Shown: positions 1 to 62,702, counted from the whole stretch's first letter. The stretch is DNA of 62,702 nt, filler included, from 5 parts of 5 records of this genome joined end to end with filler, not necessarily neighbours in it; one strand, 5' to 3'. Numbers and translations: made by a program. The notes: generated by a model not told the origin, from the sequence alone.

Positions 1-1
1 A

Positions 2-514
2 GTTTACGAAGCAGTTCAAAAAAACAAACCATTATTTGAACGCGTGGTAACTATAACAGGAAAATCGGTTACAAAACCATCAAACTTTTTAACCAGAATA
101 GGTACACCAATTAACAACTTAATTGAAGCTGCGGGTGGATTACCCGAAGACACCGGTAAAATTATTGGAGGTGGTCCTATGATGGGTAAAGCATTGGTAA
201 GTACAGATATTCCTGTTACAAAAGGAAGTTCCGGTGTTTTAATCATTAAAAACAAAGAAGCGCAGCGTAAAAAGATGCAAAACTGTATCAAATGCGCTAA
301 GTGTATCTCCGTTTGCCCCATGGGATTAGAACCGTACCTATTAATGACTGTCAGCGACAAGGCCGTGTGGGATCGTGCTGAAGAGGAAAAAATCATGGAT
401 TGCATTGAATGTGGATCATGTAGTTATACCTGTCCATCAAACCGTCCTTTATTGGATTACATCCGTTTAGGAAAAGGAAAAGTGGGACAAATCATGCGCA
501 GTCGCAATAAATAA
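2..514 (+). CDS. rnfC: Rnf complex subunit C, 5'-truncated at window start
   Basis: Frame is open from base 2 (VYEAVQKNKPLFERVVTITG). GGPMMG motif; two 4Fe-4S motifs CIKCAKCISVCP and CIECGSCSYTCP; followed by rnfDGEA. Confidence 0.93.
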   Translation, partial: VYEAVQKNKPLFERVVTITGKSVTKPSNFLTRIGTPINNLIEAAGGLPEDTGKIIGGGPMMGKALVSTDIPVTKGSSGVLIIKNKEAQRKKMQNCIKCAKCISVCPMGLEPYLLMTVSDKAVWDRAEEEKIMDCIECGSCSYTCPSNRPLLDYIRLGKGKVGQIMRSRNK

Positions 515-547
515 TTAACACAGTAGAAATAGACAAATATTATTCAT

Positions 548-1549
548 ATGAGCACATTAACTATTTCACCCTCACCTCATGTCCATAGTGGGGATAGTGT
601 GAAAAAAAATATGTACGGGGTAATCATAGCCCTTATCCCGGCCATGCTGGTGTCTTTTTACAACTTTGGTATGGGAGCCATCGTTGTAACCTTAACCTCA
701 CTGGTATCTTGTCTTTTATTTGAGCATTTAATTCAAAAATACTTATTAAAACAAGAAACTTCAATCTGGGATGGATCGGCTATGATTACGGGAATATTAT
801 TGGCATTTAACATCCCAAGTAATTTACCCATTTTTATCATCGTAATCGGAGCCCTTGTTTCAATTGGTATTGGTAAGATGGCTTTTGGAGGATTAGGTAA
901 CAATCCTTTTAACCCGGCTTTAGTGGGAAGGGTATTCTTATTAATCTCTTTTCCGGTTCAAATGACCTCATGGCCAATACCGGAAAGTCTTCCTTTTTCA
1001 TATACCGATGTAATTACAGGAGCCACACCTTTGGCTGTTATGAAAGAAGCTATTGCCAATGGTGAGCTACCAACCAACGTACTAAACGAAATTCCAAGTT
1101 ACAGGGATTTATTTTTAGGATTACAAGGTGGAAGTGCCGGAGAAATGGCAGGGATAGCTATTTTAATTGGATTAGGAATTATGCTTTTCCGTAAAATTAT
1201 TACCTGGCATATCCCAACTGCGATTATAGCTACTGTTTTTGTATTTACAGGTATTCTTCATTGGGCTAACCCAATGATGTATGCTCCTCCTATGTTCCAT
1301 ATCTTATCCGGAGGTTTATTTTTAGGAGCTGTATTTATGGCCACTGATTATTCCAGTTCTCCAATGAGTAAAAAAGGAGGAATCATATTTGGTATTGGCA
1401 TCGGTGTTATTACAGTTGCTATCAGAACTTTTGGCGCATATCCCGAAGGTATTTCATTTGCCATTCTTATTATGAATGCATTTGTACCATTAATTGATAA
1501 ATATATTAAACCAAAACGTTTCGGTGAGAAACCGGCGCTTGCTAAATAA
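548..1549 (+). CDS. rnfD: Rnf complex subunit D
   Basis: SPSPHVH N-terminus, FGGLGNNPFNPALVGR, FMN site DVITGATPL, FMATDY; hydrophobic. Confidence 0.95.
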   Translation: MSTLTISPSPHVHSGDSVKKNMYGVIIALIPAMLVSFYNFGMGAIVVTLTSLVSCLLFEHLIQKYLLKQETSIWDGSAMITGILLAFNIPSNLPIFIIVIGALVSIGIGKMAFGGLGNNPFNPALVGRVFLLISFPVQMTSWPIPESLPFSYTDVITGATPLAVMKEAIANGELPTNVLNEIPSYRDLFLGLQGGSAGEMAGIAILIGLGIMLFRKIITWHIPTAIIATVFVFTGILHWANPMMYAPPMFHILSGGLFLGAVFMATDYSSSPMSKKGGIIFGIGIGVITVAIRTFGAYPEGISFAILIMNAFVPLIDKYIKPKRFGEKPALAK

Positions 1550-1559
1550 TTTGTAAATC

Positions 1560-2258
1560 ATGGCAAAAACAGAATCTACATTAGTAAACATGGTACTTGC
1601 CTTGCTGATTATTACAGCAATAGCAGGTGGCTCGCTGGGTATGGTTTACAAGGTAACCAAGGAGCCCATAGCACAGGCCAAACTGGCCAAGCAGCAAAAA
1701 GCAATTCAAGAAGTAGTTCCGGGTTTTGATAACGATCCAACTACTGAGATGTATGAAATAACCTCTAAAGAAGGATACAAACTTGAGGTTTTCCCTTGTA
1801 AAAAAGGAGAAGAACTATTGGGTGTAGCTATTTCTTCTAAAACAGAAAAAGGATTTAGTGGTGAAATTAAAATCATGGTGGGTTTAAAACCTGATGGCAG
1901 CATTATTAATTATGCAGTCTTGGAACACAAAGAAACACCTGGATTAGGATCAAAAATGGGTGTTTGGTTCCGACCTGATGCTCCAAAAGCCGGCGCTGTT
2001 GAGGAGGAAAAAAGCAGCAAGCTTTTTGAATGGATTTTTGGTAAAAAGTCAGCAGGAGGTGGTAACAAAAGTATTTTAGGTAAGAATCCGGCCAATACTA
2101 AAATGATCGTTTCTAAAGATGGTGGAGATATTGACGCCATAACTGCAGCTACGATTAGTTCAAGAGCATTTTTAGATGCTGTTATGGTAGCTTACACAAC
2201 TTATATGGAAAATGCAGATACCACTGCAACAACAGAAGAGAAAGGAGGACAGTCATGA
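1560..2258 (+). CDS. rnfG: Rnf complex subunit G
   Basis: N-terminal TM helix, HKETPGLG, FMN motif DAITAATISS. Confidence 0.93.
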   Translation: MAKTESTLVNMVLALLIITAIAGGSLGMVYKVTKEPIAQAKLAKQQKAIQEVVPGFDNDPTTEMYEITSKEGYKLEVFPCKKGEELLGVAISSKTEKGFSGEIKIMVGLKPDGSIINYAVLEHKETPGLGSKMGVWFRPDAPKAGAVEEEKSSKLFEWIFGKKSAGGGNKSILGKNPANTKMIVSKDGGDIDAITAATISSRAFLDAVMVAYTTYMENADTTATTEEKGGQS

Positions 2259-2839
2259 GTCAATGGAAGAATTTTTCAAAAGGTTTCTTTAAAGAGAATG
2301 CCGTTTTCACCCTGTTATTGGGTATGTGTCCTACTCTTGGAGTAACCTCATCGGCCATTAACGGTTTAGGAATGGGATTAGCAACCACATTTGTTCTAAT
2401 CATGAGTAACATTGTGGTGTCGTTGGTTAAGGATTTTATTCCTGACAAAGTCCGTATCCCTTCATTTATTGTAATCATAGCATCCTTTGTAACGGTAGTG
2501 GAATTGTTAATGCAAGCCTATCTGCCTGCACTATTTGAATCATTAGGATTATTTATTCCGCTTATTGTTGTAAACTGTCTTGTACTTGGTAGAGCTGAAG
2601 CTTTTGCTTCTAAAAATGGCTTTCTATCTTCTTTAATTGATGGTGCAGGTATGGGACTTGGATTTGCGATGGCATTAACCATGCTTGGTGCAGTTCGTGA
2701 GTTCTTTGGAAGTGGTAAAATGTTTGACATGGTATTGTTCCCAGAACAATATGGAATGTTAGTATTTGTTTTGGCTCCGGGTGCATTTATCGCATTGGGT
2801 TATTTAATTGCCATCATTGACAAACTTAAAAAAGCCTAA
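2255..2839 (+). CDS. rnfE: Rnf complex subunit E
   Basis: LLGMCPTLGVT and IPLIVVNC motifs; ATGA overlap with rnfG. Confidence 0.94.
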   Translation: MSQWKNFSKGFFKENAVFTLLLGMCPTLGVTSSAINGLGMGLATTFVLIMSNIVVSLVKDFIPDKVRIPSFIVIIASFVTVVELLMQAYLPALFESLGLFIPLIVVNCLVLGRAEAFASKNGFLSSLIDGAGMGLGFAMALTMLGAVREFFGSGKMFDMVLFPEQYGMLVFVLAPGAFIALGYLIAIIDKLKKA

Positions 2840-2842
2840 GAA

Positions 2843-3415
2843 ATGGAATACGTTTTAATATTTATATCAGCCATCTTTGTTAATAACATCGTATTGGCAC
2901 AATTCCTTGGGATATGTCCGTTCCTTGGGGTTTCTAAAAAAATATCTACCGGTATCGGTATGACAGGAGCCGTAACTTTTGTGATGGTAATAGCCACTAT
3001 AGTTACTTATTTATTACAAAAGTTTGTTTTAGATACTTTTAATGTAGGCTACCTGCAAACCATTTCTTTTATTTTGGTTATTGCAGCTCTGGTACAGCTG
3101 GTTGAAATTATTCTAAAAAAAGTAAGTCCGCCATTGTATCAGGCATTGGGGGTATTCTTACCATTAATTACAACGAACTGTGCTATTTTAGGTGTAGCCA
3201 TTATGACTATTCAAAAAGACCTTAATCTATTGGAAGCTGTGGCATTCTCTACAGCTACGGCAATAGGTTTTGGATTGGCATTAATCATTTTTGCAGGAAT
3301 TCGCGAACAATTAGAACTAGTGGACTTACCAAAAGGTATGAAAGGTACTCCCATCGCTTTATTAGTAGCGGGTATTTTGGCATTGGCCTTTATGGGTTTT
3401 GCCGGCCTTGTATAG
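2843..3415 (+). CDS. rnfA: Rnf complex subunit A
   Basis: [11 protein letters not shown] and [12 protein letters not shown] motifs. Confidence 0.94.
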
Positions 3416-3435
3416 ATTGAAATAAAAATTGAGAT

Positions 3436-3477
3436 AAGAAAAGCCGTTCTTGAGTAATCAGGAACGGCTTTCTTTTT
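3436..3477 (+). terminator. Rho-independent terminator of the rnf operon
   Basis: AAGCCGTTCTTGA-gtaa-TCAGGAACGGCTT hairpin followed by a T-tract. Confidence 0.85.
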
Positions 3478-3537
3478 GCCCACTTTTATACTCAATTGTA
3501 AAACTTAGTTAAATACAGAAATAAATCCGTATTCAAC

Positions 3538-3568
3538 TTTGCAGAATACAGTTTAAATTCTACTTTTG
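3538..3568 (+). promoter_or_regulatory. Bacteroidota housekeeping promoter (-33 TTTG / -7 TAnnTTTG) for the CoA-disulfide reductase gene
   Basis: TTTG at 3538-3541, 19-nt spacer, TACTTTTG at 3561-3568. Confidence 0.7.
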
Positions 3569-3654
3569 CACACCATGCTATCTAGATGTATAGATATATT
3601 AACATCTAGTATGTTCTATGTTAGAAATATAAAACTTTAATATCATATAAACTC

Positions 3655-6141
3655 ATGGCAAAATATGTAATCGTTGGTGGTGTTGCAGGGGGAGCTACTG
3701 CAGCGGCCCGCCTAAGGAGATTGGATGAGCAGGCACAAATTATCATGTTTGAACGAGGTGAACACATCTCCTATGCCAATTGTGGACTTCCGTATTATAT
3801 CGGAGATACCATTAAGGACAGAGAAAAACTATTGGTTCAAACCCCGGAAAGCTTTAATGCAAGATTGAATGTAGATGTAAGGACTTTTCAGGAAGTAACT
3901 AAAATTAACAAAGAAGAAAATTCTGTTGAGGTTTTGAATCATAAAACAGATGAAGTATATAAAGAAACCTACGACAAGTTAGTTGTTTCACCAGGTGCAG
4001 AACCAGTTAAGCCTCCGATTACAGGAATTAATGATGAGTCTATATTTACATTAAGAAATGTAAGAGACACGGATAAAATCAAATCGTTTTGCGACAATAA
4101 AAAACCACAAAGAGCGGTTGTTGTGGGTGCTGGTTTTATTGGTTTGGAAATGGCAGAAAACCTGCATGAACTAGGCATGAATGTTACCATCGTAGAAATG
4201 GCCAGCCAGGTTATGGCTCCATTAGACTACGAAATGGCAGCAGAAGTACACCAGCATTTAAAAACTAAAAATGTTGAGTTCTATCTAAAGGATGGAGTAA
4301 GTTCATTCAAACGCGATGGTTCTAACCTAACCGTGAACCTTCAGTCAGGTAGAAGCATTGAAACCGATATGGTTATTCTTTCTATTGGGGTGCGTCCAGA
4401 AACTAAATTAATTAAAGAAGCAGGTTTAGAATTAGCTGAAAACGGAGGTGTCAAAGTTAACGAATACCTTCAAACTAATGATGAGAATATTTATGCTTTA
4501 GGTGATGCCATTGCATTCCCTCATCCCATTACCAAAAAATATGTAAATACATATTTAGCTGGTCCTGCAAACAAACAAGGACGTATTGTTGCAGATAATA
4601 TTGTATTGGGAAATACACGCAAATATAAAGGGGCAATTGCTACGGCTATTGCCAAGGTATTTGACATTACTGTTGCCTCAACCGGTATGCCTGCTAAAGT
4701 ATTAAAAAAGGAAGGTATTGAATATATCTCAAATATTATTCACGGATCTTCTCATGCAGGTTACTACCCAGGCGCTTTACCTTATACTTTAAAAATATTA
4801 TTTCACCCTAAGACGGGTAAATTATATGGTGCGCAAATGATCGGTTACAAAGGCGTTGACAAGCGCATTGACCTGATCGCTACCGTGCTTTTAAATAATG
4901 GATCTATTTACGACCTTCAGGATATTGAACATGCTTATGCGCCTCCTTATTCATCTGCTAAAGATCCGGTTAACCAGGCAGGATATGCTGCAGAAAACAT
5001 TATCACAGGAAGAGTAAACATTATCAACTGGGCTAATTTATCAAGATTAGACTCTGGTAACATTACTTTGATTGATGTTCGTACGCCATCAGAACATGAA
5101 TTAGGACATATCGAAGGAAGTATCAACATTGAAGTGGATAAAATTCGTGAGCGTATAAATGAAATTCCTCGCGATAAAAAGATTATTATTTACTGTGGTG
5201 TTGGTATTCGTGGATATTTTGCTGCCCGAATTTTAATTCAGAATGGCTTCGAAAATGTTTACAACCTAAGTGGAGGTTACAAAACTTACGAGCATACAAC
5301 CAGCAAGCAAAGTAACGAGGACATTTTTGAATCAAGCTACATTGCTACAGATGACCATATTTATAGAGGAAAGCCAGCAGATGCGATATTGAGCGACATG
5401 GTTAAAACCATTGAAGTAGATGCGTGTGGTTTACAATGTCCCGGACCAGTATTAAAGTTAAAAGAAGAAATAAACAAGCTGGAGTCAGGACAACGTATTG
5501 TTCAAAAGGCCAGCGACCCTGGTTTTATGAAAGATGTAAAGTCATGGTGTAATGTTACCGGTAACAAACTTATTTCATTAGACTCTAAAGAAGGTATTAT
5601 TACGGCTGTAATTGAAAAAAGCGGAGCGAAGGCAGCTAATGCTGCAAAAGCTTCACAAAATGTAGCATTGCCCGATAATAAAACCATGGTTGTTTTCAGC
5701 GATGATATGGATCGCGCCTTAGCTTCACTGGTAATTGCAAATGGAGCAGTTGCCATGGGTAAAGAGGTTACTTTATTTTATACCTTCTGGGGACTTAACA
5801 TTATTAAAAAAACAAACAAACCTAAAGTGGATAAAGACATGATGGGTAAAATGTTTGGGAAAATGATGCCTTCAAATGCCGGAAAACTAAAACTATCCAA
5901 AATGAATATGATGGGTATGGGTTCGGTAATGATGAAAAAACGTATGCTATCTAAAAAGGTAGATTCTATTGAAGATATGATTCAAACCGCTTTAGATAAT
6001 GGAGTAAAAATGATTGCCTGTCAAATGTCGATGGATGTGATGGGTGTAGATAAGGATGAGTTAATTGATGGCGTAGAAATTGGCGGAGTAGCTACTTATT
6101 TAGAAGAAGCTGACAAATCAAACTTAAACTTATTTATTTAA
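3655..6141 (+). CDS. CoA-disulfide reductase-like FAD oxidoreductase fused to rhodanese, TusA/SirA and DsrE-like domains
   Basis: GGVAGG FAD motif, SYANCGLPY redox Cys, GAGFIG, YAPPYS; rhodanese DVRT..YCGVGIRG; TusA DACGLQCPGP; DsrE2 TLFYTFWG..ACQMSMDVMG. Confidence 0.9.
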   Translation: MAKYVIVGGVAGGATAAARLRRLDEQAQIIMFERGEHISYANCGLPYYIGDTIKDREKLLVQTPESFNARLNVDVRTFQEVTKINKEENSVEVLNHKTDEVYKETYDKLVVSPGAEPVKPPITGINDESIFTLRNVRDTDKIKSFCDNKKPQRAVVVGAGFIGLEMAENLHELGMNVTIVEMASQVMAPLDYEMAAEVHQHLKTKNVEFYLKDGVSSFKRDGSNLTVNLQSGRSIETDMVILSIGVRPETKLIKEAGLELAENGGVKVNEYLQTNDENIYALGDAIAFPHPITKKYVNTYLAGPANKQGRIVADNIVLGNTRKYKGAIATAIAKVFDITVASTGMPAKVLKKEGIEYISNIIHGSSHAGYYPGALPYTLKILFHPKTGKLYGAQMIGYKGVDKRIDLIATVLLNNGSIYDLQDIEHAYAPPYSSAKDPVNQAGYAAENIITGRVNIINWANLSRLDSGNITLIDVRTPSEHELGHIEGSINIEVDKIRERINEIPRDKKIIIYCGVGIRGYFAARILIQNGFENVYNLSGGYKTYEHTTSKQSNEDIFESSYIATDDHIYRGKPADAILSDMVKTIEVDACGLQCPGPVLKLKEEINKLESGQRIVQKASDPGFMKDVKSWCNVTGNKLISLDSKEGIITAVIEKSGAKAANAAKASQNVALPDNKTMVVFSDDMDRALASLVIANGAVAMGKEVTLFYTFWGLNIIKKTNKPKVDKDMMGKMFGKMMPSNAGKLKLSKMNMMGMGSVMMKKRMLSKKVDSIEDMIQTALDNGVKMIACQMSMDVMGVDKDELIDGVEIGGVATYLEEADKSNLNLFI

Positions 6142-6247
6142 GAGGCCTACAGTTATTCCTAAGTAGAATTATCATACAAAAACAAGGGCTGTACAAATAT
6201 GTGTGGCTCTTGTGGTTTTTAGATACTTGGATATTTGACAAAAATAA

Positions 6248-6280
6248 AGGGGAATAAAACTATTCCCCTCCCTTTTCTTT
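6248..6280. terminator. Probable bidirectional terminator between convergent genes
   Basis: AGGGGAATA-aaac-TATTCCCCT hairpin flanked by A- and T-rich runs. Confidence 0.6.
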
Positions 6281-6307
6281 TCTAATGCAAAACGATTTCC
6301 TTAAAGA

Positions 6308-6526
6308 CTAGTACCAAATACTTCTTTTAGGTGGATTTCCGTATGACTCAAAAGTGTCACCGTTTCCGTTAACCACTTTCATTAATTCTTCAACGGTAAA
6401 GTCAAATCCATCTTCAATTGCTCTCTTTACAAATTCCTCTTTAGAATTTGCAGAATTGTACTTAGCACGAAACGCTTCGTCCTCGCCCCCTTTAGTTAAT
6501 AGGGCTTCAACACTTTCTACTGACAT
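6308..6526 (-). CDS. Nif11-like leader peptide family small protein
   Basis: MSVESVEALL..DEAFRAKY..SKEEFVKRAIEDGFDFTVEEL matches the Nif11 leader pattern. Confidence 0.75.
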   Translation of the reverse strand: MSVESVEALLTKGGEDEAFRAKYNSANSKEEFVKRAIEDGFDFTVEELMKVVNGNGDTFESYGNPPKRSIWY

Positions 6527-6928
6527 AATGTTACATTTTAAAGTTTATGGCACTAAAATAGCAATAAAAACAATTGCACCCTCTATTTTTTGCCTATGTA
6601 GGATGTAATTTATATTAAATTTTAACTACACCCTTGAATAAAATGACTATGCGGTTGTTGTTTTGCATCTTTTCTTTAATCGCACCTACATGGCAAAAAA
6701 TACATATTTAAACTTCCATATCATTATAAAAATATTGACTATTAAATTTTTAGCCTAATAACCTTTCAATGCGCTTTACAATACAGTGAAGTTTTAATAT
6801 ATAATTCCTTTTGTGTGATCCACGAATTCGAATTTGTTTTTTGCATTATTAACAAAAAAAAAGAGTCACATTAATAAATAAATGCAACTCTTTCCCATTA
6901 TGGGTTCGCCCTTTATTACGCCCAAATG

Positions 6929-7570
6929 TTAATTGTCAATTATATTTCTGGCATTTTGATATCCTTTATAAAACTCCGCCTGGCTATCTTTAAAAATTAA
7001 CATGGTATTATCCATCATCGGCTTTAATAATTGATTACATTCTGCAAATAAATCATCAATCGTACCTAATGTAGCATATTTCTGGCTTAAAATAGTACGG
7101 GGCTTTCCTATTAAGGCATTAAAGTCATTCAATGACGATAATAATTCCGTAACTATATCTTGCGAAAGACCAAATTCTCCAAGTGTTTCAATGTGATCTG
7201 CAGCCAGCGTTGTAATTTTTCTGACAGTTGCATCTACATCAGGTTCCTTTAAACGCATAATATCCGATTTGTTTGTCTTAACCGAAAGTGCCATATCTAT
7301 ATTATTTTGCTCTAATGCAAAAACATGAATAACACCTGCCAACATAGCTGCTTTAGTAGCAATAATCTCTTTTAAACTATCTTTTTGCTGGGTAACGCCA
7401 ATACTCAATTTGGCTTGCTCCGACTTTTGACTAATCCTTGCAATAATTTCATCTAAATTATTTTTGTAGCTCACAATTCGGGGTATGCCATTCCAAATGG
7501 TTGTGTTGTTGTCGAGGTAGCTTTGGGTACTCAAAAACATTCTAAACTGGTTAGTTTGGAGTTTATTCAT
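6929..7570 (-). CDS. Hypothetical alpha-helical protein
   Basis: 213-aa ORF with ATG, amphipathic helical pattern and a downstream hairpin; no recognised catalytic motif. Confidence 0.75.
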   Translation of the reverse strand: MNKLQTNQFRMFLSTQSYLDNNTTIWNGIPRIVSYKNNLDEIIARISQKSEQAKLSIGVTQQKDSLKEIIATKAAMLAGVIHVFALEQNNIDMALSVKTNKSDIMRLKEPDVDATVRKITTLAADHIETLGEFGLSQDIVTELLSSLNDFNALIGKPRTILSQKYATLGTIDDLFAECNQLLKPMMDNTMLIFKDSQAEFYKGYQNARNIIDN

Positions 7571-7920
7571 TTTTGTAAATTTAAATTATTAATAATAATG
7601 ATTATCACTAATCAAATTAGAACATTTAAGCTCCTTTGTCAATAGATATAATAACTATATGTTTAATTAGAATAGTTCTTAATAAAATTCTTATACAGAT
7701 ATTTAAGCTTGCTACCTTAAGTTTCTGTTTATAAGTAGCGATACACCAAACTGTATTGGGTTATTTAAAAAACGTATTGGTCTAATAAGAAAAGCCAACC
7801 TTTATGTATATTCTACAAGGTAGAATGTTTGTTGATCTTTCGGAGTTATTCAATGGTTGTAATGCATTGTTTAGTTTTCAATCCCCGTCTTACATTAATC
7901 AAAACTCCTTTTACATATTC

Positions 7921-8130
7921 GATACCTCTCCGAACGTTTTTTGAACCTCTTCGAACAAAACTTGAACCTCTCTGAATAAAATCCGAACCTCTCTGATCGG
8001 TTCTTGAACCTTAATGTTTAAATCTGCAAACTCTTCGAATAAAATCCGAACCTTGATGATTGAATCTTGTACCTCAATGTTTAAACTTTCAACCTTATTG
8101 ATTTTTTCTTGTACCTCTATGATTGAAATC
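7921..8130. repeat. Degenerate 21-bp tandem repeat, 10 units, reading as a heptad ORF on the minus strand (7911-8132)
   Basis: ACCT core recurs every 21 nt (tgaacctcttcgaacaaaact, tgaacctctctgaataaaatc, cgaacctctctgatcggttct...). Translation: EVQEKIN KVESLNI EVQDSII KVRILFE... Confidence 0.8.
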
Positions 8131-8246
8131 AATAACTCAAAAAAGTAATCTATTATCGTTTCTAATTTCCCAAGAGCATAAGCCGGCTTAAATATTTATC
8201 TATATTTGTGTAATTTCTTATAAAAGTTTGAAAAAAGAGGGATGTT

Positions 8247-9980
8247 ATGCAGAAAATCAACGATATTTTAGTACTTATCGATTCTTATATAGGGAGTAGT
8301 CCTTGGTTTGTTTATTTTTTATTGGGGGTTGGACTCTTCTTTACTTTATACCTTGGCTTTCCTCAATTCAGATATATCCGTTACGCGCTAAAGATTGTAA
8401 TGGGTAAGTTCGATAAAGAAGGAGATGAGGGAGATACGTCCCATTTTCAGGCTTTAGCCACTGCTTTATCAGGAACCGTTGGAACAGGAAACATCGCAGG
8501 GGTAGCTTATGCGATCTATTTGGGTGGACCGGCTGCTTTATTTTGGATGTTAGTAACTGCATTAATTGGTATGACTACCAAATTTGTTGAAGTAACACTA
8601 TCTCATAAATATCGCGAAAAAGCGGAAGATGGAACAATTTCCGGAGGTCCTATGTACTATATGAAAAAACGCCTGGACTTTAAACTTCCTTCCGGGAATG
8701 TAGTAAAGTCAGGAAAAATAATGGCCATTATTTTTGCTATCGCTACCATAATATCTTCATTCGGAACTGGGAACCTACCACAAATCAATAGTATCTCAGA
8801 TACCATTAATACAACTTTTGGAGTGCCTCATTATATCACCGGAATTGTTTTAGCTGCCTTATTGGCTGTTATAATTATTGGAGGAATAAAAAGGATAGCA
8901 AAAATAACATCAAGGTTAGTTCCTACTATGGCGGTTATTTATTTTATAGGAGCCATTGCAGTTATATTATATAACTACCAAAACATACTTCCTTCGATTC
9001 AATCTATTTTTGCAGATGTATTTACGGGTTCAGCTGCCCAAGGTGGATTTTTAGGTGCCACAATTGCTTTTGCATTTAACCGGGGAGTAAACAGGGGATT
9101 GTTTTCCAACGAGGCAGGACAAGGTTCTGCACCAATAGCGCACTCTGCAGCCAGGGCTCACGAGCCTGTTTCTGAAGGGTTAGTTGCATTGCTGGAACCA
9201 TTTATCGATACCATCATCATTTGTTCTCTTACTGGTCTGACTCTATTAGCATCTGGAGTTTGGACAGAAAAACATCAAAATGTTTTTGAAAGAGCAGATA
9301 TGCAGATTGTCCAGGGCATATATGATGACCAAAAAGAGAGTGATAAAACAGCTTTGAGTTATCATATAAATGGAAAAGAAGAATTGCCGCTTTTTAGTGG
9401 TGATCTATTCATTGAATCTGGTAAAATTAAGAATGATGTTACTGTCCTGCACGCACGTTCTGTTGCAGAACAGACTAAAGTCTTTATACGTGAGGAACTA
9501 TTTTCTGGAAAAGTTTCTGTTGAGGATGGAGTAATTCTTGAAAAAAACAAAATCAGATTTGAAGGAAAGTCATTAATTCATAGTGCACCTTTAACAACAC
9601 TGGCTTTTACCAAAAGCTGGTTTGGCGACTTTGGTAAGTATATTGTTTCAATAGGACTTTTATTGTTTGCTTTTTCCACGGCCATTTCTTGGTCTTATTA
9701 TGGTAGTAGAGCAGTCATTTTTCTAGTGGGGATGAAAGGAGTAAAATATTATAGAATTATTTACGTTCTTGGATTCTTCGTAGCTTCGTTTACAGATACT
9801 ACTGTAGTATGGACTTTCTCAGGTATTACAATTGCTTTAATGACTGTGCCTAACTTAATTGGTATTTTTGCTTTGCATAAAGAAATGAAGTCAGAAGTTA
9901 ATTCTTTCTGGGGTGAGTATAGCAAGCGTTTTCCAGAGGATAAGCTTCCTTTGTTTCAGAAGAAGGTGAGTAAAGAATAG
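8247..9980 (+). CDS. Sodium:alanine/glycine symporter (AGCS family)
   Basis: [43 protein letters not shown] promoter element at 8201-8208. Confidence 0.92.
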
Positions 9981-10138
9981 TTTTAATGTTCAATAGATAA
10001 AAGTCTGATTTGGTAATAGAGGACATTTTTTGTTTACTATTGCCTTTCTATTTGCTCTCTTTTTACCTAAGTTTGTATTAGCTCTTGTTTTAATTTACTT
10101 TTTAAGTTCATTAACAACGATTTTACAAATACTCAGAA

Positions 10139-11038
10139 ATGAAATATTTAGCCCTAAATATTAAAAGAAGCATTGTATTAGTATTATTCATATTCCATCT
10201 TGTTGTTAGTTTTGCACAAGAATTTCAGAAAGAAAAGTTGGAAGCACTATTTTCAGAGATAGACTTTAATACGGTCTATTACCCTAAAGTAGCTAAACTT
10301 CAATTGGATTCTCTTAAGTCATCGTTTTCTGTTCAACAGATTGAGGAATATAAAGGATATATTCATTTTTTGAACGCCCAGTCATTTTATAATGATTTGG
10401 AAGTAGACTCTTCTCTGCATCATTTAGATAAAGCACTACCTTATTTTACCCAACAAGAAAATAATGTTTGGTTAGCTAAAATCCAGTTTCTTTTAGGAGC
10501 AATTGCTGAAGCGACAGGTTTATATGAACAAGCAAAAATTAATTATTACGAAACTATTAAGTTGGCATCAAATCAACAAGAAGAAGGAGGGTTGTCCTAC
10601 TTAGGAATTGCCAGGTGTAAAAAAGCATTAGATGAAGTTTATTCGGAGGAGCTGGTAAATGGATTAAAATTGCTCGAAGAGGACGAAAGGTTGGAGGTCC
10701 GTCTATATTCAAGATTTACAAATAGTTTGTTTCATTTAACAAAGAAAGAATCGATGATTGAATTGAAGCAAATTGCTGATAAGTATCTTGAATTAAAAAT
10801 GATTAACAGGGTTATAAACACCTATAAAGTTCTAGCAAGTAGTTTTCATGCGCAAAATAAGTATGATTCAGCCCATGTTTATTGTGATAAAGCGATTGAT
10901 ATAAGTGAAAGAAATGATATTGGTAAATTGACTTTGCCTGCTTTGTACCAGTTCAAAGGAATGTTATTTTTTAAACAGGAGAGATTCAATATTGCAGATG
11001 TTTATTTTAGTAAGTCTTTAAGTTCAATAGTCCGTTAA
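10139..11038 (+). CDS. Signal-peptide TPR-repeat protein, probably C-terminally truncated
   Basis: Signal peptide (..VVSFAQ) and TPR-like helices; ends abruptly 14 nt before the contig end. Confidence 0.7.
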   Translation: MKYLALNIKRSIVLVLFIFHLVVSFAQEFQKEKLEALFSEIDFNTVYYPKVAKLQLDSLKSSFSVQQIEEYKGYIHFLNAQSFYNDLEVDSSLHHLDKALPYFTQQENNVWLAKIQFLLGAIAEATGLYEQAKINYYETIKLASNQQEEGGLSYLGIARCKKALDEVYSEELVNGLKLLEEDERLEVRLYSRFTNSLFHLTKKESMIELKQIADKYLELKMINRVINTYKVLASSFHAQNKYDSAHVYCDKAIDISERNDIGKLTLPALYQFKGMLFFKQERFNIADVYFSKSLSSIVR

Positions 11039-11052
11039 GGTACGGTATAAAA

Positions 11053-11152
11053 NNNNNNNNNNNNNNNNNNNNNNNNNNNNNNNNNNNNNNNNNNNNTTAA
11101 TTAATTAANNNNNNNNNNNNNNNNNNNNNNNNNNNNNNNNNNNNNNNNNNNN
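11053..11152. other. Artificial contig linker
   Basis: N44-TTAATTAATTAA-N44, with stops in all six frames. Confidence 0.98.
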
Positions 11153-11926
11153 AATTTCTTTTTTACCAGTAGTAAAACCACCAATTGCTCCACCAAAAGC
11201 TTTTCCCAAGGTTCCGGTTATAATGTCAACTTTTCCTTTTAAGTTATATAACTCTGTTACACCACGTCCCGATTCTCCAACGACTCCTGCTGAGTGACAT
11301 TCATCAACCATAACCATGGCATCATATTTTTCAGCCAGTTCTACTATTTTGTCAACCGGAGCAACATGTCCGTCCATTGAAAATACACCATCGGTTACTA
11401 TGATTCTAAAACGGTGCTTTTGAGCTTCTTTAAGTTGATCTTCCAAATCCTCCATATCAGCAGATTCGTAACGATAACGATGAGCTTTACATAATCTAAC
11501 TCCATCAATTATTGAAGCGTGATTTAGCGTGTCTGAAATAATTGCATCTTCACTTGTGAGTAATGGTTCAAAAACTCCACCGTTTGCATCAAAGCATGCA
11601 GCATAGAGAATAGTGTCTTCTGTTCCAAAATAATCGGCAATTTGCTTCTCCAATTCTTTATGTAAATCTTGCGTTCCACAAATGAAACGAACCGATGACA
11701 TGCCATATCCGTGAGAATCTAATGAATTTTTCGCTGCTTGTATAAGTCGCGGATGATTTGATAATCCTAAGTAATTATTTGCACAAAAATTCAAAACCTC
11801 TTCACCGGTATTTATTACAATATCAGCCTTTTGTGCACTAGTAATAATTCTCTCTTTTTTATAAAGACCCGCATTTTTAATAGCCTCTAATTCCGCTTGC
11901 AAATGCTCTTTTATTTTTCCGTACAT
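11153..11926 (-). CDS. kbl: Glycine C-acetyltransferase (2-amino-3-ketobutyrate CoA ligase), 3'-truncated
   Basis: [42 protein letters not shown] lysine in [10 protein letters not shown]. Confidence 0.93.
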
Positions 11927-11996
11927 TGTACTTAGTGTTTTATTTTATTTAACAGAAGTTTACTCGATAATGTTTGTATTTCTTATCAATTGGCTG

Positions 11997-12004
11997 CAAA
12001 TGTA
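11997..12004 (-). promoter_or_regulatory. Bacteroidota -7 promoter element for kbl
   Basis: TACATTTG on the minus strand, about 70 nt upstream of the kbl start. Confidence 0.55.
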
Positions 12005-12121
12005 GCATAAATTTCAAGGAAAGAAATGGAGAAAAACTATGTTTTTTACCATAGAAAAGTCAAGACATATTATTTTTTAGAAATGTACTAATAATGAAAC
12101 ATTTCTGAAATTGAAATAAAC

Positions 12122-12150
12122 AAAAAAAGCTGCCCAAAGACAGCTTTTTC
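12122..12150 (-). terminator. Terminator after the kbl paralog
   Basis: AAAAAGCTG(c/t)C-caaa-GACAGCTTTTT hairpin with a T-tract on the minus strand. Confidence 0.7.
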
Positions 12151-12167
12151 AATAATTTAAAGAGAAA

Positions 12168-13415
12168 TTAACTTCCGTACATCTCAATAATCTCTTGTTT
12201 TGTTTTACCCAGGATATCGTACTTTTTACCAACCTTAATAAAAGCATCCAAAGCTTTTTCAAGATGATGCATTTCATGTCCGGCTGAAATCTGCGTGCGG
12301 ATTCTCGCTGCTCCTTGAGGAACTACAGGAAAGAAGAACCCAATAGCATAAACTCCTAGATCGAAAAGATCACGTGAAAAATCCTGTGACAATTTCGCAT
12401 TAAATAACATTACAGGAACGATAGGAGTATCCCCATCTTTCAATATAAATCCTGCTTCTGTTAATCCTTTTCGCCAGAATTTGGTGTTCTCTTCCAATTT
12501 ATCTCTACGTTCTGTACTTTGGGAAAGAATATCCAGTACTCTTAATACACCACTGACAACTACAGGAGCGATAGTATTTGAGAATAAATAAGGACGGGCC
12601 TTTTGGCGACACATTTCCACAATTTCTTTTCTACCAGAAACACATCCTCCGGAAGCGCCTCCCAATGCCTTACCAAATGTTGTCGTTATAACATCTACTT
12701 TATCCATAACACCATACTTTTCGTGTGTGCCACGTCCGGTTTTTCCTATAAAACCTGAAGAGTGAGACTCGTCAACAAACAATAGCGCATCATATTTTTC
12801 ACACAGAGCAGCAATTTCATCCATTTTTGCTGTATCTCCATCCATGGAGTAAACACCATCGTTAATTACAATCTTAAGCCTTTTATTAGCATGTAATTGT
12901 AATTTCTTTTCAAGATGATCCATGTTGGAGTGTTTAAATGTATCGTGCTGAGCAGGACATAACCTCATGCCATCAATAATAGATGCATGAACCAATCGGT
13001 CCGAAATCATTACATCATCGCTTGTAAGAATCGCTTCAAAAACACCAGCATTGGCATCCATACATGATGGAAATAAAATGGTATCTTCGGTTCCCAGAAA
13101 CTCAGAAACCTTTCTTTCCAATTCTCTATGAATATCCTGAGTACCACATATGAACCTTACGGATGACATTCCATAACCTCTTGTGTCCAAACCTTCGTGT
13201 GCTGCTTTAATTACTTCAGGATGACTTGATAAACCAAGGTAATTATTTGCACAAACGTTTATTACTTTATTTAACGAAGAGCCTGTTGGGAATTCAACTT
13301 CTATATCCGCAGCTTGTGAAGAATGGATAAACCTTTCTTGTTTAAATAACCCAGCATCCTGAATGGATTTTAACTGGGATTGATATAATTCTTGTACTTT
13401 ATTTGAATATGCCAT
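12168..13415 (-). CDS. Second glycine C-acetyltransferase-like PLP alpha-oxoamine synthase (Kbl paralog)
   Basis: [65 protein letters not shown]. Confidence 0.9.
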   Translation of the reverse strand: MAYSNKVQELYQSQLKSIQDAGLFKQERFIHSSQAADIEVEFPTGSSLNKVINVCANNYLGLSSHPEVIKAAHEGLDTRGYGMSSVRFICGTQDIHRELERKVSEFLGTEDTILFPSCMDANAGVFEAILTSDDVMISDRLVHASIIDGMRLCPAQHDTFKHSNMDHLEKKLQLHANKRLKIVINDGVYSMDGDTAKMDEIAALCEKYDALLFVDESHSSGFIGKTGRGTHEKYGVMDKVDVITTTFGKALGGASGGCVSGRKEIVEMCRQKARPYLFSNTIAPVVVSGVLRVLDILSQSTERRDKLEENTKFWRKGLTEAGFILKDGDTPIVPVMLFNAKLSQDFSRDLFDLGVYAIGFFFPVVPQGAARIRTQISAGHEMHHLEKALDAFIKVGKKYDILGKTKQEIIEMYGS

Positions 13416-13468
13416 TTGATTTTGGGTTTAAATGAATAAAAAAGCCATCAAAATAGATGGCTTATTAT

Positions 13469-13714
13469 TTATAGAAATCGTTTAACTAAAGTTTCAATTT
13501 TATTCACTGTATCGAAAGCCTCAGGAGAAGCATCTGCATCAGGAATAGAAATTTTGTACTTATTTTCAAGAAACCTTTTTAACGAAACCATTGAAAATGA
13601 ATCAACAAGACCTCCAGAGATAAGTGGAGTATCAAACGTTACTTCATCATCTTCTTCATCACAGTATTCTTCAATAACATATTCCAAGATTATGTCTTTC
13701 ATATTTTCTTCCAT
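13469..13714 (-). CDS. Acyl carrier protein
   Basis: 81 aa, very acidic; phosphopantetheine site GLVDSFSMVSL; FDTVNKI C-terminal helix. Confidence 0.88.
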   Translation of the reverse strand: MEENMKDIILEYVIEEYCDEEDDEVTFDTPLISGGLVDSFSMVSLKRFLENKYKISIPDADASPEAFDTVNKIETLVKRFL

Positions 13715-13770
13715 AGTAGTAATATTTATTAGTTAATGATTTATAATTTTCAATATTGGTAATTTACGAA

Positions 13771-15474
13771 TTAATCATCTTCTAAAGTAGAAATATCTCC
13801 AATTTCTTCACCCCATTCTTCAGCATGTAATACACGTCGCATTATTTTCCCGCTTCGTGTTTTTGGTAAAGAATCGCGATATTCAATTTCCTGTGGCATA
13901 GCTAATGGAGATAATTTTTTGCGAATAAAATTCATAATTTTAAGTTCCATATCTTCATCAGCAACATATCCTGGTTTAAGGGTAACGAAAGCCTTTACTA
14001 CCTCCATATTTACATCATCCGGTTTTGCTACAACAGCCGATTCAGCAACTGCTTCATGTTCTAATAAAGCAGATTCTACTTCAAATGGACTAACCAAATG
14101 TCCGCCAGTGTTTATTACATCATCATCACGTCCTATAAACCAGTAGTAACCTTCATTGTCAATATATGCACGGTCTCCTGGAAGATACCAGCCATTCTCG
14201 AATTTTTTATTGTAGGTTTCTTCATTTCCCCAGTATGTCCTCATCATTGCAGGCCAACCAGGTTTAAAACCAATAAGACCGGGTTTTCCTATTTCATTGA
14301 TTGGTTCGTATGTTTTTGTATCCAATATAGTTGCAGTAATACCAGGGAAAGGTTTTCCCATAGATCCCGGCTTTATTTTCATACCAGGGAAGTTTGTAAG
14401 CATCATGGAACCTGTCTCCGTTTGCCAATAAGTATCAAGGAATGGTTTGCCAAATACTTTCTCTGACCATATTACTGCCTCAGCATTTAAAGGCTCTCCA
14501 ACGCTTGCTAAATGGCGTAACGTTGACAAATCAAATTGTTTTATCAAATCCTCACCAGCTTTCATTAAAGAACGGATTGCCGTTGGTGCAGAGTACCACA
14601 TGGTAATTTTTCTCTTTTCTATAAATCGATACCATGATTCTGCCGAGAATCCAGTATCTAAGACACACTGGGTTATCCCCAGGCTCCATGGGCCAATAAT
14701 CCCATAGGATGTTCCCGTAACCCAACCAGGATCGGCTGTACACCAGTAAATATCATCTTCCTGTAAATCAAGAACCCATTTTGTGGTTAAATATTGAGAT
14801 ATTAAAGAATAATGCACATGTTTCACACCTTTAGGCTGACCTGTTGTTCCGGAGGTATAGTGTAAAACAGAGTGGGATTCCGCTTTAGTAGGTGCGATTT
14901 CAAAATTTTCTACTTGCTCTGCCTCATCCATATTAAATGCAATCTCTATTTCTCTAAGTGGCTTACTTCCGTCATAATCAACCAGAATAATATGCTTCAT
15001 ATAGGGCATTTTATCCAGAATTTTCCGCACTTTGGACACATGTTTTCTCTGTGTAATAATTGCAGTTGTTTCTGCATTATCTAAGCGTACATGTAAAGAT
15101 TCATCACCGAAGGCTGAAAATAATGGTTGAGCGACTGCTCCTAATTTTAGAATTCCCAAAAATCCAATATACAATTCAGGAATCTTATCCATGAATAAGC
15201 ATACACGATCTCCGGTTTGTATTCCTAAATCTTTTAAAAATGAAGCAATGGTATTACTTCTTAAACGAACATCATTAAAGGTATACTGTTTCTCTTTCCC
15301 TCCTAATCCTTCCCAAATTAAAGCAGGTTTATTTGCTTTACCTAGATCACAAATTCTATCGGAACAATACCATCCGATATTTATATTGTCACCCTTTTTG
15401 TAATTAAGCTCGTTTTCTGCAATCGACCAGTCGAAATTCTCTAGTCTCTTCTCATAGGATCCAATGTTTGACAT
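13771..15474 (-). CDS. Acetate-CoA ligase-like AMP-forming adenylation enzyme (AcsA type)
   Basis: YTSGTTGQPKG, TADPGWVTG, VGEPLN, YWQTETG, GRDDDVINTGG, LPKTRSGKIMRR. Confidence 0.9.
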   Translation of the reverse strand: MSNIGSYEKRLENFDWSIAENELNYKKGDNINIGWYCSDRICDLGKANKPALIWEGLGGKEKQYTFNDVRLRSNTIASFLKDLGIQTGDRVCLFMDKIPELYIGFLGILKLGAVAQPLFSAFGDESLHVRLDNAETTAIITQRKHVSKVRKILDKMPYMKHIILVDYDGSKPLREIEIAFNMDEAEQVENFEIAPTKAESHSVLHYTSGTTGQPKGVKHVHYSLISQYLTTKWVLDLQEDDIYWCTADPGWVTGTSYGIIGPWSLGITQCVLDTGFSAESWYRFIEKRKITMWYSAPTAIRSLMKAGEDLIKQFDLSTLRHLASVGEPLNAEAVIWSEKVFGKPFLDTYWQTETGSMMLTNFPGMKIKPGSMGKPFPGITATILDTKTYEPINEIGKPGLIGFKPGWPAMMRTYWGNEETYNKKFENGWYLPGDRAYIDNEGYYWFIGRDDDVINTGGHLVSPFEVESALLEHEAVAESAVVAKPDDVNMEVVKAFVTLKPGYVADEDMELKIMNFIRKKLSPLAMPQEIEYRDSLPKTRSGKIMRRVLHAEEWGEEIGDISTLEDD

Positions 15475-15518
15475 AGAAGTTGTTTTTAAAGTTAGATTAT
15501 CTTTTGTTTTGGTCTAGA

Positions 15519-15899
15519 TCATTTGTCGCTATTTAAAATAACAAAGGCGTTAGCAATTTCTTTCGTATGACTCATGGAAAGATGAATTGTACTAACTTCT
15601 AATTTATCAGCAATTTGCTTAGCAATTCCTGTCAGTGATATCTCAGGTTTACCCAGCTCATTATTTTCTATTTCAATGTCTGTGAATTTTATTCCATCTC
15701 TCCAACCAGTGCCCAGGGCTTTCATTAATGCTTCTTTGGCAGCATATCGGGCAGCATAGTTTTCCTCTTTTCTTTTTCGGGGATGGCAATAATTGATTTC
15801 GGTTTCTGTAAACACGCTTTTAATAAACAATGGATCTTTTTCCATAGCTTGTTTTATGCGAGCGACTTCGAAAATATCTGTTCCTATGCCTAGTATCAA
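15519..15899 (-). CDS. acpS: Holo-ACP synthase (AcpS-type phosphopantetheinyl transferase)
   Basis: GIGTDI, ARYAAKEALMKALGTG, GKPEI, LSMSHT; TTG start. Confidence 0.92.
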   Translation of the reverse strand: MILGIGTDIFEVARIKQAMEKDPLFIKSVFTETEINYCHPRKRKEENYAARYAAKEALMKALGTGWRDGIKFTDIEIENNELGKPEISLTGIAKQIADKLEVSTIHLSMSHTKEIANAFVILNSDK

Positions 15900-16194
15900 A
15901 ATCTATAAAATGTTTATTTCCAACAATATAATTGGTAATCGATATTACCAGTTTATGAAGTTAAGGAAATTTTTAAATGACTTTAATCACGAAGGATTAT
16001 GTTTTATAACATAAATATGATGACAGCTATTATGATAATCAGCTTTATTAAGGTAGTTAGTATTTATTTGAAATACGAATACTTATTGGATCGCTATGAA
16101 AAGCTGGGGTATTCTATTTTGATAATAACCATCTCGATTACAATTTTTCGTTTCAGTGATTTAGAACCTTTGTCTCAAGCCGACGGGCTCTTCA

Positions 16195-16294
16195 NNNNNN
16201 NNNNNNNNNNNNNNNNNNNNNNNNNNNNNNNNNNNNNNTTAATTAATTAANNNNNNNNNNNNNNNNNNNNNNNNNNNNNNNNNNNNNNNNNNNN
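16195..16294. other. Artificial contig linker
   Basis: N44-TTAATTAATTAA-N44. Confidence 0.98.
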
Positions 16295-16818
16295 GATACC
16301 AGGAAGCCGCCCTTTTTTTCTGAAAACCTGTATATAATATCAGGAGCGTTATCAACCAGATTACGGTATTTTTCTTCATTTTCCTGTAATTTCTTGTTTC
16401 GGATCTCAAGTTCATGTTTGTATTTCCGCATAGAAAGATGTGTGTTAACACGGAGCAACACTTCACTTTCCCGGATAGGCTTCGTAATATAATCAACTCC
16501 GCCGATGGAAAACCCTTTGAGCTTGTCCTCAATCTCCGCTAAAGCACCTATGAAAATAACTGGAATATCCCGTGTTCGATTATCTGCTTTCAGGCGCCGG
16601 CCAACTTCGAATGCGTCCATGTCGGGCAAAACAACATCCAGAAGAATAATATCCGGGGGGGAACCGAAGACGTCGTCCATTACCGCCTTCCCCCTATTTA
16701 GCGACCTAACTTTATTGCCTTGTTTCTCCAGGATTTGAGACAGCAGGCTGAGATTCTCCTGTTTATTATCAACAATCAATATATTTGATGCTGTCTCCAA
16801 TCCTCTCTGCCCGTTCAT
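16295..16818 (-). CDS. Receiver-domain signalling protein followed by the start of a PAS domain, 3'-truncated
   Basis: ILIVDN, PDIILLDVVLP, DYITKP, then EEKYRNLVDNAPDIIY. Confidence 0.85.
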
Positions 16819-17545
16819 AGACTCTCTCTCCCGATAAGGATTTGGGAATAATTTACCGGATCAAGCCAAGTCGAGTTTTTCCTGGACTTCTCCCAGGCGT
16901 CCGCATTGACTACTCAAACGGATCATTTTTACATTGAATTTTAGTATCCCGAAAAATTCTGTTTGTATTTAGGTTTTCTCAAGTTCTTCTGATAAGTACG
17001 CTATGGATAATCTAATGCACATAGAATCAGGAACGGATGATAATGAAAAATGATCCACGTGTTAAAAGCCTATGTTTAATAAATATCATATTCCTCGGCC
17101 GGCTTCCGTAGAAAACAAGCGCAAGTCAGTTATAAAAGCAGTTAAATTATGGAAATCCAAATCAGATTAGGAGTAAAACAGAGGAAGTCGGGGTTTGACA
17201 GGCGCTCCTTGACTTGTTTATCGCTTATGCAAACATCGAAGCTCTCCCGGGCCGAACCGCTATATGTCGGCTCTCCATGTTTTTCCCCGATTTAGGACGT
17301 CTGTTTGATTTCGTTTGACTGTCGGGAATGAAGTAGATTAGTATAGCGCGGATTAACAAAACACTTGATTTATATCGAGTTTAGCGTAGAATCGCATTTG
17401 AGCTTATTATCACAAGCCTGAGGTAAGCTAAAATGTTTTTAAATGGCAAACGGCATGACCGAGAGGCGGAAATAAAGAGTCTTCCCGGCGTCTGCCGGTA
17501 CATTTAAGATTTATACCTTTAGAAACAGATTCGGAGGGAGAGTAA

Positions 17546-18889
17546 ATGGCATACAGAAACTACGACGGCCGAATTGGCGGACTGAATCACTGGTTGTTCG
17601 CTAATCCTGAGTTCAAACACCTGATTTCCAGGCCTTTCAGAGGGGAAACCTACGACAACGTCATCAATGGTTCCGGCGTGGTTAAGGGCGAACAGAAATA
17701 TCCCAAGGGATATCAGGAAGTCGTTATACCGGAATTGCAGCGGCGCAGTAATTTCTTGAGTGAAATACCGGCGCTGGCAGCTGTCAAACCCGAAGAAAAC
17801 CAAGTTGTCACGGTCCTGGTCGGCGACAAGGACGATCCCGCGGTAGCGGCCTCGCGCAGCTACGTAGGCATGAAGTCCCAGACCACCAAACAGTCGGGAT
17901 TGTCGAGCCTGGTCGCGGAATTTCCATCAACGGTCACCACCCGGGAAATGTATGAAGCTCTCAAGGGGTGGAACGAAGACAATTCGGTCTCGATCCTTAT
18001 GTTCCAGCTTCCCTTCGGCGGCGCTGCCGGCAAGACCATTAACACCACCAACCTATGCAATCGCATCGATATTGCCAAAGACGGCGACGGGCTCAACCAG
18101 ATGACCCTGGGCCTCATGTCCCTGGGCGCTGATCGTTACTATGACTGCTGCACCCCCAGCGGCATGCTCGACCTGGCCAGCGTGTACCTGGTTCGGGAAA
18201 GAGGCGTCAAGCTTCGTCCGGACGGAATCGCCAGCTTCGGCGGCCTGGAAGTACTGGTGGCCGGCAGAAGCGCCATTGTGGGCGAGCCTCTGTTTAACAT
18301 GCTCAAACGTTTTGACGCCACCGTACTCGGACCGTTGCACACCCGCAACGGCACAGGCGGCAAAAACGACAAGGAAACCCAGGTCAGGGTTTACAAGGAA
18401 CTGTCCCAGCGCGCTGACATCGTCTTTGGCTGCATGGGCTTCCATCCGTACAAGATTCATCCCGAAACCGAATATTTCTTCAATGATGAAATGCTCAAGG
18501 AGGGCTGCCTGATTATCGACGCTTCGACTTCTTTCCGTAAAGACGGCAAAAAGCCTTATGGCGACGTCGAACCTACCGCCCGTTCCAAGGCTTCTGCTTT
18601 TACACTGGAAACCGGCGGCGTGGGTCCGGCCACCGTGACCAAACTGGTCTACCAGGGATGGCGCGGCATGCTGTACCAGAACATCGACAAGGTTCGCCAG
18701 GCGCTGGTGGACAACAAGGCCGAAGTGAAAGCCGGCTTCATGAAGCTGCTGGCCGAATACGCGGGCGCGGCCGAAGCCGACACGGACGCCAATGCCGAAG
18801 ATCTGTTCAACAGGGCCATTGATGCGGACAGCCATCCGGTTCACGGCGTGGACGCCCTGGAAGTTCTGTTCCCGGTGCTGATGAAGTAA
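17546..18889 (+). CDS. folD: Divergent methylenetetrahydrofolate dehydrogenase/cyclohydrolase (FolD-like) with terminal extensions
   Basis: VLVGD..ASRSYVGMK (YxxxK), FQLPF, KDGDGLN, CTPSG, GRSAIVGEP, GGVGPATV; SD GGAGGGAG. Confidence 0.75.
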   Translation: MAYRNYDGRIGGLNHWLFANPEFKHLISRPFRGETYDNVINGSGVVKGEQKYPKGYQEVVIPELQRRSNFLSEIPALAAVKPEENQVVTVLVGDKDDPAVAASRSYVGMKSQTTKQSGLSSLVAEFPSTVTTREMYEALKGWNEDNSVSILMFQLPFGGAAGKTINTTNLCNRIDIAKDGDGLNQMTLGLMSLGADRYYDCCTPSGMLDLASVYLVRERGVKLRPDGIASFGGLEVLVAGRSAIVGEPLFNMLKRFDATVLGPLHTRNGTGGKNDKETQVRVYKELSQRADIVFGCMGFHPYKIHPETEYFFNDEMLKEGCLIIDASTSFRKDGKKPYGDVEPTARSKASAFTLETGGVGPATVTKLVYQGWRGMLYQNIDKVRQALVDNKAEVKAGFMKLLAEYAGAAEADTDANAEDLFNRAIDADSHPVHGVDALEVLFPVLMK

Positions 18890-18918
18890 TTCAGATATTC
18901 AATAGTCAGATAAATAAC

Positions 18919-18946
18919 GGGGAGGCGAATTCAGCCTCCCCTTTTT
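18919..18946 (+). terminator. Rho-independent terminator after the folD-like gene
   Basis: GGGGAGGC-gaattca-GCCTCCCC-TTTTT. Confidence 0.85.
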
Positions 18947-19084
18947 AATTTTGGGCTGTCATCGTTAATTCGGTTAGGATTCATAACCGGCCTTTTTCAG
19001 TTAAATTTCAATTTCTTTTTTTCATCAGACAATTCCAACGTGATTCCGACTTTCTCCAGGTCGATCCGGGAATTTTGGAATTTT

Positions 19085-19151
19085 GGGGACACAATACTTA
19101 ATTCATTCGCTGATCACATCTGCGTGACCTGCAATTAGGTATTGTGTCCCC
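19085..19151. repeat. Intergenic 19-bp inverted repeat (REP/MITE-like)
   Basis: GGGGACACAATACTTAATT (19085-19103) ... AATTAGGTATTGTGTCCCC (19133-19151), one mismatch. Confidence 0.75.
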
Positions 19152-19473
19152 CTAATTTCTTTCACAGGAGAAGGCGACGCTTTGGCTGGATTTTTGAGGT
19201 CGGGCAAGGTTCATTCGGCTGACAGGCTGATTATGGATTGACCGGCTGTGTTCAGATGGATTAATATGCCTCTGAATTGGAAAGATATAACATTTTCAAA
19301 GATTTTGGTCAGAAATCACCTTTTATGGATAGATACAAGCCCCCCTGTAAGGATTAAGACCTGTTCAACAGATTAAAATCGGGGACAGAGGGATTGAAAC
19401 ACAGAAACCACGGTGCTTACCGCATAATTCGAGCTAAAGCGTCACTTCTCTTCGATCGGTTCGCCAAGGAGTT

Positions 19474-20406
19474 ATGTGTATGAACTCGCCCTTTGCCAGA
19501 GCAATCTTAAGCCTGCTGGCGGCGTACGTTCTATTGCTGTTTTTTTTAGTCGCCCGCGATTGGATCAAGGAGGAATATCCTAGCCGTCCCGAGGCGCCCG
19601 CAAACACGGAACGAATACAACATCATTACGACCACCAACAGGCGCTCCAGGCTTTAGCCAGGTTTAAGGAGTTGCCGCAATCCGAACGGCAACGGATCAG
19701 GGCAAGCCTCGATTCGGGCCTGATTACCGTGGACGAATGGGTTCGGACCATCAACGGATTGGAATATTGCGTGATCTGCCTGGGCGAGTCCCACAAGGAA
19801 TCCACCAGGACTTTTTTAGCCGAGGAATTTTTCTCCAAGGCGCGTGTCGACGTCCTGTTGCTTGAGGCCACGCCCCGGGAGCTTGAGCGCATCTTCAAGC
19901 GCCTGGAAAGGGGGAGGGATTATTTTCCCTTGCTGGAGGCCGACATATTGGCCGTTCTGAGGTCGGCTCGGCGCGCCAACAGGGACCTCCAGATACACGG
20001 TATTGAAGAGACGGAACAACAGAACCGAAATCATCGCGGCGAGTCCGGGGCCAGGGACCAAGCAATAGCCGCTAATTTTTGGGAGAAGCGCCAACCAGGA
20101 CGACGTCACCTCATCCTGTTTGGCGCCCTGCATTGCACCAATGAAACGAATTGGCTGTTCAACAACCTGAAATCCCGTGCAACCCCGTCCCTACAGGCGA
20201 AGATGCTGAATGTATGCGTCCTTGGGGAACACCAAAACGGGCCTCTGGAGGCCTTTATTTTCTTCCTGGATGAACTTGGAATCGGGAAAAGGCGGTTCGT
20301 TATTCCCGACACCAAGGCCTTGCATCCGAGAATATACCATCTTTTCAAGCCATTGAGACGCCAGCTGCTGGACAAATATTCCGCATTGGTGGTTTTTCGA
20401 GAATAA
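19474..20406 (+). CDS. Membrane-anchored EreA/ChaN/TIKI-fold protein
   Basis: N-terminal TM helix; CLGESH, LLLEAT, RDQAIA and LFGALH motifs typical of the superfamily. Confidence 0.6.
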   Translation: MCMNSPFARAILSLLAAYVLLLFFLVARDWIKEEYPSRPEAPANTERIQHHYDHQQALQALARFKELPQSERQRIRASLDSGLITVDEWVRTINGLEYCVICLGESHKESTRTFLAEEFFSKARVDVLLLEATPRELERIFKRLERGRDYFPLLEADILAVLRSARRANRDLQIHGIEETEQQNRNHRGESGARDQAIAANFWEKRQPGRRHLILFGALHCTNETNWLFNNLKSRATPSLQAKMLNVCVLGEHQNGPLEAFIFFLDELGIGKRRFVIPDTKALHPRIYHLFKPLRRQLLDKYSALVVFRE

Positions 20407-20564
20407 GGCGGCCGATTGCGGAGCGCCGCAACGTCATACATGCAAAATCAACCAGGCGGAAATGATGCTGAATGGGAATCTTTTTGATATTTTAATAAAT
20501 TCCAATAAATAACCTTATTCACCACCTGTGAATAGGATGGCGATTTTCATGAAATCGAATAGGC

Positions 20565-20624
20565 TTGACATGGCTGTTGAGCTACTATATTCTATTTTTG
20601 AAATCCATTTTCCATTATAGAAAA
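20565..20624 (+). promoter_or_regulatory. Sigma70 promoter with overlapping putative IclR operator
   Basis: TTGACA(20565)-N17-TATTCT(20588); imperfect palindrome TTTTCCATTATAGAAAA at 20608-20624. Confidence 0.6.
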
Positions 20625-20632
20625 AATTAATC

Positions 20633-21409
20633 ATGACCAGCGACCAAGACCAGTATTTTTCCAAGACTCTGGCCAAGGGACTCAAGGTTTTGTCCTTGTT
20701 CAATGAACAGACTCCTGTCCTTACCCAAACTGAAATTTCCCGGACTCTGGGAGTCAACATGACCTCCACATACCGGCTTATCCACACATTGATAAAGCTG
20801 GGTTATTTGGAGAAGGATCCGGAAAGCAAAAAGATCCGTTTAGGGTTGGGCGCTCTGGGTTTCGGCGCAACGCTGATTCGAACATACGGCGGCCATAATA
20901 TGATCAAGTCATTGGTCGATGACATCCATAACCGGTTTAACGTTACAGTGGACGTGGCCACGGTAGTGGAAGACGCCTTACTGATTGTTTACCGCCGGGA
21001 AGCTGAAGAAACTCTGACGTATCGCCTGCCATCGGTCAATCGCTCCTGGCATACAACTTCCCTGGGGAAAGCTTATCTGGCATTTCTTCCGGAAGACAAG
21101 CGGAAAACGACCGCGGCCCGCCTGGTGCTGGAGGCGCGAACGCCTGCTTCCATTACGAACCTCGCCAAGTTGGAAAATGAACTGACCATGACGAGGGAGC
21201 GAGGTTATTCCCTGGCGAATGAAGAATATCTGCCCGGATTGATTACAATCGGAGCGCCGTTGATCAACACCGATAATGGAGAAGCTATCGGCGCCGTGTC
21301 TTTTGATTTCTCTACTCTTCAACATTCATTGGAAACAATGATCGGGAAATATCTGTCTCCTCTTTTGGATTTGAGCCAAAGGATATCGGAGGTAATTTCA
21401 ACCATATAA
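20633..21409 (+). CDS. IclR family transcriptional regulator
   Basis: KTLAKGLKVL HTH, TSLGKAYLA, RERGYSLANEE. Confidence 0.92.
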   Translation: MTSDQDQYFSKTLAKGLKVLSLFNEQTPVLTQTEISRTLGVNMTSTYRLIHTLIKLGYLEKDPESKKIRLGLGALGFGATLIRTYGGHNMIKSLVDDIHNRFNVTVDVATVVEDALLIVYRREAEETLTYRLPSVNRSWHTTSLGKAYLAFLPEDKRKTTAARLVLEARTPASITNLAKLENELTMTRERGYSLANEEYLPGLITIGAPLINTDNGEAIGAVSFDFSTLQHSLETMIGKYLSPLLDLSQRISEVISTI

Positions 21410-21482
21410 TTATCATGGTTTTAAACGTTCCTTTGTTTTATTCAGCCTGCAGCCGCGACTGATTCATAAAAAGATTTAAGAA

Positions 21483-22814
21483 ATGAATGATATTATGACC
21501 GACATTCTTTTTTACCAGGCCGACAAAATCCTGCCGTATATTGACCGGGCCCGCGGCATATACATGTGGGACAAATCCGGCAAGGAATATATTGACGGAT
21601 GCTCAGGCGCCATGATCAGCAACATAGGCCACGGCGACCCGCGCATCCTGGACGCCGTCAAGGCCCAGGCCGAGATTGCCTTTTTCGCTTATCGTCTCTA
21701 TTTTGAAAGTGAATCCGCTGTCCGGTTGGCCGGGAAACTGGTTGAACATTCCGCACCACATCTAACACGCGTCTTCTTTGTTTCCGGGGGATCCGAGGCT
21801 GTTGAGTCGGCTATGAAAATATGCCGTGAATACCACATCGCCCGAGGCGACGGCCAACGGCACTTATTTATCAGCCGTACGCCTTCATATCATGGTTCCA
21901 CCCTTGGCGCCCTGGCGCTTACTTCTTACGCTCCGCTTGAGATTCCCTACCAGCCAATGATCAAGACCTACCCCAAGATACCTGCGCCATATTGCTACCG
22001 ATGCAAGTACAAGCTGACTTATCCATCTTGCGGCTTGGCCTGCGCTCACGCACTTGACGATGCTATTCGCGAACAAGGACCCGACAACGTGGCCGGATTT
22101 GTTGTCGAACCCGTGGTCGGCGCCAGCATCGGAGCCTTGCCGCCGCCGGAAGGTTATTTCGGCGTGATTCAGGATATTTGCCGACGCCACGGAGTGCTGC
22201 TCATTCTGGATGAGGTAATGACCGCCTTCGGCCGCACTGGAACCCTTTTCGGCTATGAGCACTGGAATATCGAGGCTGACGTAATAGCGCTTTCCAAGGG
22301 CATGGCTTCGGGGTATTATCCCTTGGGCGCCATAATGACCAGAAAAGAAATAGTGGATGCGGTAATGGGCAAAACCGGGTTTGCTCACGGCCACACCTAT
22401 GCCGGCAACCCAATGGCCTGTGCAGTGGGATTGGAAGTTCTGCGCATCATCTTGGAAGACAAACTTGCGCAGAACGCTGCTCGCATGGGTGATATACTCA
22501 AAAAGAAGCTGGAAGCACTGGCTGAGAAACACCCCATGATCGGTCAGGTCCGGGGATTAGGTCTTTTGCTGGCCCTGGAACTGGTGGCGGACCGCGATAC
22601 TCGCGAGCCTTTCCCCTCAGAAATAAACGTTTCCCAGAAATTGACCGATACGGCCTTTGACGAAGGTCTTATCATCTACCAACGAAGATGCATTAACGGC
22701 CTTGCCGGCGACCACGTGCTCATAGCTCCGCCGCTTATTGTTAGCGAGGAGCAGATTGATGAAATAATTATCCGCCTGGACCGGGCTTTGAATAGAACAT
22801 CCAAGGCCTTATAG
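21483..22814 (+). CDS. Class III PLP aminotransferase
   Basis: SGGSEAVE, SYHGST, LILDEVMTAFGRTG, SKG PLP lysine, HGHTY. Confidence 0.92.
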   Translation: MNDIMTDILFYQADKILPYIDRARGIYMWDKSGKEYIDGCSGAMISNIGHGDPRILDAVKAQAEIAFFAYRLYFESESAVRLAGKLVEHSAPHLTRVFFVSGGSEAVESAMKICREYHIARGDGQRHLFISRTPSYHGSTLGALALTSYAPLEIPYQPMIKTYPKIPAPYCYRCKYKLTYPSCGLACAHALDDAIREQGPDNVAGFVVEPVVGASIGALPPPEGYFGVIQDICRRHGVLLILDEVMTAFGRTGTLFGYEHWNIEADVIALSKGMASGYYPLGAIMTRKEIVDAVMGKTGFAHGHTYAGNPMACAVGLEVLRIILEDKLAQNAARMGDILKKKLEALAEKHPMIGQVRGLGLLLALELVADRDTREPFPSEINVSQKLTDTAFDEGLIIYQRRCINGLAGDHVLIAPPLIVSEEQIDEIIIRLDRALNRTSKAL

Positions 22815-22838
22815 ATATCTCTTAGAGGTGAATAAGAT

Positions 22839-23487
22839 ATGCTTGACAAGACTTCCGACCTCTCATCAGCGCTGAAATCCATAAAGGACGGCGCCGTGAT
22901 CATGGTCGGCGGATTCGGCGTCCCCGGCACTCCTTTCACTCTGATAGACGGATTGCTTGCAAAAGGAGTTTCCGGCCTGACCCTGATCAAGAACGAAGCC
23001 AACGAAGACCATATGGGCCTGTCAAAGCTTCTTGAGGCCGGACTGACAAAAAAAATCATCACTTCTCACCTTGGTCTCAATGCTACAGCCATCGCCATGA
23101 TGAACCGTGGAGAGATTGAAGTTGAATTTTATCCGCAAGGTATTCTGGCGGAAAAAATTCGGGCCGGCGGCGCCGGTTTGGCCGGGATTCTGACTGACAT
23201 CGGCATAGATACAATCCTGCGCGACAAGAAACAGGTCATAACAATGAACGGAGGGGAAGTCATCATCGAACCGGCTCTGAGGGCGGATGCAGCCCTGATC
23301 CACGCGGCCAAAGGCGACCGTTTCGGTAATCTGGTTTTTGAAAAGAGCGCCCGAAATTTCAATCCGGTCATGGCGACCGCCGCGGACCTGGTTATCGCTG
23401 AAGTGGAAGAATTGATTGAGACGGGCGATTTAGATCCCGATCAGGTGCACACACCCGGCGCTTTTGTGGACCATGTGGTTTTGATCA
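22839..23487 (+). CDS. 3-oxoacid CoA-transferase subunit A, cut near its 3' end
   Basis: IKDGAVIMVGGFG, PQGILAEKIRAGGAG, SARNFNPVMATAAD, VHTPGAFVD. Confidence 0.9.
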
Positions 23488-23587
23488 NNNNNNNNNNNNN
23501 NNNNNNNNNNNNNNNNNNNNNNNNNNNNNNNTTAATTAATTAANNNNNNNNNNNNNNNNNNNNNNNNNNNNNNNNNNNNNNNNNNNN
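23488..23587. other. Artificial contig linker
   Basis: N44-TTAATTAATTAA-N44. Confidence 0.98.
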
Positions 23588-23637
23588 AGAAACTTTTTTC
23601 AAAAAGTTTCTTTGGACCTCGGAGAGCCGCCGGAGGC
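23588..23637. repeat. REP-like palindromic repeat at contig start
   Basis: GAAACTTTTTTCAAAAAGTTTC palindrome plus GCCGCCGGAGGC; related to copies at 28011, 38551 and 54631. Confidence 0.65.
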
Positions 23638-23640
23638 AAA

Positions 23641-24741
23641 TTAGACATTAAACAGGAAGTGAATAACATCGCCATCTTTAACGATGTATTCCTTTCCTTC
23701 TGAACGGAGCACTCCGGCTGCGCGGCAGGCTGCTTCTGATTTATTGGATACGTAGTCATCGTAACCGATAACTTCTGCGCGGATGAAGCCGCGTTCGAAG
23801 TCGGTGTGAATAGCTGCCGCTGCTCGGGGAGCCTTGTCGCCGTCATGGATAGTCCATGCGCGTACTTCCTTAACACCGGCAGTGAAGTAGCTGATCATGC
23901 CCAGAGTGTGGAAACCGGTACGGATGATCTTAGCCAGACCGGATTCAGTTACACCGTAGGAATCGAGAAATTCGTTGTATTCTTCTTCATCAAGTCCGAC
24001 CAGTTCTTCTTCCATCTTAGCGGAAATCTTTACAAACTCTGCTCCGCGTTCTTCGGCAAGGGCCATGACCTTTTTGACGTAGTCGTTGTCCTCGGTGAGG
24101 CCTTCTTCGTCTACGTTGGCGCAGTAGATTACATTCTTGGCAGTGATCAGGCGCAGGTCGCGGAGCATTTCGACCATATTATCGGTATCAAGTTCACCGT
24201 ATGTGCCGACGGGATTGCCTTCGTTGAGGTGTTCAAGCAGTTTTTCTGCTTCGGCAATTTTGGGGCCGAGAGACTTATCGCCCTTGATCTTCTTTTTCAT
24301 GCCTTCAATGCGGGTATCAAGAGCCTGCACATCGGAAAGGATCAGCTCGGTCTCGATGACTTCGATGTCACGCAGGGGATCAACGGAGTTGGAAACGTGG
24401 ATAACGTCGTCGTTGTCAAAGCAGCGTACAACATGGAGGATGGCCTGAGTTTCGCGGATGTTGCCGAGGAATTTGTTGCCGAGCCCTTCACCCTTGCTAG
24501 CGCCTTCAACCAGCCCTGCGATATCGATGAAATCAACAGTGGACTGCTGCACGCGCTGGGGATTAACCAGCTCGGCCAGTTTGTCGATGCGCTCGTCCGG
24601 GACGGGCACAACAGCCTTGTTGGGTTCGATGGTACAGAAAGCGTAGTTCGCGCTTTCAGCGTTTTGGGCCTTGGTCAGGGCGTTGAAAAGTGTGGATTTA
24701 CCGACGTTAGGCAGTCCCACGATACCGATACTGAGAGCCAT
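23641..24741 (-). CDS. ychF: Redox-regulated ATPase YchF
   Basis: GIVGLPNVGKSTLFNALT, DIAGLV, AAAIHTDFERGFIRAE, YIVKDGDV. Confidence 0.97.
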   Translation of the reverse strand: MALSIGIVGLPNVGKSTLFNALTKAQNAESANYAFCTIEPNKAVVPVPDERIDKLAELVNPQRVQQSTVDFIDIAGLVEGASKGEGLGNKFLGNIRETQAILHVVRCFDNDDVIHVSNSVDPLRDIEVIETELILSDVQALDTRIEGMKKKIKGDKSLGPKIAEAEKLLEHLNEGNPVGTYGELDTDNMVEMLRDLRLITAKNVIYCANVDEEGLTEDNDYVKKVMALAEERGAEFVKISAKMEEELVGLDEEEYNEFLDSYGVTESGLAKIIRTGFHTLGMISYFTAGVKEVRAWTIHDGDKAPRAAAAIHTDFERGFIRAEVIGYDDYVSNKSEAACRAAGVLRSEGKEYIVKDGDVIHFLFNV

Positions 24742-25013
24742 AATAAATTCTCCTCAAAAAAATATAAATTCCTTTCCACGCCGCAAACATCCCGCACATG
24801 CAACGCTCGTTGCATGAAAAATTAATTTATCCGGGAGATTATGCCGTGAAAGGTGAAAAATCTTTTTCTTTATCTATAAAGATAATATCACGTGTTGCGG
24901 CCCCTCAATACCCGTCTTTGCGGGGATGGGCAAGTGTTGAGTTTGGGGGAGGGGGATTGCTGGCTTGGATGTGAAAGTAGACAGGCGAAGAGCTGGTGCT
25001 CTTCGCCTCTTTT

Positions 25014-26633
25014 TTATTCTTCGGTGTCTGTGTCATCTTTCTCTGATTCGTCTTGCTTGGCTGCTGCTTCCTGTTCTTCTTGGCAGACTTGATTTACGAA
25101 GTCTTCGAACCATTTTTCATGTTCTGGGTGGTTGCGGATGTTTTCGAGGTCTGGGTCGGATTGTAATTCAGCTGAGGTCAATCCGTCTGGATCTGTTAGT
25201 CGTGCATTTAACAACCATCTTTTGCAATCTTCAAAATCATTCTGGAGAGCTGCGATGCATGCTAAATTATATGCACCATATCCTTTACTTATACTTTCTG
25301 CACGAAGAGCTTTTTCTTTTGCTTCTTTTAAAATTGTTTCACTTTGCTCTTCTAAAAGATCTTTTGTCCTATTTACCAGTATAGTTGACCAGTTTGCCCA
25401 TACGATCGCATTTTTGGTGTCTAAACCAGCAGCTATGCCACAATACTCTTCGGCTTTGTCATATAAACTTGCCTTATTAGGATCTGTTGCATCTTTAGCT
25501 TCATTGTATATTAAGTTTGCCCAGTTGGTCCATGCGGTGGAATAATCTGGCCTGCTCGTTGTCGCTTTTAAATATTTTTCTTTTGCTTTATTGCGCAAAT
25601 CTATCCGTAGCTTTCCAGTTGCTCTTTGTGCTTTTTTCTTCAGTATGTTTGCCCAGTTATTCCATGCTCCAGCTTCATTGGGATTAATTGTGGTTGCCCT
25701 GTGATAATTCTCTTCCGCTTTGGTTAGCAATTCTTCTTTATGAGAACTGTCCCTAGGTACTATTTCTTCTTGGAGAATATACCCCTGTGCGAAAAAAGGT
25801 TCGTCTTTTTGGGGGAACATTTCTCCTGCTGTTTCCCACGTCGTAAGAGCTTTTCTCCATTCCTGTTTGTCTTGGTATTTAAGTGCAGTAGCTCTTAAGC
25901 GATCATAAGTGGAAGCTTTTTCATCTTTAGATACTTCATCCAAAGCCTGACTTTGTTCCTTGCTTCGGTTCGCATTGTCCACTCTATCTTCGCGGAATTT
26001 TTTAATTGCGAAAGAGTCGTTTTGAGCATTTTTGTTGTGGATAGCGCATTCTTTTGCATGTTCCCGACATTTAGATAAGAGTTCTTCCATTCTTTCTTTA
26101 TTCTCTTCAATTTCTACAGTTAACTGTTGCTCTTTTTTGTATAATTCGTTTTGTTCAGTATCTAAAGATGATTTCCTTTCTTTGATGTCATCTTTAAGTT
26201 TTTGAATTTCTTTGTCGAATTTTGCTTTTGCTTTTTCCGCATCAAGTCTTTGTTGTTTGGTGTTGAAGAAACCATAAAGAGTAACCCCAATACCAAAAAC
26301 GGTAATCCAAGCTCCAAGAAAAACTGAAAGAAGAGATAAATTACTATACCATTTTTCAGAACTTACTCGCTCTTCGTTAACCCATTCTTTTACATGATCT
26401 AATTGTAATTTTGCTCTTTCGTACCAAGCTCGTCCATCGCTAAGCATTTGTCTTTCACGAACGTCATCAAGCTTATGCCGCAGCGTATTTACTTCTTCAC
26501 GGAGAAGCTCAAGCTCACTCTTTGGATGTCCTTCAGCCCCAACCCCCCCACAAACCCCCAAAACCAAAACAAGGGCGAGAATCATCCCTAAAAATAAACG
26601 AACAAATCCATTTCCCCGACGCATATATTCCAC
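25014..26633 (-). CDS. Membrane-anchored coiled-coil/TPR protein
   Basis: Signal/TM segments, K/E-rich coiled coil, AWNNWA-type TPRs, C-terminal AYNLAC..DPDLENIR motif; AT-richer than its neighbours. Confidence 0.8.
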   Translation of the reverse strand: MEYMRRGNGFVRLFLGMILALVLVLGVCGGVGAEGHPKSELELLREEVNTLRHKLDDVRERQMLSDGRAWYERAKLQLDHVKEWVNEERVSSEKWYSNLSLLSVFLGAWITVFGIGVTLYGFFNTKQQRLDAEKAKAKFDKEIQKLKDDIKERKSSLDTEQNELYKKEQQLTVEIEENKERMEELLSKCREHAKECAIHNKNAQNDSFAIKKFREDRVDNANRSKEQSQALDEVSKDEKASTYDRLRATALKYQDKQEWRKALTTWETAGEMFPQKDEPFFAQGYILQEEIVPRDSSHKEELLTKAEENYHRATTINPNEAGAWNNWANILKKKAQRATGKLRIDLRNKAKEKYLKATTSRPDYSTAWTNWANLIYNEAKDATDPNKASLYDKAEEYCGIAAGLDTKNAIVWANWSTILVNRTKDLLEEQSETILKEAKEKALRAESISKGYGAYNLACIAALQNDFEDCKRWLLNARLTDPDGLTSAELQSDPDLENIRNHPEHEKWFEDFVNQVCQEEQEAAAKQDESEKDDTDTEE

Positions 26634-26809
26634 CCCAACTAAATGAACTTCTTAATTAAATCTTATCTATAAATAAAAACTTCATCCTTTTACAAGATCA
26701 TCCATATTCCGTCCAGTATGCGGAATAGAAAAGTGGATACTCCGCCATCGAATCTGCACATCATTTTTATTCCTTTACCCAACCCCCAAACCAGCCTACA
26801 ACCTCCCCC

Positions 26810-27991
26810 ATGAGCAATACCTCTTCAAAATACGATGTGATTATTCTCGGCGCGGGCGCGTCCGGGCTTTATTGTGCCATGCATGCAGCTGCGCGCGGGC
26901 GTAAGGTGCTGGTGCTGGACCATTCCGGTAAGGCGGGGCGTAAGATCCGTGTTGCCGGTGGCGGTAAGTGCAACTTTACCAATATGGATGTCGCGGCGGA
27001 TAACTATATTTCCACGAACCCTCATTTCGTTAAGTCTGCGCTTGCGCGGCACAATCAGTGGGATTTTATTTCCTTTGTTGCCGAGGCTGGGATTGAATAC
27101 GAAGAGCGCGAGGACGGGCAGCTTTTCACTCTTGAGGGTGCGGGGCTGATTGCCGGGTTGCTGGTTTCAAAATGCCACCGTGCGGGTGTGGAAACACTCA
27201 TGAACCGCGAGATTGAATCAATAAGCGGAGAAGGTCCTTTTGTGGTCAAGAGCGGTGGGCAGAGCTTCGAGGCGGAATCACTTGTTGTTGCATTGGGTTC
27301 CCCTGCATGGCCGCAAGTGGGGGCATCTCCGTTCGGATACAAAATTGCGGAGCAGTACGGTTTGAAAACCATTGCGGCTCGGCCTTCTTTGGTTCCGTTT
27401 ACTGTCGGTGGGCGTGACGGGAAATTTTGCAAGGAACTTAGTGGCAATGCTTTGCCTGTTTCTATTGAATGCGAAGGGCGTGTTTTTCGAAGTGATATGC
27501 TTTTTACCCACAAGGGTATTTCAGGTCCGGCAGTACTCCAGATTTCCAATTACTGGCGGCGTGGTTCGGCACTGACTATCAACCTGTTGCCCGCTCACGA
27601 TATTTCGGAACAGCTTGAAGAGCATCGTACTGAAAATGTTGCTCTGAAAAATTTCCTTGCCCGTTACTTTACCCGCAAAATGGTCGAGCTGCTGCTTGAT
27701 GGGCAGGACTCAGATACTGCAATCAGTCAGTTGACCAAAGAGCGCAGGCTTGCACTAGCTGAGCGCATTCATTCATGGATGGTCAAGCCGCAGGGTACTG
27801 AAGGCTTTGCTAAGGCCGAAGTAGCTTCCGGCGGCGTAGATACTGCGGAAATTTCATCTAAGACCATGGAAGCCAAGAAAGTGCCGGGACTTTATTTCAT
27901 AGGCGAAGTGCTCGATGTGACCGGATGGCTGGGCGGATACAATCTGCAATGGGCATGGTCGTCGGGATATGCTGCTGGGCAGTTTGTGTAG
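26810..27991 (+). CDS. BaiN/HI0933 family flavoprotein
   Basis: GAGASG, GGGKCNFTN, LFTHKGISGPA, GEVLDVTGWLGGYNLQWAWSSG. Confidence 0.92.
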   Translation: MSNTSSKYDVIILGAGASGLYCAMHAAARGRKVLVLDHSGKAGRKIRVAGGGKCNFTNMDVAADNYISTNPHFVKSALARHNQWDFISFVAEAGIEYEEREDGQLFTLEGAGLIAGLLVSKCHRAGVETLMNREIESISGEGPFVVKSGGQSFEAESLVVALGSPAWPQVGASPFGYKIAEQYGLKTIAARPSLVPFTVGGRDGKFCKELSGNALPVSIECEGRVFRSDMLFTHKGISGPAVLQISNYWRRGSALTINLLPAHDISEQLEEHRTENVALKNFLARYFTRKMVELLLDGQDSDTAISQLTKERRLALAERIHSWMVKPQGTEGFAKAEVASGGVDTAEISSKTMEAKKVPGLYFIGEVLDVTGWLGGYNLQWAWSSGYAAGQFV

Positions 27992-28010
27992 CAAGTTTAA
28001 TATGTAAAGC

Positions 28011-28048
28011 GGCGAAGCCTAATAAAATTTTCTTTGGCCACTGGAGGC
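28011..28048. repeat. REP-like repeat copy (shortened)
   Basis: GGCGAAGCCTAATAAAA is identical to 54633-54649 and ends in CTGGAGGC. Confidence 0.6.
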
Positions 28049-28053
28049 TTCTT

Positions 28054-28422
28054 CTAACTAGTAGCTTCTTTGATCACCTCAAGCAGATTGGTGAAATCAA
28101 AGGGTTTACAGATGTAATGCTTGATTCTGGCCCGTTTGAATTCTTCATAGGCATCAGAATAGCAATGTCCGGTCATGGCTATGATGGGCGTTTTGGATTT
28201 TTCTCCGAAAACAAATTCATCACGGATTCTGTCTATGGCTTCGTAGCCGTCCATTTCCGGCATTTGGATATCCATAAGGATGCAGTCGAAATTTGATTCG
28301 TCCAGTCGGTCAAGAGCCTCCTGACCGTTGGAAGCAACAATTACATCGTATCCTTGCTTTTCGAGCAGCCTTGAAGCGGAGAGCGCATTTATTTTTTCGT
28401 CATCAACAAGCAGTATTTTCAT
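28054..28422 (-). CDS. Single-domain response regulator
   Basis: ILLVDD, ILMDIQMPEMDG, MTG, KP. Confidence 0.92.
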   Translation of the reverse strand: MKILLVDDEKINALSASRLLEKQGYDVIVASNGQEALDRLDESNFDCILMDIQMPEMDGYEAIDRIRDEFVFGEKSKTPIIAMTGHCYSDAYEEFKRARIKHYICKPFDFTNLLEVIKEATS

Positions 28423-28472
28423 GATTGCATATTAATAAGAAAAAATGAGAACTGTAAAAATAAAGCCAAAAC

Positions 28473-28504
28473 AAAACCCCGTCCTTTTGCAAGGACGGGG
28501 TTTC
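28473..28504 (-). terminator. Terminator of the hdr-flx operon
   Basis: AAACCCCGTCCTT-ttgc-AAGGACGGGGTTT. Confidence 0.85.
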
Positions 28505-28543
28505 TTTATTGCAATTGGAGCCAGTCCGTAGGGACCGGGATAA

Positions 28544-29374
28544 TTACATTTCGTTAGGCAGTGCTTTAAGCTGTTCGTATGTGTAGACGGGACCGTCCTG
28601 ACATACGTAGCTGGTGCCGATGTTACAACGGCCGCAGATACCAACGCCGCATTTCATGCGTTTCTCAAGTGTGGTGATGATCTGGTCATCCTTGAAACCG
28701 AGCTTGGCAAGGGCCTGCACGGTGAATTTGATCATGATCGGCGGTCCACAAGTGACAGCGTATGCGTTTTTAGCTGAGGGCTTGATGTCCAGCAGTACGT
28801 TGGGGATAAGTCCAACGTTGTGTTCCCAGCCTTCGTATTCAGCATCAATGGTCAGATGGGTGTCGAGGTCATCGCGTTCCATCCATTCGGGAAGTTCGTA
28901 GCTGAAAGCCATATCTACAGGGCTTCTTGCGCCGTAAAGCAGGGTGATCTTACCGTAATCTTTACGGTTATCCAGCATGTAGTAGAGCAGGGTACGCAGA
29001 GGAGCCATACCGATACCACCACCGACGAAGACAATATCTTTGCCTTTCATCTCTTCGTAGGGGAAGCAGTTACCCAGAGGAGCACGAACACCGATCTGGT
29101 CTCCGGCACTTAAGGTATGCAGCTTTTCAGTAACTTCACCGGTACGCATGACACTGAACTGCAGGTAATCCATGCGGGTAGGGGTGGAGTTAATTACGAA
29201 TGTTGCTTCACCGATACCGAAGGCGGACAGCTGTCCTACCTGACCTGGTTCAAAGGTGAAGTTTTTTTTGATTTCCGGGTTGTTGAGAGTCACCCGAAAA
29301 GTCATGATATTGTGAGTTTCCTTGATGACCTCCTGAATGGTGGCCATTGCCGGAAGATAAGGATTGCTAGTCAT
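28544..29374 (-). CDS. flxA: Flavin oxidoreductase FlxA (FAD/NAD-binding, 2Fe-2S)
   Basis: GGGIGMAP, CGPPIM, MKCGVGICGRC..C; start placed at MTSNPY, overlapping the flxB stop. Confidence 0.88.
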   Translation of the reverse strand: MTSNPYLPAMATIQEVIKETHNIMTFRVTLNNPEIKKNFTFEPGQVGQLSAFGIGEATFVINSTPTRMDYLQFSVMRTGEVTEKLHTLSAGDQIGVRAPLGNCFPYEEMKGKDIVFVGGGIGMAPLRTLLYYMLDNRKDYGKITLLYGARSPVDMAFSYELPEWMERDDLDTHLTIDAEYEGWEHNVGLIPNVLLDIKPSAKNAYAVTCGPPIMIKFTVQALAKLGFKDDQIITTLEKRMKCGVGICGRCNIGTSYVCQDGPVYTYEQLKALPNEM

Positions 29375-30425
29375 TTGCCTTCTCCTTTGCTTCATATGCA
29401 ATAGCGTTCAGGACGATTTCGCGGATATCTACGCCCACGGGGCAGCTTTTGATACAGCGACCGCAACCGCAGCAGGAGATAACTCCATCGTGCAGATCCG
29501 GGTAGTAGCTGAACTTGTGGCCGACCCTGTTTTTCAGGCGATGGGCCTTGGTGGGGCGGGGGTTGTGACCGCTGGCCTCAAGGGTGAACTGGTTGGACAT
29601 GCAGTTGTCCCAGCTTCTGATGCGTTCACCTTTGACTCCGTCGGACTCGTCAGTGATGTTGAAGCAGTAGCAGGTGGGACAGAGATAGGTGCATGCACCG
29701 CAGCTCAGGCACTTGGCGGACTGTGCTTCCCAGAAGTCCATGTCGTCAAAAGCTTCGAGAAGCTTTGCGGGAGCTTTAGAAAGGTCCTGTGCTTCGCCCA
29801 TGGACTGGTCAGCGTCTGCGCGGAACTTATCGGCGTCAGCCTGTTTGGAACCGCCGTCTTCCAGCAGGGAGCTGGAAAGCAGTGCTTCACCGCGGTCGCT
29901 GACTGCTTCGAGGAAGTAGCCGCCATCCACGGGAACCAACAACACGTCAGAACCAGTAGGATCGGACGGGCCGGAACCAACCCAGTTACAGAAACAGGTG
30001 GTTTCACCTTTTTCACACGCGAGAGTGATGAAGAAGGTGTTTTCCCTGCGGGCTTTGTAGTATACGTCCACGTGTTTGCCGTTGAGGTAAACACGGTCGA
30101 ACATGGTGAATCCGCGTGCGTCACAGGGACGGCTGCCGAAAACAACCCAAGATGAATCAGGAATGGTTTCCTTTACATCAAGAGCCACTTTCTCGGGATT
30201 CTCAAGATCCTTGATGTGGCTGAATTCAACCAAGGTTTCACTCTGGGGGAAGCAGGCCTTTTTGGGAGGGGCGGTTGCTTCACGTTCGATGTTGAAACCT
30301 TTCTTGGAGTCGTAGGGTTTGAATACGATAGAATCGCCCTCGTTACGGGGAGCGAGAACTTCGTGTTTCTGGCCCAGTTCTTCCAGCCATGCCGATACCT
30401 TGTCGGATTTGATGAATTTTGCCAT
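29367..30425 (-). CDS. flxB: FlxB 4Fe-4S dicluster protein
   Basis: CLSCGACTYLCPTCYC and CCGCGRCIKSCP; position in the hdr-flx cluster. Confidence 0.85.
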   Translation of the reverse strand: MAKFIKSDKVSAWLEELGQKHEVLAPRNEGDSIVFKPYDSKKGFNIEREATAPPKKACFPQSETLVEFSHIKDLENPEKVALDVKETIPDSSWVVFGSRPCDARGFTMFDRVYLNGKHVDVYYKARRENTFFITLACEKGETTCFCNWVGSGPSDPTGSDVLLVPVDGGYFLEAVSDRGEALLSSSLLEDGGSKQADADKFRADADQSMGEAQDLSKAPAKLLEAFDDMDFWEAQSAKCLSCGACTYLCPTCYCFNITDESDGVKGERIRSWDNCMSNQFTLEASGHNPRPTKAHRLKNRVGHKFSYYPDLHDGVISCCGCGRCIKSCPVGVDIREIVLNAIAYEAKEKAND

Positions 30426-30427
30426 GG

Positions 30428-31387
30428 CTACCACTCCTTCTCCTTGATAGTCGGTTCTTCAATTTTGAAGGTCTGAAGCGGAGGAGTTGCCTCAGGATCA
30501 AGACCGGCTTCATAGTTGAAGACTTCCTTGATTTCCTTGTTGAACTTCTTCTTGAAGAGCAGGATGGGAATATCTACCGGGCAGGCGCGCTGGCATTCAC
30601 CGCACTCGGTGCAGCGACCGGTGAGGTGGTATGCATGGATAACCTGGAACATCCACTTGTCGCGGACGTGGGCTTCCTGACTGAGCCAGTGCGGATCGCG
30701 ACTCTGAGCGACGCAGTGGTCGCGGCATACACACATGGGGCATGCGTTGCGGCAGGCGTAGCAGCGAATGCAGCGGTCCATCTCACCAAGCCAGAATGCG
30801 AATTTTTCTTCGGTGGACTTGGCTTCGAATTCTTCGAGGTCTTTGTAGCCGTCTTCAAAGGAAGCGGTGGCTTTGACTTCGTCGCCGACAAACTGGTCGG
30901 AGATAATTGCGTTAGGGTAGCGGCAGGTCTGGCATTTGTCAGCAATGACGTCAGCCATGGGCAGCTTGTGCTCTTTGCCTGCTACGGTGAGCTTCACTTC
31001 AGTGTCGCTTACTTCGCAAGACTCAACCATGCCTGCATCACCAACTGCGCGGCGGATCTTAACCTGATCCACAACACCGGTGCAGCCGAAACCGAAGATG
31101 GTTACATCTTCACGCTTGATGAGGTTCTCCTGCAGCAGTTCAACAACGGAACGGCTGTCGCAGCCTTTGACCACGATACCGACCTTTTTGCCCTTCAGGG
31201 AGGGCAGGTAGGTAGCAAGGTTGTGAACGCTGAGTGCGTCCACTTTCAATTTATCTACATCTGCTTCACTGCGCATGAAGTGCGGAGTGGCATGCAGAGG
31301 ATCGAAGCTGTCTGTCCAGCCGATGACCACATCAAGCTCAGACAGTCCGTCCTTAATTTGTTTTTTAAGATCTTCCAGATTTTTCAC
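30428..31387 (-). CDS. flxC: FlxC 4Fe-4S protein
   Basis: CIRCYACRNACPMCVC and CTECGECQRACP. Confidence 0.85.
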   Translation of the reverse strand: MKNLEDLKKQIKDGLSELDVVIGWTDSFDPLHATPHFMRSEADVDKLKVDALSVHNLATYLPSLKGKKVGIVVKGCDSRSVVELLQENLIKREDVTIFGFGCTGVVDQVKIRRAVGDAGMVESCEVSDTEVKLTVAGKEHKLPMADVIADKCQTCRYPNAIISDQFVGDEVKATASFEDGYKDLEEFEAKSTEEKFAFWLGEMDRCIRCYACRNACPMCVCRDHCVAQSRDPHWLSQEAHVRDKWMFQVIHAYHLTGRCTECGECQRACPVDIPILLFKKKFNKEIKEVFNYEAGLDPEATPPLQTFKIEEPTIKEKEW

Positions 31388-31417
31388 TCTGTTTCTCCTT
31401 GCGTGGAACAGCCCTGA

Positions 31418-31882
31418 CTAGAGGGAAGCTTCCATCAATTTGAGTGTCTCCTCAGCTTCGGGACCCTCGATCTTTTGGGCCGGGCCGAGTTTGTGAATCT
31501 GTTCGGTGAACTTGGTCACAACTTCCTGCCAACGCTGGCCTTCTGATGCGGAAACCCAGGTGTAGTCGAAACGCTCAGGTTCGATTCCCAGCATGGTGAT
31601 GAATCTTTTGAGCATTTCCAGCCTGCGGCGGGCATAGAAGTTACCTTCAGCGTAGTGGCAGTCATTAGGGTGACAACCGGACACGAGCACTCCGTCCGCG
31701 CCGGACATGAGTGTCTTCACAATAAACAGAGGATCAATCCTGCCTGAGCAGGGAACCTTGATGATTCTCAGGTCGGTCGGCTGGGTGAATCTACCTACAC
31801 CGGCGGTGTCAGCACCACCGTAGGAGCACCAGTTGCAGAGAAAACCGACGATTCTGAGTTCTTTACCTTCTAGAACCGGCAT
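31418..31882 (-). CDS. flxD: FlxD/MvhD-like 2Fe-2S subunit
   Basis: FLCNWCSYGGAD, VPCSGR, GCHPNDCHY. Confidence 0.9.
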   Translation of the reverse strand: MPVLEGKELRIVGFLCNWCSYGGADTAGVGRFTQPTDLRIIKVPCSGRIDPLFIVKTLMSGADGVLVSGCHPNDCHYAEGNFYARRRLEMLKRFITMLGIEPERFDYTWVSASEGQRWQEVVTKFTEQIHKLGPAQKIEGPEAEETLKLMEASL

Positions 31883-33828
31883 ACTGCGTTAACCTCCGCA
31901 AGAATCTGATTGTCAGTGAAGTGCTGGAGCTGGATCGCGCCCTGAGGACAGGTTGCTGTGCAGATACCGCAGCCCTGACAAATTGTTTCAATCACCTCAG
32001 CTTTAGGCTGCCCGCGGAAGTCTACTTCTTTAATAGCTCCGAAGGGGCAGGTGCTGATGCATTTGCCGCAACCGATGCAGCGTTTGATATCAACTACAGA
32101 AACCGCGGGGTCACTTTCCAGCTGGTTCTTGGAGAACATGGCCAGAACCTTTGCCGCTGCAGCACTACCCTGTGCAACAGAGGAAGGAATATCTTTGGGA
32201 CCCTGACATGAACCGGCGAGGAAAACCCCGGCGGTGTTGGTCTCAACAGGTTTCAGTTTGGGGTGGCCTTCCATGAAGAAACCGTATGCATCGTAGGAGA
32301 TGCGCAGTTTCTTGGCCAGATCGGAAGCACCGTGTGCTGATTCAGCACCGACTGCGAGGACAACGAGGTCCGCGTCCACTTCGACCTGATCACCCATGAG
32401 GGTATCAGCACCGCGGACAACGAGTTTGTCACCTTTGGGGTAGATCATGGACACGCGGCCACGAATGTACCTTGCTTCGTATTCTTCCTGTGCCCTGCGA
32501 GTGAACTCGTCGAACATTTTACCCGGGGAACGGATGTCCATGTAGAATACGTAGGACTGTGAATCCGGGCAGTGGTCCTTGGTCAGGATAGCCTGCTTTG
32601 CGGTGTACATGCAGCAGAAGCCGGAGCAGTAGGGACGTCCGATGGATTTATCACGGGAGCCTACGCACTGGATGAAAACCACGTTTTTGGGTTCCTTGCC
32701 ATCGGAAGGACGCTTAATGTGTCCCTCGGTGGGGCCGGAAGCGGAGAGCATGCGTTCATACTGCAGGGAGGTGATTACGTCGGGGTACTGACCACCGCCG
32801 TATTCGCCGTATACAGTCCAGTCCACGAGGTCGAAACCGGTAGCCGCAACAACTGCGCCTACTTCTTCAACTACAAATTCATCAACCTGATCGTAAACGA
32901 TGGCTTCAGAGGGGCAGACCTTGGCGCAGACGCCGCATTTATCGCGTTTGATTTTGATGCAGAAGTTGGGATCAATAACCGCTTTCTTGGGGATAGCCTG
33001 TGGAAAGGGGATATTGATGGCGGGTGCCTTGCCCAATTCTTCGTCAAAGGGGTTGTCAGCCTTCTTGCTGGGGCATTTTCCCATGCAGATACCGCAACCG
33101 GTACATTTATCCCAGTCAACATAGGTGGCTTTTCTTTTAACCTTGACGGAGAAGTTACCCACATAACCGTTTACTTCTTCAATCTCAGCGCAAGCGTAGA
33201 GAGTGATGTTGGGATGCTGGGCCACGTCAACCATACGGGGGCCGAGGATACAACTGGAGCAGTCCACTGTGGGGAAAGTCTTATCCAGTTTAGCCATCTT
33301 ACCGCCGATGGAGGATGTCTTTTCAACAAGGATAACTTCGAGGCCGCCGTCAGCGCAGTCAAGAGCTGCCTGAATACCGGCAACACCGCCGCCCACAATC
33401 ATAACCCTTTTGTTCATGTCAAAGAATTTGGCATTGAGGGGTTTGTTGTTGAGCAGTTTAGCCGCTGCCATACGCACCAAGTCAACGGACTTGTTGGTGT
33501 TGGCTTCGCGGTCACGGCCAATCCAGGAAACGTGTTCTCTGATGTTGGCCATCTCGAAGAGGTAGCGGTTAAGGCCCGCTCTTTCGAGGGTTTTGCGGAA
33601 GGTGGGCTCGTGCATTCTGGGTGTGCAGGATGCTACGACCACGCCGTCGAGTTTGTGTTCCTTGATTGCCTCTATAATTTCATCCTGTCCGGGTTCGGAG
33701 CAGGCGTACATTGTATCTGTTGCGAAAACAACACCGGGGAATTCCCGTGCGGCTGCGGCAACGGCAGCGGTATCCACGGTACCTTCGATGTTAGTCCCGC
33801 AATGGCAGACAAAAACTCCAATTTTCAT
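31870..33828 (-). CDS. hdrA: Heterodisulfide reductase subunit A
   Basis: VFVCHCG, GGGVAG, LDKTFPTVDCSSC, QCVGSR..CSGFCC, ferredoxin motifs. Confidence 0.95.
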   Translation of the reverse strand: MKIGVFVCHCGTNIEGTVDTAAVAAAAREFPGVVFATDTMYACSEPGQDEIIEAIKEHKLDGVVVASCTPRMHEPTFRKTLERAGLNRYLFEMANIREHVSWIGRDREANTNKSVDLVRMAAAKLLNNKPLNAKFFDMNKRVMIVGGGVAGIQAALDCADGGLEVILVEKTSSIGGKMAKLDKTFPTVDCSSCILGPRMVDVAQHPNITLYACAEIEEVNGYVGNFSVKVKRKATYVDWDKCTGCGICMGKCPSKKADNPFDEELGKAPAINIPFPQAIPKKAVIDPNFCIKIKRDKCGVCAKVCPSEAIVYDQVDEFVVEEVGAVVAATGFDLVDWTVYGEYGGGQYPDVITSLQYERMLSASGPTEGHIKRPSDGKEPKNVVFIQCVGSRDKSIGRPYCSGFCCMYTAKQAILTKDHCPDSQSYVFYMDIRSPGKMFDEFTRRAQEEYEARYIRGRVSMIYPKGDKLVVRGADTLMGDQVEVDADLVVLAVGAESAHGASDLAKKLRISYDAYGFFMEGHPKLKPVETNTAGVFLAGSCQGPKDIPSSVAQGSAAAAKVLAMFSKNQLESDPAVSVVDIKRCIGCGKCISTCPFGAIKEVDFRGQPKAEVIETICQGCGICTATCPQGAIQLQHFTDNQILAEVNAVCRF

Positions 33829-33856
33829 TTAAGTCTTCTCCTTAGCAGGGTTTCCG

Positions 33857-34747
33857 CTATTTCTTTTCTTCTTTGCCGATGGCATCGATAGCTTTACGGG
33901 GGCTCACGCAGAGCTTGTCCATTCCCAGTTCTTTTTCACTCATGCCAAGGGCGAGGCCCATGAGCTGGGTGTAGTAGAAGATGGGCAGGTTGTGCTTGGC
34001 ACCTGTGGCTGAGTTAACCTGGGACTGGCGCAGGTCAAGGTTCATCTGGCACAGGGGACAGGCGGTGACCAGTGCGTCAACACCAAGATCGTCTGCCACT
34101 TCAAGCAGCTTGCCGGACAGTTTCATGACCACGTCCTTGCGGGGGATACCGAAGGAAGCACCGCAGCATTCTACCTTTAAAGGAAAGGGCAGTACGGTGG
34201 CACCCATGGCTTTCATGATATTGTCCATTGCCATGGGGTGTTCGGGGTCATCGAAGTTCATAACTTCGGGGGGGCGGTTCATGATGCAGCCGTAGTATGC
34301 TGCAACTTTGAGGCCCTTGAGCGGTTTGATGGTGCTTTTTTTCAGCGCATCAAGACCAAGGTCTTCAACGAGAATCTGGAGCACAGATTTGGTGGAGACT
34401 CCGCCGTTGTAGGGATTGTCCAGCAGTTTATTGACCTTATCGCGCATCTCGTCTTTTTCCATACGATGTTCTGCGGTTTTGAGGTTGGTCAGACAACTGG
34501 GGCAAGGGGTAATCGCGGTATCCAGATCCATTTTCTCAACCAGCTGTAAGTTGCGGGCAGAGAGTGCGCTGGAAAGGGTGTGGTCCACAGTGTGGGCCGG
34601 GGTGGAACCGCAACAGCTCCAGTCGGGAATGTCGGTGAGCCGGACTCCCAGCTTTTCACAGACAGCCCGGGTGGACATGTCATATTCCATGGATGTTCCT
34701 GCGCCGGAACATCCGGGATAGTAGGCATATGTTAAGGAATCACTCAT
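33857..34747 (-). CDS. hdrB: Heterodisulfide reductase subunit B
   Basis: Two CCG domains (YYPGC..WSCCG..CPSC; YYGC..ECCG..CPLC). Confidence 0.95.
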   Translation of the reverse strand: MSDSLTYAYYPGCSGAGTSMEYDMSTRAVCEKLGVRLTDIPDWSCCGSTPAHTVDHTLSSALSARNLQLVEKMDLDTAITPCPSCLTNLKTAEHRMEKDEMRDKVNKLLDNPYNGGVSTKSVLQILVEDLGLDALKKSTIKPLKGLKVAAYYGCIMNRPPEVMNFDDPEHPMAMDNIMKAMGATVLPFPLKVECCGASFGIPRKDVVMKLSGKLLEVADDLGVDALVTACPLCQMNLDLRQSQVNSATGAKHNLPIFYYTQLMGLALGMSEKELGMDKLCVSPRKAIDAIGKEEKK

Positions 34748-35304
34748 TTGTGGGACTCCTCTTGGAATCTTTTGAAGATTTTCTTGATTTCATCCTTACC
34801 CTGAATCTCGTGGGGTTTGAAATGCATCTTGCCCTTAGGCAGCACTTTCGGTCCCAGATCAAGGTCAGTCCAGAAACGTCCTGTCTTGGCAACATAAGCC
34901 GCGAGCAGGCCTACTTCGAACACTCTTCCGTTGTTTTCAACGGAATCGAGGAAGCTGTCCCAGAATTTTTTGACCGTAGGTACGGGAGCGTATCCTTCCC
35001 TGCGGGCCATGTGGCGCAGCACATCCATGATGTGAGCTACGTCGATGTTGTTGGGGCACCTGGTGGTGCAGGATTCACAGGTCGCGCAAAGCCAGATGGA
35101 TTTGCACTTGAGCACGGTTTCTTTCTGCCCTGCCTGAACCATACGCATGATTCTGCTTACAGGGATGTCGTACGCGAATGTGTACGGACACCCGGCGGTA
35201 CAGTTACCGCACTGGTAGCAAAGGGAGACATTTTGTCCGCTTTCCTTTTCTACCTGTTTAACAAAATCGGCATCGTAAGTCTTAGTAATATTTACTATTC
35301 CCAT
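34744..35304 (-). CDS. hdrC: Heterodisulfide reductase subunit C
   Basis: CYQCGNCTAGCP and CATCESCTTRCP. Confidence 0.94.
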   Translation of the reverse strand: MGIVNITKTYDADFVKQVEKESGQNVSLCYQCGNCTAGCPYTFAYDIPVSRIMRMVQAGQKETVLKCKSIWLCATCESCTTRCPNNIDVAHIMDVLRHMARREGYAPVPTVKKFWDSFLDSVENNGRVFEVGLLAAYVAKTGRFWTDLDLGPKVLPKGKMHFKPHEIQGKDEIKKIFKRFQEESHK

Positions 35305-35894
35305 AAGTGAGTAGCCGCCTTTCCGCTTTAAAAGTCCGGTGGAGCAGACCTTTAGTTTCCGTAGATTGGCTTAAAGATTATTGACAGAGTATGGATTCTT
35401 AAGAGGGGGTAGTCTGCCAGAAGAACTATGAATTCTGCAAGCGATAATAACGTGTTTCATGGTGGTTTCTTCTTTTAATAATTACTTGGGTAATAATTTG
35501 AAGGCGTAGGTTTTGAAAAAATAGCCGCTTGTTCTTAAGGGATTTGTAGAAATGACGATAAAGAATCAGTTTTAATGCTGTGTGAATGACATGTAGTAAA
35601 AAAGAGACTTTATAAGGAAAGGATTGGAGGAGTTAATATATTATCCCGTTGAGCCAACGGCTGAGCGTGCTTATAATGAGAGTGGTTGTCTAATATATTG
35701 TTTAGTTTTTGTTACAACATATGACTTAAATGTTAAAATTTACTTCACTTCTATATAAAAACAAGATAGTTAAACTTATGTACATATATATAGTATGTTT
35801 AACAGAATTTTTGTAAGTCGGCCTTATTTTTTGCGGAAGTGGTGTCTGAGGCTGGGTTTTGAAGGATGCGGACTATCAAAACAACGGGGTTATT

Positions 35895-36374
35895 ATGGTA
35901 GAGAGAGGTTTTGCCGTACGAATTGGGGTGATTCTGGCGGTAATTACAGTTTTCAGTTGTTCGTTGGCCGGATATGGGATTACGGATTCAGCGACTTATG
36001 TGGGGTCTGGGGCATGCGAAGAATGCCATGAGGTGGAATATAACAATTATAAGAAATTTTCTAAAAAAGCACATTCCAGCAGAAGTGTGAAGATCATGGC
36101 TTCTGATCTTGATGCTGACGAGCTTAGGGAATGCTTTACCTGTCATGCTACCGGATATGGCAAGCCCGGTGGATTCGTTTCTTTTGAACAAACTCCTCAT
36201 CTTGCTGACGCAGGGTGTGAGGTTTGCCATGGACCGGGTTCTCTTCATGCTGAAGATGGTGATCCGGATTTGATTAAGAGGAAGATGACTATTGAGGAGT
36301 GCGAAGTCTGCCACAATGCAGAAAGAGTTAACAACTTTAACTACAAACCGCTGATTTTCGGCGGAGCACACTAG
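35895..36374 (+). CDS. Periplasmic tetraheme c-type cytochrome (c554-like)
   Basis: Signal peptide; four CxxCH motifs (CEECH, CFTCH, CEVCH, CEVCH); YVGS and CHGPGSLH. Confidence 0.88.
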   Translation: MVERGFAVRIGVILAVITVFSCSLAGYGITDSATYVGSGACEECHEVEYNNYKKFSKKAHSSRSVKIMASDLDADELRECFTCHATGYGKPGGFVSFEQTPHLADAGCEVCHGPGSLHAEDGDPDLIKRKMTIEECEVCHNAERVNNFNYKPLIFGGAH

Positions 36375-36384
36375 GGAGGTTGTT

Positions 36385-38388
36385 ATGAAATTTATTAAGA
36401 CTTCCCTCGGCAATAAAGTCATGGTTCTAACCTCACTGCTTACAGCTACGGCTTTTGTAGTTCTGTTTCTTGCAAACTCTTTCTGGCAGCGCACTACCAT
36501 GATGGAAGAGATTGAAAAGAACGCATACAAAACTGCGGACATGCTGCAATTGGCTATCCGCGAACCCATGGCTAAAGGTGATAACCGGGGTACAACTGAA
36601 AAGTTTGCCACCGTTTCTCAAAAGTATTCCGATGTGGCAATTTACCTGACCAACTTCAAGGGTAATATCACATACTCCACCAGCACAGGGGACATTCGTT
36701 CCGATATCAAGGATAAGATCCGAGATAAGGACATTAACGCGCTTGTTGCACGCAGTCTTAAGGAACCCCTTAAAAGTGGCCTTCTTTCTGAGGTAGGCGG
36801 AAAGGAAGTTTTTGTTGAGGTGGAAACCATCAAGAACGAGAGGGCTTGCTACCACTGTCACGGCAGGAGGCAGCAGGTGCTTGGTACTTTGGTCATGGTA
36901 CAGGATGTTTCGCCTCAGTTTGCGACATTTCATGAGTCTCAGTTTAAAGGTGCTGCGCTTTCATTTGGCGGTTTTATCTCCCTGCTGACCGCGCTTCTGT
37001 TCTTCATGAGACGATCAATTGTAAAGCGTATCCAGATTATTTCCGGAGCAACAAGTGACTTTGCCAAGGGTGATCTTGATGCTCAGTTTGCCGTGGATAG
37101 CAGTGATGAACTTGGTTCCCTCGGGGATAATCTCGGTGAAATGGCCCGTCAGATCAAGGACCAGCTTGTGTACAACCGAGGTGTGCTTAACGGAATCACT
37201 GTGCCCATGATTGTTACTGACGGGGACAATAAAATTGATTTTGTTAACGCTCCCATGCGTGAAATTATCAATAAATCTGAAAATGCAATTATTGGTACTG
37301 ATATCGGCAGTTTCTACAAGGTGGATGGCGTGTCTCTGACAGCGAAGGCAATTTCTTCCGGAGAATGCCCTGAAGGACTGCTCAGGTTTCAGCGCGAAGA
37401 CGGAATTGAATTCCCGTTACGCTATCAGGTTTGTCCGCTTTTGAATGCCGAGGAAGAAACCGTTGGTGCAATTGCGGTTATGGTTGACCTTACTGAAGAA
37501 GAAGCCAGCCGCAAGCATATTGAGCAGCAGCAGGAGTCTCTGCTTGAAGTGGCCAATGAGGTTACTGAAGTTTCCAGAGCTTTGCTTTCCTACACAACTG
37601 AGCTTTCACAGCAGATGAATGAACTTACTGCGGGGGTTGATACCACTGCCATGCAGACAGGACAGGTTGCAACTGCAATGGAAGAAATGAATGCAACCGT
37701 GCTTGAGGTTGCCCAGAATACCGGGGAAACCGCTGAAGCATCTGACAGGGCGAATTCTGTCGCTCGTGACGGCGGACAGGTTGTCAGCAACACTGTTTCC
37801 GAGATTCACATTGTGACTGAAACCACAGATAAACTTTCCGATATGCTGGCCGACCTTTCGGAGCGGGCCATCAATATCGGTGAAGTTATGTCTGTAATTA
37901 ACGATATTGCTGACCAGACCAACTTGTTGGCCTTGAACGCAGCTATTGAGGCTGCCCGTGCCGGTGAAGCCGGACGTGGATTCGCTGTTGTTGCTGACGA
38001 AGTTCGTAAGCTCGCAGAGAAGACCATGGGCGCAACCAATGAGGTTGAGAACGCAATAACACTTATCCAGCAGTCCACCGATAAGGTTGTCTCCGAGATG
38101 AGCGGGGTTCGCGGCAGGGTTGAGAATACCGTGCAAATGGCAGAAGGAGCAGGCGGCGTACTTGGACAGATTGTTAATGAATCTGAAACCATAGCCGATA
38201 TGGTCCGGGCCATTGCTACTGCAGCCGAACAGCAGACGGCTACCAGTGACGAGATCAACAACAGCGTCACCGAGATCAACAGTCTCTCGCAGGCTCTGTC
38301 TGACGGTATCCAGAATGCCAACACTAATATTCAGGAAGTCGCTGACATGGCCCAGAAGCTGAGCCAACTGGTCGAACGTTTCAAGTAA
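36385..38388 (+). CDS. Methyl-accepting chemotaxis protein with periplasmic heme-c site (DcrA-like), HAMP and PAS domains
   Basis: Two TM helices, CYHCH in the periplasmic domain, DELG HAMP, PAS, IADQTNLLALNAAIEAARAG. Confidence 0.92.
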   Translation: MKFIKTSLGNKVMVLTSLLTATAFVVLFLANSFWQRTTMMEEIEKNAYKTADMLQLAIREPMAKGDNRGTTEKFATVSQKYSDVAIYLTNFKGNITYSTSTGDIRSDIKDKIRDKDINALVARSLKEPLKSGLLSEVGGKEVFVEVETIKNERACYHCHGRRQQVLGTLVMVQDVSPQFATFHESQFKGAALSFGGFISLLTALLFFMRRSIVKRIQIISGATSDFAKGDLDAQFAVDSSDELGSLGDNLGEMARQIKDQLVYNRGVLNGITVPMIVTDGDNKIDFVNAPMREIINKSENAIIGTDIGSFYKVDGVSLTAKAISSGECPEGLLRFQREDGIEFPLRYQVCPLLNAEEETVGAIAVMVDLTEEEASRKHIEQQQESLLEVANEVTEVSRALLSYTTELSQQMNELTAGVDTTAMQTGQVATAMEEMNATVLEVAQNTGETAEASDRANSVARDGGQVVSNTVSEIHIVTETTDKLSDMLADLSERAINIGEVMSVINDIADQTNLLALNAAIEAARAGEAGRGFAVVADEVRKLAEKTMGATNEVENAITLIQQSTDKVVSEMSGVRGRVENTVQMAEGAGGVLGQIVNESETIADMVRAIATAAEQQTATSDEINNSVTEINSLSQALSDGIQNANTNIQEVADMAQKLSQLVERFK

Positions 38389-38408
38389 GTCTGATTAAAC
38401 AAAAGACT

Positions 38409-38453
38409 AAAACGGTCCCTTTCGCTTGTTGCGGGTGGGACCGTTTTTTTTTT
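38409..38453 (+). terminator. Terminator after the MCP gene
   Basis: AAAACGGTCCC...GGGACCGTTTT followed by a long T-run. Confidence 0.85.
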
Positions 38454-38550
38454 GATAAGCTTTGCATATAGCTTGTTTAGTTGTTTGTAACTAGAAGGGC
38501 CGTAATATATTAAGAAATATTACGGCCTTATTCTTTTCTGATAACTTGTT

Positions 38551-38640
38551 TCGCGAAGCGGGAAGCCCAACAAAAGGTTTCGGGATTCTTAAATCTTTTT
38601 GCAAAAGGGTTTAAGGCTCCGGCTGGGTCTTCTAAGGCAT
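38551..38640. repeat. REP-like repeat copy
   Basis: GAAGCCCAACAAAAGGTTT..CTTTTTGCAAAAG..AGGCAT, similar to 54631-54695. Confidence 0.55.
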
Positions 38641-38646
38641 ATCTTC

Positions 38647-39066
38647 TTAACGCCAGCCTTTGCCGGAGTTACTGAAAATTTCTGTGATGCGGATATGTTT
38701 TACGGGTGTGAATTTGTTTGCCCGTGCTTCCTGCGGGGTCTTGCCGGTGCTTTCGTAGATCGTTTCAATATATTTGAGCAGCCCGACCATGCCTTTACTC
38801 TTCTTGCTGGTCTTTTTTACTTTGCAGGAGATGGTGTCGGGAGAAATTGCGTGATAGCGGGCGAGGTATGTTCCGTCTTTTTGGAGCAGAATTTCCATTC
38901 TGCTGAAGCCTTTGATGTGGCTTTTGTTCAGCTTGACTACCCAGCCGATGGCAAAATTACTGAAGGCGTCGAGTTCTTCCTTGGTTCCGGGTTGGGAACC
39001 GTATGCTGCAGAGCAAAGCAGCAGGCAGACAAAAACAGATGTTAAAATCTTGCGGGCAAGTTTCAT
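38647..39066 (-). CDS. Exported hypothetical protein
   Basis: GGAG SD, signal peptide (..SAAYG), 139 aa. Confidence 0.75.
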   Translation of the reverse strand: MKLARKILTSVFVCLLLCSAAYGSQPGTKEELDAFSNFAIGWVVKLNKSHIKGFSRMEILLQKDGTYLARYHAISPDTISCKVKKTSKKSKGMVGLLKYIETIYESTGKTPQEARANKFTPVKHIRITEIFSNSGKGWR

Positions 39067-39085
39067 CAGGTACTCCAAATTGCGA

Positions 39086-39117
39086 AAAGGGTGGAAGGAT
39101 AAATCCTTCCACCCTTT
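39086..39117 (-). terminator. Terminator after the ompA-like gene
   Basis: AAAGGGTGGAAGGAT-aa-ATCCTTCCACCCTTT. Confidence 0.8.
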
Positions 39118-39134
39118 AATTGCTTTTGAGACTT

Positions 39135-40211
39135 CTAGTCTTCTACGTCTATCTCAACGCGGCGGTTAAGCTTGCGTCCTTCTTTGGTTGTGTTGTCATA
39201 CTTAGGATTCATTTCGCCATAACCTTTGACTTCCAAACGTTCGGGGGTAATCCCGTTGGCTGCCAGCCAGTCGGCAACAGATTTGGCTCTGCGCTCGGAC
39301 AGTCCCTGGTTGTATGCTTCGGAACCGGAGGAATCAGTATGTCCGCCGACCAGAACTTTAAGGTTCGGGAATTCTTCCAGCAGGGTGGCTGCTTCAGTCA
39401 GTGCAGGAACCATTTCATCGGTGATTTTGTACTTGTCGAAACCGAAGTTGAAGTTACGGAAAACGATCTTTTCCTGAACCGGAACAACCGGAGCAGCAAT
39501 TACAACTTCTTCAATTACTTCAACGATAAGTTCTTCTTCCTGAGTGTAGAAAACGTCCTGTGCGAACTTGTCGAGAACCGCTTTGTCTGCGAGAGCAGCT
39601 GCATCAACATATACGCCGCAGGGGGTAAGGCTTGCGAGACGTTTCAGGTTGGACTTGCCGCGTGCGGTGTCCGCTACACTGATGATGTGCAGGCAGAAAC
39701 GGTCGCCGTATTTTTTAGCCATATCGGAAACGATAACCGCAGGATTGCGGCCGGAGTTGGTTAGACCGTCGGAAACAAAAAGAACTGCGAATTTGCCGTT
39801 CCAGTTTTTGAGTACCCCATCGAGGTCGGAAAATCCGGTGCCTATCGGAGTGGACTGGAAGAAAGGCAGGTCGCTGGGAACGGATGCAATCCCTTTAGCC
39901 ATGGCAGATCTTGTGAATATGGATTTGGGGGAATAGGTTGCAAAGTCGGGCATTGCGTAAAGAGCGGAGTCGTATCCCAGCTCGGGAACAACGTTGTTAA
40001 GTCTCTTCAGAGCGTTCAGTCCGGCAATGATTTTAGGATTCCCTGTGGAGCCATATGTTTGAGACATGGATGGAGATGTGTCTACAAAATATGCAAAGGC
40101 ATCGACTTTGGGTTTAAGAACAATTCTAGACTCAGCAGAGGCCATCGAGCCGAAGGCTAGGAGAGTGGCTAAGGCAACTGTCAGGATTAATACAACTTTT
40201 CTTTTGAGCAT
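39135..40211 (-). CDS. OmpA family protein with N-terminal vWA-like domain
   Basis: Signal peptide, DTSPSM / VSDG MIDAS-like motif, GHTDSSG..NQGLSERRA..NRRVEI. Confidence 0.9.
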   Translation of the reverse strand: MLKRKVVLILTVALATLLAFGSMASAESRIVLKPKVDAFAYFVDTSPSMSQTYGSTGNPKIIAGLNALKRLNNVVPELGYDSALYAMPDFATYSPKSIFTRSAMAKGIASVPSDLPFFQSTPIGTGFSDLDGVLKNWNGKFAVLFVSDGLTNSGRNPAVIVSDMAKKYGDRFCLHIISVADTARGKSNLKRLASLTPCGVYVDAAALADKAVLDKFAQDVFYTQEEELIVEVIEEVVIAAPVVPVQEKIVFRNFNFGFDKYKITDEMVPALTEAATLLEEFPNLKVLVGGHTDSSGSEAYNQGLSERRAKSVADWLAANGITPERLEVKGYGEMNPKYDNTTKEGRKLNRRVEIDVED

Positions 40212-40325
40212 TATGAAAATCCTCCGGTATGTTGGTTAACGGTTCTAATTAGTATTTTTACTCTATCAAAATTAAGGCATTGGCGGACCTTAATCAATAC
40301 TTTTGTATTATTTTTATGGTTCTTT

Positions 40326-41645
40326 TTAGTGTTCAGCGGTTGCAAAGTGTTTTTCAAGCATGATTTTAAGAATGGTCCGGTCTGTATCGATCATACCCTG
40401 GGTGCTCAGTGTGCCGATGTTCTGCATTGTTTGTTCAGGGGAACTGCCGATAATGCCGTCCGTAGAATGGACATTGACTCCATGGATTGCAAAAAGGGCG
40501 GCCTGAACAGCTGTCCCAGCGGCTGTAGCCAGTTTCAGGGCGCAGCCACACTTGGCTCCGTCACAGATTATTCCTGCAAGGTCTTCGGTTAAGTTGGTGA
40601 TGGCACCGGCCATTTGGCTCGGAGTTCCACCCATGAGATAGGTGACCCCGGCTGTGGCTCCGGCTCCGGCAGCAACGGAACATCCGCATACAGCGGACAA
40701 CCGGCCAGTCTGGGCTTTTACATATGCGGTAACAAGATGACTGAGAGCGATTGCTTCAAGCATGGTCTTTTCAGAGCAGTCCACAAATTCACTCACTGCA
40801 TAAATGGGCAGAATTGCGGTCAAGCCGTGGTTGCCCGATCCTCCTGAGCTCATGGCTGGAAGCTTGATGCCACCCATGCGGGCATCGGATGCCGCAGATG
40901 TTATGGTACGGGCGGCCAGAATCATGTCTCTGTTCAGGATCTTCATGCGGGCCAGTTTTTCAAATGTAGCCCCGACGCCTAAGCCGGAACCGTGCTTAAG
41001 TCCGTAATCCGCAAGGCGCATGTTGTAGGTTATGCCTTCTTTGAGAAAATTAAAATCCTGTTCGTCCAGATCGTTAATCATATCGACAAGATCGTCGAGG
41101 GATAGAGTTTTAATGAAATCCTCAAGCTTGGAAACATCGGCTTTCTGAGCTTGTTGTTCTTTGATCAGAGTGGAGTCTTTTACCGGTTCTCCGTTAAGGG
41201 TCAGGGAAATGATGTTGTCGTGTACGCCTTCAATAATAGTTTCAACTGAATCGGAGCCGAAGATAAGCAGCGCACGGACATAAATGCCGTGTCTGTTTTC
41301 AAGCAGGTTCACTGTAACAGGGTTGTTCTTCTTGTATTTGCAGGCTTCTTTTGTGCTCGGTTCGTCAAGAGGTTCAAGGACTTCAAGGCCAAGCGTAGGG
41401 TCACCGTAAAGTGCTCCTAAGGCAGCGGCTGTGTCCAGTCCGTTCAATCCGCCTGTGCCGGGTATGATTACCGCAAGTCCGTTTTTATAAATATTCGGAT
41501 CAACCCAGACTTCGATTCTGTCCGGTCTTTTGTCCGGTATCACTGAAGCCGCCGCAGCAGTGGCAAGGGCAATGGCTACGGGTTCGGTACAGCCCAGAGC
41601 AGGGGATACTTCAAGGTGCAGGATTTCCTTTACTGAATATTTCAT
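40326..41645 (-). CDS. L-cysteine desulfidase (CyuA/YhaM-like, serine dehydratase alpha family)
   Basis: PALGCTEP, SDARMGG, SGGSGNHG, GRLSAVCGC, ICDGAKCGCALK. Confidence 0.87.
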   Translation of the reverse strand: MKYSVKEILHLEVSPALGCTEPVAIALATAAAASVIPDKRPDRIEVWVDPNIYKNGLAVIIPGTGGLNGLDTAAALGALYGDPTLGLEVLEPLDEPSTKEACKYKKNNPVTVNLLENRHGIYVRALLIFGSDSVETIIEGVHDNIISLTLNGEPVKDSTLIKEQQAQKADVSKLEDFIKTLSLDDLVDMINDLDEQDFNFLKEGITYNMRLADYGLKHGSGLGVGATFEKLARMKILNRDMILAARTITSAASDARMGGIKLPAMSSGGSGNHGLTAILPIYAVSEFVDCSEKTMLEAIALSHLVTAYVKAQTGRLSAVCGCSVAAGAGATAGVTYLMGGTPSQMAGAITNLTEDLAGIICDGAKCGCALKLATAAGTAVQAALFAIHGVNVHSTDGIIGSSPEQTMQNIGTLSTQGMIDTDRTILKIMLEKHFATAEH

Positions 41646-42098
41646 GACAGTCCCTTGATTTTGAATGTTGGTTTAATGTTGCAGTGTGAGTTTGTTTTGG
41701 TAAGTAAACAACGTTTGTAAATAAAGTCTAGAGAAAATCGTAATAAATAGTTCTATTAAATCAGTGTAACATTAAAATATACTGAAGTAAGATCAAAAAC
41801 AAGAAGTATGAAGATGAATTAATATCTAAATGGAGTAGCGAGTGTGTAAGTATGGTTTCTTTTGTTGTTTACAACGTGTTTTTTTTATATCTGTGTTGTT
41901 TTTTATTTAAAATTAGACCTTCTTATGCATTGGTTGATGTTGATCAAAAGTTATTGCGTGTGTTTCCGTGTAAATCAGGCCTTTTAACTTAAATGTAGTT
42001 GAAAAGTGTTAGAAAAATAAGTAACATCCGGCAACTTATATTGTGTGATAGCTCTAATAGATGTTTGTATCTGCTTAAATTAGCTGGAGAATTTATAT

Positions 42099-43076
42099 AT
42101 GTATATTGTTACTGGCGGAGCCGGGTTTATCGGCAGTGCCATGGTATGGAAATTAAACCAGATGGGAATCGACGATATTTTAATCGTTGATAACCTTGCT
42201 AAGACTGATAAATGGAAGAATCTGGTTAACCTTCGTTACGAGGATTATGTCCACAGAAACCAGTTCTACAAGCTTATTCTCGAAGGGGATGACCCTTTTG
42301 AAACTGATGCCGTAATTCACATGGGCGCCTGTTCTTCAACAACAGAGCAGGACGCGGATTTCCTGATGGAAAATAACTACCGCTACACCCAGATGCTTTG
42401 CCGCTTCTGTCTCAAGCATGATGTTCGTTTCATCAATGCTTCCAGTGCAGCTACTTACGGTGACGGCCAGTTCGGTTTTGACGATGACCATGCAGGCATT
42501 GACCGTCTCAAGCCTATGAACATGTACGGTTATTCCAAGCAGCTTTTTGATCTTTGGGCCAAGCGCGGCGGAGTCTTGGATAAGTTGGTCAGCCTCAAAT
42601 TTTTCAATGTATTCGGACCTAACGAATACCATAAAGACGACATGAAGAGTGTCATTTGCAAGGCTTTCAAACAGATCGGTGAAACCGGCGAGATGAAACT
42701 TTTCAAGTCTTACAAGCCGGAATACCCCCACGGCGGACAGAAGCGCGATTTCGTTTACATCAAGGATTGCGTGGACGTTATGTGGTGGTTCCTGCAGAAC
42801 CCGCAGGCAAACGGTATTTTTAATATCGGAACCGGACAGGCCCGGGAATGGAATGAGCTTGCTCGGTCTGTTTTTGCAGCCATGGATGTGGACCCGAACA
42901 TCAGCTACATTGAGATGCCGGAAACCATCCGTGACAAGTACCAGTACTTCACTCAGGCCAATATGAGTAAACTGGTGGAAGCCGGGTATGATAAGCCGTT
43001 CACTTCATTGGAAGATGCGGCTAAAGATTATGTGCAGAATTATCTGGCTCAGGAAGATCCTTATCTCAAGAGCTAA
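42099..43076 (+). CDS. hldD: ADP-L-glycero-D-manno-heptose 6-epimerase
   Basis: IVTGGAGFIGS, HMGACSSTT, ASSAATYG, YGYSK, YQYFTQA. Confidence 0.95.
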   Translation: MYIVTGGAGFIGSAMVWKLNQMGIDDILIVDNLAKTDKWKNLVNLRYEDYVHRNQFYKLILEGDDPFETDAVIHMGACSSTTEQDADFLMENNYRYTQMLCRFCLKHDVRFINASSAATYGDGQFGFDDDHAGIDRLKPMNMYGYSKQLFDLWAKRGGVLDKLVSLKFFNVFGPNEYHKDDMKSVICKAFKQIGETGEMKLFKSYKPEYPHGGQKRDFVYIKDCVDVMWWFLQNPQANGIFNIGTGQAREWNELARSVFAAMDVDPNISYIEMPETIRDKYQYFTQANMSKLVEAGYDKPFTSLEDAAKDYVQNYLAQEDPYLKS

Positions 43077-43102
43077 TTGTTAATCCGGTCAGCCGGGACT
43101 GT

Positions 43103-45439
43103 TTGAATATTAAAGGGCAGGTTGTTTTGAAATCTAGGTTCGCCATATTTGTAGTTATACTTCTCCTTTGTCTGCCATGTGCATCTTTTGCGCAGGAACA
43201 GATGACCGTGCCCATGACCGACAGTAATGGCGTGGAGCAGAAGGGTGAGCAGTGGAAGTTTTCCGCCGACAAACTTGTTGTGGAGAGCGACAGCGAATAC
43301 CTTCAGGCTTACGGGGATGTAACCCTGCGTAGCGGTGACAGCTACATCAAGGCGGATTTTGCCCGTTTTTATCAGGCAACCAAGTGGATTTACCTGCGCG
43401 GCAATGTAAAGGCGCAGATTAAAGGCGACTTTTACGACGCGGCTGAAGCTGAATTCGACCTTAATAATATGGTCGGTTGGCTGAAAAAGGGCCGCGTTTT
43501 TGTTGCCAAGCCCCATATATATTTTGAAAGTGAATTCATTGAGAAGCACAACGGCGCTACATACAGCTTTAAAGATGTCAAGGTAACCGCCTGTGAGGGA
43601 GAGAATCCGCTCTGGTCCTTTGAGTCCGGAGAGGGAGATATCACCATCAACGGTTACGCAAGGCTTTGGCATTCCAAGTTTAAGGTAAAGGGTTTCCCGG
43701 TCATGTACACTCCTTACATGGAGCTTCCGGTACAACGTGAGCGTCAGTCCGGTGTTCTTGATCCTGAAATCGGTAACTCCAACCGTCTTGGTAACAGGAT
43801 CAACCTGCCGTTCTACTGGGCTATCAATGATGAAATGGACATGACCTTTTACCCGGAATATTTGAGCAAGCGCGGAGCCAGACCCGGGGTGGAATTCCGT
43901 CATTCCGAGGATGTGAACACCAAAGGATCATGGCGTGCGGATTGGTTGTACGACAGTAAAAGTTACAACAACCCCGATGACGCAAGTTATTCCTTCAGCG
44001 ATACCATGATCAGGCCTAACCAGAACCGTTGGTGGATCAGATCAAAATATAACGGCTATCTCGGAAATCCTGACTGGCAGACCATTTTTGATATGGACCT
44101 TGTCTCTGACCAGGATTATCTGCGCGAATTTCGTTCCGGTTCTAATGGTTACGATGCTACCCGTGATTCCTTTCTTGATGAATTCGGGCGTGACATAGCC
44201 ACTGCCGATTCCAACGAAAGAACCAGTACCGCTCTTATAGCCAGAAGTTGGGATAAATACTCGGTTTCAGCTCTTGCGCAGTACACGGAGAATCTGCTTT
44301 ATCGCAACGATAATAACCCTTCCACTAAGGACCCGACCCTGCAGACAATGCCGCAGCTTTCCGCTTACGCATTTAAAGAGAATTTTTTCGGGACTCCCAT
44401 TGAGTGGGAAGGTGAATTTCAGTCTAGCTATTTCTGGCGTGAATACGGCACCACAGGTGGCCGTGTTGACGTCAAGCCTTCATTCAGTATGCCTGTGCGT
44501 GTGGGCGGAGTGACCTTTATCCCTCATGCCGGGGTAAGGGCTACTAATTATCTGGGCACTTCGTTCCAGAACTCTACCTCTGAAGGCAGCCATGATTCGA
44601 CTCAGTTTCGTTTTCTGGCCGATGCCGGAATCAGTGCGGCTACAGATTTTTACCGCGTATTTGATTTGGAGTCCGCGCCGGTTGCAAACAAGGAAAATGT
44701 TGGGCAGTCCGGCTGGACCCGCATGAAACATAATGTGATTCCCCGCTTGGAATATTCATGGGTGCAGGATGACTCTGCATCTCAGGCCAAGCTGCCTTAT
44801 TTTGACTCTCGTGACCGCATTTCCGAGCAGAATGATGTTGTCTTCTCGCTGACTAACGTTTTTGACCGCAACCGCGCAACCGTGGTTATAGGTGATGACG
44901 GTAATCCGGTGCTGGAAAATGACTACCTGGAATTTCTGCGGGTGCGCCTTGAACAGGGGTATGATATTGACGAGGAAAACCGTTCCAGTGAACTCAGTGA
45001 GTATGAACGGCGTCCCTTCTCTGATTTCATGGCTGAGATTATTATTACGCCCTATAATTTCGTGAACCTGACCTCCAGGACATGGGTTTCTCCTTATGTG
45101 GGTGATGTCACCGAGCATGAAAATATCCTCAAATTCTTTTACGATGAATATGCTGAATTCTCACTTGGCTACGATTACCTGCGCAAGATTGATGAATATA
45201 AGCGTCAGCAGGAAACAGACATGCAGATCATCAGTTACGGTATGAAAGCCAGACTGCCTTGGAATCTGCAGGTGGGCGGCAAATTCAGGGCCGATCTTAA
45301 CTCAGGTCGCGATCTTGAAAAGACAGCTTCTGTGGGCTGGAACCACCAGTGTTTTGCCATGGAATTCATTGCCTCCAAGACCACTGTTGATGAACGCTAC
45401 AGCGTAAACTTCAATCTCATTGATATGAGTATCTTCTAA
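43103..45439 (+). CDS. lptD: LPS assembly protein LptD
   Basis: Signal peptide, OstA-like N-terminus (VTAC..PLW), RERQSG, PFYWAI, large beta-barrel, HQC near the C-terminus; start uncertain. Confidence 0.88.
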   Translation: MNIKGQVVLKSRFAIFVVILLLCLPCASFAQEQMTVPMTDSNGVEQKGEQWKFSADKLVVESDSEYLQAYGDVTLRSGDSYIKADFARFYQATKWIYLRGNVKAQIKGDFYDAAEAEFDLNNMVGWLKKGRVFVAKPHIYFESEFIEKHNGATYSFKDVKVTACEGENPLWSFESGEGDITINGYARLWHSKFKVKGFPVMYTPYMELPVQRERQSGVLDPEIGNSNRLGNRINLPFYWAINDEMDMTFYPEYLSKRGARPGVEFRHSEDVNTKGSWRADWLYDSKSYNNPDDASYSFSDTMIRPNQNRWWIRSKYNGYLGNPDWQTIFDMDLVSDQDYLREFRSGSNGYDATRDSFLDEFGRDIATADSNERTSTALIARSWDKYSVSALAQYTENLLYRNDNNPSTKDPTLQTMPQLSAYAFKENFFGTPIEWEGEFQSSYFWREYGTTGGRVDVKPSFSMPVRVGGVTFIPHAGVRATNYLGTSFQNSTSEGSHDSTQFRFLADAGISAATDFYRVFDLESAPVANKENVGQSGWTRMKHNVIPRLEYSWVQDDSASQAKLPYFDSRDRISEQNDVVFSLTNVFDRNRATVVIGDDGNPVLENDYLEFLRVRLEQGYDIDEENRSSELSEYERRPFSDFMAEIIITPYNFVNLTSRTWVSPYVGDVTEHENILKFFYDEYAEFSLGYDYLRKIDEYKRQQETDMQIISYGMKARLPWNLQVGGKFRADLNSGRDLEKTASVGWNHQCFAMEFIASKTTVDERYSVNFNLIDMSIF

Positions 45440-45540
45440 CCATAGGACTTATAAAGCACCATCTGTGGCGCCGTTGCATTCTTGCTCCTTGCTTCTGGTT
45501 CTTTCTAGGCCCTATGGCTGTTAATTGAGAAAACTTACTG

Positions 45541-45574
45541 GGCCCCCCGACTACTGATGTGTAGACGGGGGGCC
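45541..45574 (+). terminator. GC-rich hairpin (probable terminator) after lptD
   Basis: GGCCCCCCG..CGGGGGGCC. Confidence 0.6.
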
Positions 45575-45649
45575 TTGCTTATTGTAGTCTTGGCAGTAAT
45601 TAATCCTGATTTTAATAGATAAATATAAAGACCAGATAGATATAGAATT

Positions 45650-47548
45650 ATGAGCACTCCTGAAATCCATGTTCTTCCAGCTTCTCTGCGTAATCAGATT
45701 GCTGCCGGTGAAGTTGTAGAGCGGCCATCCAGTGTAGTTAAGGAATTGGTTGAAAACTCCATTGACGCGGGCAGCACACAGGTTGACGTTGCTGTTGAGC
45801 GAGGCGGGCAGGGCTTTATATCCGTGAAGGATAACGGGCGCGGTGTTGCAGCCGATGAACTGAAGCTGGCTGTTACCCGTCATGCCACCAGCAAGATTTC
45901 AAATGTTGACGATTTGAGCACCATCACCAGCTTCGGTTTTAGGGGCGAGGCCTTGCCTAGTATTGCCTCGGTTTCTCGTTTCAAGATGAGTTCCTGCCGC
46001 AAAGGTGCGGACGAAGGCTGGTTCATTCACGTTGAAGGTGGTGATGTTGTCGAAGAAGGTCCGGCAGTAATTCCCGGCGGTACTTCAGTTGAAGTGCGGG
46101 ATCTTTTTTTTAATGTTCCGGCACGCTTGAAATTTTTGAAGACCGAGACCACTGAAGCCCGACGTTGCAATCAGGTCTTGTTTAAGATCGCTCTCGCTAA
46201 CGTTGAAGCTGGATTTACTTTTACCTCTAATGGTCGTGAGCAATTCAGGCTTCCGGCAGGGCAGTCTCTGCCCGATCGTCTTTCTGTTTTCTGGCCGCGC
46301 AATATTTGTGAATCCCTTCTGGAATTTTCTCATGAAGCCGGGGAAATGAAAGTTCACGGTTGTGCAGGTCTTCCCGGTTTGGCTCAAGGTCGCGGGGATC
46401 GCATGGTCATGTTCGTCAACGGTCGTCCTGTACAGGATAAGCTGTTGCTCAGTGCTATTCGCGGAGCTTACAAAGGTCGTTTGATTTCCCGTGAATATCC
46501 ACAGGCGGTTCTTTTTTTAGAGTTGCCACCGGAATTGGTTGATGTGAACGTGCATCCAGCCAAAATGGAAGTCCGTTTTCAGGAAGAGAGAGCTGTTTTC
46601 AGCATCATCCGTAATGGTATCGGACAGGCTCTGTCCCGCTATGAGTTTGGCATTGTTGAAGGTGACATGCTTTTGGAAGGGCAGCCTGAAATGCCGGTCC
46701 GTCCGGCTGTGCAGGAAAAAAAGTTATCGGAAAGTGTCTCGCTGCCAATTGAACCTGCGGCTAAATTTTCCAGCTGGAACGAATTTAAAAATACAGATTT
46801 CACAGCCTTGGATGATGAGTCGGAAGTCGCTTCCAGTTTGCCCAAAACAGATTTTTCATCTCCACCTGTTGCTGCGTCACGTCCGGAGCCGGATATGGTT
46901 CATGAACAGGCCATGGATTACACGACGCAGGAAATTCAGGTTTCTGATCCTGAACCGCAGCAGTATGGATTATCCATAGCTGGCCCCACTTACGTTCCCG
47001 GTTCGCGTATTGAGTATCTGGGGCAGGTAGCTGATACCTATCTTGTTCTCAAACTCCCTAATGGCTCACTTGGTCTGTTGGACCAGCACGCGGCTCATGA
47101 GCGGGTGATCTACGAAAATATGAAGTCTCTGCGCACTCGTGGTGAATCTCGGCCGCTGGCCCTGCCTATTGAGCTGGTCCTCCATCCCAGCGAAGTAGAG
47201 CGGGTGCAGGATATGTGGGAGGACCTACAGGCTGCCGGGTTCATGCTGGAGTTGGATTCCGGTCAGACTCTTTCCATGCGTGGAATACCACCGGCACTTG
47301 AAACCGGAGAGGCAAGGGAGTACTTAAGAGCAGCAGTGGACGGACAGGCCAAGACCCTCGACGACCTATGGATCATGCTTTCCTGCAAATCCGCCATCAA
47401 GGCCAACCTGCCTTTAGCGGTGGATGAGGCTCTTTCTCTGCTGGAAGCGTGGGTTAAATGCCCGCAGCGGGAATACTGCCCTCATGGCCGTCCTGTCCTG
47501 ATCAGTTGGTCCGCGCTGGAAATGGAGAAACTTTTCAAACGCAAATAG
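45650..47548 (+). CDS. mutL: DNA mismatch repair endonuclease MutL
   Basis: NQIAAGEVVERP, GFRGEAL, DQHAAHERVIYE, SCK, CPHGRP. Confidence 0.97.
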   Translation: MSTPEIHVLPASLRNQIAAGEVVERPSSVVKELVENSIDAGSTQVDVAVERGGQGFISVKDNGRGVAADELKLAVTRHATSKISNVDDLSTITSFGFRGEALPSIASVSRFKMSSCRKGADEGWFIHVEGGDVVEEGPAVIPGGTSVEVRDLFFNVPARLKFLKTETTEARRCNQVLFKIALANVEAGFTFTSNGREQFRLPAGQSLPDRLSVFWPRNICESLLEFSHEAGEMKVHGCAGLPGLAQGRGDRMVMFVNGRPVQDKLLLSAIRGAYKGRLISREYPQAVLFLELPPELVDVNVHPAKMEVRFQEERAVFSIIRNGIGQALSRYEFGIVEGDMLLEGQPEMPVRPAVQEKKLSESVSLPIEPAAKFSSWNEFKNTDFTALDDESEVASSLPKTDFSSPPVAASRPEPDMVHEQAMDYTTQEIQVSDPEPQQYGLSIAGPTYVPGSRIEYLGQVADTYLVLKLPNGSLGLLDQHAAHERVIYENMKSLRTRGESRPLALPIELVLHPSEVERVQDMWEDLQAAGFMLELDSGQTLSMRGIPPALETGEAREYLRAAVDGQAKTLDDLWIMLSCKSAIKANLPLAVDEALSLLEAWVKCPQREYCPHGRPVLISWSALEMEKLFKRK

Positions 47549-47577
47549 TCAGTCTCAATCTCAACCGGAGATCTCCA

Positions 47578-48702
47578 ATGACAATCGGATATAATACACT
47601 TGAAGTTGAAGTTGATTTAAATGCCATTCGCCATAATTATCGGTTGCTCAGCAAAAAAGGCAGCAGGGTTTACGGCGTGGTCAAGGCTGACGCCTACGGC
47701 CATGGTCTCATTGAGGTTGCCCGTGCTCTTGAGGGAGAGGGCGCGGACACTTTCGCTGTGGGCACAGTGGATGAGGGGATGCAATTACGTAACAGTGGTT
47801 GCAGCAAGCGCATAATCTCATTACTTGGTCCGCTCAATGAGGAAGATTGCTTCAATGTGTCCCAGAGCAATATAATTCCTTTTATCGGTGAATTTGAACA
47901 GCTGGATATGCTTTCCGGGGTTGTGTCCGCGCAGGGACGCAAGGTTGAGGTTAGCCTGAAATTTGATACCGGAATGTCCCGGCTTGGTTTCAGCGTCCAC
48001 GAATTGGATAGGTTGATTGGTTGGCTGAAGGGCAATCCTGAAGTTACTCCGGTACTGGCAAGTTCGCACCTTGCCACTTCTGATGATCCGGCTTACGAGG
48101 GATATATGTCTGCGCAGGCTGAGACTTTTTCTGGTATTTTAAAGCGTCTAGCCGAGGCCGGATATGAGCTGGAAGCATCGCTTGCCAACTCCGCAGGAAT
48201 TCTGGTTCATGATCAGGTTCATTATTCCGCCCAGCGCGGGGGAATTGCCCTGTATGGCTCCAATCCTCTGCTGGGAACCGAGTGGAGTGAGTGTGGGCGT
48301 GCTCTTAAACCTGCCATGCAGGTTCGCACCAAGATCGCGGCTGTGCGGGCACTTAAAAAAGGGCAGGCCATCAGTTACGGTTGTACCTACACCGCAGAAC
48401 GGGACATGACTGTGGCTATTGTCTGCGCCGGATATGCCGATGGATACAGCCGCGGGCTTTCCAATGCCGGACAGGTTTGCATTCACGGGAAGCGGGCCAA
48501 GATTCTGGGCCGGGTCTGCATGCAGCTTTGTATTGTGGATGTCAGTCATATCGAGAATGTCAAATTCGGTGATACCGCCTACCTGCTTGGCGGTGAAGGT
48601 GAAGGGCGTATAAGTGCTGAAGATTTAGCCGGCTGGTGGCAGACCATTACTTATGAAATTTTTTGTCTTCTGGGGATGAATCCGAGGGCATATAAAAAAT
48701 AA
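47578..48702 (+). CDS. alr: Alanine racemase
   Basis: VVKADAYGHG, GYADG, GRVCM, TITYE; start after GGAG at 47578. Confidence 0.95.
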   Translation: MTIGYNTLEVEVDLNAIRHNYRLLSKKGSRVYGVVKADAYGHGLIEVARALEGEGADTFAVGTVDEGMQLRNSGCSKRIISLLGPLNEEDCFNVSQSNIIPFIGEFEQLDMLSGVVSAQGRKVEVSLKFDTGMSRLGFSVHELDRLIGWLKGNPEVTPVLASSHLATSDDPAYEGYMSAQAETFSGILKRLAEAGYELEASLANSAGILVHDQVHYSAQRGGIALYGSNPLLGTEWSECGRALKPAMQVRTKIAAVRALKKGQAISYGCTYTAERDMTVAIVCAGYADGYSRGLSNAGQVCIHGKRAKILGRVCMQLCIVDVSHIENVKFGDTAYLLGGEGEGRISAEDLAGWWQTITYEIFCLLGMNPRAYKK

Positions 48703-48719
48703 AAAACGGGAGATATAAC

Positions 48720-48908
48720 ATGTCTTGGAAAGTAGCAGAGAGTCATCCGCTCAAGGATGTTGATCCGGCAGAACTCAGGGATAAATGGGTGAACGTAGCC
48801 ATGGATATGGCTTTGATTCCTGAGAACAACATCCGCGTTTATATCGAAGACGGCATTGTCCGCATCGAGGTGAGCGAAGAACTTTACAACTGCATGGCTG
48901 GTATTTAG
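48720..48908 (+). CDS. Small hypothetical protein (62 aa)
   Basis: GGAG SD, directly after alr, followed by a terminator at about 48920-48950. Confidence 0.7.
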   Translation: MSWKVAESHPLKDVDPAELRDKWVNVAMDMALIPENNIRVYIEDGIVRIEVSEELYNCMAGI

Positions 48909-48981
48909 CTTGCGGTGAAGGGCGGTCTGCAAAGGCCGCCTTTTGTTTTTTATCTGCTGGAACTGCAAATCGGAGTTTTTC

Positions 48982-50130
48982 ATGAAAAGATATAGATTTA
49001 TTCCGGTCCTCTTTGTCTTGATTCTTGTCCTTTGTTTTTGTGCGGGATGTAATGATAGAAAAGCATCCGGTGAATTCAAGGTCGGAGTTGTTGCGGTCAC
49101 CAGCGGTGAGCTGTTCAGGAAAGGGAATTATATAATTACCGCCGCTCGTTATGGAGCAGACAAGCTCAATAAGTCAGGCGGGCTGGAACTAGAAGGTCAG
49201 TCTTATAGGGTTAAGCTGTTTCCCGCTGACAGTAACGGCGATGCTGAAATTGCGGCTAAAGCCGCTACTCGTTTGATTGAGAAAGATAAGGTTTCAGCAA
49301 TTGTCGGTGCTGCCGGAAGCAAGGTTGCTCTGGCCGTAGCGCAGGTCTGTGAGGAGCACAAAGTTCCTTTCATTACCCCGGTCGCGGGCACCAATAAGCT
49401 TACTTACTTTAAATATTCTTTTCGCGTTTCCTATACCAATACGGTGCAGGGTGAAGCATTGGCCCTGTTTGCAAAGGAAGATCTTGGACAAAAGGATGTG
49501 GGAGTTCTGTTTGATTCTTCCAGTCCTTACAGTTCCGAGTTGGCCCGTTTTTTTAAAGAGGATTACCTGAATGGCGGAGGCAAGGTTGTTTCATTTCAAA
49601 GCTATGTTGCCGGAGAACGGGTTTTTTCCACCCAGTTGAAAAAGATAGTTGAATCCGGGGCGCAAATCCTTTTCCTGCCCAATAATACCAAAAAGGTACA
49701 ATTGCAGGTCGCACAGGCCCGTAAGCTGGGTTTCAAGGGAATTCTTATGGGCAGTGATTCATGGGACCCCATTGAACTGCAGCGTAACTCACTGTTCAGA
49801 AACAGCTACTATACCGACCATTGGGTACCGAGCCTACCCATTGAAGGGGTTGCGGAGTTTGAAAAGGATTACAAGAAAACAAATGGTGTTGATCCCAGCG
49901 AACTTGAGGCACTGACCTATGACGCCGTCATGTCCCTATTTGCTGCCGCAAAAATAGCCGGAACAGTTAATCCTGTAGCCGTTCACGATGCTCTGGTGGA
50001 TATGCCGCCCTTCCACGGTGTGACCGGAACTTTCGATTACAACAACAACGGAGACCCGGACAAAGATGTGATCATTTCAACCTTCCGTGACGGTCATATT
50101 GCAGTGCAGGATATTATTGACCTGAGATAG
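48982..50130 (+). CDS. LivJ-type ABC substrate-binding lipoprotein
   Basis: Lipobox CAGC; type I periplasmic binding protein motifs (FRVSY, YDAV, GVTGTFDY). Confidence 0.85.
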   Translation: MKRYRFIPVLFVLILVLCFCAGCNDRKASGEFKVGVVAVTSGELFRKGNYIITAARYGADKLNKSGGLELEGQSYRVKLFPADSNGDAEIAAKAATRLIEKDKVSAIVGAAGSKVALAVAQVCEEHKVPFITPVAGTNKLTYFKYSFRVSYTNTVQGEALALFAKEDLGQKDVGVLFDSSSPYSSELARFFKEDYLNGGGKVVSFQSYVAGERVFSTQLKKIVESGAQILFLPNNTKKVQLQVAQARKLGFKGILMGSDSWDPIELQRNSLFRNSYYTDHWVPSLPIEGVAEFEKDYKKTNGVDPSELEALTYDAVMSLFAAAKIAGTVNPVAVHDALVDMPPFHGVTGTFDYNNNGDPDKDVIISTFRDGHIAVQDIIDLR

Positions 50131-50704
50131 CCTTTGCCAGTTTTATACCTGCACTATGGGCTCGGTCCATGATTTCCAGGTGTTCGGCGATGATACCCCG
50201 GTCAAAGAGACGCAGTACCGGAAGTTCTTCAACTATTTCATAGCCTAGGGCCTCCAGAGGCATGCGCATGGCTTCGATGGTGAATCCCATATCTTTTTTA
50301 TCCGCTTGTTCGGCAATGGCCCCGATTACGGCTTTGCGTCCTTGTCCGGCCAGTCTGCTGGACCATGCCCGGGGACGGGTGTCCTCAAAATTGTAGTAAC
50401 AGTACAAGCGGTCGATGAAGGCTTTCATCCATGCGGTGACATTGTAGTTGTGAACCGGGGAGATGAGCACAAGTCCTTTTGATTCTTCAATCTTAGGATA
50501 AAGGTCTGTCATGTCGTCTTCAAAGCGGCGACAGGCTTTTTCCTTACGGCAGATTTCGCAACCTACGCAGGGATCATATTTCAGGTCTCTAAGATGTACT
50601 TCGTTGCCGGAAATACCCTGTTCGGCAGCTCCGCTAAGAATTGCCTGCAACATTTTGTGGGAATTGCCCTTTTTGCGAGGACTGCCTTCAATACCTAAGA
50701 TCAT
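50114..50704 (-). CDS. Iron-sulfur flavoprotein / flavodoxin-like protein
   Basis: GSPRKKGNS, CVGCEICRKEKAC, SPVHNY, MKAFIDR. Confidence 0.88.
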   Translation of the reverse strand: MILGIEGSPRKKGNSHKMLQAILSGAAEQGISGNEVHLRDLKYDPCVGCEICRKEKACRRFEDDMTDLYPKIEESKGLVLISPVHNYNVTAWMKAFIDRLYCYYNFEDTRPRAWSSRLAGQGRKAVIGAIAEQADKKDMGFTIEAMRMPLEALGYEIVEELPVLRLFDRGIIAEHLEIMDRAHSAGIKLAKAISGQ

Positions 50705-50769
50705 TTGTGTTCCTTGTTTTTTGATAAATGTCAGGGTTGGAACAATCGCATATCCCTTATAGAAATGCA

Positions 50770-50801
50770 AAACAGCCTGCGGGGTTTCCCACAGGCTGTT
50801 T
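50770..50801 (-). terminator. Terminator after the Mrp gene
   Basis: AAACAGCCTG..CAGGCTGTTT. Confidence 0.75.
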
Positions 50802-50860
50802 CGGTCGAGATATGTACGGTAGATGTACTTATGGCTTTTAGTGTGTGTCCTATCTGAACA

Positions 50861-52126
50861 CTAGTGGTCGCAGGTATTTGCTCCGGTCTGAAGGGAGCCT
50901 GCGAGGTAGCTGGAAACCACGTTTTCCGGGGCTTCAGCAGGGGAGCCGACAATAACTTTTACGCCGGCATCAGTGAACAGGGACTGTGCCCTTGAACCCA
51001 TTCCGCCTGCCAGAACCAGCTGTACGCCCTGATCAGCGATCCATTTGGGAAGCACGCCCGGTTCGTGGGGCGGAGGAGTTTCCATGTTGGTGGCAACAAT
51101 GCCCTTGGTGGCAATGTCAACATCCATGAGAGCGAACTGTTCGCAGTGGCCGAAGTGCATGCAGAGCTTGCCTGCTGCAACGGGTACTGCGATCCTGATC
51201 ATGCCGTTTTTACCTTGAAGTTCTTCAGGTTTGGGCATTTCATTATTCTCCTGCAGAGTCTCAGTGAGATTCAGCATGGGCTTGATGATGGTGTTTAGAG
51301 CCTTGCCGGTGGGGCTTTCGTGATCAGTGCGGATGATGGGGTAACCTTCATCTCCGGAACGGCCCACTTCAGGATCAAGGGGAACACGTCCGAGGAAGTT
51401 TACTCCGGTTTCCTTGGCCAGAGCTTCACCGCCACCGGAATTGAAAATATCGTGTACGTTGCCGCAGTCGGGGCAGACAAATCCGCTCATGTTCTCGACA
51501 ATACCGAGAACGGGGTTACCGACCTGCTTACAGAAGTTTACGGAGCGACGCACATCGTCAACAGCCACGCCCTGCGGGGTGGTTACGATAACTGCGTGGG
51601 CATCCTGACCGAGCGTCTGCAGTGCGGAAAGAGGTTCGTCACCGGTTCCGGGAGGGCAGTCAACTACGAGGAAGTCGAGATCGTTCCATGCAACGTCCTG
51701 TACAAACTGTTTGATCAGGCCGATTTTTACCGGGCCGCGCCAGATAACCGGATCGTCCTTGCTGGGCAGCATGAAGCCGAGGGACATAACCCAGAGATTG
51801 CTGGACCAGGAGATAGGTTCGATTACTTCATGGCCGATATGCGGTTTTTCATCCTGAAGACTGAGCAGACGGGGAACACTGGGGCCGTGAACGTCAACGT
51901 CGAGCAAGCCGACCTGTTTCCCGGCAAGAGAAAGAGCAACAGCAATGTTGGTCGCTACAGTACTTTTACCTACGCCGCCTTTACCGGAAATAACCACAAT
52001 TTTGTGTTTGATTCTGGAAAGGGTTTTCTTCAGTTTCATATCTTCGGGGCTGCAACCTTCAGAACAACCGGAAGATGAACATCCGGACCCGGAGGAAGAG
52101 CAGCTTCCGCATGCGTGATCGCTCAT
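50861..52126 (-). CDS. Mrp/NBP35 Fe-S carrier ATPase fused to a NifB/NifX (ORP) domain (MrpORP)
   Basis: Cys-rich N-terminus, SGKGGVGKST, DCPPGTGD, CPDC, C-terminal HFGHC..GGMG domain. Confidence 0.92.
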   Translation of the reverse strand: MSDHACGSCSSSGSGCSSSGCSEGCSPEDMKLKKTLSRIKHKIVVISGKGGVGKSTVATNIAVALSLAGKQVGLLDVDVHGPSVPRLLSLQDEKPHIGHEVIEPISWSSNLWVMSLGFMLPSKDDPVIWRGPVKIGLIKQFVQDVAWNDLDFLVVDCPPGTGDEPLSALQTLGQDAHAVIVTTPQGVAVDDVRRSVNFCKQVGNPVLGIVENMSGFVCPDCGNVHDIFNSGGGEALAKETGVNFLGRVPLDPEVGRSGDEGYPIIRTDHESPTGKALNTIIKPMLNLTETLQENNEMPKPEELQGKNGMIRIAVPVAAGKLCMHFGHCEQFALMDVDIATKGIVATNMETPPPHEPGVLPKWIADQGVQLVLAGGMGSRAQSLFTDAGVKVIVGSPAEAPENVVSSYLAGSLQTGANTCDH

Positions 52127-52315
52127 ATATCAATCTCCTGCCCCTCGCTGGAAGAGGGGGTAGTCATTATTAAAAACAGATTGTTCAATCTGTCACAATA
52201 GCATTAAAAGGTAAACTAAGACGTGAACCTGACTTGTCAATGGCTTAAAAGTTCAGTCATGCCCGCAGAGCAAGGGAGAGGAGAAAAGGCATGACTGAAC
52301 GCGATGAAGAAAATT

Positions 52316-52675
52316 CTACCAGTGGCCCGGTTTGTCAGCATCGTCAGCGGCTTCAAGTTTGCCGTCTTTGAAGGAAGACAGTGCTTCGGCAACTGTGCCG
52401 CCGCCAACAAGGTAAATTTTGATGGAACCCTTATCAAGGGCGGTGAAAGCCTTGGGGCCGACGTGGCCGGTAATTACAGCAGTGGCTCCAGTGGCGGCTA
52501 CATTCTGAGCAGACTGGATTCCCGCACCCTGAGCGGCATTCAAATTTTGGGTGTTGTCGATGTATTCCTGAGTGTCGGCATCGGTATCGCAGACTAGAAA
52601 GCCTTTTGCGCGACCGAAGCGAGGATCGATATCTCCATTGAGATCATTGCCCTGACAGCTGATGGCGATTTTCAT
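52316..52675 (-). CDS. NifB/NifX family protein (orange protein ORP-like)
   Basis: MKIAIS, DPRFGRA, GAGIQSAQ, ITGHVGPKA. Confidence 0.88.
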   Translation of the reverse strand: MKIAISCQGNDLNGDIDPRFGRAKGFLVCDTDADTQEYIDNTQNLNAAQGAGIQSAQNVAATGATAVITGHVGPKAFTALDKGSIKIYLVGGGTVAEALSSFKDGKLEAADDADKPGHW

Positions 52676-52676
52676 A

Positions 52677-53147
52677 TTATTTACTCCTGTGCACTGAGCT
52701 TAGGGTCGGTTCGCAAGGGCGCATTGAATCTTGCGCCCCCTTTCTGGCCCTGAAGCCTCTGTTTCCCTGTCCGCATCTGCCTCTGCCCCTGCATCCGGGC
52801 ATGACATAATTTTCCAGACAGTTCTGATGATAGGCCGAGAGCACTTGCTCGGTCATTCCCGTGATCCACGGGATAACCCTGATTCCGGCCTGCTCCAGTT
52901 CATTCATGGTGCAACCGCAGATCGCACCGCATATTAAAAACGTTGCCCCGCAGGCTATAATGGCGGATGTCCTGTCCTTTGGGTCTTTTGAGGGAAGGGA
53001 TAGGTAGCCTGCGGGACAAATTTTATTGTCTTCCACCCGGAACAATTTCAGGTCCGGGGCATTGTCAAATACAGAGGCCAGCCTGTCTTCAAAACAGGCT
53101 AAACAAAGCAGCGTTGAATTAGTATTACGTCCTTCGTTTCCTCTCAT
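52677..53147 (-). CDS. NifB/NifX-like protein of the orp operon with Arg/Gly-rich tail
   Basis: RLASVFDNA, LICGAICG, MPGCRGRGRCG. Confidence 0.75.
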   Translation of the reverse strand: MRGNEGRNTNSTLLCLACFEDRLASVFDNAPDLKLFRVEDNKICPAGYLSLPSKDPKDRTSAIIACGATFLICGAICGCTMNELEQAGIRVIPWITGMTEQVLSAYHQNCLENYVMPGCRGRGRCGQGNRGFRARKGAQDSMRPCEPTLSSVHRSK

Positions 53148-53160
53148 GGCAAGCTATAAG

Positions 53161-53175
53161 GCATAGTTTGTGCCA
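53161..53175 (-). promoter_or_regulatory. Sigma54 -24/-12 promoter of the orp operon
   Basis: TGGCACAAACTATGC on the minus strand; adjacent sigma54 activator gene. Confidence 0.8.
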
Positions 53176-53194
53176 TGGAAGAAAAAGGCATATA

Positions 53195-53207
53195 AATCAA
53201 TAGCTTG
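53195..53207. promoter_or_regulatory. IHF binding site
   Basis: AATCAATAGCTTG matches WATCAANNNNTTR; lies between the sigma54 promoter and the putative UAS. Confidence 0.7.
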
Positions 53208-53279
53208 ATTGGATTCAGGGAGGTCGAGGGGGACTTGTTAGGGAGCAGAATTAGCCGACAAAGTGGAGCTGCGGGCTAA

Positions 53280-54614
53280 TTATGCGTCCGTCTCTTCGCA
53301 ACGGGATATCGTGCGGCGCAGGGTATCTTTGGAAATACCCAGTTCACGGCAGGTGGCCATCTTTTTACCATTGTTGCGCTCAAGGGCGCGGCGCACAGCC
53401 ATACATTTTATCTCATCCATGGTTAGGGGCATGTCTTCGTGAGGGGCATTTTCTTTGGATTTGGGCTGGAGATATTCGGGCAGGTGTTCAACCTGAATGA
53501 AGCCCGAGGGGCAGAGGATAAAAGCAAACTCTAAAATATTTTCCAGTTCCCGCACATTGCCGGGGAAGGGGTGGCGCATGAGTATATGCAGGGTGTCTTC
53601 GGAAATACCGTCAATATCCTTGCCTTGCAGGGCATTGAGCTTATTGACAAAGTGGTTGATCAAAAGGGGTATGTCCTCGACCCGCTCTTTGAGCGGCGGC
53701 AGGTTGAGGGTTACCACGTTCAAGCGGTAGTAGAGGTCTTGCCGGAACGCACCCTGCTCCACCAGTTCGGTAAGATTTTTGTTTGTTGCGGCCACAATAC
53801 GCACATTAGCTTTCACGCTTTGCACCGCACCCAGCGGTTCGAAAGTCTTTTCCTGCAAAACTCGCAGTAGCTTAACCTGTAATTTAGCAGGCATATCCCC
53901 TATTTCATCAAGAAAGATTGTGCCGCCGGCAGCAAGTTCAAAACGTCCGGCTTTGTCTTTGCGGGCATCGGTGAATGCTCCGGCTTTGTAACCGAAAAGC
54001 TCGGATTCCAGCAGGTTGTCGGGCAGTGCACCGCAGTTTACTGCCACAAAGGGGCCGTGTTTGCGTTCACTCAAGTTATGAATGGCCCGGGCGAAAAGTT
54101 CTTTACCGGTACCGGATTCTCCCAGCAGGAGCACAGTGGCTTCACTTTTACTGACTTGGGGCAGGATGGAAAAAACTTTTCCGAGTTGTGCGCTTTTACC
54201 GATGATATCTTCAAAGCGCCATGACTCTTCCACCTCACGGCGGATCATCTGGATGTCAGTCAGGTCACGGAAGCTTTCCACGCCGCCGATGAGTTTGCCG
54301 TCACCGTCAACAAGGGGCGCGGCACTGATGGAAACCGGAACTTTGCGCCCGTCAGCGTGGATAAAAAATATGGATTTGTTGGAGATGCGTCCGCAGTCAT
54401 TCATGCAGGAACGCAGGGCGCAGTCTCCGTCGCAGAGGCTGGAATGGAAGACGTCCCAGCATTTGGAACCTACTGCTTCCTCTGCAGGGACACCGGTGAT
54501 CCGGCTGGCAGCCTCATTGAAGAAGGTGATGTTCCAGTCCCGGTCTACCGTAAAGACCCCGTCTGCTAACGAGTCAAGAACTGCGGAGCAAGGCAGATTA
54601 CTGGGAAATTTCAT
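53280..54614 (-). CDS. PAS-domain sigma54-dependent activator (OrpR-like)
   Basis: Cys-containing PAS domain, [29 protein letters not shown]-terminal HTH. Confidence 0.92.
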
Positions 54615-54630
54615 GGAACTTCCATCAAAA

Positions 54631-54695
54631 AGGGCGAAGCCTAATAAAAGGTTTTGAAAGGAAGAGTCCAGAGAGGGAAAACTTTTGCAAAAGTT
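54631..54695. repeat. REP-like repeat at contig end
   Basis: GGCGAAGCCTAATAAAAGGTTTTG..AACTTTTGCAAAAGTT palindrome. Confidence 0.65.
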
Positions 54696-54795
54696 NNNNN
54701 NNNNNNNNNNNNNNNNNNNNNNNNNNNNNNNNNNNNNNNTTAATTAATTAANNNNNNNNNNNNNNNNNNNNNNNNNNNNNNNNNNNNNNNNNNNN
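54696..54795. other. Artificial contig linker
   Basis: N44-TTAATTAATTAA-N44. Confidence 0.98.
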
Positions 54796-54845
54796 GTTCT
54801 TGCGAAATAATATACTTTAGATTTAAAGAATCATTATGGAAAGAG

Positions 54846-57188
54846 GTGATAAGTTTGGTTAGACAAATATTATTAAATGATTTAAAACGAAATAAAACTA
54901 TAACAGGGGCTATATTTATATTTAATATGTTTTCAGCCTTATTACTTGTGATCGGGATAAATATATTTTTATTACTTAATAATTCTGTGAATACATTATT
55001 TGAGAAGGCGAATGTCCCACATTTTATACAATATCATTCAGGAGATGTAGATAAAACTTTAATAGAAAACTGGGCGAAGCAAAATGGAGAAATAGATAAG
55101 TATCAATTACAAGAAATATTGAATATTCCCGGTTCAAACGTATATATGAATAGTTCCATTCCTCAATCAGACACAGTGATGGAATTACTGTTTGTAAATC
55201 AGAGTGAGAAATTTGATTATTTATTGAATTTGAATTACGAAATAATTAAATTAAAGTCAAATGAAATTGCAGTACCTATTTATTATAAACAGCAGAAAAA
55301 ACTAAAAATTGGTGATAAAGTTATTGTTGAAAAAGATAAATTTTCATATGAATTTATAATCAAAAATTTTGTAAGGGATGCACAGATGAATCCGGCAATA
55401 ATTAGTTCAAAACGTTTTGTTATTTCGAGAGAATATTATGAAAAATTGGAAAAACATTTTGAAGAAAAAGAAACGCTGATAGCATTTAGATTAGATAATA
55501 CTGATAATTTAAACGAATTTGCTATGAAATATAGTTTGTCAAAATTGCCTCAAAAAGGTCCGACTATAGATTTTAAATTATTAAGAGTTGCGAACTCATT
55601 AACAGATGGTTTAATAGCTGCGGTTATTATATTTGTGAGTATATTTATAAATTTAATATCTCTCTTATCTCTGAACTTTATCTTGAAATTAACTCTGGAA
55701 AGAGATTATAAAGAGATAGGAATACTTAAAGCAATAGGAGTATCGTTACAAGATATTCAAAAGATTTATCTGATTAAATACTTCTTCACAATTGCATTTA
55801 GCAATATATTAGGATATATCATAGCTCAAATTAGTAGTAAGCGAATTTTTTCCAGATCAGACTCTCTAATTGGCCAGCAAAGTTTTAGCATAATAGATTA
55901 TTTAATACCAGTAGTTATATTATCTATTATCAGCTTATTGATAATTGCAATGTGCAATATGATATTCAGACGTTTCAACTCTATTTCAACAATTGAAATG
56001 TTGAGAAGCTCAAAAGTGGAGTCTTCAAACAAGAGATTAAGAAAGTTTCAATTAAACAGATGCAAAAAAATAAATATTAATTTGTTTTTTGCACTGCGGG
56101 ATCAATTGTTAAAACCAAAACTGTATCTACTGATGGCAGTAGTTTATGCACTGTCGATTTTCATAATAACTATTCCATTAAACTTTTTAAATACTATAAA
56201 ATCACCTGAATTTATTACTTATATGGGAATGGGAAAGAGTGATCTGATATTAAGTATGAGACAATCATCAACAAGTAATGAAGAGTTTAGGCAAATAAAA
56301 AAATCATTGGAAAATGATGAAAGAGTTTTGATCTACAATCCTCTCATTACATCCAGATACGAATTAATTAATTCCGAAGGGAATAAAGATAATATATATC
56401 TTGTTACAGGAGATCCGTCAGTATTTCCACTAAAGTATCTTTATGGAGATTATCCTAAATTACAAAATGAGATTGCCATATCTTATTTAATATCTAAAGA
56501 TACCGAAAAGGGAATTGGTGAAAGTTTAGAGATAATAGTTGAAGATGAAATAAAGGAGTTTATCATTTCGGGAATATATCAGGATATAACAAACGGAGGA
56601 AAAAGTGCATTTGCAAAGATTTCCCCTGATTATACTACAGTCTCTTGGTACACGATAAATGTAGACGCGAAAAAAGAGTATTTATATGATATCAAATTAG
56701 ATTATGAAAAAGAATTCGAGAATTTAAAAGTACATAATACCAAAGATTCTTTTGAGGAAACATTTAGCTATATTACTGATAAACTTGAAATATTACTAAT
56801 AATTAGTATAGCATTAATTATTGTAGTTATTGTTTTAATAACCTCATTATTTCTTAAAGTAATAATCATAAAAGATCTGGATCAGATAATTATCAAAAAA
56901 AGTATAGGGATATCATCAAGTGATATAAAAAAAGAGTATCTGATAAAAATGTTAATGAATCTAAATATTGCAATTATATTCGGAACGATAATATCTAATC
57001 AACTTGGTGAAAATATATTGAGTTTTGCATTATCAATTGTCGGTGCACCCAAGATTGAGCTGGTAATTGATACTATGAAATCATATTTTATTGCACCTCT
57101 TATTATGATTATATTAGTGTCACTATTTACATTTATAAATATTAAAGTTATTGATAAAGTAAGCTTTGATCAACTAATAGAAGAGTAG
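54846..57188 (+). CDS. FtsX/MacB-type ABC transporter permease
   Basis: Duplicated permease architecture; EIGILKAIG and IIIKKSIG motifs. Confidence 0.88.
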   Translation: MISLVRQILLNDLKRNKTITGAIFIFNMFSALLLVIGINIFLLLNNSVNTLFEKANVPHFIQYHSGDVDKTLIENWAKQNGEIDKYQLQEILNIPGSNVYMNSSIPQSDTVMELLFVNQSEKFDYLLNLNYEIIKLKSNEIAVPIYYKQQKKLKIGDKVIVEKDKFSYEFIIKNFVRDAQMNPAIISSKRFVISREYYEKLEKHFEEKETLIAFRLDNTDNLNEFAMKYSLSKLPQKGPTIDFKLLRVANSLTDGLIAAVIIFVSIFINLISLLSLNFILKLTLERDYKEIGILKAIGVSLQDIQKIYLIKYFFTIAFSNILGYIIAQISSKRIFSRSDSLIGQQSFSIIDYLIPVVILSIISLLIIAMCNMIFRRFNSISTIEMLRSSKVESSNKRLRKFQLNRCKKININLFFALRDQLLKPKLYLLMAVVYALSIFIITIPLNFLNTIKSPEFITYMGMGKSDLILSMRQSSTSNEEFRQIKKSLENDERVLIYNPLITSRYELINSEGNKDNIYLVTGDPSVFPLKYLYGDYPKLQNEIAISYLISKDTEKGIGESLEIIVEDEIKEFIISGIYQDITNGGKSAFAKISPDYTTVSWYTINVDAKKEYLYDIKLDYEKEFENLKVHNTKDSFEETFSYITDKLEILLIISIALIIVVIVLITSLFLKVIIIKDLDQIIIKKSIGISSSDIKKEYLIKMLMNLNIAIIFGTIISNQLGENILSFALSIVGAPKIELVIDTMKSYFIAPLIMIILVSLFTFINIKVIDKVSFDQLIEE

Positions 57189-57240
57189 TTTGGGTAATAT
57201 GAACGCAAAATATAAAATAGAGAATAATATGGAGGCTAAT

Positions 57241-58005
57241 ATGAATAATATTCTTGATGTAAATAAATTGTGTAAAACTTTTACTATAGAAAAACGTCAA
57301 AATCATGTATTAAAAAATGTATCGTTTTCTATTAAAAGAGGGGAATTTATATCTATAATGGGACCATCCGGCTCAGGAAAGAGTACACTCCTATATAATG
57401 TAAGCGGAATGGATAAAATGAGTGCGGGAAATGTTAATTTTGAAAATAATCATATAGAAAAACTATCTGAAAAAAATCTTGCTCAATTAAGACTATCTCA
57501 AATGGGATTTGTATTTCAACAGATGAATTTTCTAAAAAACCTGGATATATTGGATAATATAATTGTACCGGGCTATATGCTAAAAAGAGAAAAAAGAGAT
57601 ATAATTAATAATAGAGCCATAGCTTTGATGAAAAAGTTAGGAATTATAGAATTAAGTCAAAATGATATAAATCAGGTTTCCGGCGGACAATTGCAAAGAG
57701 CGGCTATTTGCAGAGCGTTGATAAATAAACCAAGTATTTTATTTGCTGATGAACCTACAGGGGCCTTAAACTATAATGCTGCAAATAATGTAATGGATAT
57801 ATTTAATCTGATTAACAGTGAAGGAACAACTATTATGATGGTAACGCATGATGTCAGAGTAGCGGCAAGAAGTGAAAAAATCCTATACATGATAGATGGA
57901 AGCATAGTAGGAGAAGTAAAATTAGGGAAATTTGATAAAAATAACGGAGATATAAATTCAAGAGAGAAAGTGTTGTCAAACTGGCTTATTGATATGAAAT
58001 TTTAG
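57241..58005 (+). CDS. ABC transporter ATP-binding protein (LolD/MacB-like)
   Basis: GPSGSGKST, VSGGQLQR, FADEPTG, VTHD; start after GGAGG. Confidence 0.93.
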   Translation: MNNILDVNKLCKTFTIEKRQNHVLKNVSFSIKRGEFISIMGPSGSGKSTLLYNVSGMDKMSAGNVNFENNHIEKLSEKNLAQLRLSQMGFVFQQMNFLKNLDILDNIIVPGYMLKREKRDIINNRAIALMKKLGIIELSQNDINQVSGGQLQRAAICRALINKPSILFADEPTGALNYNAANNVMDIFNLINSEGTTIMMVTHDVRVAARSEKILYMIDGSIVGEVKLGKFDKNNGDINSREKVLSNWLIDMKF

Positions 58006-58021
58006 GGATAGGTGAGTAAGT

Positions 58022-58717
58022 ATGAATAATAATATGGAGAAAATACTTTTAGTTGAAGATGATAAGGATTTAGCACGAGTAATTAGAGATTATTTTAGTA
58101 AAAATGCTTATACTATCAAAGTGATTAACAACGGACAAGAAGCTTTGGATTACCTAATGTTGAATCCGGTTAAACTATTGATACTTGATATCATGTTGCC
58201 TGGTGTTGACGGTTTAACCATTTGTGAGAATGTGAGAAAAAAATCTAACATTCCAATAATAATAGTAAGTGCCAAAATCGAAGAAAGTGATAAAATATTT
58301 GGACTTGAGCTTGGAGCAGATGATTATCTGGCTAAACCATTTTCAGTTAAAGAGTTATTGGCGAGAGTAAGAGCGCAGTTTAGAAGAACATATGATTTTA
58401 AGTTAAATTCTGAAAAAATAATAGATGGTAATTTAACAATAGATATAGTAAAACATCAGGCATTTTATGATGATAAACTTCTCACTTTAACCATTAAGGA
58501 GTTTGAATTACTAAAAATTCTGGTTCAAAATAAGGGTGTTGCGATGTATAAAGAGAGACTTTTTAATTTGGTATGGGGAATAGACAGTGAGAGTGATTAT
58601 TCAACATTAACAGTTCATATAAAAAAATTAAGGGATAAAATTGAAATAAATCCAAAAGAACCTAATAGAATTAAAACAATTTGGGGAGTTGGATACAAAT
58701 ATGAGGGATTAGAATGA
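58022..58717 (+). CDS. OmpR family response regulator
   Basis: LVEDD, LDIMLP, DDYLAKPF, VHIKKLRDKIE, TIWGVGY. Confidence 0.94.
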   Translation: MNNNMEKILLVEDDKDLARVIRDYFSKNAYTIKVINNGQEALDYLMLNPVKLLILDIMLPGVDGLTICENVRKKSNIPIIIVSAKIEESDKIFGLELGADDYLAKPFSVKELLARVRAQFRRTYDFKLNSEKIIDGNLTIDIVKHQAFYDDKLLTLTIKEFELLKILVQNKGVAMYKERLFNLVWGIDSESDYSTLTVHIKKLRDKIEINPKEPNRIKTIWGVGYKYEGLE

Positions 58718-60012
58718 AAAGAATAAAAATTATTTTATTAATCATAAATATTTGTTTTGTTATAATGTTTTTTAAATTACTTAATTTTGAGCAACAAAGA
58801 GATAATTCGTATAAAGTTGATATTAATCGAATTCAAAATGAAATTGAATTAAATATTGATAAATATATCAAAACTCCAATTAAGATTTATGATGGAGAAT
58901 ATGAAAATAAAACTGTAAGTATAAAAAAATATAAGCTTCTAAATACAGAAACAGCTTCTTATGATGATAAAAGTAATTTTTTTAATAACTTGAACCCTGA
59001 AAAAAATAAAGTTAGATTTATCCCAATTGAAAATACACCGCTTATAGTAAAGTATTATATTGATGCTAAACAGAGAACCGGATTAAAAAACTTATTGATA
59101 TTTCTAACTTTAATTATTCCAATAATTTCTAATATTTATATAATTATTTATATTAGAAAACACTACATAAATCCGGTAAAAAAACTCTCTGGTATACCGG
59201 AAAAAATAGCAAGTGGTTACATAGAAGATTTAAGGATTAACTCAAATGAAGAATTTACTAAGGAGTTTGTCTGGGGACTTGATTTACTCAAAGAAGAGTT
59301 AAAGAAAGAAAAAAAACGTCGTAATGAGCTTGAAAAGGAGAAAAATACAGTAATAGCCAGTTTATCACATGATATAAAAACACCACTTGCTTCTATTAAA
59401 AATTATTCTATTTCAATATTAGATGAAATCTATGTTGAGCCGAATGAGATTAAAAAAGCAGTTGAAGTTATTATAGAGAAAAGTGATGTAATAGAAAATT
59501 TAACAAAAAAACTGATAAAAACCAAAGAAAAAGATTTAGCATATGATTATAAAGAGATTCAAAGAAAAGAAATATACTTTTCTGAGATATATAATAGTTT
59601 GGATCATATAATTACACAGAAGATTGAACTTATGGAGATAGATTATCAAAAAAAGGAAATTACAGATAATAGTTTAATAATATCAAATTCAGCAGCAATT
59701 ACTCAAGTATTTGAGAATATAATCGAAAACGCTATGAAATATGGGGATAAAAATATTCTCAACTTAGATCACTATGTAGAAGAGAATTATCAAATAATCA
59801 CAATTGAAAATAGTGGAACTATGGTTCCGCAAAATGAGTTAAAATATATCTTTGCAGAGTATTATAGAGGTTCAAATATAAAAGATCAACCTGGTTATGG
59901 TTTGGGTTTAAGTATTTGCAAAAAAATCATGCAAAATCTACATGGAGATATTTATGCAGAAAATACAAATAATGGATTTAAAATTTATTTAGTTTTTAAG
60001 CAAGTAAGTTAG
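58714..60012 (+). CDS. Sensor histidine kinase
   Basis: Two TM helices, SHDIKTPL H-box, NIIENAMKY, GYGLGLSI. Confidence 0.93.
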   Translation: MKRIKIILLIINICFVIMFFKLLNFEQQRDNSYKVDINRIQNEIELNIDKYIKTPIKIYDGEYENKTVSIKKYKLLNTETASYDDKSNFFNNLNPEKNKVRFIPIENTPLIVKYYIDAKQRTGLKNLLIFLTLIIPIISNIYIIIYIRKHYINPVKKLSGIPEKIASGYIEDLRINSNEEFTKEFVWGLDLLKEELKKEKKRRNELEKEKNTVIASLSHDIKTPLASIKNYSISILDEIYVEPNEIKKAVEVIIEKSDVIENLTKKLIKTKEKDLAYDYKEIQRKEIYFSEIYNSLDHIITQKIELMEIDYQKKEITDNSLIISNSAAITQVFENIIENAMKYGDKNILNLDHYVEENYQIITIENSGTMVPQNELKYIFAEYYRGSNIKDQPGYGLGLSICKKIMQNLHGDIYAENTNNGFKIYLVFKQVS

Positions 60013-60159
60013 TATAAGTTAATAATTATTAATAAAAGAGTCGACTCCTAAAAAATTAATTTACAATAATAAATATAACATTTACGTACCGAGATTTTAA
60101 AGTCAGTTTAGCGGTACAGACGTCTGTTGCAAAATATTATATTAGAATAGGAGAGACAA

Positions 60160-60753
60160 ATGAAAAATAGAACTGTAAACTATATGTTGCTACTTATGTT
60201 TATTTCAACAATAAATATATTTGCCAATGATAAAATGACAACGATTTATTTAGGCGGGGGTTACAATCAATATGAGATAGAAGATATAAATGATTTAAGT
60301 ACTGATGACGTTACAGGTGGGATATCATATATGCTAGGAATGAATTTCAGATTATTAGAAAAACTAAAACTTGGAGTAGAGTTTGATTCTGTTGAAGCAA
60401 AATGGTCTGATCTGGACTATAGGGCAGCTACAACGGGAATACTATTTATGCTTGAATATGATTTGCTGGCAGGTCCTTCACATTACGGAGAGGGAACTAG
60501 TTCAACACTATCAGTATTTGCCGGTGTCGGGAATTATGAATCAGGAATATATTATGATTCAGACGCCCTCTTAGATGAAGAAACTGCTTCATCAACAGGA
60601 TACAAGGCAGGAATAGCATATAGTGCTGATTTTTCTGAAATGTTTGGAATTCAGGCAAGAATTGCTTATAGAAAAAGTGAAGTAGAAGTTGATTCACTTA
60701 ATCTTGATTTTTCAGGAATAAGTGGTGAACTAGTATTAAAGTTATCAATATAA
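60160..60753 (+). CDS. Outer-membrane beta-barrel protein (OmpA-TM/OmpW-like size)
   Basis: Signal peptide (..NIFA), alternating beta-strand pattern rich in G/Y, SD AGGAG. Confidence 0.7.
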   Translation: MKNRTVNYMLLLMFISTINIFANDKMTTIYLGGGYNQYEIEDINDLSTDDVTGGISYMLGMNFRLLEKLKLGVEFDSVEAKWSDLDYRAATTGILFMLEYDLLAGPSHYGEGTSSTLSVFAGVGNYESGIYYDSDALLDEETASSTGYKAGIAYSADFSEMFGIQARIAYRKSEVEVDSLNLDFSGISGELVLKLSI

Positions 60754-60788
60754 CTTATCATCTCTGATTTAAACAAAATATATATTGA

Positions 60789-60822
60789 AAAAATCCTCTG
60801 TCATTTTGACAGGGGATTTTTT
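60789..60822 (+). terminator. Rho-independent terminator
   Basis: AAAAATCCTCTGTCA-ttt-TGACAGGGGATTTTTT. Confidence 0.85.
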
Positions 60823-61119
60823 GATATTATCTTAAATAAAAAGATAACTATAGAATCAAAAATAAAATCATTACAAATAGAAGGATATTGCTTAATGGTG
60901 CAGTAAAATATTATGTTAGGTTTTGTTTTATATTTAGTAGATTTATAAAATTAATCGTAAAAGCATCGATGAATTTAATATCCTTGTTTTTTATTTCATC
61001 AATTAACTTCAGTGATTAATTTATCGTTTAACAGCTAAATTCATTTAATAATCGTTGAACCGTCGATGATTAAATAAATCTAGCTTTATATATAAAAAAT
61101 TAACTTCAGGAGGTATGCC

Positions 61120-62019
61120 ATGTTACAAAAAATCTTTCAAAAACAGCTAATGATGCGTAAAGTGCTATACGCACTCATACCGCTTTTTCTTTTCTCAATT
61201 TATCTCTATTCATGGCGTGCGATAGTTCACACAGCTCTCGTATTTGCCGCAGGTATTGGAACTGAGTATATCTTTAATAAAAGGATAAATAAAAAAGTCA
61301 GTGAAGCAGTACTTGTATCTTGTGCCCTTTATGCTCTATCCCTACCGGGAAATTCACCATTTCTGATCTCAATGATAGGAATAGTGTTTGGGATTTTATT
61401 TGGAAAATTAATATTTGGTGGATTTGGAAGAAACGTATTCAATCCGGCAATAACTGGTAGATTATTTGTGTATATCACATTTCCAACTGTATTTAATCAT
61501 TTCGCGAAACCAGGTATCGATGGCTTAGCATCTGCTACACCACTTACTTTGATTAGAAATGGAGAGGCAGTCAGCACACTTAATTTATTTGTTGGAAATC
61601 ACTTTGGTTCAATAGGGGAAACATCAGCATTATTAATTATTTTAGGTGGGGCATATCTTTTCTATACGAAAACTGCCAATTGGAGAGCAGTTTCTACAAC
61701 TTTTGCTTCATATATTATTTTGCAGGGAGCATTATATTACGGAGGAGTGGCAAATGCTATTTCGCCAATAAATGGAATCTTTGCAGGGAGTTTTATGTTT
61801 GTACTTATGTTTATGGTTACTGATCCGGTTACAGCACCTAAGAAACCAAAAGCACTCTATGGTTACGGGATAATTATAGGAGTTTCTATAGCGTTAATTA
61901 GGACATTTTCACTGTTCCCTGAAGGAACAAGTTTTGCGATATTATTAGGGAATACTTTTGCACCGTGGCTTGATGAGATATTTAAGAAGAAAAAAAAGCA
62001 AGCAAAGGGGGCGAAGTAG
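61120..62019 (+). CDS. NqrB/RnfD family membrane subunit
   Basis: FGGFGRNVFNPA, FMN site DGLASATPL, GSIGETS, FMVTDPVTAP; SD AGGAGG. Confidence 0.88.
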   Translation: MLQKIFQKQLMMRKVLYALIPLFLFSIYLYSWRAIVHTALVFAAGIGTEYIFNKRINKKVSEAVLVSCALYALSLPGNSPFLISMIGIVFGILFGKLIFGGFGRNVFNPAITGRLFVYITFPTVFNHFAKPGIDGLASATPLTLIRNGEAVSTLNLFVGNHFGSIGETSALLIILGGAYLFYTKTANWRAVSTTFASYIILQGALYYGGVANAISPINGIFAGSFMFVLMFMVTDPVTAPKKPKALYGYGIIIGVSIALIRTFSLFPEGTSFAILLGNTFAPWLDEIFKKKKKQAKGAK

Positions 62020-62616
62020 ATGAATAAAAGTGGAATAACATATACAATAGTTTTTTCTGTAATTACTACATTTATCTTTGTTCTTTTACTCTCTTTGGCA
62101 AATGAATTTTCAAAAGAAAAGATTGAATTAAACGCCCAATTATCAGAAAAAAGCGCATTTATAAATGCTGTAGGGATAGAAGGAATTGAAAAAACTGATT
62201 CAGTAGATTATTTCAACGCAAACTTTGAGGAGATTTATCCGAATGAAATATGGAAAACTAAAATAGACGGTCAGGAAGTTTTGATTTCAAAATTCAGTGG
62301 TTCAGGATTATGGGGAATAATTAACGGAGTAATAGCAGTTAATAGCTCAGTAGATAGAATAATTGGATTTGAGATAATCACTCATAATGAGACACCGGGT
62401 CTAGGAGGAAGAATCGAAGAGGATTGGTTCAAGGATCAGTTAAAAAACGAAAAGTTTACATCAAATTTTGCAGTTAACGTAGGAACCGGTGCAGGTGATT
62501 ATGACTCTGAGAATGGGACAATCGATGGAGTTGTAGGAGCTACCAGAACCAGTGATTCGATAGAGGTAATAGTGAAGAAAGAGTATGACAAGATTAAGGA
62601 GTTTGTAGGGAAGTAA
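62020..62616 (+). CDS. NqrC/RnfG family FMN-binding subunit
   Basis: N-terminal TM, GSGLWG, HNETPGLGGRIEE, DGVVGATRTS. Confidence 0.85.
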   Translation: MNKSGITYTIVFSVITTFIFVLLLSLANEFSKEKIELNAQLSEKSAFINAVGIEGIEKTDSVDYFNANFEEIYPNEIWKTKIDGQEVLISKFSGSGLWGIINGVIAVNSSVDRIIGFEIITHNETPGLGGRIEEDWFKDQLKNEKFTSNFAVNVGTGAGDYDSENGTIDGVVGATRTSDSIEVIVKKEYDKIKEFVGK

Positions 62617-62626
62617 AGAGAACTAA

Positions 62627-62702
62627 AATCACCTCCTATCCCCCTCTTTGGCTAAAGAGGGGGGACAAGAAATCCCCTTTATTAAAGGGGATTTAGGGGA
62701 TT
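62627..62702. repeat. Double-hairpin REP-like element at window end
   Basis: CCCCTCTTT-ggct-AAAGAGGGG and AAATCCCCTTT-att-AAAGGGGATTT. Confidence 0.65.

Follow-up and report, generated by a model that had tools for sequence, protein, structure and literature searches.

We found that an AcsA-type acetate ligase, a small carrier protein (ACP), and a Kbl-clade α-oxoamine synthase (Kbl2p) make up one conserved, co-occurring, and unusually constrained unit. Judging from sequence and genomic context, this unit is fairly probably a carrier-protein version of the Kbl step in the threonine/glycine pathway, in which acetate would be held as acetyl-S-ACP, Kbl2p would interconvert acetyl-S-ACP and glycine with 2-amino-3-oxobutanoate, and Tdh would provide the link to threonine. 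No description of this module was found in the literature searched.

The window, that is, the whole stretch of 62,702 nucleotides that was analyzed, consists of several contigs joined by N runs, and the module is encoded by the minus strand of one of them, 5 kb long (11153-16194). A sequence-only reading of this DNA had described four co-oriented genes separated by about 45-55 nt. All four ORFs were indeed found on the minus strand in the order acpS, ligase, ACP, and Kbl2p, and the intergenic gaps computed from the ORF coordinates were 44, 56, and 53 nt. The features of the contig are as follows:

15519..15899, minus strand: acpS, encoding a holo-ACP synthase of 126 aa from a TTG start codon; opens the unit (PF01648, 63.6 bits; TIGR00516)
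13771..15474, minus strand: AMP-forming acetate ligase of the AcsA type, 567 aa, for which acetate:holo-ACP ligase activity is proposed (NF003313; Pfam AMP-binding and AMP-binding_C)
13469..13714, minus strand: dedicated acidic carrier protein (ACP), 81 aa (PF00550; GLVDSFS motif)
13442..13463, minus strand: hairpin with an 8-bp stem and a T run behind it, between the ACP and Kbl2p genes (pattern match only)
12168..13415, minus strand: Kbl2p, a 415-aa Kbl-clade PLP α-oxoamine synthase for which acetyl-ACP:glycine C-acetyltransferase activity is proposed (TIGR01822)
12123..12150, minus strand: terminator-like hairpin with a 12-bp stem and a trailing T run, 18 nt past the Kbl2p stop codon
11153..11926, minus strand: second kbl, of canonical type, truncated at the contig edge with 258 aa visible (TIGR01822, 460 bits over the partial protein)

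The hairpin in the ACP-Kbl2p spacer is possibly a partial terminator or a processing site, and the hairpin after Kbl2p is predicted to close the four-gene unit, parting Kbl2p from the second kbl. The latter is a separate transcription unit located 241 nt downstream of Kbl2p; its product is 55% identical to Kbl2p, and it is 74-90% identical to the module-near canonical Kbl genes of related Bacteroidales (L002, L005, L034, L042, and L074).

The gene identities assigned from the sequence held when family models were applied. AcpS scored 105 bits against TIGR00516 (cut-off 59.8), the ligase 754.9 bits against the acetate--CoA ligase model NF003313 (cut-off 729), and Kbl2p 570.6 bits against the glycine C-acetyltransferase model TIGR01822 (cut-off 493) and 560.3 bits against NF005394 (cut-off 460), while the ACP scored 20.8 bits against PF00550, exactly at the cut-off. 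Both the GLVDSFS motif of the ACP and the 11-residue motif noted earlier in the Kbl paralog were present. The best NCBIfam match of the ACP was ACP_for_OlsHI (55 bits, below the cut-off of 130), and its other weak matches, to AmcB, DltC, and AsbD, were likewise below their cut-offs. The housekeeping fatty-acid carrier AcpP was rejected as its identity, with 21 bits against TIGR00517 (cut-off 70.45). Ser39 in the VDSFS motif is the presumed 4'-phosphopantetheine site. A total of 7308 relatives of the ACP were found, and the block LISGG-x-VDSFSMVSLK-x-FLE was conserved in the 35 sequences compared, its non-x positions being invariant except G34, which was conserved in at least 90%.

We collected 161 loci, comprising 81 ACP-centered genome loci and 80 ligase-centered metagenome loci, and counted neighbors where the contig was long enough to show them ("with room"). 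The order ligase-ACP-Kbl2p recurred across these loci in at least 10 phyla, many of them anaerobic; record titles named Bacteroidota, Aminicenantes/Acidobacteriota, Zixibacteria, Chloroflexota, Delongbacteria, Cloacimonadota, Ignavibacteriota, Krumholzibacteriota, Elusimicrobiota, and Clostridia-labelled MAGs. The ligase gene was upstream of the ACP in 65 of the 73 genome loci with room and in 54/54 metagenome loci (median spacer, 46.5 nt), and Kbl2p lay directly downstream of the ACP in 71/74 and 44/47, respectively. Three loci (L013, L016, and L030) had no adjacent ligase, but a ligase of 75-77% identity was encoded elsewhere in the same genomes. A single sample of 251 Bacteroidota genomes contained just 2 with the ACP type (59-94% identity), and these 2 alone also had the ligase type (66-93%), the next-best ligase being 46% identical. 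The arrangement is not a chance one, since the same gene order stands in loci of many phyla.

Conservation was strong at the level of the proteins as well. Median pairwise identities in 43 loci were 81.7% for Kbl2p, 76.4% for the ligase, 72.5% for the ACP, and 48.4% for AcpS, and in each of the 105 genome pairs compared, identity was higher for Kbl2p than for the canonical Kbl from those genomes (80.5% vs 59.3%). Lateral transfer, instead of constraint, could in part account for the high identity across phyla. The pieces are also joined in frame in some lineages: a ligase-ACP fusion of 659 aa (P0281) has 3 full-length members in Logan and NCBI Vicinamibacterales MAGs and is 65% identical to the ligase of the window over 562 aa, further ligase-ACP fusions are represented by P0279 (664 aa) and the fragment P0278, and AcpS-ACP fusions by P0280 (3 members, 231 aa) and P0276. 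Such fusions are rare; none was seen among the 141 adjacent ligase-ACP pairs in the fetched loci. Together, synteny, exclusive co-occurrence, and the fusions bear out the view that the four genes act as a unit, with a reservation about the first. The PPTase was well placed as a member insofar as the gene immediately before the ligase encodes AcpS in 42/61 genome loci and 24/48 metagenome loci with room and AcpS is fused to the ACP in places, but its supposed dedicated role did not stand: it is the sole acpS above the family cut-off in 5/5 genomes checked and is therefore the housekeeping PPTase, whose position may reflect convenience.

The ligase is of the acetate type. Its best solved relative is 9g79, a 572-aa acetyl-CoA synthetase of the short AcsA type, to which it aligned over the full length with 563 bits, and it retains the GWVTG, SVGEP, and YWQTETG motifs, Trp350 included. 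From work on Salmonella and Methanothermobacter Acs, we take this Trp to form the acetate pocket and the Lys in PKTRSGK to be catalytic; W350 was present in 64 of 70 module ligases (Phe in 6) and K543 in 69 of 70, and YWQTETG was conserved among them, in agreement with the earlier proposal of an acetate-type enzyme. Unlike other short AcsA-type enzymes, the module ligases cluster tightly, sharing at least 64% identity with one another and at most 50% with the nearest full-length cluster representatives, and they occur only where the ACP does. An Arg (long Acs group) to Leu change in the A8 loop was considered as a mark of an ACP acceptor and rejected; Leu or Met also occupies this position in four short AcsA-type ligases of Bacteroidota whose genomes lack the ACP.

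Kbl2p aligned end to end and with few gaps to its best solved relatives, the Kbl structures 7bxp, 7v58, and 1fc4, with which it has in common the motifs HASIIDG, DGV(F/Y)SMDG, VD(E/D)(S/C)H, G(T)(L/F)GKALGG, RPYLFSN, and ARIR(T/V)Q. H143, D215, H218, K249, and R371/R373, to which we assign PLP-lysine or active-site roles, were invariant in 35 Kbl2p sequences. Kbl2p formed one clade of 76 rows within the Kbl clade. It differs from canonical Kbl in having the carrier and the acetate ligase as neighbors, in its slower evolution, in 21 clade-specific fixed substitutions (one of them Asn to Val beside a His that is presumably the PLP-stacking residue), and in a 14-aa C-terminal extension. Four of 5 near-complete genomes had a canonical Kbl, presumably CoA-dependent, at a distance of 2-9 kb from the module, so that a second Kbl looks redundant there; in four Zixibacteria/Ignavibacteria genomes, Kbl2p was the only Kbl-level match.

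The surroundings of the module point to threonine and acetate. An SDR-type Tdh gene (E = 1e-127 against the solved TDH) was directly upstream of the module, on the same strand and at most 70 nt from the next module gene, in 8/161 loci, and a clear Tdh of the SDR or Zn type was encoded in 8 of 10 module genomes, G002 and G158 having sub-threshold matches only; co-occurrence with tdh, suggested as a check, was thus observed. A SatP/AceTr acetate transporter gene (272.6 bits against NF038013, cut-off 50) was found in 15 loci, directly downstream of Kbl2p in 12 of them. ActP/MctC-like symporter genes and Pat-like genes occurred near the module in 6 loci each. ThrC was present in 5/5 genomes and AckA in 4/5. 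Because of ThrC, the module is no replacement for the normal threonine pathway; with both enzymes present, the module is not obviously needed for threonine supply or for ATP from acetyl units.

In the mechanism that we propose, AcpS would convert the dedicated 81-aa apo-carrier into its holo form, and the ligase would adenylate acetate and pass the acetyl group to the carrier thiol (acetate + ATP + holo-ACP <-> acetyl-S-ACP + AMP + PPi). Kbl2p would then catalyze acetyl-S-ACP + glycine <-> 2-amino-3-oxobutanoate + holo-ACP, and Tdh, whose gene is part of the operon in certain lineages but lies at another genomic site in others, would join the ketoacid to L-threonine. The net result would be to connect acetate with glycine and threonine by a route coupled to ATP/AMP + PPi and separate from the acetyl-CoA pool. 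The context, namely synteny and fusions, argues for an acyl group of Kbl2p that is carrier-bound rather than CoA-bound. We infer that the thiol acceptor of the ligase is the ACP, that the acyl donor of Kbl2p is acetyl-ACP, and in which direction the flux runs; the acetate-consuming, condensing direction is slightly favored because acetate uptake-type transporters and Pat-like genes adjoin the module.

Parts of this scheme have precedents. DltA/DltC and AsbC/AsbD are pairs of a stand-alone adenylating enzyme and a carrier, and it is to stand-alone carriers of this sort that the ACP has its weak NCBIfam matches; the citrate lyase ligase CitC, which is not an ANL enzyme, loads acetate onto a protein-bound thiol at the cost of ATP; to our knowledge, none of these feeds an α-oxoamine synthase. 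The parallel drawn earlier with ACP-dependent serine palmitoyltransferase (SPT) is real: in the proteobacterial AcpR/AasR/SPT system, an ANL-family ligase, a dedicated small carrier, and an α-oxoamine synthase are encoded together, and AasR acylates only its own AcpR, not CoA, and SPT prefers acyl-AcpR (PMC9386255). The likeness is one of architecture, as that system joins a long-chain fatty acid with serine to give a sphingolipid precursor (PMC9386255), whereas the module has an acetate-type ligase with the Trp pocket kept, a Kbl-clade synthase, and Tdh and acetate transporters rather than lipid genes as neighbors. SPT itself was rejected as the identity of Kbl2p, since the SPT models gave 314.2, 286.3, and 230.5 bits against cut-offs of 640, 500, and 670, and so was a long-chain acyl-ACP synthetase as that of the ligase, for which acetate--CoA ligase was the best match and the long-chain models fell far below their cut-offs.

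The proposed chemistry could also run catabolically. Tdh would oxidize threonine, Kbl2p and holo-ACP would cleave 2-amino-3-oxobutanoate to glycine and acetyl-S-ACP, the reversed ligase would turn acetyl-S-ACP, AMP, and PPi into acetate and ATP, and SatP would export the acetate, so that energy would be conserved in amino acid fermentation. Export by AceTr-family transporters is conceivable, a private carrier pool might stay highly acetylated, and the position of Tdh directly before the module in 8 loci would suit this direction, as would the hosts, which according to record titles are mostly uncultured lineages of sediments, bioreactors, and mats. Furthermore, the AMP-forming Acs1 of Syntrophus aciditrophicus is described as running in reverse, with acetyl-CoA, AMP, and PPi yielding ATP (PMC4992975). 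However, with AckA in 4/5 genomes, ATP is already available from acetyl-CoA via canonical Kbl, the ActP/MctC-like symporters and Pat-like genes are typical of acetate scavenging, and the sequences carry no indication of catalytic direction. We consider this catabolic operation, which is contained in the preferred carrier-protein reading and not additional to it, somewhat unlikely.

Two further explanations would dispense with acetyl-ACP as the donor in the Kbl step or with its usual product. The ligase may be a plain acetyl-CoA synthetase and Kbl2p a CoA-dependent Kbl isozyme, with the carrier otherwise employed, for instance as a subunit for regulation or scaffolding or as the bearer of an unrelated acyl group, and the cluster reflecting co-regulation of acetate and glycine metabolism. 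The two enzymes pass the NCBI equivalog cut-offs for acetate--CoA ligase and glycine C-acetyltransferase, and no sequence signature telling an ACP from a CoA acceptor was found in the ligase comparison. In 8 of the 11 genomes examined, the Acs family was represented by the module ligase alone, which may therefore serve as the acetyl-CoA synthetase of the cell as well; together with the Pat-like, ActP-like, and SatP genes that flank it in places, as they do ordinary acs genes, this fits an ordinary acetyl-CoA synthetase. Against these points stand the position of the ACP between both enzymes in nearly all loci, a ligase type that was never without the ACP in the sample, in-frame ligase-ACP fusions resembling adenylation-carrier didomains, a near-invariant ACP surface around the serine that argues for several protein partners, and the fixed differences of Kbl2p, Asn to Val beside His among them; we regard this explanation as improbable. 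It seems quite improbable that the module, from another amino acid or short acid and with a neighboring second α-oxoamine synthase, makes a different aminoketone or a molecule derived from one (aminoacetone, a pyrazine-type signal, or an aminopropanol precursor) in secondary or niche metabolism. Its distribution is patchy (2/251 Bacteroidota genomes), Kbl2p has fixed changes next to the active site, and 2-amino-3-oxobutanoate decarboxylates spontaneously to aminoacetone. Of the loci with downstream room, 26 of 74 from genomes and 5/47 from metagenomes contained a second α-oxoamine synthase gene, which varied in type (a canonical Kbl, a tandem copy of 62% identity, an enzyme of the TIGR01825 type, or a distant α-oxoamine synthase at 31-42% identity). 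Nevertheless, Kbl2p sits deep in the Kbl clade and above the Kbl cut-off, is the sole Kbl in four genomes, and has Tdh adjoining its module on the same strand in 8 loci, while genes for tailoring, export, or regulation of the kind usual in secondary metabolism are not conserved around the module and a riboswitch, which was looked for, was not found.

If the carrier-protein reading is correct, these results suggest that the bacteria harboring the module possess an undescribed, ATP-coupled link among acetate, glycine, and threonine that would not run via coenzyme A.

The four co-oriented genes picked out by the sequence-only reading, acpS, an acetate-type ligase, a discrete carrier protein, and a Kbl paralog (Kbl2p), were recovered as described, and to these can be added a second kbl, a terminal hairpin, and the multi-contig make-up of the window. 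The features of the contig are as follows.

15519-15899, minus strand: acpS (TIGR00516, 105 bits against a cut-off of 59.8)
13771-15474, minus strand: AMP-forming ligase (NF003313, acetate--CoA ligase, 754.9 against 729)
13469-13714, minus strand: carrier protein (ACP), 81 aa (PF00550, score exactly at its threshold)
13442-13463: 8-pair hairpin having a T run on each strand, within the 53-nt ACP-Kbl2p spacer
12168-13415, minus strand: Kbl2p, a PLP enzyme of 415 aa (TIGR01822, glycine C-acetyltransferase, 570.6 against 493)
12150-12123, minus strand: terminator-type hairpin of 12 pairs and a T run, 3' of the last gene, Kbl2p
11153-11926, minus strand: second kbl, ended by the contig edge, 241 nt beyond Kbl2p and 55% identical to it

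The spacers between the four genes are 44, 56, and 53 nt, and the hairpin at 13442-13463 may adjust the amount of carrier relative to enzyme, acting as an attenuator or a processing site inside the unit. The window ligase, Kbl2p, and AcpS passed sequence tests for short AcsA-type Acs, Kbl, and AcpS, respectively, and all four proteins are small and soluble-looking. Kbl2p scored below the cut-offs of the serine palmitoyltransferase (SPT), BioF, ALAS, and CqsA models, and the carrier protein did not reach that of the AcpP model TIGR00517 (21 bits, cut-off 70.45). Small contigs from one RNA-library run covered only parts of the canonical (second) kbl, the 3' end of Kbl2p, and acpS, and, as contigs, they speak neither for nor against co-transcription. 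At least five contigs make up the window, joined by N runs at 11053-11152, 16195-16294, 23488-23587, and 54696-54795 (paired 44-N runs), and its GC content is 0.26-0.53 in 2-kb bins; because contigs of low GC (approximately 0.31-0.38, with 0.26-0.34 for the final stretch) alternate with others of around 0.5, more than one organism may be represented in the bin.

The window ACP had 7308 relatives at E <= 0.001, and the best 120 listed were 75-99% identical and carried names from several phyla. In a scan of one genome per species, at least 415 ACP relatives were confirmed among 600 pattern matches; the best 80 of these and L081, a more divergent Bacteroidota locus, formed an ACP-centred genome set of 81 loci, and a ligase-centred metagenome set of 80 loci was gathered with a ligase-ACP fusion protein as the query. 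Gene order was counted by tblastn in those loci that had room for the gene in question. Conservation of the acs-ACP-kbl order, on which the sequence-only reading had staked its proposal, was evident in both sets: Kbl2p lay immediately 3' of the ACP in 71/74 genome loci and 44/47 metagenome loci, and a module-type ligase immediately 5' of it in 65/73 and 54/54, respectively. AcpS was found directly 5' of the ligase in 42/61 genome loci and 24/48 metagenome loci. The genes of the three genome loci that lack Kbl2p (L045, L048, and L073) are in broken frames, and the ligases of the three such metagenome loci (L145, L168, and L186) are of just 57-58% identity. Among the 15 metagenome loci with no ACP match, the contig stops inside the ligase or within approximately 250 nt after it in 10, and 3 others have ligases of just 51-56% identity. 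Three genome loci have no adjoining ligase (L013, L016, and L030), and the same genomes encode one elsewhere at 75-77% identity. Contigs from other samples span the Kbl2p-ACP and ACP-ligase junctions at 90-99% likeness. The module is present in at least 10 phyla, mostly uncultured anaerobes.

The ligase and the ACP also occur together at the level of whole genomes. Among 251 Bacteroidota genomes drawn evenly as a single sample, this ACP type was present only in G001 (94%) and G158 (59%), five further matches being generic ACPs at 28-36%, and the ligase type was likewise confined to these two (93% and 66%, respectively); the next-best ligases were four short AcsA-type enzymes at 46%, and the rest were long Acs at 42% or less. 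We sought fusions among longer proteins containing this ACP and found an in-frame ligase-ACP protein, P0281, of 659 aa, which aligns with the window ligase over 562 aa at 65% identity and has three full-length members from Logan and NCBI Vicinamibacterales MAGs. Further ligase-ACP fusions (P0279, 664 aa, and the fragment P0278) and AcpS-ACP fusions (P0280, with three members of 231 aa, and P0276) were identified. If the ligase loads the carrier, a ligase-carrier didomain is what would be expected; such fusions are rare, because none of the 141 adjacent ligase-ACP pairs in our own loci was fused. The ligase-ACP and AcpS-ACP fusions come from high-GC lineages. Two apparent ACP-Kbl fusions, P0283 and P0273, were rejected as frameshifted gene calls, long stretches of which resemble neither protein. 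Among 50%-identity cluster representatives, no full-length relative of the window ligase exceeded 50% identity, and the long matches were NRPS-like proteins, tandem Acs, or intein-bearing Acs, none of them fused to an alpha-oxoamine synthase (AOS). One of these proteins, P0123 (949 aa), is an Acs homologue with 48% identity to the window ligase that is split by an intein with a LAGLIDADG domain.

Phylogenetic analysis placed the paralog inside the Kbl clade. In a FastTree analysis of 107 AOS sequences from the loci, a fast method with midpoint rooting only, Kbl2p formed a single clade of 76 rows, including L081 and L054, with an SH-like support of 98. Kbl sequences surround this clade, within which branches are short and the grouping mostly follows phylum. 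Its sister comprises tandem copies at 62% identity from Delongbacteria-type loci. In six loci (L037, L051, L052, L066, L067, and L077), Kbl2p is followed after approximately 60-110 nt by a tandem duplicate that shares 61-63% identity with it and scores above the Kbl cut-off (595.8 bits in L066). Kbl2p aligns end to end with the solved Kbl structures 7bxp, 7v58, and 1fc4 with the motifs kept, and its length is 415 aa in 73/75 sequences. Compared with 19 canonical Kbl sequences, Kbl2p has a 14-aa C-terminal extension and 21 fixed differences, including LNHAS to LVHAS, adjoining the His presumed to stack on PLP, Y(S/A)SCFDAN to FPSCMDAN, L269C, S273A, H330T, and D339N. Kbl2p-specific positions include 115-119, 142, 269-273, and 330-339. 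Median pairwise identities over 43 loci were 81.7% for Kbl2p, 76.4% for the ligase, 72.5% for the ACP, and 48.4% for AcpS, and in the 15 loci having both enzymes Kbl2p was better conserved than canonical Kbl in 105/105 pairs (80.5% versus 59.3%). In the ACP block LISGG-x-VDSFSMVSLK-x-FLE, the non-x positions were invariant in 35 diverse members, except that G34 was conserved at 90% or more. The ligase, ACP, and Kbl2p thus behave as a single unit, which is either under strong constraint or spreading as a cassette, and AcpS evolves as an ordinary resident gene does.

The window ligase aligns over its full length with 9g79, a 572-aa acetyl-CoA synthetase (563 bits). It retains GWVTG, SVGEP, and YWQTETG, with Trp350 present in 64/70 module ligases and Phe in 6, and we take these motifs to match the acetate pocket of Salmonella Acs (Val310, Thr311, Val386, and Trp414). 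The retained pocket therefore points to acetate, or at most propionate, as the ligase substrate. The lysine of PKTRSGK, presumably the catalytic, acetylatable Lys609 of Acs, is present in 69/70. No residue was found by which a ligase acting on an ACP could be told from one acting on CoA. The A8 loop has Arg in long Acs and Leu in the module ligase; this change was discarded as a marker of the ACP acceptor, because Leu or Met also occurs in four short AcsA-type ligases from ACP-less genomes.

Beyond the core genes the neighbours differ by lineage, and their counts by tblastn over all 161 loci connect the module with threonine and acetate. An SDR-type threonine 3-dehydrogenase (Tdh; E = 1e-127 to solved TDHs) is encoded in 13/161 loci, in 8 of which it lies directly 5', on the same strand and no more than 70 nt from the adjoining module gene, giving the order Tdh-AcpS-ligase-ACP-Kbl2p in, for example, L046, L053, L035, and L058. 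A SatP/AceTr acetate transporter (NF038013, 272.6 bits against 50) is present in 15/161 loci, directly after Kbl2p on the same strand in 12, and ActP/MctC-like symporters are present in 6/161. Pat-like proteins of approximately 900 aa, consisting of an ADP-forming Acs-like part and a GNAT domain, are encoded near the module in 6/161 loci (L013, 10318-13011; L069, 1666-4380; L019, L058, L078, and L187), a hint at control of the ligase through lysine acetylation. Other AOS genes directly follow Kbl2p in L014, L046, L053, and L065 and in L015, L028, and L043; those of Zixibacteria/Ignavibacteria are of a distant type (31-37% identical, below every NCBIfam cut-off) and those of Chloroflexota are TIGR01825-type (560 bits against 535). 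In L046, an Ignavibacteriales locus, a microcompartment shell homologue (4049-4612, EutM/EutK-like with weak scores) lies just 5' of the Tdh-AcpS-ligase-ACP-Kbl2p genes. Bacteroidales loci of the L001-L012 type, the closest relatives of the window, carry, approximately 3.5 kb 5' of the ACP, SiaC-family phosphoprotein genes (14 loci) and a gene for a TPR-SpoIIE phosphatase-receiver protein (10 loci), which looks like lineage-specific synteny. A search for riboswitches or leaders gave only a tRNA in 9 loci at gathering thresholds and nothing at E <= 0.1 in the window contig that carries the module.

Co-occurrence with tdh, a check proposed in the sequence-only reading, was seen in most of the genomes examined: Tdh was found in 8/10 module genomes (Zn-type in G001 and G260; SDR-type in G003-G005, G256, and G257), and G002 and G158 gave matches below threshold only, that of G158 lying just 5' of the module. 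Of five near-complete genomes, four encode a canonical Kbl 2-9 kb from the module, at 51-54% identity to Kbl2p, and in the fifth, G002, a TIGR01825-type enzyme adjoins it. Kbl2p is the sole Kbl-level match in four Zixibacteria/Ignavibacteria genomes (G259, G261, G262, and G263), and G264 has one extra Kbl fragment, which may represent the end that its truncated Kbl2p lacks; because these five genomes are MAGs, the absence of another Kbl is provisional. The module AcpS is the sole acpS above cut-off in 5/5 genomes, and the module ligase is the sole Acs-family match in 8/11 at the thresholds used. ThrC was over cut-off in 5/5 genomes and AckA in 4/5; the former result led us to reject the module as a replacement of the threonine pathway.

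The genetic unit, its fusions, and its links to Tdh and acetate are established. As the simplest scheme that uses every conserved part, and one that we consider reasonably probable, AcpS would prime the carrier protein, the acetate-type ligase would make or consume acetyl-S-carrier, Kbl2p would interconvert acetyl-S-carrier plus glycine and 2-amino-3-oxobutanoate, and Tdh would join this last compound to threonine; here we infer the acceptor specificity of the ligase, the donor specificity of Kbl2p, and the direction of flux. Several observations weigh against this four-step scheme: the AcpS is that of general cell metabolism, the ligase may also serve as the cellular Acs, a canonical Kbl is usually nearby, and the ThrC and AckA content does not call for such a module. 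Textbooks describe both Kbl and Acs as CoA enzymes. In the main rival reading, the ligase and Kbl2p would use CoA in the ordinary way and the ACP would have another job; given the conserved ACP-Kbl2p adjacency and the ligase-ACP fusions on one side and the lack of an acceptor-diagnostic residue on the other, we regard it as unlikely. That the product is another aminoketone or a signal, a reading to be set beside the extra AOS genes of some loci and the Tdh genes of others, seems to us quite improbable.

Within the four-step scheme, the acetate-consuming direction is slightly favored, given the uptake-type transporters and Pat-like genes found beside the module. The opposite direction, in which threonine is cleaved and AMP and PPi yield ATP, is chemically plausible, and an ATP-yielding reversal of an AMP-forming enzyme with CoA is described for Syntrophus (PMC4992975). 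In an energy-conserving threonine fermentation of this kind, acetyl units from threonine would be held on the private carrier in place of CoA and converted to acetate and ATP from AMP and PPi by the reversed ligase, a possibility that we consider doubtful. We know of no described precedent for substrate-level phosphorylation in which the thioester of an acyl carrier protein is the energy source. As a rationale for the module, a private carrier pool would decouple the thioester from the acetyl-CoA/CoA ratio.

Among known systems, AcpR/AasR/SPT comes closest; in it, a specialized ligase acylates its own ACP only and SPT prefers acyl-ACP (PMC9386255). The module shares its architecture of a ligase, its own ACP, and a synthase; unlike in that system, profile scores set its synthase apart from SPT and its ligase apart from the long-chain type. 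The best NCBIfam match of the ACP led to OlsH/OlsI, a planctomycete GH3-dependent ornithine-lipid pathway, and was dropped with a score far under the cut-off. The literature covered, which excluded most subscription journals and supplements, described no acetate ligase-ACP-Kbl module, acetyl-ACP-dependent Kbl, or acetate-ACP ligase. The module is therefore presented as a well-supported genetic entity with a proposed biochemistry.

Current pipelines label the module genes "acetate--CoA ligase" and "glycine C-acetyltransferase", and metabolic reconstructions of these lineages may therefore misassign flux. If the proposal is true, Kbl2p would be the second AOS, after bacterial SPT, to be fed by its own acyl-carrier and the first for a two-carbon unit, and an Acs-type enzyme could be dedicated to a protein thiol. 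The energy-conserving reading, if true, would be spread over many uncultured anaerobic phyla. In either direction, the route linking acetate, glycine, and threonine would be insulated from the acetyl-CoA pool, which would bear on acetate assimilation or amino-acid fermentation by sediment and digester bacteria.
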